DNA from: Candidatus Saccharimonadota bacterium
Lineage (GTDB): Bacteria > Pseudomonadota > Gammaproteobacteria > Enterobacterales > Enterobacteriaceae
DNA: 32,000 bases
Reading direction: 5' to 3'
Assembly: GCA_049942765.1 (NCBI GenBank)
Contig: CP188086.1
Coordinates: forward strand, 390,001-422,000
The position numbers were made by a program, and so were the translations under genes. Positions 1-32,000 of the stretch are shown here, piece after piece. Under the pieces are notes generated by a model, which saw only the letters and a list, made by a program, of their open reading frames with translations, was not told the DNA's origin and ran no database searches. How positions within the stretch are numbered: position 1 is the first letter of the stretch; each line of letters begins with the position of its first letter.

Positions 1-1476
1 ATAACCGGTATAGCTACAGCATATATGGACTCTATACCTATGATAATCATATCTGGACAAGTAGCTTCATCTCTAATTGGATTTGATGCATTTCAAGAAT
101 GCGATATGATAGGTATATCTAGACCAATAGTTAAACATAGTTTTTTAGTTAAAAAAACTGAAAACATACCCATTACCTTCAAGAAAGCATTTTGGCTTGC
201 TAAAAATGGTCGTCCAGGACCAATTGTCATTGATCTACCAAAAGATATCCTCACTTCTACAAATAAAAAACATTATTCTTACCCAACAAAAATATATATT
301 AGATCTTATAATCCAACTAAAAAGGGGCATCAAGAACAAATTAAACGTGCAATACATGCATTGATAAATTCACAAAAACCAGTTATATATGCTGGAGGCG
401 GTATAATCAGTTCTAATAGTCATAATGAATTAAAAATTATTGCTGAAATGTTAAAAATACCTGTTACCACATCTTTAATGGGTTTAGGAGCATTTCCAGG
501 AACCCACATACAAAATTTATCTATGTTAGGGATGCATGGAACATATGAAGCTAATATGACTATGCATCACGCAGATTTAATTTTTGCTATTGGTGTTCGT
601 TTTGACGACAGAACTACCAATAATTTAGAAAAATACTGTCCTTATGCTAAAATATTACATATAGATATCGATCCCACTTCAATATCTAAAACTATTAAAG
701 CCGATATTCCTATAGTAGGTGATTCAAAATATATTCTTAAAGAAATGATTAGTCTCTTAAATATACAAAAAGAAAAAATAAAAACAATAAATATTGAAAA
801 TTGGTGGAAATCTATCAATCAATGGAAACAAATTAATTGTTTGTCATATAAAAAAAATAATACATTTATTAAACCACAAACTGTTATTGAAAAAATTTGG
901 GTTCTTACCCAAGGGAAAGCTTATATAACATCAGACGTAGGACAACACCAGATGTTTACAGCATTATATTATCCATTTGATCAACCTAAAAAATGGATTA
1001 ATTCAGGAGGGTTAGGTACTATGGGATATGGATTACCTGCTGCATTAGGTGTTAAACTAGCATTTCCTAACGAAATAGTTATTTGTATCACAGGTGATGG
1101 CAGTATCCAAATGAATATACAAGAACTATCTACAGCAAAACAATATAAATTACCTATACTGATTATAAACTTAAACAATCAATCCCTTGGAATGGTAAAG
1201 CAATGGCAAGATTTAATTTATGAAGGTAGACATTCTCATTCATATATGAAATCCTTACCTAATTTTGTGCAATTATCAGAAGCATATGGACATATAGGAA
1301 TGTCTATTACATCACCAAATAAACTTGAAGAATCATTAAGATTAGCATTACATTACGTATCTCAACAACATTTAGTATTTATAGATGTCATCATTGATCC
1401 AAATGAACATGTATATCCAATGCAAATTAAAGGTGGTGGTATGAATGATATGTTATTAAGGAATCAAAAAGGATAA
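1..1476 (+). CDS. ilvI: Acetolactate synthase III large (catalytic) subunit; 5' end lies outside the window
   Basis: The frame is open from base 1 ([21 protein letters not shown]...). It is collinear with E. coli IlvI, including [27 protein letters not shown] and the TPP-binding motif [16 protein letters not shown]. It is followed 5 nt later by ilvH. Confidence 0.95.
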
Positions 1477-1481
1477 GTACA

Positions 1482-1958
1482 TTGAAAACTATACTTTCAA
1501 TTTTATTAGAAAATGAATCAGGCGCTCTATCAAGAATAATAGGATTATTTTCACAACGTGATTACAATATTGAAAGTCTTACTGTAGCACCAACTGACGA
1601 TCCCACCATTTCCAGGATGACTATTCAAACTATAGGAGAAAAAAAAGTTATTGAACAAATTGAAAAACAACTACATAAATTAATTGATGTACTAAAAGTA
1701 ACAAACATGAATAAATTTATACATCTTAAAAAAGAAATCATGTTAATAAAAATTCATGTTAATAAAAAAATAAAATCAGAAATTTATCAAAATACTACAA
1801 TTTTTAAGGGAAAAATAATAGACATCACATTAGATACTTATATAATCCAATTATCAGGTTCTAGTAATACATTAGATACATTTGTTAAATTAATAAAAAA
1901 TACTACACAAATTATTGAAATAGTACGATCTGGAGTTATAGGAATTTCAAAAAAATAA
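1482..1958 (+). CDS. ilvH: Acetolactate synthase III small (regulatory) subunit; TTG start
   Basis: MKTILSILLENESGALSRIIGLFSQRDYNIESLTVAPTDDPTISRMTIQT aligns residue-for-residue with the E. coli IlvH N-terminus. Codon 1 is TTG at 1482, with an AAGGA Shine-Dalgarno about 9 nt upstream. Confidence 0.93.
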   Translation: MKTILSILLENESGALSRIIGLFSQRDYNIESLTVAPTDDPTISRMTIQTIGEKKVIEQIEKQLHKLIDVLKVTNMNKFIHLKKEIMLIKIHVNKKIKSEIYQNTTIFKGKIIDITLDTYIIQLSGSSNTLDTFVKLIKNTTQIIEIVRSGVIGISKK

Positions 1959-2121
1959 TACATATATAATGTATAATAATACCATTAAATTACATAATAA
2001 TTAAACATATAAAAAATTTAAGTCCAACTATTTTATTATAATACTTCTATATATATTAAAAATTTTTAAGATCTTATTACTAACAATAAAAAATTTAAAA
2101 AATATATTATACAAATTAATT

Positions 2122-3060
2122 ATGAAAAAAATATATACACATACACCAGTAATGACTAAAGAAATTATTAAATTTTTAAACACGAAAAAAAACGGAATTT
2201 ATATTGACGCTACTTTCGGATACGGAGGACATTCAAATGCAATTTTAAACCATTTAGGAACTAATGGAAAATTATATGCCATTGACAGAGATCCAGAAAG
2301 TAAACACAGAGCTTTAAAATTTGGTGATTCAAGATTAACATTTATTCAAGGAAATTTTTCTCAAATATATCATTTTTCAAAAAAATTTAATATTCTAAAA
2401 AAAATAAATGGAATTGTTGTTGATTTAGGAATATCTTCTACACAATTAGATAACCCAAAACGTGGTTTTTCTTTCTTATACGATGGTCCATTAGATATGA
2501 GAATGAATCCTAATGATTCCATCACTGCTGCTTCATGGTTAAAAAAAACTAATTTAACTAAACTTATTCATATTTTAAAAACTTACGGAGAAGAACGTTA
2601 TGCAAAAAAAATTGCTTGTGCCATAATAAAAAAAAACAAAGAATGTAATATACAAAATACTTTAGAATTATCTAATATAATCTCAAAAAATATTCCTAAT
2701 ATTCACAGGAAAAAACATCCAGCAACAAAAAGTTTTCAAGCTATTAGAATATTTATTAATGATGAATTAAATGAAATTAAAAAATTACTTAATAATGCGC
2801 TTAACATATTAACCCCAGGTGGTCGATTATTAGTTATCAGTTTTCATTCTTTAGAAGATCGAATTGTTAAAAATTTTATGAAACAACATAGTTGTATATT
2901 AGAAATACCAAATAATTTACCAATTCCAGAAACCATAATACAACAACAATCTAAAATAAAAATTAAAATTATTGATAAAATTACTCCTAATTCTACTGAA
3001 ATTGCCACTAATAAAAGAGCAAGAAGCGCTATCTTAAGAATTGCTGAACTTATATCATAA
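2122..3060 (+). CDS. rsmH: 16S rRNA (cytosine1402-N4)-methyltransferase
   Basis: Full-length (312 aa) match to E. coli RsmH/MraW: GIYIDATFGYGGHS, AIDRDP, DLGISSTQLD, GPLDMRM, HPATKSFQAIRI, SFHSLEDRIVK, NKRARSAILRIAE. Confidence 0.93.
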   Translation: MKKIYTHTPVMTKEIIKFLNTKKNGIYIDATFGYGGHSNAILNHLGTNGKLYAIDRDPESKHRALKFGDSRLTFIQGNFSQIYHFSKKFNILKKINGIVVDLGISSTQLDNPKRGFSFLYDGPLDMRMNPNDSITAASWLKKTNLTKLIHILKTYGEERYAKKIACAIIKKNKECNIQNTLELSNIISKNIPNIHRKKHPATKSFQAIRIFINDELNEIKKLLNNALNILTPGGRLLVISFHSLEDRIVKNFMKQHSCILEIPNNLPIPETIIQQQSKIKIKIIDKITPNSTEIATNKRARSAILRIAELIS

Positions 3061-3090
3061 AATTGCAAACTACATAATTGAAAAAATTAT

Positions 3091-3109
3091 TACAAAATTA
3101 AATTTTGTA
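3091..3109 (+). terminator. 19-bp A/T palindrome (8-bp stem, 3-nt loop) 31 nt downstream of the rsmH stop; weak terminator candidate
   Basis: The sequence is tacaaaatt-a-aattttgta. No U-run follows it. Confidence 0.2.
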
Positions 3110-3521
3110 TCAATTAATAAAAATTCTAATTCCTTTATTAAAAAATAAATATTAGATCTAATAAAAAATTATTTTTAAAAACATTTTTTAACAGACTAAA
3201 ATTAATTGGTAACTATACAAAAACAAATGCGTTAAAAATATATTTTTTGCATATATAAAATGAATATTTCTAGATATTAAAACCAATATAAATCATAATA
3301 TTTTAATAAAAAATATATTATTTATTTAATCATATAACATAACGTTCATTACTTAATAAACAATATTAACTAAAACAAATTACCCTTAATACAAAAACTC
3401 TACATTAATAATATCGAATGTCAACTCAACAACATATTAAATTTAAAATTATAAAAATGTTTTCAAGACAAAAATTAATACTATTAAAATCATTAAATAA
3501 TAAAAATGCAGTAGGCTAACA

Positions 3522-4784
3522 ATGAATCTATTAACAGAAAAAAAAATAATAGTAGCATTAGACATAGGTAATCATACAATTTCAACTTTGATAGGCGAGA
3601 TATTAATTGATGGTAAAATTAACGTTATTGGAGTAGGTAATTGTATATCTCGTGGAATACACAATGGTACCATAAACGATTTAGAATCTATCATACAATG
3701 CACAAAGAAATCTATTAATGAAGCTGAAACTATGTCTAAGACTCATGTATATTCTGTTTATTTAGCTATTTCTAGCAAAGATGTACAGTGCCATAATGAA
3801 ATAGGAATCGCACCTATTAATAATTCAGAAGTCACAGCGTTAGATATTAAAAATGTCATCTATACAGCCAAATCGGTAAAAATTTCAAATGAACATCACA
3901 TAGTTCATGTTATTCCTCAAGAATATGAAATAGATGAACTTACTGAAATTAAAAATCCCACTGGTTTATCTGGGGTACGAATTAAAGCAAAAGTACATTT
4001 AATTACATATCATACTACTATTACAGATAGTATTATTAAATCTATAGAAAAATGCGGGATTAAAGTAAACCAACTCATTTATCCAGGATTAGCATCTAGT
4101 TTATCAATTTTAACCCAAGAAGAAAAAGAACTAGGAGTATGCTTAATAGATATTGGAGGTGGAACTTTAGATATAAGCATTTATATTGCTGGAAACTTAC
4201 AACATAGCAAAGTCATTCCTTATGCTGGAAATATTATTACTAGTGATATTGCTTATGCTTTTTCTACATCTTATATAAATGCAGAAAACATCAAAATAAA
4301 ATATGGAATGGCTAGTTCGTTTATACATGATACAACAGATATAATTGAAGTTATGAATATTTCTGGTATGTATACACAAAAATTTAATACAAATATATTA
4401 ACTGAAGTGATAGAATCAAGATGTTCAGAACTATTTTATTTAGTAAATAATGAAATTAATTCGATACAACAACAATTAAAAAAAAAAGGCAAGCAATACC
4501 AATTACTTTCTGGAATAGTTTTAACTGGTGGTACAGCTAAAATTAAATTAATAAACATTTGTGCAGAAAAAATATTTAATAAAAAAGTACGAATTGGAAT
4601 ACCTCATGATATCGAAAAAAATAACCATAATATCAATGAACCTAACTATGCTACGGTAATAGGATTACTACATTATGGAAAAAAAAGATATGATACAAAA
4701 TACAAAAATAATAACAACAATAACAATTATCTAATAAAATGTTGGAACAACGTAAACCGTTGGATAAAACAATCATTTTTATAA
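3522..4784 (+). CDS. ftsA: Cell division protein FtsA
   Basis: 420 aa, collinear with E. coli FtsA: GVRIKAKVHLITYH, LGVCLIDIGGGTLDISIY, VIPYAGNIITSDIAYAF, IVLTGGTAKI. The C-terminal amphipathic tail is NRWIKQSFL. It contains an in-frame A10 tract at 4478-4487. Confidence 0.95.
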   Translation: MNLLTEKKIIVALDIGNHTISTLIGEILIDGKINVIGVGNCISRGIHNGTINDLESIIQCTKKSINEAETMSKTHVYSVYLAISSKDVQCHNEIGIAPINNSEVTALDIKNVIYTAKSVKISNEHHIVHVIPQEYEIDELTEIKNPTGLSGVRIKAKVHLITYHTTITDSIIKSIEKCGIKVNQLIYPGLASSLSILTQEEKELGVCLIDIGGGTLDISIYIAGNLQHSKVIPYAGNIITSDIAYAFSTSYINAENIKIKYGMASSFIHDTTDIIEVMNISGMYTQKFNTNILTEVIESRCSELFYLVNNEINSIQQQLKKKGKQYQLLSGIVLTGGTAKIKLINICAEKIFNKKVRIGIPHDIEKNNHNINEPNYATVIGLLHYGKKRYDTKYKNNNNNNNYLIKCWNNVNRWIKQSFL

Positions 4785-4832
4785 ATAAAAAATTTATTAT
4801 TGAATTCATTAAAATATTAATCGGAGATTAAA

Positions 4833-5960
4833 ATGTTTGAACCTATGGAATTAAGCAACAATGCAATCATTAAAGTAATAGGAGTAGGAGGGGGAGGAGG
4901 TAATGCCGTAGAATATATGATCCGTGAAAAAATAGAAGGAGTAGAATTTTTTTCAATTAATACAGATGCTCAAGCATTGAAAAAAATAGAAGTTGCCCAA
5001 ACAATACAAATTGGTACTAATATCACTAAAGGATTAGGAGCTGGAGCTAATCCAGAAGTTGGTAAAATTTCAGCTGAAGAAGACAAAGATACATTAAGAT
5101 CAACATTAGAAGGATCTGATATGATTTTTATAGCTGCTGGTATGGGAGGGGGTACTGGAACTGGTGCAGCACCAGTAGTAGCTGAAATAGCTAGAGAACT
5201 AGGAATTCTTACTGTAGCTGTAGTTACTAAACCGTTTCATTTTGAAGGAAAAAAAAGAATGTCATGTGCTGAACACGGTTTAAATGAACTATCTAAACAT
5301 GTAGATTCCTTAATTACAATACCAAACGATAAATTACTCAAAGTACTATCTCGTGGAATTTCTTTACTAGATGCATTTGGAGCTGCCAATAACATTCTAA
5401 AAGGTGCAGTACAGGGTATTGCCGAATTAATTACTAGACCAGGTTTAATGAATGTAGATTTCGCTGATGTTAGAACAGTAATGTCTGAAATGGGATGTGC
5501 AATGATGGGATCTGGTTTATCATCTGGAGAAAATCGAGCTGAAGAAGCCGCTGCTATCGCTATTTCCAGCCCATTATTAGAAGACATTGATTTATCAGGA
5601 GCAAGAGGAGTATTAGTAAATATTACAGCTGGTTTCGATTTGAGACTAGATGAATTTGAATCAGTAGGAAATACAATACGTTCTTTTTCTTCAGATAACG
5701 CAACAGTTGTTATTGGAACATCTCTAGATCCAGAAATGAACGATACTTTACGAGTAACGGTAGTAGCCACAGGAATTTCAATTCATCAACATGAAAATTT
5801 AAATGTACTTAATGATAAAAATAAAAAAGATGTATTCATGAGTTATCGATATAAAAATATACATAACAACAACAAAAAAAAAATAGAAACGAAACATATA
5901 ACTCATAAAACAACAGAACATTTAGATATTCCTACTTTTCTAAGACATAAAAGAAACTAA
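4833..5960 (+). CDS. ftsZ: Cell division GTPase FtsZ
   Basis: [14 protein letters not shown], the tubulin signature [18 protein letters not shown], and [11 protein letters not shown]. The conserved C-terminal FtsA/ZipA-binding peptide is present as [17 protein letters not shown] Shine-Dalgarno lies 5 nt upstream. There is an in-frame A10 tract at 5874-5883. Confidence 0.97.
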
Positions 5961-6210
5961 TAGCAAAAAATATAATGGTTGTATATATATTACATACACA
6001 ATTAACTAACACAGTAATTACAATATCTTAATAATAAAGATAAGGATTGCACATTTAATTTCAATTATTACTATTAAAATCATTTAATATAACTCTTAAT
6101 TAAATAATAATTAAAACTTAGTTAAAAAATATTTTTATAACTATTTTAGTAATTACTTTTATTTAAAAATAAAAATATAAAAGTTTATAACAATAGCATT
6201 AATTTACATA

Positions 6211-6271
6211 AATTATTTAGTATTATTAACATGACAACAACAAATAAAAATGTTAATAATACTAAATAATT
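6211..6271. repeat. Perfect 22-bp inverted repeat with a 17-nt loop in the ftsZ-erpA spacer
   Basis: The left arm aattatttagtattattaacat (6211-6232) is the exact reverse complement of atgttaataatactaaataatt (6250-6271). I checked it base by base. Confidence 0.9.
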
Positions 6272-6344
6272 AATAAATATTAAATTAACATGATACTGCT
6301 TTATCTATTATTAAATTACATCCTTGAAATTATAGGATAACAAT

Positions 6345-6683
6345 ATGACAATAACACCAAAAATCTCTTTAAGTGAAACTGCAGCTAAAAAAGTAAAAGA
6401 TCTAATTTCTATCCATAAAAAAAAAGATATAAAATTTAGAATATATATTACTGGAGGAGGATGCTCTGGATTTCAATATCAATTTATGTTTGATAATATC
6501 ATTAATTCAGATGACCACATCATTAACCTTATAGATATAAGTATAATTATAGATAATATTACATTGCCATACTTAATTGGTGGTAAAATAGACTATAAAG
6601 AAAATTTAGAAGGATCTAAATTTATTATTATAAATCCAAATGCTACATCTACTTGTAGTTGCGGAATGTCATTTAATATATAG
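6345..6683 (+). CDS. erpA: A-type iron-sulfur cluster carrier protein (ErpA-like)
   Basis: 112 aa with RIYITGGGCSGFQYQF, GSKFIIINPNA and the C-terminal CSCGMSFNI. It matches E. coli ErpA (YadR) better than IscA over the NPNA..STC.CG tail. Confidence 0.85.
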   Translation: MTITPKISLSETAAKKVKDLISIHKKKDIKFRIYITGGGCSGFQYQFMFDNIINSDDHIINLIDISIIIDNITLPYLIGGKIDYKENLEGSKFIIINPNATSTCSCGMSFNI

Positions 6684-6810
6684 TCAACATAATTACACAA
6701 CATCAAAATTTTTAATAAATAATTAATACAAATACAATAAAAACGATACCACAATACAAAAATAATATGAATAAAGTAATTAAAAATATTCAACAATATA
6801 GAGAACTATA

Positions 6811-7542
6811 ATGATTATTGGTATTCTAGGAGCAATGTACGAAGAAATTAAACCACTACATCAATTAATTGATAATATCATACAAAAAAAATATTATAAC
6901 TATATATTTTACATAGGAAATTTATTAAATATAAAAATTATATTTTTAATATCAGGTATCGGTAAAGTAGCTGCTAGTATTGCAAGTACAATATTAATTA
7001 ATAAATATCATCCAAACCTAATTATTAATATAGGTACAGCTGGAAGTATTCATCACATATTAAAAACCGGTAATATTGTTCTTGCAAATACAATTAGTTA
7101 CTATGATGTAAATATCACTAAATTCGGATATAAAATTGGCCAAATACCATCTTGTCCTCAATTTTTCTTAATAAACCAACAGCTATTACATCTAACTACT
7201 GAAACACTTAATAAAAAAAAAATTCAGTTCTTTCAAGGATTAATTGTAACTGGAGATGCATTCATACATAGTAAAAAAACAGCACAATTAATTAAGAAAA
7301 AATTTCATAATGCCATAGCTGTGGATATGGAAAGTGCTGCTATAGCACATGTATGCTTTAAATTGAATACTCCTTTATTAACTATTAAATGTATTTCAGA
7401 TTATGCCAACAACACAGGACATATTGATTTTAAAATATTTATTCATATATCTAGTCAAACTAGTTGTAATGTTCTAACGATTTTATTAAATGAATTAAAT
7501 AAAAATACTAAGATAAAACACATTTTAAAAACAAATAATTGA
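6811..7542 (+). CDS. mtn: 5'-methylthioadenosine/S-adenosylhomocysteine nucleosidase
   Basis: IIGILGAMYEEI, SGIGKVAASIASTILI, INIGTAGS, VTGDAFI and AVDMESAAIAHVC match E. coli Mtn (Pfs). The stop codon is TGA, which shows the standard genetic code is in use. Confidence 0.9.
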   Translation: MIIGILGAMYEEIKPLHQLIDNIIQKKYYNYIFYIGNLLNIKIIFLISGIGKVAASIASTILINKYHPNLIINIGTAGSIHHILKTGNIVLANTISYYDVNITKFGYKIGQIPSCPQFFLINQQLLHLTTETLNKKKIQFFQGLIVTGDAFIHSKKTAQLIKKKFHNAIAVDMESAAIAHVCFKLNTPLLTIKCISDYANNTGHIDFKIFIHISSQTSCNVLTILLNELNKNTKIKHILKTNN

Positions 7543-7783
7543 CTACTCTAATCATATTATTCTAAAATTTAATGTTGTTCGTATAATGACATTCAATATC
7601 ATTAAATAACTATTTGTAAATAATGAAAAACAATAAACTTAAATTACAATAAAAAACAATCAATACGTATATGTAAAATACAATATTTTTATATTCCTAC
7701 AAAATATGTTATCCGTATGTCGTAGAATACTAAGAAATATACCACTATCAATCAATAAACTAAAGGAAAAATATAATAAAAAT

Positions 7784-8641
7784 ATGAATACAATAATTCA
7801 TGAAAAGTTACACCCTTGCTTAGGACAATATTTTTTAATTAATAAAATTTTATACGAACAAACCAATGAACATCAAAAAATTTTGATATTTAATAATACA
7901 ACCATGGGTAATATTCTCTTACTTGATGATATTATTCAAACCACCGAAAAAGATGAATTTATTTATCATGAAATGATAACTCACGTACCAATTTTTACTC
8001 ATCCTAATCCTAAAAAAATATTAATTATTGGAGGTGGGGATGGTGGAGTATTAAGAGAAGTAATTAAACATAAACAAATAAACAAAATTGTTATGGTTGA
8101 AATTGATCGTATAGTAATTGATATATGTAAAAAATTTTTCCCAGCGCATAATAATAATGCATTTAACGATCCACGTTTACAATTAATTATAAATAATGGA
8201 TTTGAATTTATAAAAAAAAATACAGAAAAATTCGATATCATTATTTCTGATTCTACAGATCCTGTTGGTCCAGGAAAAACTTTATTTAATTTAAGTTTTT
8301 ATAACTATTGTAAAAAATCACTACATGATAATGGTATTTTTGTTGCTCAAAATGGAGTCTCTTTTTTACAACAAAATGAAATACAAAAAACACATCAGAA
8401 ATTAAAAAAAATATTCCATACAGTAAAATTTTATCAAACTTGTATACCTACTTATTATGGAGGAATGATGACTTTCTCTTTTAGCAGTAATACTAAATAT
8501 CAAAATAACATGTATGATTTGAAATTAAAAAATAGAATTCAATCTAAAAATATATATTGTCTTCATTATAATTACAATATTCATTGTAGTAGTTTTTCAT
8601 TACCGAAATATTTTTTAAATATATTATCACATAATAATTAA
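7784..8641 (+). CDS. speE: Spermidine synthase
   Basis: QTTEKDEFIYHEMITHVP, ILIIGGGDGGVLREV, VMVEID, DSTDPVGPG and IPTYYGGMMTFSF match E. coli SpeE. I chose the ATG at 7784 because MNTIIHEKLH...GQYF aligns with the E. coli N-terminus. The ORF-track start at 7706 adds 26 unsupported residues. Confidence 0.9.
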   Translation: MNTIIHEKLHPCLGQYFLINKILYEQTNEHQKILIFNNTTMGNILLLDDIIQTTEKDEFIYHEMITHVPIFTHPNPKKILIIGGGDGGVLREVIKHKQINKIVMVEIDRIVIDICKKFFPAHNNNAFNDPRLQLIINNGFEFIKKNTEKFDIIISDSTDPVGPGKTLFNLSFYNYCKKSLHDNGIFVAQNGVSFLQQNEIQKTHQKLKKIFHTVKFYQTCIPTYYGGMMTFSFSSNTKYQNNMYDLKLKNRIQSKNIYCLHYNYNIHCSSFSLPKYFLNILSHNN

Positions 8642-8672
8642 AATAATAAATTAATAAAAATGGGTAATTACG

Positions 8673-9473
8673 TTGCAAAAAATAAAATTATATGGATTTA
8701 ATAATCTTACCAAAAGTTTAAACTTCTGTATTTATGACATCTGTTATGCCAATACTGATACAGAAAAAAATAGTTATATTCGTTATATTGATGATCAATA
8801 TAATGCTATTCGACTAACAAAAATATTACAACAAACTTGTTCAATCATTGGAGCTAACATATTAAATGTATTCCATCAAGATTATGAACCTCAGGGAGCA
8901 AGTGTCACTATTTTAGTATGTGAAGATAAACCTATACCTTTTAAAAATAAAGATATCATGAAACATTCTAATCTTATTCCAACATCAGTAGTTGCTCATC
9001 TAGACAAAAGTCATATTTGCGTACATACTTATCCGGAAATTCATCCACATAATGGAATATGTACTTTTAGAGCTGATATAGAAATCTCTACCTGTGGTAT
9101 TATTTCTCCTTTGAACGCACTTAATTATCTTATTAATAAATTAGAATCAGATATTGTCACCATTGAATATCGAATACGTGGTTTTACACGTGATGTTAAT
9201 GGAATCAAATACTTTATTGATCATGACATCAATTCTATTCAAAACTTTATGTCAAACAAAATTAAATCTATGTATGACATGATTGATGTTAATCTATATC
9301 AAGAAAATATATTTCATACTAGAATGTTAATACAAAAATTTCAGTTAAAAAATTATTTATTTAGCTCCCGTCCTGAAGATCTTAAAAAAAAAGATTTATT
9401 AAAAATAACTAACCTATTAGTTAAAGAAATGAAAGAAATCTATTATGGAAAAAATATTTTCTATACCAAATAA
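8673..9473 (+). CDS. speD: S-adenosylmethionine decarboxylase proenzyme; TTG start
   Basis: [26 protein letters not shown] matches the E. coli SpeD N-terminus. The self-cleavage/pyruvoyl site is conserved ([16 protein letters not shown]). Codon 1 is TTG at 8673. Confidence 0.93.
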
Positions 9474-9521
9474 TGTTTATTATACAATAATAAACTACAA
9501 AATAATTTTATTGAATATAAA

Positions 9522-9550
9522 GATTATGCAGCAAAATATTCTGCACAATC
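9522..9550. terminator. Hairpin midway between convergent speD and lpdA; candidate bidirectional terminator
   Basis: gattatgcag / ctgcacaatc pairs at 9 of 10 positions (4 G:C pairs next to the loop) with a 9-nt loop. It lies 49 nt past the speD stop and 45 nt past the lpdA stop. T-rich sequence follows on both strands. A second small hairpin plus TTTT lies at 9552-9570. Confidence 0.4.
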
Positions 9551-9594
9551 TTATCTTAATAAGATATTTTATATCAAAAAAAACATCAACAATA

Positions 9595-11016
9595 TCATTT
9601 ATTTTTTATCTTGTTAGGCAAGTCAGTAATAGTTCCCTGAAACATTTTAGCAGCTCCACCAATAGTTTCATATAATGTAGGATGTGCATGAATTGTTAAT
9701 GAAATATCTTCAACATCACAACCCATCTCAATTGCTAATCCTATTTCACCCAATAATTCTCCAGCATGTACACCTACAATACTACCTCCTATAATTCTAT
9801 TTGTTTTTTTATTAAATAATAATTTAGTTATTCCATTAAAATGATTAGATGCTAAAGCTTTACCAGAAGCTTTCCATGGATAAGACGAACAACCATAATC
9901 AATATCTAATGATATAGCTTCTTGTTCAGATAAACCTACCCAAGCTATCTCTGGTATAGTATAAGCTATAGATGGTATCACTCTAGGATTAAAACAATCC
10001 TTTTTACCAGCAATAACCTCTGATACAACAGATGCTTGATAAATAGCTTTATGGGCTAACATAGGATAACCTACAACATCGCCAATAGCATAAATATGAT
10101 CAATATTAGTTTTTAATTGATTATTGACGTTAATAAAACCTGAACTACGTAATTCAATACCTATATCACTAAGACCTAATCCATCTACAGCTGGTTTACG
10201 TCCTATAGCAATTAAAATATTATCATATATCATAGTGTATTTATCACCAGAACTATCCTGTAATGTCACAAGAAATTCGTCATTTATTGTTTCTACTTTT
10301 GTAACCATTCTATCCATAATAATATTGTATTGATTAATAGTATGATTCTTAAAGACTTCTATAATGTCACGATCTAATGTAGGTAATAACAACTTAGAAT
10401 TATCAACAATATCAATATGAGAACCTAAAGAACTATAAAAAGTAGCCATTTCTAATCCAATAATACCTGAACCTATGATCAGCAACCTACTTGGAACATG
10501 TAATAAATTTAAAGCATCTGTAGAATTCCAAATTTTTTTATGATCAACTGCTATACCTGGTAATCCTATAGGTATTGAACCGGTAGCTATAACAGCATGG
10601 TCAAAATGAACTGTAGTTATTCCATCATCACAACTAACTACAATACTATGTTCTGTATTAAAAACTCCTTCACCTATTAAAACCGTTATTTTTCTATATT
10701 TAGACATCGAAAATAAACTATTATTTAAATCTTGTATTATATTATTCTTCCATGTTCTAATTTTGTTTATATCAATTACAGGTTCAGAAAAATTAATACC
10801 TGACATAGACAAATTTTTAACATCATACATTACCTGTGATATATGTAATAATGCTTTCGAAGGGATACACCCAACATTTAAACATACACCACCTAAAACA
10901 CTATATTTTTCAATTAATATAGTATCAAAACCTAAATCTGCACAACGAAATGCTGCAGTATATCCAGCAGGACCAGATCCAATAATCACTACTTGAGTAC
11001 GTATTTCTTTATTCAT
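9595..11016 (-). CDS. lpdA: Dihydrolipoyl dehydrogenase (E3)
   Basis: VVIIGSGPAGYTAAFRCADLG (FAD binding), the redox-active disulfide motif GGVCLNVGCIPSKALL, IIGSGIIGLEMA (NAD binding) and TIHAHPTLYE. The track ORF starts on a TTG at 11022. The ATG at 11016 aligns with E. coli MSTEIKTQ and has a GAGAA Shine-Dalgarno 8-11 nt upstream. Confidence 0.95.
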   Translation of the reverse strand: MNKEIRTQVVIIGSGPAGYTAAFRCADLGFDTILIEKYSVLGGVCLNVGCIPSKALLHISQVMYDVKNLSMSGINFSEPVIDINKIRTWKNNIIQDLNNSLFSMSKYRKITVLIGEGVFNTEHSIVVSCDDGITTVHFDHAVIATGSIPIGLPGIAVDHKKIWNSTDALNLLHVPSRLLIIGSGIIGLEMATFYSSLGSHIDIVDNSKLLLPTLDRDIIEVFKNHTINQYNIIMDRMVTKVETINDEFLVTLQDSSGDKYTMIYDNILIAIGRKPAVDGLGLSDIGIELRSSGFINVNNQLKTNIDHIYAIGDVVGYPMLAHKAIYQASVVSEVIAGKKDCFNPRVIPSIAYTIPEIAWVGLSEQEAISLDIDYGCSSYPWKASGKALASNHFNGITKLLFNKKTNRIIGGSIVGVHAGELLGEIGLAIEMGCDVEDISLTIHAHPTLYETIGGAAKMFQGTITDLPNKIKNK

Positions 11017-11146
11017 TCTCAATTCTCAATTAATAAAATATTTTATCAACACTCAATATTTGTAATATTTTTTATATTAAGTTATTCTCTTATTATACAA
11101 TAAAGCATTGTACCATAACATTTAAAATTATTATTTAATGATATAT

Positions 11147-12376
11147 CTACATTATTAATAACCGTATATCTAATACATATTGATTAATAAAATGTATAAA
11201 ATTAGCAGCATCTACTCCATTAATCACACGGTGATCATAAGAAAATGATATAGGTAACATTAACCTTGGGTTAAATACCATTCCATCAAAAATCGATTGC
11301 ATGCTACATTTAGATAGACCTAAAATAGCTACCTCACTACTATTAATAATAGGAGTAAAAAAACTACCTCGAACAGTACCTAAATTAGATATAGTAAAAG
11401 TTCCTCCAGATAAATCGGGCAATGTTAATTTTCCAATCCTAGCTTTATTTGACAAATCTTGTAATTCATTAGAAATATTTAATATACTTTTATTTTGTAT
11501 ATTTTTTAATATTGGAATTAATAATCCATCTTTAGTATTAACCACTACGCCAATATTAATATCTTTTTTTAAAATAACTTGATTATTAATCATATCAATA
11601 GAACTATTAAAAATTGGAAAATATTCTAATGCCTTTACCACAAACTTTATTATAAATGGTAACAAAGTAATTTTTATATTCTTTTTTTTCATATCTAAAT
11701 TATATTTTTTTCGAAAATTATCCAAATCAGTCACATCTATTAAATCAAAATGAGTAACGTGTGGAATATTTTTCCAATTGTTAGACAAATTTTTCCCTGA
11801 TACAATTTGTATTTTAGATAAAGATAGTATTTTATTGCCTTGATTCTGTATACAAGGTTCTTTTAACTTATCATTAAATGTAATATCAGAATGTATAGAT
11901 TCCGATAAATATTTTTCAATATCTTCCTTAATAATCCTATTTTTAGGACCAGATCCTGTAATACATGACAAATTGATATTTTTTTCTCTAGCTAATTTTC
12001 TTATTAAAGGACTAGCATGTACTAATTTATCTAAAGAATCCATCTTATTGTTACATATGAAATTCTTTTCATCCTTATCTAAATTAAATATATAATTTGT
12101 ACTTTTCTTATTTACATCCATATTATTTTCAATAGATAAATCACTTTTTTCTTGAAAAAACATAATAACTGAACTAGTTTTAACTTTATCACCTACTTTA
12201 ACTATAATATTACAAACTATTCCATCACATGGTGATGGAACTTCCATCGCAGCTTTATCTCCCTCTACTATAATCAAACTTTCTTCAATTTTTACTATAT
12301 CACCTACTTTCACTAAAATATCAATTACCTCTACTTCATCTACTCCTATATCAGGTATTTTAATTTCAATTGTCAT
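11147..12376 (-). CDS. aceF: Pyruvate dehydrogenase E2 dihydrolipoamide acetyltransferase; single lipoyl domain
   Basis: There is one lipoyl domain (VEGDKAAMEVPSP). The E3-binding domain is HASPLIRKLAREKNINLSCITGSGPKNRIIKEDI. The catalytic domain has the DHRVINGVDAANF active site. The protein is 409 aa, against 630 aa with three lipoyl domains in E. coli. Confidence 0.93.
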   Translation of the reverse strand: MTIEIKIPDIGVDEVEVIDILVKVGDIVKIEESLIIVEGDKAAMEVPSPCDGIVCNIIVKVGDKVKTSSVIMFFQEKSDLSIENNMDVNKKSTNYIFNLDKDEKNFICNNKMDSLDKLVHASPLIRKLAREKNINLSCITGSGPKNRIIKEDIEKYLSESIHSDITFNDKLKEPCIQNQGNKILSLSKIQIVSGKNLSNNWKNIPHVTHFDLIDVTDLDNFRKKYNLDMKKKNIKITLLPFIIKFVVKALEYFPIFNSSIDMINNQVILKKDINIGVVVNTKDGLLIPILKNIQNKSILNISNELQDLSNKARIGKLTLPDLSGGTFTISNLGTVRGSFFTPIINSSEVAILGLSKCSMQSIFDGMVFNPRLMLPISFSYDHRVINGVDAANFIHFINQYVLDIRLLIM

Positions 12377-12392
12377 TTATTTACCTTTGTAC

Positions 12393-15050
12393 TCAAGTAT
12401 TATTAAACTCATCAATTTTTATATTAAACTTTTTAATTGCATGACGTGCCAACTGAAAATCTATAATTCCAATCTTAGATAATAATGATAATGCAAAAAA
12501 TATAATGTAACCAACATTAACTTCAAAATGAAATCTTAAATTATCTCTACTATCGGAACAACCAAAACCATCAGTACCTAAAACATGATAAGTTACTGCA
12601 GGAATATAACCACGAATTTGATCAGCAAAAATTTTCATATAATCAGTAGCAGCAATTGCAGGAGATGAATTCATAATTTTTTCTACATATGGAATTTTTC
12701 TTTTTTGTGTTGGATGTAACATATTCCATCTTACACATTCCTGTCCATCTCTAGCTAATTCAGTAAACGAAGTCACACTATAAATATCTGAAGAAATATC
12801 ATAGTCTGATCTTAATATTTGACCAGCTTCTCTAACTATAGGTAAAATAGATCCAGAACCTAATAACTGTATATTTCCTTTACCTGCAGTTAAAACTTCT
12901 ACTTTATATATTCCTTTACAAATACCTTCATTAATACCAGGAATAATATCTGGCATATGATAATTTTCATTAAATGTAGTAATATAATAAAATATATTTT
13001 CTTGATTAATTCCATACATGCGATCTAATCCATCATGTAAAATTACTGCAAGTTCATACGAATATGCTGGATTATACGATTTACAATTAGGAATAGTTAA
13101 CGATTGGACATGACTATGTCCATCTGCATGTTGTAATCCTTCGCCATTTAAAGTAGTACGACCTGCAGTTGCACCAATTAAAAAACCTCTAGCTTGCTGA
13201 TCAGCAGCTGCCCATAATAAATCACCGATTCTTTGAAAACCAAAAATAGAATAATATATGTAAAAAGGAATCATAGGAAAATTATTAGTACTGTATGAAG
13301 TACCTGCAGCTAACCAAGAAGCCCCTGCTCCTAATTCATTAATACCTTCTTGTAAAATTTGTCCTTGTTTATCTTCTTTGTAATAAGCTAATAATTCTTG
13401 ATCTTGAGGAACATATTTTTGACCTTTAAAACTATAAATTCCAATTTGTCTAAATAAACCTTCCATACCAAATGTTCTAGCTTCATCAGCTATGATTGGT
13501 ACTATCTTATCTTTAATATCAATATTCTTTAATAAAATGTTTAAAAAACGAACAAAAGCAACTGTAGTTGATATTTTTTTTCTAGATTTATGCAATAAAA
13601 ACTGAAATTCATTTATATTAGGAATATTTAATTTTTGTGTAAACTTAGATAATCTTGATGGTATATAACCGCCTAATACTTTTCTACAATTATGAAGATA
13701 TTGATACTCTATAGAATTTTTTTCGAATGTCACATAAGATAATTTTTCGACATCTTCGTCACTTAATGGAATATTAAAACGATTTTTAATATATAACAAT
13801 GTATTTAAATCTATCTTTTTTATTTGATGAGCTATATTTTTACCTTCTGCTAATTTTCCAATACCATAACCTTTAATAGTATGTGCTAAAATTACAACTG
13901 GTTGTTTTTTTATTTCAGTTGCTAATTTTAAAGCAGCATATATTTTTTTAGGATCATGTCCACCACGATTTAATTTCCAAATATCATCATCCGATAAATC
14001 TTTTACTAACTCTAATGTCTCTTGATATTTTCCAAAGAAATGTTCTCTAATATATTGACCATCTTTAGATCTAAATGTTTGATAATCACCATCTAAAGTC
14101 TCATTCATTAATTGAATTAATCTGCCATTCTTATCTTTTTTAAGTAATCGATCCCAACCATCCCCCCAAATAACTTTTATAACAAACCAACCAGAACCTC
14201 TAAAAATACCTTCCAACTCGTTTATTACTTTTCCATTACCTATTACTGGACCATCTAATCGTTGTAAATTACAATTTACAATAAAAACTAAATTGTCTAA
14301 TTCTTCACGTGATGCTATTGATAAAGCACCTTTAGATTCTGGTTCATCCATTTCACCATCTCCTAAAAAAGCATATACTATCTGATTAGATGTATCTTTT
14401 AAACCACGTGCCAACAAATATTTTAAAAATTTAGCTTGATAAATAGAACTAATCGAACCTAATCCCATAGATACTGTAGGAAATTGCCAAAAATTAGGCA
14501 TTGATTTAGGATGAGGATAAGAAGGTAAACCACAGCCTCCTACTTCTTGACGAAAATTATCTAACTGCTCTTGTTTTAAACGTCCTTCTAAAAATGCTCT
14601 AGCATATATACCCGGAGAAATATGACCTTGAAAATACACAAGATCACCTCCATCATTATTATTCATAGCTCTAAAAAAATGATTAAAACATACTTCATAA
14701 ATAGTTGCTGATGATTGAAAAGAAGAAATATGACCACCTAAATCTAAATTTTTTTTTGAAGCTCTAAGTACAATCATTATAGCATTCCATCTAACCGCAG
14801 ACCGAATACTTTTTTCTATGTTTAAATCACCTGGATATGTTAATTCATCAACACAATGAATTGAATTCACATAATCACTATTATGATTTTGATACATGTA
14901 TTGAAATTCACTACTATTTATTGTCAATATTAATTGATCAATTAAAAATTTTGCCCTATTAATACCTTCTTCTTTCACTACCGATTTAATTGATTGTATC
15001 CAGTCATATGTTTCAACTGGATCTATATCCTGTCGTATGTTTTTTGACAT
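12393..15050 (-). CDS. aceE: Pyruvate dehydrogenase E1 component
   Basis: Collinear with E. coli AceE from MSKNIRQDIDPVETYDW through GHISPGIYARAFLEGRL, LGDGEMDEPES and LNGEGLQHADGHSH. I chose the ATG at 15050 with an AGGAA Shine-Dalgarno 8 nt upstream. The ORF-track extension to 15134 has no homology support. Confidence 0.96.
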   Translation of the reverse strand: MSKNIRQDIDPVETYDWIQSIKSVVKEEGINRAKFLIDQLILTINSSEFQYMYQNHNSDYVNSIHCVDELTYPGDLNIEKSIRSAVRWNAIMIVLRASKKNLDLGGHISSFQSSATIYEVCFNHFFRAMNNNDGGDLVYFQGHISPGIYARAFLEGRLKQEQLDNFRQEVGGCGLPSYPHPKSMPNFWQFPTVSMGLGSISSIYQAKFLKYLLARGLKDTSNQIVYAFLGDGEMDEPESKGALSIASREELDNLVFIVNCNLQRLDGPVIGNGKVINELEGIFRGSGWFVIKVIWGDGWDRLLKKDKNGRLIQLMNETLDGDYQTFRSKDGQYIREHFFGKYQETLELVKDLSDDDIWKLNRGGHDPKKIYAALKLATEIKKQPVVILAHTIKGYGIGKLAEGKNIAHQIKKIDLNTLLYIKNRFNIPLSDEDVEKLSYVTFEKNSIEYQYLHNCRKVLGGYIPSRLSKFTQKLNIPNINEFQFLLHKSRKKISTTVAFVRFLNILLKNIDIKDKIVPIIADEARTFGMEGLFRQIGIYSFKGQKYVPQDQELLAYYKEDKQGQILQEGINELGAGASWLAAGTSYSTNNFPMIPFYIYYSIFGFQRIGDLLWAAADQQARGFLIGATAGRTTLNGEGLQHADGHSHVQSLTIPNCKSYNPAYSYELAVILHDGLDRMYGINQENIFYYITTFNENYHMPDIIPGINEGICKGIYKVEVLTAGKGNIQLLGSGSILPIVREAGQILRSDYDISSDIYSVTSFTELARDGQECVRWNMLHPTQKRKIPYVEKIMNSSPAIAATDYMKIFADQIRGYIPAVTYHVLGTDGFGCSDSRDNLRFHFEVNVGYIIFFALSLLSKIGIIDFQLARHAIKKFNIKIDEFNNT

Positions 15051-15146
15051 ATTTTTATTCCTATTAATCAAATAATTCAAACAATTAAATATTTTAATAC
15101 TACAACAATTAAAAAAATATTTATTTCTATTCAATTAATAATTAAT

Positions 15147-15212
15147 AGTTATGTTATAACTATATTTATCAACATAATTATTAATATATTAAATAACATA
15201 ATTATGTTATAA
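15147..15212. repeat. Cluster of short direct and inverted repeats 100-160 bp upstream of aceE
   Basis: ttatgttataa occurs at 15149-15159 and 15202-15212. aacataattat occurs at 15171-15181 and 15195-15205. An 18-bp perfect palindrome, ataacataattatgttat, lies at 15193-15210. Confidence 0.6.
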
Positions 15213-15540
15213 ACAATAAAAATAACTTACTAACTAATTAGTAAAATACTAATACATAAATACAAAGTAAAAATCAATATAATTAAGTGATAAAAACAAA
15301 ATTCATCACATATAAAAATTAAGTATATATTTTGATTAAATAAATATAATCAATTTCTATTGATATATTTTTAATATAAAATATTAAATTTTTATAAAAT
15401 TAAACTTAATAATATAATTATACTAACAATAATTAATACATAAAAAATAAATAAATTTAAAAACATAATACATTAAAATATTTAAATATAAACCATCATT
15501 AAAATATTTTCTAAATTAAAAAATAAATAGATTTATACCT

Positions 15541-16596
15541 CTATGTAATAATTTCATACATATTAAAAATGCCATTTTCCTGTTCAGATACTTTGATAAA
15601 TGTAGTTCTTTTAGTTAATTCTTTTAAATATTCAGCTCCAACATAAGTACAAGCTGAACGTAAACCTCCTAATATATCACATATTGTTGTAGTTACCTGA
15701 CCTCTAAAGGGTAATTTTACAATCTTACCTTCCGAAGTTCTATATGAAGCAATTTTTCCAATATGTCTTTTCATAGCAGCATGAGAACTCATTCCATAAA
15801 AAATCATAGACTTCTTGTTATGTTCATCTAATACCACTCCTTCACTTTCATTATGACCTGCAAGCATTCCACCTAACATAACAAAATCGGCTCCACCACC
15901 AAATGCTTTAGCTAAATCACCAGGTACAATACAACCACCATCACTAATAATCCTACCTCCTAATCCATGAGCAGCATCAGAACATTCTATTACTGCTGAT
16001 AATTGAGGATAACCAATACCTGTTTTAGTTCTTGTAGTACATACTGAACCAGAACCTATTCCTACTTTAACAATATCTGCTCCAGCTAATATTAATTCTT
16101 CTACCATTTCTCCAGTAACTACATTGCCAGCACAAATAGTAATATTAGGAAAAGTATCTCGTGCTTTTTTTAAAAAAATTATAAATTCTTCAGAATAACC
16201 ATTAGCTACATCAATACAAATAAACTTTAAATCATTTGATAATAACAAAATTTTTTTAATTTTATTAAAATCTGCACTAGAAGTTCCTGTAGACACCATC
16301 GTATGATTTAACACATCTATCGATGTTGTATTAATGAAGTTTTCCCAATCAATAATTGAGTAATATTTATGTATAGCAGTTAATATACTAAATTTTGATA
16401 AAACTTTAACCATACTAAAAGTACCAACAGTATCCATATTAGAAGCTATTACAGGGATTCCTGACCAAATAATACGAGAATGTTTAAAAAAAAATTTTCT
16501 ATTTAATTTTACCTGAGATCTACTTCTTAATAACGATCGCTTAGGACGTATTAATACATCTTTAAAACTTAACTTCATATCTTCATCAATACGCAT
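15541..16596 (-). CDS. guaC: GMP reductase
   Basis: [76 protein letters not shown] and [12 protein letters not shown] match E. coli GuaC. The track ORF begins at a TTG (16611). The ATG at 16596 matches the E. coli start. Confidence 0.94.
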
Positions 16597-16761
16597 TACA
16601 TTTAATTCCAATAATTCTACGATATATTTAAAATAACACTAATTTTGTTATTAAAGATTTTTAAATATTAAAAAAAATCTATTAATATATAATTAATTTC
16701 ATATAATGAACAATTTCATAATATCTAATTCAATCAATACATTATTTTAATAATATTAATG

Positions 16762-16779
16762 TCATCTTAATTAAGATGA
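16762..16779. repeat. 18-bp perfect palindrome in the guaC-secA spacer
   Basis: tcatcttaattaagatga equals its own reverse complement. Confidence 0.85.
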
Positions 16780-17210
16780 TTATTAATCATAAAAGATTAT
16801 TTCAAGAATAAATATAGTTAAATTTTATTTAAAAAATCTAATATTGCATATTTTCTGTATAAATATACAATAAAATTATTCTTTAAAATAAACAATAAAA
16901 ATATGTAAAAATATACAATTAAATATTCGATAACATAAATTATTTAAAATATCAAAATGATGACTTTATTTTTTTTGTACAAATAAATATTTGTATTTTA
17001 CAAAATAACAAGCAACTATAATTATTATTTATTAGTTTTTATAAAACTCATTATCTTTATAAAAAATATTTATGTTATAAAAAAAATAATTTTATATCTA
17101 TAAATACATTATTACAAAAATAACCTTAAACTTATCACTTTCTCATAATTAATTATAATAATTAAAAAAATTAACATTTAAATAAATAATAATCATTATA
17201 TAATCGTGTG

Positions 17211-17240
17211 AATATAAATATTATAGATAATATTTATATT
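17211..17240. repeat. 30-bp palindrome (14-bp arms, 2-nt centre) in the guaC-secA spacer
   Basis: The sequence is aatataaatattat-ag-ataatatttatatt. The arms are exact reverse complements. Confidence 0.85.
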
Positions 17241-17429
17241 GTAATAGCATGATAAAAATCAAAAAATCCACTAAAAAACACATATCATAATCAGATAATA
17301 ACCATTGTTATAATTATAATTTATATAATATCTCCTACAATTTAATAAATTTTTTATATATAGAAACATAAATTACATATTTTATATAACTAAAAAAATA
17401 AAAGAAATAAAATCACTAAAAAAAAATAA

Positions 17430-20015
17430 TTAAACTTTAATATGAAATTTTTCATGAATAGATTTAAACATACGAATATGATTTAATAAATCTTCATCAC
17501 TAAAAGACAAATTCTTAATAGGAAAACAAAAAAATATAGAAATTACTTCATGTTTAAATTCATTGATCATTAACAAAAACAACACAAAAGATTCACGTAT
17601 ATATTCTTGTTTAGGATCCTTTTGTGCATAACTTCTTAAATGTATACCTTGTCTTAAGTAATCCATGACTGATAAATGATCTTGCCAAAAAGAATCCAAC
17701 GTTGAAATTAACAATAATTGTTTAAATTTATACATATTTTTTTGATTAACTAACTTCTCTTTACTATAGAAATAAATTTTAATCTCATCAATAATCATTT
17801 GTTGTAACAAATTTTTATCTTTTTTAGCATATTTGTGTAAAGAACTAAATACCTTTAAATTTAAATTAAAATCTTTTTCTAAACATTTCTGTAAATTACA
17901 ATAATTCCATTGTTTATTTATATTATGAAATACTAAATAAGTATTTATAATGTCATAAAAAACATCATATAAAAAACTCAGAATAATTTGATTAACATAA
18001 TTTTTATTATCTATTAATTCATTTCGATGATGATAAATAACTCGTCGTTGCTCATTAACAACATTATCATATTCTAATAATTGTTTTCTAATATTAAAAT
18101 TTCTATTTTCTATTTTTTTTTGAGCTCTAGATATTGCTTTAGTAATCCAATTATGTTCTATACACTCTCCAGATTTCATACCTAATTTTTTCATAATATT
18201 TAATACTTTATTAGATATAAATATTCTCATTAAAGAATCTTGCATAGATAAATAAAAACGTGAAGAACCGCAATCTCCTTGACGACCAGACCTACCTCGT
18301 AATTGATTATCTATACGTCTAGATTCATGTCTTTCAGTACCAATAATATGCAAACCTCCAGATTTTAAAACCATATTATGATTCTTTAACCAATCATTTT
18401 TCATTTTTAATATTATATTATCTGTATATAAATGTTGTTTATCTAAACCAATAAAATTTATACTACCTCCTAATACAATGTCCGTACCTCTTCCAGCCAT
18501 ATTAGTTGCTATTGTTATAGAACCTGGTTTACCAGCTTCGGCAATAATATCAGCTTCTCTTAAATGATGTTTGGCATTTAATACATTATGTTTAATATGT
18601 AATCGATTTAATTTTGTAGAAATTAACTCTGATTTTTCAATAGATGTAGTTCCTACCAGAACTGGCTGATTTCTACCAATACATTTTTGTATATCACGTA
18701 TTATAGCATTAAATTTATCTTCTTCAGTGAGATACAACAAATCCGATAAATCATTACGAATCATCGGAGCATTAGTAGGTATAACAATAGTATCTAAATT
18801 ATAGATATCACGAAATTCAAACGATTCAGTTATAGCTGTACCTGTCATACCAGATAATTTATGATATAATCGAAAATAATTTTGAAAAGTAATAGAAGCT
18901 AATGTTTTATTTTCATGTTGAATAGATACATTTTCTTTAGCTTCTATAGCTTGATGTAAACCATCAGACCATCGTTTACCTTGAACAATTCTTCCAGTAT
19001 GTTCATCTACAATTATAATTTCATTATTTTTTACAATATAATCAATATTTTTTATAAATAACGTATGTGCTCTTAATGCAGCGTTAACATAATGTATTAA
19101 AATAATATTATTATACGAATATAATAACAATCGTTCAGTTATAATTTTTTCTGCAAGCAAAAATTCCTCTACTTTTATAAAACCTCGCTCAGTTAAATAA
19201 ACTTGACGAGATTTTTCATCAACAACAAAATCCCCCACTCCTTGAAAATAATCTGAATCATCTTGATTTTGCTTAATTAACGTAGGAACAATTTTATTGA
19301 TTTTAATATAAAGATCAACATTTGATTTTACAGGTCCTGAAATTATTAAAGGAGTTCGAGCCTCATCTATTAAAATTGAATCTACTTCATCTACTAAAGC
19401 ATAGTATAAACTACGTTGTACTCGATTATGATTATTAAATAGCATGTTATCACGCAAATAATCAAATCCATATTCATTATTAGTGCCATAAGTAACATCT
19501 GAACAATATGCTAATTTTTTATCATTGACAGACATACCAGATAAATTTAAACCCACTGACAACCCTAAAAAATTAAATAATGGAGCATTCTTATCAGCAT
19601 CTCTTTTAGCTAAATAATCATTCATAGTAACTACATGTACACCATATCCTTGCAAAGCATTTAAATAAATAGGTAACGTGGAAGTTAATGTTTTACCTTC
19701 ACCAGTTTTCATTTCTGCAATACAATTATTATTTAATACAATACCTCCTATTAACTGAACATCAAAATGTCGCATTCCTAAAATTCTTTTACTAGCTTCC
19801 CTAACTGTAGCAAATGCTTCAGGTAACAACGTTTCTAACATGACACCATTTTTAATAGAATTACGAAATGTTTTTGTTTTTTGCTGCAAGGCAACATCCG
19901 ATAATACAGAAAATTCAGATTCAATAGAATTAATAATATCTACTGTATTTTGTATTCGATTTAATATTCGTTGATTTCTATTTCCAAATATTTTAGTTAG
20001 TAATTTACTCAACAT
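17430..20015 (-). CDS. secA: Preprotein translocase ATPase SecA; C-terminal zinc-binding tail absent
   Basis: [16 protein letters not shown] aligns with the E. coli MLIKLLTKVFGSRNDR. Walker A is MKTGEGKTL. Also matching are [36 protein letters not shown] and [15 protein letters not shown]. An alternative in-frame ATG lies at 20030. Confidence 0.95.
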
Positions 20016-20582
20016 AACACTTTTTCTCATAATTACTATATATCTGACTATTAAACGTCATTTTCACTAGTTTTAAATATAAATTTCATTATATTTAATA
20101 ACATATGTTGTACTTAAATATTTAATTTTTATTGAATTTAAATTTCAATTTATATTAAAAAACAAAAAATATAAAATATATAAAATTTTTATTACTAGAA
20201 TAAATATGATATTACATAAATATAATAAGATCATAAAAAAAATAACTAACAAAAACAAAAATCATTATGTATCTCCGAACTATTTTTTATTATTAAATAA
20301 ACAATATCTACTAAAAATATTTATATATATAAAAAATTTATTATTATGTTTACAACATAAAATTATAAATAATTAATATAAATTAAATAATTAAATTTAT
20401 AAAAATTAAGATCAATAATATTATTCAAAATAACTGAATATAAAAAATCAAAAAACATATCAATAATTATTTATCTCAAATAATAGTAATTGTTCTTAAA
20501 ATAAATAAATCAAAAAATATATTTATATATTATCTAATTCTAAAAATAATAAAAAATAGTTTAACTAAATAACATCTATAAA

Positions 20583-20609
20583 AAACATCATAAACATGAT
20601 AAACATCAT
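20583..20609 (-). terminator. 3 x 9-bp tandem repeat immediately 3' of leuA, forming alternative 5-bp hairpins followed by a U-run; weak terminator candidate
   Basis: The + strand reads aaacatcat-aaacatgat-aaacatcat. The - strand reads atgatgttt-atcatgttt-atgatgttt-tt. The atcat-gttt-atgat hairpin is followed by gttttt. The repeat starts 14 nt after the leuA stop. Confidence 0.3.
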
Positions 20610-20622
20610 TTTTACTACATTA

Positions 20623-22170
20623 TTAATTTTTTAAAATTTTTATTTTATCTTTTAATTCTTCTAAACAATAAATGGAATTAAATATTTTAATTAAAGCTTG
20701 TATTACAGTATTAATCATATTATTTGATATACTTGTTCCATAAAAAATACGACCAAAACATTCTATTTCAATATCAACCTGTGAAGAAGTATTTGAATTT
20801 ATTCCATTCGAATTCAAATTAAATTTTTTTAATTTAATAGGATATTTTATAATATGATTTAAAGTTGAATAGACAGCATCAATTGGATTGGTATATAACT
20901 TAAATGATTTATTGATAATTTTATTTCCACACATTAAAGAAATACTACCTTGAGAACATTTATCAAAATCAGATGTAATACTAATATTTTTTAAAACAAA
21001 ATTTTCTCTTTCTATATTATATATTTTAGAAAATGCTAATATTTCCAATTCATAATCAAATATTTGACCTTTTTGATCTGCTAAATTTAAAAATGAATTA
21101 TATAATGTATCTATATCATAATCATCATTACCATAACCCATACCAAACATACAATTTCTAATAGCAGCACGTCCTGATCTTGATGTTAAATTTAAAGAAA
21201 CTTGTTTTAACCCAACGCTTTCAGGAAAAATAATTTCATAATTACTTCTATGTTTTAATACACCATCTTGATGAATACCAGAAGAATGAGAAAAAGCATT
21301 ACTACCTACAATTGCTTTATTCATTGCAATAGATATTTTACAAATTTCACTCACTAATCGACTATTAGAATATATTTCTTTGATTTTAACATCCGTATAC
21401 ATTTTTAATAAATCTGATCTAGTATTAATAGCCATTACCACTTCTTCTAAAGCAGCATTACCAGCTCGTTCACCAATACCATTAACAGTACATTCAATTT
21501 GACGAGCTCCAGATTGAACCCCACTAATAGAATTTGCTACAGCCATACCTAAATCATCATGACAATGTACTGAAATAACTGCATCATCAATATTTGATAC
21601 TTTCGAAATCAATAATTTTATTATTTTTCCAAATTCTTCAGGAATGGTATATCCAACTGTATCTGGTATATTAATTGTAGTAGCTCCAGCTTTAATCACT
21701 TTTTCAATAATCCAACACAAATTATCAATGGAAGTTCTTCCAGCATCTTCACAAGAAAATTCAACATCATCAGTATATTTACAAGCACGTTGAACAGATT
21801 TAACAGCCATATCTATAATTTCTTCAAAACTTTTATTTAATTTATGTTCAATATGTAATCTAGATGTACCTAAAAATAAATGAATTCTGAATTTCTCAGC
21901 AAATGACATAGACTCTGCAGCAACATCTATATCTTTATTTATACAACGAGCTAAACCACATATCCGACTATTTCTTATTACTCTAGATATTTCTTTTACA
22001 GATTTAAAATCCCCAGGAGAAGATACAGGAAAACCAACTTCAATTATATCAACACCTAATTTTTCTAAAGATAATGCTATAGTTAGCTTTTCTTTTACTG
22101 TCAAACTAGATCGTAATGATTGTTCACCATCCCTCAATGTTGTATCAAAAATTATAATTCTTTCTTTCAT
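20623..22170 (-). CDS. leuA: 2-isopropylmalate synthase
   Basis: [51 protein letters not shown] and [12 protein letters not shown] match E. coli LeuA. An AGGGT Shine-Dalgarno lies 5 nt upstream of the ATG. Confidence 0.96.
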
Positions 22171-22488
22171 ATTTACCCTATTTTAATTCTATAAATTTAT
22201 AAAATACAACATTAATATATTATTCTGTATTAAAATATTTAATAACAATAATTAATTAAAACATTACAATATTCTAATTTTACTTATTTTACACTACAAA
22301 TAATTTAATAAAAACTAAATAATAAGTGTATTTTTTATTGTAAACAATGTAACCATCATATAAAACCAATGAACAATGTACACTACAAAAAAATTAAGTT
22401 TATAATTAAAATATCTACTATTATAGTTAATAACCAATAGACTACAATAAAAAAAATTCTCACTAAATTCAAATTTTTAAAATATTTC

Positions 22489-22517
22489 AGAGATTCAGTA
22501 CAAAATACTAAATCTCT
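22489..22517. other. G:C-containing hairpin in the leuD-leuA spacer (11 bp with one C/A mismatch, 5-nt loop)
   Basis: agagatt-c-agta-caaaa-tact-a-aatctct. It lies 262 nt downstream of leuD and 319 nt upstream of leuA on the - strand. Confidence 0.5.
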
Positions 22518-22778
22518 AAAAATACATAAAAATCATATATAATATAATATACAACATACATAATATAGAATATTTATAACAATATGTTTATATAACAGAT
22601 AATATAACACATGATAAAATCATAAAAATAATATTGAAAACCATATAATACATTCAATATATATTAATATATTTATGATTACACAATCATAGACAACAAA
22701 AAACCAAACATTTATTTTTATCTTTTTAATTAATTTAAAATATATATTAATTAAATTGATAAATTTATAACAATAAAT

Positions 22779-23387
22779 TTATGTTCGAATAAAAAAACTA
22801 GGTATAGATTTTTCATAATGTTCTATATCACTCTTACGTTTCATAGTTAAATCAATACTATCTAATCCATGTAATAAACAAAATTTATGAAACTCAGAAA
22901 TGAAAAATGTATATTCTTTGTTATCAATCTTTAATTTATTATGTAATAAATTAATATTACATTTAATACCAATATGTTGTGTTACTATTGAAAATATAGT
23001 ATTAATTTCTGATTCTGTTAAAGTAATGAGTAACAAATGATTATTAAAACTATTATTATAAAATATATCAGCGAAACTAATAGCTATAATAACTTTAAAT
23101 CCATAATCTTTTAACGACCATACTGCATGTTCTCTAGAAGAACCACAACCAAAATTATCACGAACTAATAAAATTGTAGCATTTTTATAACATTCATTAT
23201 TTAAAATAAAATTTTTATTAATTTTTTTACTACAACCATTTAAAAATCTCCAATTATAAAATAAATGTTTACCAAAATCTTCTTTAGTAATTTTCTGTAA
23301 AAATTGTTTAGGAATAATTACGTCAGTATCAATATTAGACATATCTAATGGTACTACAATACCATTATGTTCTTTAAACTTATCCAT
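22779..23387 (-). CDS. leuD: 3-isopropylmalate dehydratase small subunit
   Basis: HNGIVVPLDMSNIDTDVIIPKQFLQKITK, NFGCGSSREHAVWSLKDYGFKVIIA and SFADIFYNNSFNN match E. coli LeuD. Confidence 0.95.
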   Translation of the reverse strand: MDKFKEHNGIVVPLDMSNIDTDVIIPKQFLQKITKEDFGKHLFYNWRFLNGCSKKINKNFILNNECYKNATILLVRDNFGCGSSREHAVWSLKDYGFKVIIAISFADIFYNNSFNNHLLLITLTESEINTIFSIVTQHIGIKCNINLLHNKLKIDNKEYTFFISEFHKFCLLHGLDSIDLTMKRKSDIEHYEKSIPSFFIRT

Positions 23388-23395
23388 AATATTAA

Positions 23396-24808
23396 TTATT
23401 CTCTTTTTAATTTAATTTGTCTGACATCAATAAATTTTCCAGAAATTGCTGCAGCAGCTGCCATGGAAGGACTAACTAAATGTGTTAAACCACCTCTACC
23501 TTGTCGACCTTCAAAATTTCTATTACTTGTTGATGCACATCGCTCTCCAGAATTTAATTTATCATCATTCATCCCTAAACACATAGAACAACCAGGTAAT
23601 CTCCATTCAAAACCAGCATGTATAAAAATTTTATCCAACCCTTCCATTTCAGCTTGTTGTTTTACGTTCTGTGATCCTGGTACTACTATAGCTTGTACTG
23701 TAGAATGTACACGTTGATCAACAACTATAGAAGCAGCTAATCTTAAATCTTCTATTCTAGAATTGGTACAAGAACCTATAAAAACCTTATCAACTTTTAT
23801 ATCAATTAATTTCATACCAGGTTGTAATTTCATATACTCAATAGCATATTTTGCAGATTCCCTATCTGCTCCGTTAGCAAACATATCTAATGTTGGTATT
23901 CCTTCGCTAATAGAACAAACCTGTCCGGGATTAATCCCCCATGTTACTTGAGGCTCTATATTACTAATATCTATCACAATCGATTTATCATAATAAGCAT
24001 CCACATCAGAATATAAAGTTTTCCAAAATGTTATAGCTTTATACCAATTATCACCTTTAGGTGCAAAATCTTTACATTTTAAATAATTATAGGTGATTTG
24101 ATCAGGGGCTATGAGAGCAGATTTTGCACCCATTTCAATTGCCATATTACATATAGTCATTCGTTCCTCCATACTAAATCGATCAATTACAGAACCCATA
24201 AATTCAACTACATACCCTGTTCCATAAGCAATACCTAATTTTCCTATAACATATAAAATAACATCTTTTGCTGTAATACCCACACCTATCGTCCCTATTA
24301 ATTGAATCTTCATAGTATTAAAACGTCCTTGTTTTAATGTTTGTGTAGCAAATACATGTTCTACTTCAGATGTTCCAATACCAAATGATAAAGCTCCAAA
24401 TGCCCCATGAGTAGATGTATGAGAATCTCCACAAACAATAGTCATACCTGGTAATGTTAAACCTAATTCAGGTCCTATTACATGAACAATACCTTGTTTA
24501 GAACTATTTAAATCATACAAAGTAATATTAAAGTCATTACAATTATTAATTAATGCTTCCATTTGTAATTTAGCCTGCACACCTGAAGCATCTATTGATG
24601 AACTAACAGTAGATACATTATGATCCATAGTAGCAATAGTTTTATTACATTGACGAATAATTCTATTTTTTTTTCTTAATCCAGAAAATGCTTGAGGAGA
24701 AGTAACTTCATGAATAAAATGCAAATCAATATACAATAAAGGAGATTCAATTTTATTATCATATACTATATGTTGATCATATATTTTTTGATATAAAGTT
24801 TTTCCCAT
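23396..24808 (-). CDS. leuC: 3-isopropylmalate dehydratase large subunit
   Basis: [76 protein letters not shown] and [12 protein letters not shown] (the aconitase-family Fe-S ligands). Confidence 0.96.
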
Positions 24809-24810
24809 AA

Positions 24811-25914
<1,104 letters not shown>

Positions 25915-26126
25915 TTATAAAATACTATTATTTATAAAATTATTAATAAAAAAAGAATCATGCTATACAGTTTATAAATAACATATAATTTTTATTCAAA
26001 AAAAAACATATAGCTAATATAATAAAACTATACATGCTATGTTAGAACAAACAACATGAATAATTTGATAAAATCAATATCTTAATAAATTTATTAACAT
26101 AATCAATATTCATATTAATCATGTAA

Positions 26127-26893
26127 TTAATGAGGTAAAGGAAAGCAATGTGGATATCTTACATATAACAAATACAAACCATGAGCCTTAGCTGTTACAT
26201 TAAAAGACGATCGATTTCTACTTTTTAACAATGTATCCATCCATAACACACTTTTTTTTTTAAACCTACAGAAATTAATGCGCCTACTATATTTCGAACC
26301 ATATGATATAAAAAAGCATTTGCTTCTATATCTATAATGACAAAAACCTGTTTTTTAATTACTTTTAATCTCCTTATATAACGTATAGCTGTACTAGATT
26401 GACAACCTGTTGATCTAAAAGCACTAAAATCATGTTCTCCTAATAAATATTGACCACTTAAATGCATTCTATATACATCTAAATCATACCAAATATGATT
26501 TACATAATTCATAAACATTGATGGACGAACAGAATTGTTATAAATAACATATCTATATGTACGTGATATAGCACTATATCTAGCATGAAAAAACATAGGA
26601 ACCTTTACAATCCAACGAACAACAATATCTTCTGGTAAATAAGAATTAATTCCTAATAACCAGGATCTTTCTTTCCTCTCAGAAGATGTTTCAAAATGTA
26701 CAACTTGACCAAAACTATGAACACCAGCATCAGTTCTACCTGAACAAAAAACACATACTGGATGATTAGCAACTAACGAAATAGCTTTTTCCAATTCTTC
26801 CTGTACGCTGATGATATCCTTTTGTTTTTGCCATCCGCTGTAATAAAAACCATTATATTCAATACATAATGCAAACTTAATATTAACATCCAT
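26127..26893 (-). pseudogene. truA: tRNA pseudouridine(38-40) synthase TruA, interrupted by a frameshift at an A10 tract (26252-26261). The full-length frame is restored if the tract is read as A11
   Basis: The N-terminal 220 codons (ATG at 26893) match TruA: IEYNGFYYSGWQKQ, the catalytic-Asp motif GRTDAGVHSFGQVVHFET, and RTYRYVIYN. After GLKKK the genomic frame gives VCYGWIHC* (stop at 26225-26227). The neighbouring frame gives SVLWMDTLLKSRNRSSFNVTAKAHGLYLLYVRYPHCFPLPH* (stop at 26127-26129). That aligns with the E. coli TruA C-terminus ...[38 protein letters not shown]. Confidence 0.85.
26252..26261 (-). repeat. A10 homopolymer (T10 on the + strand) at the truA frameshift site
   Basis: Counted directly: the + strand reads cac-tttttttttt-aaacc. 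The coding strand reads GGT TTA AAA AAA AAA GTG. Confidence 0.95.
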
Positions 26894-27339
26894 AAATGTA
26901 ACAATCCAATACAAAAGTTTTTCCTAAAAAACAAAATATTTTCATAAAAAATAAAATATTATATGATGTGAATACAATACACTAATTTATTAATAATAAA
27001 TAAAATAAAAAATAAATAAATTATTATCCATTTAATACAAAGAAATTCTATTGACAAATAAATATTAATATATAATTTAAACGTAATATTGAAATATATA
27101 ATGAACACCAAAAAAAAATAATTAATAATTTATTATTTTTACAACAATAAAAATTAATAAATTATTATAACAATATAATATATTTCTCTTCATCAAAATT
27201 AAACAATGTTCAATATCATTAATTTTATATTTCACTAAATCATTTTAAACTTATACAATATATTATTAACAACAACTGAAGAATAAATTTCATCGTGAAA
27301 AATATTTTTCAATAAAATTTTATTATATAGGTAATGAAT

Positions 27340-27795
27340 ATGAAAAAAACGGAAAATATGCAACGTTCATCATTAAGTATGTTATCAATTGCTGGAGTGA
27401 CACCTTATCAAGAACAAAAACATGAAATATACATGAACCAAAAACAAATCACACATTTTAAAAAAATATTAACAGCATGGAAAAATCAATTAAAAAATGA
27501 AGTATATCGAAGTATTTCCTATATGAAAGATGAAGCTACTAATTTTCCAGATCCAATTGATAGAGCTACTCAAGAAGAAGAATTTAGTTTAGAACTACGA
27601 AACAGAGATCGAGAAAGAAAATTAATCAAACAAATAGAAAATACTTTAAAAAAACTTAACAACAATAATTTTGGATATTGTGAATCCTGTAATGTTGAAA
27701 TTGGAATTAAAAGATTAGAAGCTCGACCAACTGCAAATTTATGTATAGATTGCAAAACATTAGAAGAAATTAGAAAAAAACAAATGTCTGGTTAA
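27340..27795 (+). CDS. dksA: RNA polymerase-binding transcription factor DksA
   Basis: [16 protein letters not shown], the coiled-coil tip [30 protein letters not shown], and the 4-Cys zinc finger [25 protein letters not shown]. The ATG at 27340 gives 151 aa, as in E. coli, with AGG 9 nt upstream. An in-frame ATG at 27334 is also possible. Confidence 0.95.
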
Positions 27796-27806
27796 AACCT
27801 ATATAC

Positions 27807-27847
27807 TGATCAATAACATTACATGAATAAATATATGTTATTGATCA
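27807..27847 (+). terminator. 13-bp perfect hairpin with a 15-nt loop, starting 12 nt after the dksA stop; terminator or RNA-stability candidate
   Basis: tgatcaataacat (27807-27819) is the exact reverse complement of atgttattgatca (27835-27847). There is no U-run immediately after it; the nearest T-run is about 30 nt downstream. Confidence 0.4.
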
Positions 27848-28243
27848 CTACACTTACTGAATATAAATACTATATTTTTTATTTTTATATCTAAAAAAGT
27901 TATCTATAAATGAAACTTAATTAATGTATAATATACAACATAATTAATAATGTACATCTTAAACACCGTACAAGCAATTCTAATCTAAAAAAAAAAATAA
28001 TAAAACATTAAAAATAAATCAAAATCATAAATCAAAAAAAATATAACAATTATGATAACAACATCACATTAATTACTACAAAAATAAATGATTAATACAA
28101 TTCCTTTTGTAATATATGCTATGTTATATATAAAAAATCGTTAACCTATAAAAATAACATACACTCACTATAAATATAGTTAACAACATTTATATTTGTA
28201 TGATGAACAACATTCTAATCAATATAACAAATAATTAATCTAA

Positions 28244-29464
28244 ATGAATATAATTAATATTACAAAATTTCACCTTAAAAAAAATAAAATTAGCAAAAAT
28301 GCTATTAAAGTGTTGCATAGATTAAAAAAAACTGGATATCAAGCTTATTTAGTTGGTGGAAGTATAAGAGATTTACTATTAGAAAAAAAACCAAAAGATT
28401 TTGATATTACTACTAATGCAACTCCGGAGGAATTAAGAAAAATTTTTAGAAATTGCAGATTAGTTGGAAAAAGATTCAGAATTGCACATGTTATGTTTAG
28501 ATCAGAATTTATCGAAGTATCTACTTTTAGAGGTCCTCAAAAAAATTTTTCAAAGCAACATAATCAAAAAAGAACTAAAAATAGTAATAACGGAATGTTG
28601 CTTTCAGATAACATATTTGGAAATATAGAAGAAGATGCACATAGAAGAGATATTACAATAAATGCTCTATATTATGATATACACAACCACTGTATTCGAG
28701 ATTATGTTAAAGGTATGATAGATCTAAACAAAAAAATTATTCGATTAATAGGTGATCCAGAAACTAGATATCGAGAAGATCCTATTAGGATATTACGAGT
28801 AATTCGATTCTCTGTACAACTTAACATGAAAATTTCACAAAAAACAGCAGAACCTATTTCTAGGTTAGCTCAATTATTAAAAAATATACCATCCGCTAGG
28901 TTATTTAACGAAATTATTAAATTATTAAATACAGGTAAAATATACCATATTTATAAAAAAATAAAACAATTTAATCTATTTCAATCTTTATCTTTATTTT
29001 CCACTTTGACATTAAGTACAAAAAATAAACGATTAATTAAATTTATGAGTATAAAAATACTTAAACAAATTGATATAAATATAAAAAAAAATATATACAA
29101 TAATCCTACTCCAGAGTTTTTTTTATCAGCTATTTTATGGTATTTACTTATGGCAATAACTAATAATTTTCAAACAGAAAAAAAAATAGAAAAACACGAA
29201 GCATTTTTATTATCCGTTAATAATGTTTTATCAGAATGTAACACATTACTATCATTACCTAAACAAACAATAATAACTATTAAAGAAATATGGAAATATC
29301 AACTAAACATAGATCAAATTCTTAAAAATAAAACTATTAAAAAACCAAATTTAACAATATTAAATAATACATATCAATTATTATTACTACGAGCAGAAAC
29401 AGAACAAAATATAAAGTTATATGATATAGCTCAATATTTAATTCATTACAATAAAACACTATAA
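28244..29464 (+). CDS. pcnB: Poly(A) polymerase I
   Basis: KVLHRLKKTGYQAYLVGGSIRDLLLEKKPKDFDITTNATPEELRKIFRNCRLVGKRFRIAHVMF, IEEDAHRRDITINALYY and GDPETRYREDPIRILRVIRF match E. coli PcnB rather than Cca. At 406 aa it lacks the Arg-rich C-terminal tail. Confidence 0.9.
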   Translation: MNIINITKFHLKKNKISKNAIKVLHRLKKTGYQAYLVGGSIRDLLLEKKPKDFDITTNATPEELRKIFRNCRLVGKRFRIAHVMFRSEFIEVSTFRGPQKNFSKQHNQKRTKNSNNGMLLSDNIFGNIEEDAHRRDITINALYYDIHNHCIRDYVKGMIDLNKKIIRLIGDPETRYREDPIRILRVIRFSVQLNMKISQKTAEPISRLAQLLKNIPSARLFNEIIKLLNTGKIYHIYKKIKQFNLFQSLSLFSTLTLSTKNKRLIKFMSIKILKQIDINIKKNIYNNPTPEFFLSAILWYLLMAITNNFQTEKKIEKHEAFLLSVNNVLSECNTLLSLPKQTIITIKEIWKYQLNIDQILKNKTIKKPNLTILNNTYQLLLLRAETEQNIKLYDIAQYLIHYNKTL

Positions 29465-29513
29465 ATAATAGTAAAAATTTATCTATATATAATTTTTTAT
29501 AAAAAATATTTTT

Positions 29514-29546
29514 ATCAAATTTATATTTTGATATAATCAAAATTTA
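29514..29546. terminator. Alternating-orientation triple repeat between convergent pcnB and hpt, forming mutually exclusive hairpins
   Basis: atcaaa (29514-29519), tttgat (29527-29532) and atcaaaa (29536-29542). A 19-bp palindrome attttgat-ata-atcaaaat lies at 29525-29543. The flanks are A/T-rich on both sides. Confidence 0.3.
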
Positions 29547-29690
29547 TCGATAACATTATTAAAAAAAATAACTATACTTATCATTCATGCTAAGACATAA
29601 ATCTTAATCACTACTATATCAAACATACTATTTTATATATCTACAGTACTATATATATCTTCACATATTTTTAACTTTGATTAAACAACA

Positions 29691-30230
29691 TTATTCAGTA
29701 AATACCACTTTTCCTATATAAGGTAAATGGCGATAACGTTGAGCATAGTCTATACCATAACCAACCATAAATCCATCTGGTATAGAAAAACCTACGTAAT
29801 CAGCCACAATAGTAACCTCTCGATGCTGAGGTTTATCTAACAAAGTACATACAGATAACGACTTAGGTTCTCGAACCTGTAATATTTTTAGTACTTTTTT
29901 TAAAGTTAAACCTGAATCAATTATATCTTCTACCACTAACACATGCTTATTATAAATACTGGCATCTACATCTTTCAAAATTTTTATATCTCTACAAGAG
30001 ACTATATCAATGCCATAACTAGAAATAGTCATAAAATCCACTTCATGCGTTATTTTTATTGCTCTACATAAGTCAGCAATAAAAATAAAAGAACCTCTTA
30101 ATAATCCAATTAACAAAATTTTGCTATTAGCATTTTTATAATTTCTAGTAATCTCTTTACCTAATTCATTAATTCGTTCATGTAAAACAATTTCAGGAAT
30201 AATAACTTTAATTATATGTTTCATAAACAT
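29691..30230 (-). CDS. hpt: Hypoxanthine phosphoribosyltransferase
   Basis: [29 protein letters not shown], the PRPP-binding loop [14 protein letters not shown], and [20 protein letters not shown] match E. coli Hpt. The start could equally be the ATG at 30224 (MKH...). Confidence 0.93.
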
Positions 30231-30808
30231 TAAATAATAAGAAGTAATATAAAAAAAAATAAATATAAAACTATTTTACTTGATTTTTATTCCTCAAACA
30301 AAGACAAAATATGAAAATTAATAGATCAATATTTAAACTAAATACTTTAAACATATATAATGATATTAGATATAAAAATCTATATATCACATCTATAATG
30401 TATCATATATCAATACAAACTTTTAAATTATTAATATGTACTAATGAATAAAATTACACAATTTCATTCTTATAAATATATAAATATACATGTTACATAC
30501 ATCTTAAACATACATCATAATTATTAATAAAACCACATATGAAATGAAGTAAAATCACAAGATCTATGTTAAAATTTTTAATTAACTAAAAATATATAAC
30601 TACTCATAATTTAATTAATACAAAAATATTTAACGATATTATGTAAATTTACATAATAAATATTTATTATAACTAATATTAACAATAATTAATACAACAA
30701 CTATTTTTTTTAAAATCACCATAACTTCTATTATGTTTTAAATGCACAAAAAAATAAGAATTTAATATATAAATTTTTTCAATATAAATTTAAGAGAAAT
30801 AGTAAACT

Positions 30809-32000
30809 ATGCAAATATTAAAATTTGGCGGAACTTCATTAGAAAATGCAAAAAAATTTTTACTTGTATCTAAAATAATTAGAAATAAAAACCATAATGA
30901 CCAAACTGCAATTGTACTTTCAGCACCCGCTACAATTACTAATCATTTAATAGATATTATAAAAACTGCAATACACCAACAAGATATAAATCCAAAAATT
31001 AATACCATAAAAAACATCTATACAACAATTAATACTGAAATAAACAATTATCAAAATAATTTTGATTATCAAAATACCTATAATATAATCGAAAAACAAT
31101 GCTCCAATCTTAAAAAGATTTTGTATAGTGTGAAATTAATAAAACAATGCCCAAAACATATTTATGCTTTTCTTATTTCTAGAGGAGAAATTTTTTCAAT
31201 AGAAATAATGAAATCTATATTACAAGCACAACAATATAACGTAACATTAATTAATCCTACAGAAACACTCATTTCTACAGGAGATATATTAAATTCTACT
31301 ATAGATATAGTAGAATCAACTAAAAATATTCAAAAAATAAAAATTCCATCTAATCATATAATTTTAATGCCTGGTTTTATTGCCGGAAACAAAAAAAAAG
31401 AACTAGTAGTATTAGGAAGAAATGGTTCTGATTATTCTGCTGCTATACTAGCAGCTTGTTTCAACGCTAAAAAATTAGAAATATGGACAGACGTAGATGG
31501 ATTATATACTTGTGATCCAAGAATCATATCTAATGCTCATCTTATAAAAATTATTTCATACCAAGAAGCTTTAGAACTATCATACTTAGGAGCTACTGTA
31601 TTACACCCAAAAACTATTTTACCAATTATGAATTTTAATATCCCATGTCACATCAAAAACACAAACAATATTCATTGTATTGGTACTGTTATTAATAATA
31701 CCCATGATACCACTAATAAATTAAATAATATCATTACAACAATTAAAAGTATTACATATATAAATAATATAGTTATGATTACTATAATACGTCAAAACAA
31801 TAAAATTTATTTTTCAATATTAAAAAAAATCCTATATGCTCTAGAGCATCACAATGTGTGGATAATATCAATTATACAATCAATAGAATCAAATTTAAAT
31901 TTTTTCATTCAAGAAGATAAATTATCTAAAACAATAGAAATTGTTACACAAAAATTAAAATCATCAATTAGCGATAATATTAATCAAATAGTCAAAATAA
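30809..32000 (+). CDS. thrA: Bifunctional aspartokinase I / homoserine dehydrogenase I; 3' end lies outside the window
   Basis: This gene is missing from the ORF track because no stop falls inside the window. I translated it by hand and the frame stays open from the ATG at 30809 to base 32000. MQILKFGGTSLENAKKF, VLSAPATITNHL, LGRNGSDYSAAILAAC, EIWTDVDGLYTCDPR and SYQEALELSYLGATVLHPKTI match the aspartokinase domain of E. coli ThrA. Confidence 0.93.
   Translation, partial: MQILKFGGTSLENAKKFLLVSKIIRNKNHNDQTAIVLSAPATITNHLIDIIKTAIHQQDINPKINTIKNIYTTINTEINNYQNNFDYQNTYNIIEKQCSNLKKILYSVKLIKQCPKHIYAFLISRGEIFSIEIMKSILQAQQYNVTLINPTETLISTGDILNSTIDIVESTKNIQKIKIPSNHIILMPGFIAGNKKKELVVLGRNGSDYSAAILAACFNAKKLEIWTDVDGLYTCDPRIISNAHLIKIISYQEALELSYLGATVLHPKTILPIMNFNIPCHIKNTNNIHCIGTVINNTHDTTNKLNNIITTIKSITYINNIVMITIIRQNNKIYFSILKKILYALEHHNVWIISIIQSIESNLNFFIQEDKLSKTIEIVTQKLKSSISDNINQIVKI

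Follow-up and report, generated by a model that had tools for sequence, protein, structure and literature searches.

In the endosymbionts Buchnera and Blochmannia, genes frameshifted at poly(A) runs and rescued by transcriptional slippage have been described (Tamas et al. 2008 PNAS; Wernegreen et al. 2010 MBE), a class that is characterized here from three later accounts (PMC3017870, PMC5009743 and bioRxiv 10.1101/2022.08.28.505559). In these accounts, slippage at poly(A) is reported to correct the frame in 12-50% of the transcripts of the frameshifted genes (PMC5009743), or the frame-corrected share is given as about 30% (PMC3017870), and in the cases studied the correction takes place at the transcript level (PMC3017870, PMC5009743). 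Bacterial runs of nine A or T are sufficient for slippage (PMC5009743). According to the same accounts, poly(A) frameshifts of endosymbionts may be conserved between species (PMC3017870; bioRxiv 10.1101/2022.08.28.505559), and at least one group curating Buchnera genomes takes its lead from Tamas et al. 2008 and annotates as functional those genes that are interrupted at A/T homopolymers (bioRxiv 10.1101/2022.08.28.505559). The genes named there include cell-wall genes, a histidine biosynthesis gene, pheA, dnaX, dnaG and pth; a literature search for truA as a slippage-rescued endosymbiont gene found no mention of it.

The gene concerned here is truA, located in a stretch of DNA of 32,000 nucleotides that is referred to below as the window. 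Judged by protein identity and gene order, the source organism is Buchnera aphidicola, a relative of the symbionts of Eriosoma aphids. Among TruA proteins, the closest, at 68% identity, belong to the Buchnera of Eriosoma grossulariae and E. lanigerum, and those of the Tetraneura Buchnera come next (60-61%); the order hpt-pcnB-dksA-truA-leuB-leuC-leuD is common to the window and the Buchnera of Eriosoma and Tetraneura. In the window, the leucine genes lie on the chromosome in a circularly permuted order, with truA, leuB, leuC, leuD, a 608-bp spacer (22171-22778) and leuA occupying 20623-26893 on the minus strand, followed by secA; this B-C-D-A order would be consistent with a circular leucine plasmid having been inserted after opening between leuA and leuB, and repeated moves of leuABCD between plasmid and chromosome have been described in a 2024 paper. 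Elsewhere in the window, aceF (11147-12376, minus strand) encodes a protein of only 409 aa whose match to the E. coli-type E2 profile covers positions 209-637, so that the N-terminal lipoyl region is reduced, and no tRNA gene and no Rfam family was found in the 32 kb.

The truA locus is laid out as follows:

26127..26893, minus strand: truA, tRNA pseudouridine38-40 synthase (E 6e-86 to 1DJ0; TIGR00071, 227 bits)
26262..26893, minus strand: upstream part in frame 0, codons 1-210 and the TT of Leu211, with the GRTDAGVH and MVRNIVG motifs
26729..26731, minus strand: GAT codon of Asp55, aligned to the Asp of E. coli GRTDAGVH and invariant in a 40-sequence alignment
26252..26261, minus strand: A10 homopolymer in Lys-Lys-Lys codons, the frameshift and proposed slippage site (from the sequence and its relatives)
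26225..26227, minus strand: premature TAA of the unshifted frame, which ends the 222-aa product
26127..26251, minus strand: downstream part in the -1 frame, 41 codons and the stop, with the last helix (218-225) and a beta-strand (240-246)

From the ATG at 26893 to the stop codon of the restored frame, truA measures 767 nt, or 3n minus 1, and the homopolymer, T10 on the plus strand and A10 on the sense strand, sits inside the codons TTA AAA AAA AAA. Past the run, the unshifted frame continues as GTG TGT TAT GGA TGG ATA CAT TGT TAA, and the zero-frame product is a protein of 222 aa ending in ...GLKKKVCYGWIHC (the truncated open reading frame comprises 229 aa if begun at an upstream TTG). Insertion of one A yields a TruA of 255 aa ending in ...GLKKKSVLWMDTLLKSRNRSSFNVTAKAHGLYLLYVRYPHCFPLPH with the stop at 26127-26129; removal of two As restores the frame likewise, minus one Lys, and a -1 ribosomal shift on the A10 results in a protein identical to the extra-A product. 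The first downstream codon, AGT, depends on the extra or re-read A. The genomic frame of 767 nt is thus broken at the A10, and no second stop or indel was found in the truA of the window beyond this lesion.

The restored protein aligns without gaps to residues 5-253 of E. coli TruA (1DJ0) and scores 227.4 bits with the equivalog model TIGR00071 (curated cut-off 142.85 bits; the TruA family corresponds to TIGR00071 and PF01416), as compared to 208 bits for the truncated product, the tail being worth 19 bits. Conservation was assessed in an alignment of 40 TruA sequences, the conserved columns being defined without the two frameshifted taxa, namely the window and the Buchnera of E. lanigerum discussed below. 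The tail read in the shifted frame retains all nine columns with a conservation of at least 90% and all 14 of those at 75% or above, on par with intact relatives, and the upstream part retains 67 of the 68 columns conserved at 90% or more. All 40 invariant columns are present in the restored protein, including D55, which from established knowledge of pseudouridine synthases we take to be the catalytic residue; the invariant residues within the tail are L223, R228, G239, L240 and Y247. In an AlphaFold model built from the same alignment (mean pLDDT 93.8), the tail has a pLDDT of 88-97 and corresponds to the last helix and the strand of TruA, and the model superimposes on the E. coli structure with a TM of 0.97 and an rmsd of 1.1 A over 252 columns, the tail covered. 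The 222-aa product would keep Asp55 and lose the last helix, the strand and all five invariant residues of the tail, and is probably inactive.

These results bear on a preliminary description of the locus, which had placed a frameshift of truA at 26252-26261 and whose coordinates and zero-frame tail were confirmed by translation. Its proposal that one extra A restores the TruA C-terminus, with a stop at 26127-26129, is borne out by the gapless alignment; the homology that it drew to the E. coli C-terminus stands as well, whereas the E. coli sequence that it quoted was incorrect, with one Ala missing. It had further noted some 40 open codons with conserved residues past the run, in a genome with spacers of near-pure A/T, and both points hold, with 41 open codons carrying 14 of 14 conserved residues and a measured spacer GC of 13.4%. 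Among stretches of 41 codons, 1.5% of those in spacers and 0.46% of those in gene off-frames are stop-free, which makes an open frame of this length a rare chance event here. The spacers (e.g. 16612-17429, 20031-20622 and 22171-22778) are also strand-asymmetric, with a plus-strand composition of A 0.50, T 0.37, C 0.095 and G 0.039.

Long homopolymers are commonly under-called by one base, and the genome might accordingly carry A11, truA being ordinary and intact and the A10 a length error of sequencing or assembly. A Logan contig (SRR33632139) with other contig ends is 100% identical to the window over 15.8 kb, A10 included, an agreement qualified by the possibility that this contig and the window assembly share source reads. 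The adjacent run SRR33632138 (Logan) yields the Buchnera of Tetraneura akinire, so the host of the window probably comes from the same survey of Eriosomatinae aphids. Against a length error, the 22 remaining genes of the window all have their full length, and four of the genes whose match to the family profile extends from one end to the other contain in-frame A10 runs (ftsA 4478-4487, ftsZ 5874-5883, mtn 7213-7222 and leuB 25339-25348), which makes a systematic homopolymer error unlikely; about twelve in-frame A9 runs are found within intact genes of the window as well, the genes with these A10 and A9 runs being essential or nutritional ones. The longest homopolymer of the window is an A11 at 27987-27997, in the dksA-pcnB spacer, and the assembler was therefore not capped at ten.

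The same codon was compared by DNA alignment in the related symbionts:

Window: TTA-A9-GTGTGTTATGG, one base short
Buchnera of E. lanigerum: TTA-A9-GTGTAGCTTGG, one base short in the same place; frame 0 stops at GTG TAG
Buchnera of E. grossulariae: A12 G AAA TCT, in frame
Buchnera of T. ulmi: A12 T GTA TCT, in frame
Buchnera of T. akinire: AAAG A8 T ATA TCT, in frame

The one-base deficit is thus found in two of the five sampled Buchnera lineages, and the alignment gap relative to the three in-frame relatives falls inside the A run, which, to go by this alignment, is ancestral to the group formed by the window, Eriosoma and Tetraneura Buchnera. An alignment with related symbionts had been suggested in the preliminary description, and it revealed the same A10 frameshift in the Buchnera of E. 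lanigerum (OZ060395.1), where A10+GTGT occurs at the identical truA codon. The two genes share the deficit and the synteny (hpt-pcnB-dksA-truA-leuBCD) and differ in lineage, with 68% identity in TruA and 74% in the flanking proteins. In E. lanigerum, truA (L003 3001-3773) measures 773 nt, its downstream frame is open with 13 of 14 conserved residues, and no second lesion was found besides the A10; the frame-0 stop follows the run after one codon, as compared to eight in the window. The deposited protein CAL4320713.1 has 257 aa and reads ...GLKKKSVAWMKT..., which, given the 773-nt span, means that the depositors translated across the shift. In effect, the public E. lanigerum record already handles this exact site as read-through.

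This comparison adds to the case against a length error. The A10 of E. lanigerum comes from the genome of an unrelated project whose curators retained the frameshift, in-frame A12 runs are present at the site in the E. grossulariae and T. ulmi genomes, which are accessions of the same series, and no in-frame allele is on record for the window species or the E. lanigerum Buchnera. An exact look-up of the in-frame alleles (A11 and A8) and of truncated forms, alternative starts included, returned only the two known sequences for the two species, and metagenome scans with species-specific flanks and free tract length gave no match to either. A scan of reference genomes with the restored protein, by 8-mer peptides and hence strict, recovered no relatives in GTDB r232, which does not hold the window genome; with the degenerate DNA pattern TATMANATGGTTMGNAATATWGT, no Buchnera was among the matches listed for the reference genomes. 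Taken together, we regard a length error at the A10 as quite improbable.

If the lesion is real, truA may be decaying. In E. coli, TruA is dispensable, as hisT mutants are viable, and the loss of truA therefore remains compatible with viability. Homopolymer indels are the usual first lesion of Buchnera gene decay, as cited in PMC3017870, and the gene could have been inactivated recently and independently in the window and E. lanigerum lineages without functionally relevant rescue, its tail being intact for want of time. Such a history needs two of the three lineages to be caught at the same site in the same brief stage at which the lesion is the only one, neither truA carrying a second. The residues of the tail that are conserved in the family are kept, 14 of 14 in the window and 13 of 14 in E. 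lanigerum, and dN/dS between these two is 0.37 in the tail (0.23 in the upstream part), which likewise argues against decay. On the other hand, tail dN/dS is 0.99 relative to E. grossulariae, a value near 1 for which no more than about 24 synonymous sites were available; the pairwise range of 0.37-0.99 over 41 codons, with about 25 such sites, is too noisy, and the sites are too close to saturation (dS about 0.8), for this measure to carry the decision. The tail of the window is also mildly more diverged than those of its relatives, with an identity to T. akinire of 0.415, where the tails of E. lanigerum and E. grossulariae reach 0.50 and 0.585, respectively, and its ratio of tail to body (C/N) BLOSUM scores is 0.70, the family having a mean of 0.81, a standard deviation of 0.07 and a minimum of 0.61. 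This divergence hints at relaxed constraint at variable positions, yet it lies inside the family range.

The age that decay would allow was approached by a neutral, AT-biased simulation with an open frame and retention of 12 conserved residues as the criterion. The probability of such an outcome is 0.30 at 0.05 hits per site, 0.085 at 0.1 and about 0.005 at 0.2, so a neutrally evolving pseudogene would need to be young relative to the divergence of the lineages, in both of them; for a lesion younger than about 0.02-0.05 hits per site, an intact tail is expected with a probability of 0.3-0.6. Recent pseudogenisation is favored in one further respect, as the frameshifted lineages are probably not sisters, which leaves room for two events, but on the whole we consider it rather unlikely.

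The placement of the lineages was examined with the flanking proteins (about 1,390 sites), in which the identity is 74.0% between the window and E. lanigerum, 74.4% between the window and E. grossulariae and 77.8% between E. lanigerum and E. grossulariae. Quartet-informative sites divide 18:13:13, and the neighbor-joining bootstrap for the pair of E. lanigerum and E. grossulariae is 89% with amino acids and 57% with nucleotides (codon positions 1+2). These values make a sister relationship of the two frameshifted lineages improbable, in which case the frameshifts may represent two independent, possibly recent events at a hypermutable run. Either the frameshift is older than all three lineages and was repaired in E. 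grossulariae, or the change from A11 to A10 occurred twice; parsimony at the local codon (AGT/AGT/AAG/AAT/AAT) requires about five events for a shared origin as for a parallel one. As a tentative proposal, which we hold to be possible but doubtful, the A10 frameshift would be ancient, pre-dating the split of the window and Eriosoma lineages, repaired only in the Buchnera of E. grossulariae and followed by purifying selection on the tail ever since. If this is true, low-dose, slippage-dependent expression of TruA would be a stable and possibly selected state in Buchnera, and truA would provide the Buchnera counterpart of the "ancient frameshifts maintained by selection" of Blochmannia.

The reading that we favor, and hold to be probable, is that truA carries a real genomic frameshift from A11 to A10 that is partly rescued by transcriptional slippage. 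The preliminary description had likewise proposed a poly(A) frameshift of the slippage-rescued kind, and the conserved tail, the E. lanigerum twin and the intact neighboring genes favor it. In the proposed mechanism, a one-base deletion would have shortened the poly(A) run of truA from A11 to A10, and faithful decoding would give the 222-aa protein, probably inactive. RNA polymerase would slip on the ten As and add one A (or drop two), and a minority of the mRNAs would thereby regain the frame and supply full-length TruA at a lowered dose. We propose that the lesion is tolerated, and the gene otherwise kept intact, because a fraction of the expression products regains the frame, and that the reduced dose may suffice because TruA is a non-essential modification enzyme. 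We infer that slippage takes place at this run, that active TruA arises from it and that the tail is preserved by selection on that product.

The same protein could be produced during translation. In the zero frame the run presents a heptamer of the X XXY YYZ type, A AAA AAA, on which -1 re-reading gives exactly the A11 protein (...KKKSVLW...), and ribosomal shifting on A runs is known (PMC5009743). However, the 70 nt downstream fold no better than shuffled sequences (z +0.14 in the window and +0.72 in E. lanigerum), by which downstream RNA structure was ruled out as a frameshift stimulator, and the upstream 20 nt differ between the lineages and are devoid of a GGAG-like core (...TCTGTAGGTTTA in the window, ...GAAATTGGATTA in E. 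lanigerum). With neither a downstream structure nor a conserved Shine-Dalgarno-like element, a -1 shift would be unprogrammed at best. In addition, the endosymbiont cases treated in PMC3017870 and PMC5009743 are corrected at the transcript level, and ribosomal frameshifting as the main route to full-length TruA seems to us very unlikely.

The restored frame also offers potential starts just past the run, GTG at 26249 and ATG at 26240, and truA might be a split gene in which the 222-aa N-terminal fragment and a separately initiated C-terminal peptide of 37-40 aa assemble into an active enzyme. Because GTG or ATG overlaps or abuts the frame-0 stop in both lineages, termination-reinitiation is conceivable. 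Neither start, however, is preceded by a Shine-Dalgarno sequence, no 40-aa protein of this kind is on record, there is no evidence of TruA tolerating fragmentation, and the Met is not an adaptation, as the same Met is present in intact relatives (WM/WI). The absence of a ribosome-binding site and the ancestral Met led to the rejection of reinitiation, and a split gene is the least credible of the explanations considered, with hardly any probability left to it.

With truA, a housekeeping gene of tRNA modification joins those endosymbiont genes that are retained despite a frameshift at poly(A), and the occurrence of the same lesion in two Buchnera lineages with about 74% protein identity provides a test pair for the duration of slippage-dependent genes. 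Automatic annotation would call truA a pseudogene and thereby distort comparisons of gene content between Buchnera genomes; the Logan gene call for truA is the truncated 229-aa open reading frame. Should the polymerase slip in truA, a share of the transcripts of ftsA, ftsZ, mtn and leuB, with their in-frame A10 runs, would also be spoiled.

Several known systems resemble this locus in part. E. coli dnaX (A AAA AAG) has, like truA, an A-rich slippery heptamer on which a -1 shift alters the C-terminus; however, it is equipped with an upstream Shine-Dalgarno-like element and a downstream hairpin, none of which was found in truA, and is an intact gene with two functional products, whereas in truA the shift would mend a lesion. 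In homopolymer phase variation of pathogens, run length sets the frame and the two-way mutation rate is high, as in truA, but phase variation consists of heritable changes of DNA length in surface and restriction genes of free-living populations, while truA is a housekeeping tRNA-modification gene of a clonal, bottlenecked symbiont in which no length polymorphism was observed. A close match is provided by the slippage-rescued frameshifts of Buchnera and Blochmannia introduced above, for which transcript correction has been reported; for the truA of the window it is proposed. Like truA, these are cases of a single indel in a sense A run of about ten, in an extremely AT-rich insect endosymbiont, with the gene otherwise intact, the downstream frame conserved and the same frameshift present in more than one species. 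With its single indel in a sense A run of at least nine, its conserved downstream frame and a lesion shared across species, the truA of the window agrees with the poly(A) frameshifts known from endosymbionts in all features that can be tested in silico.
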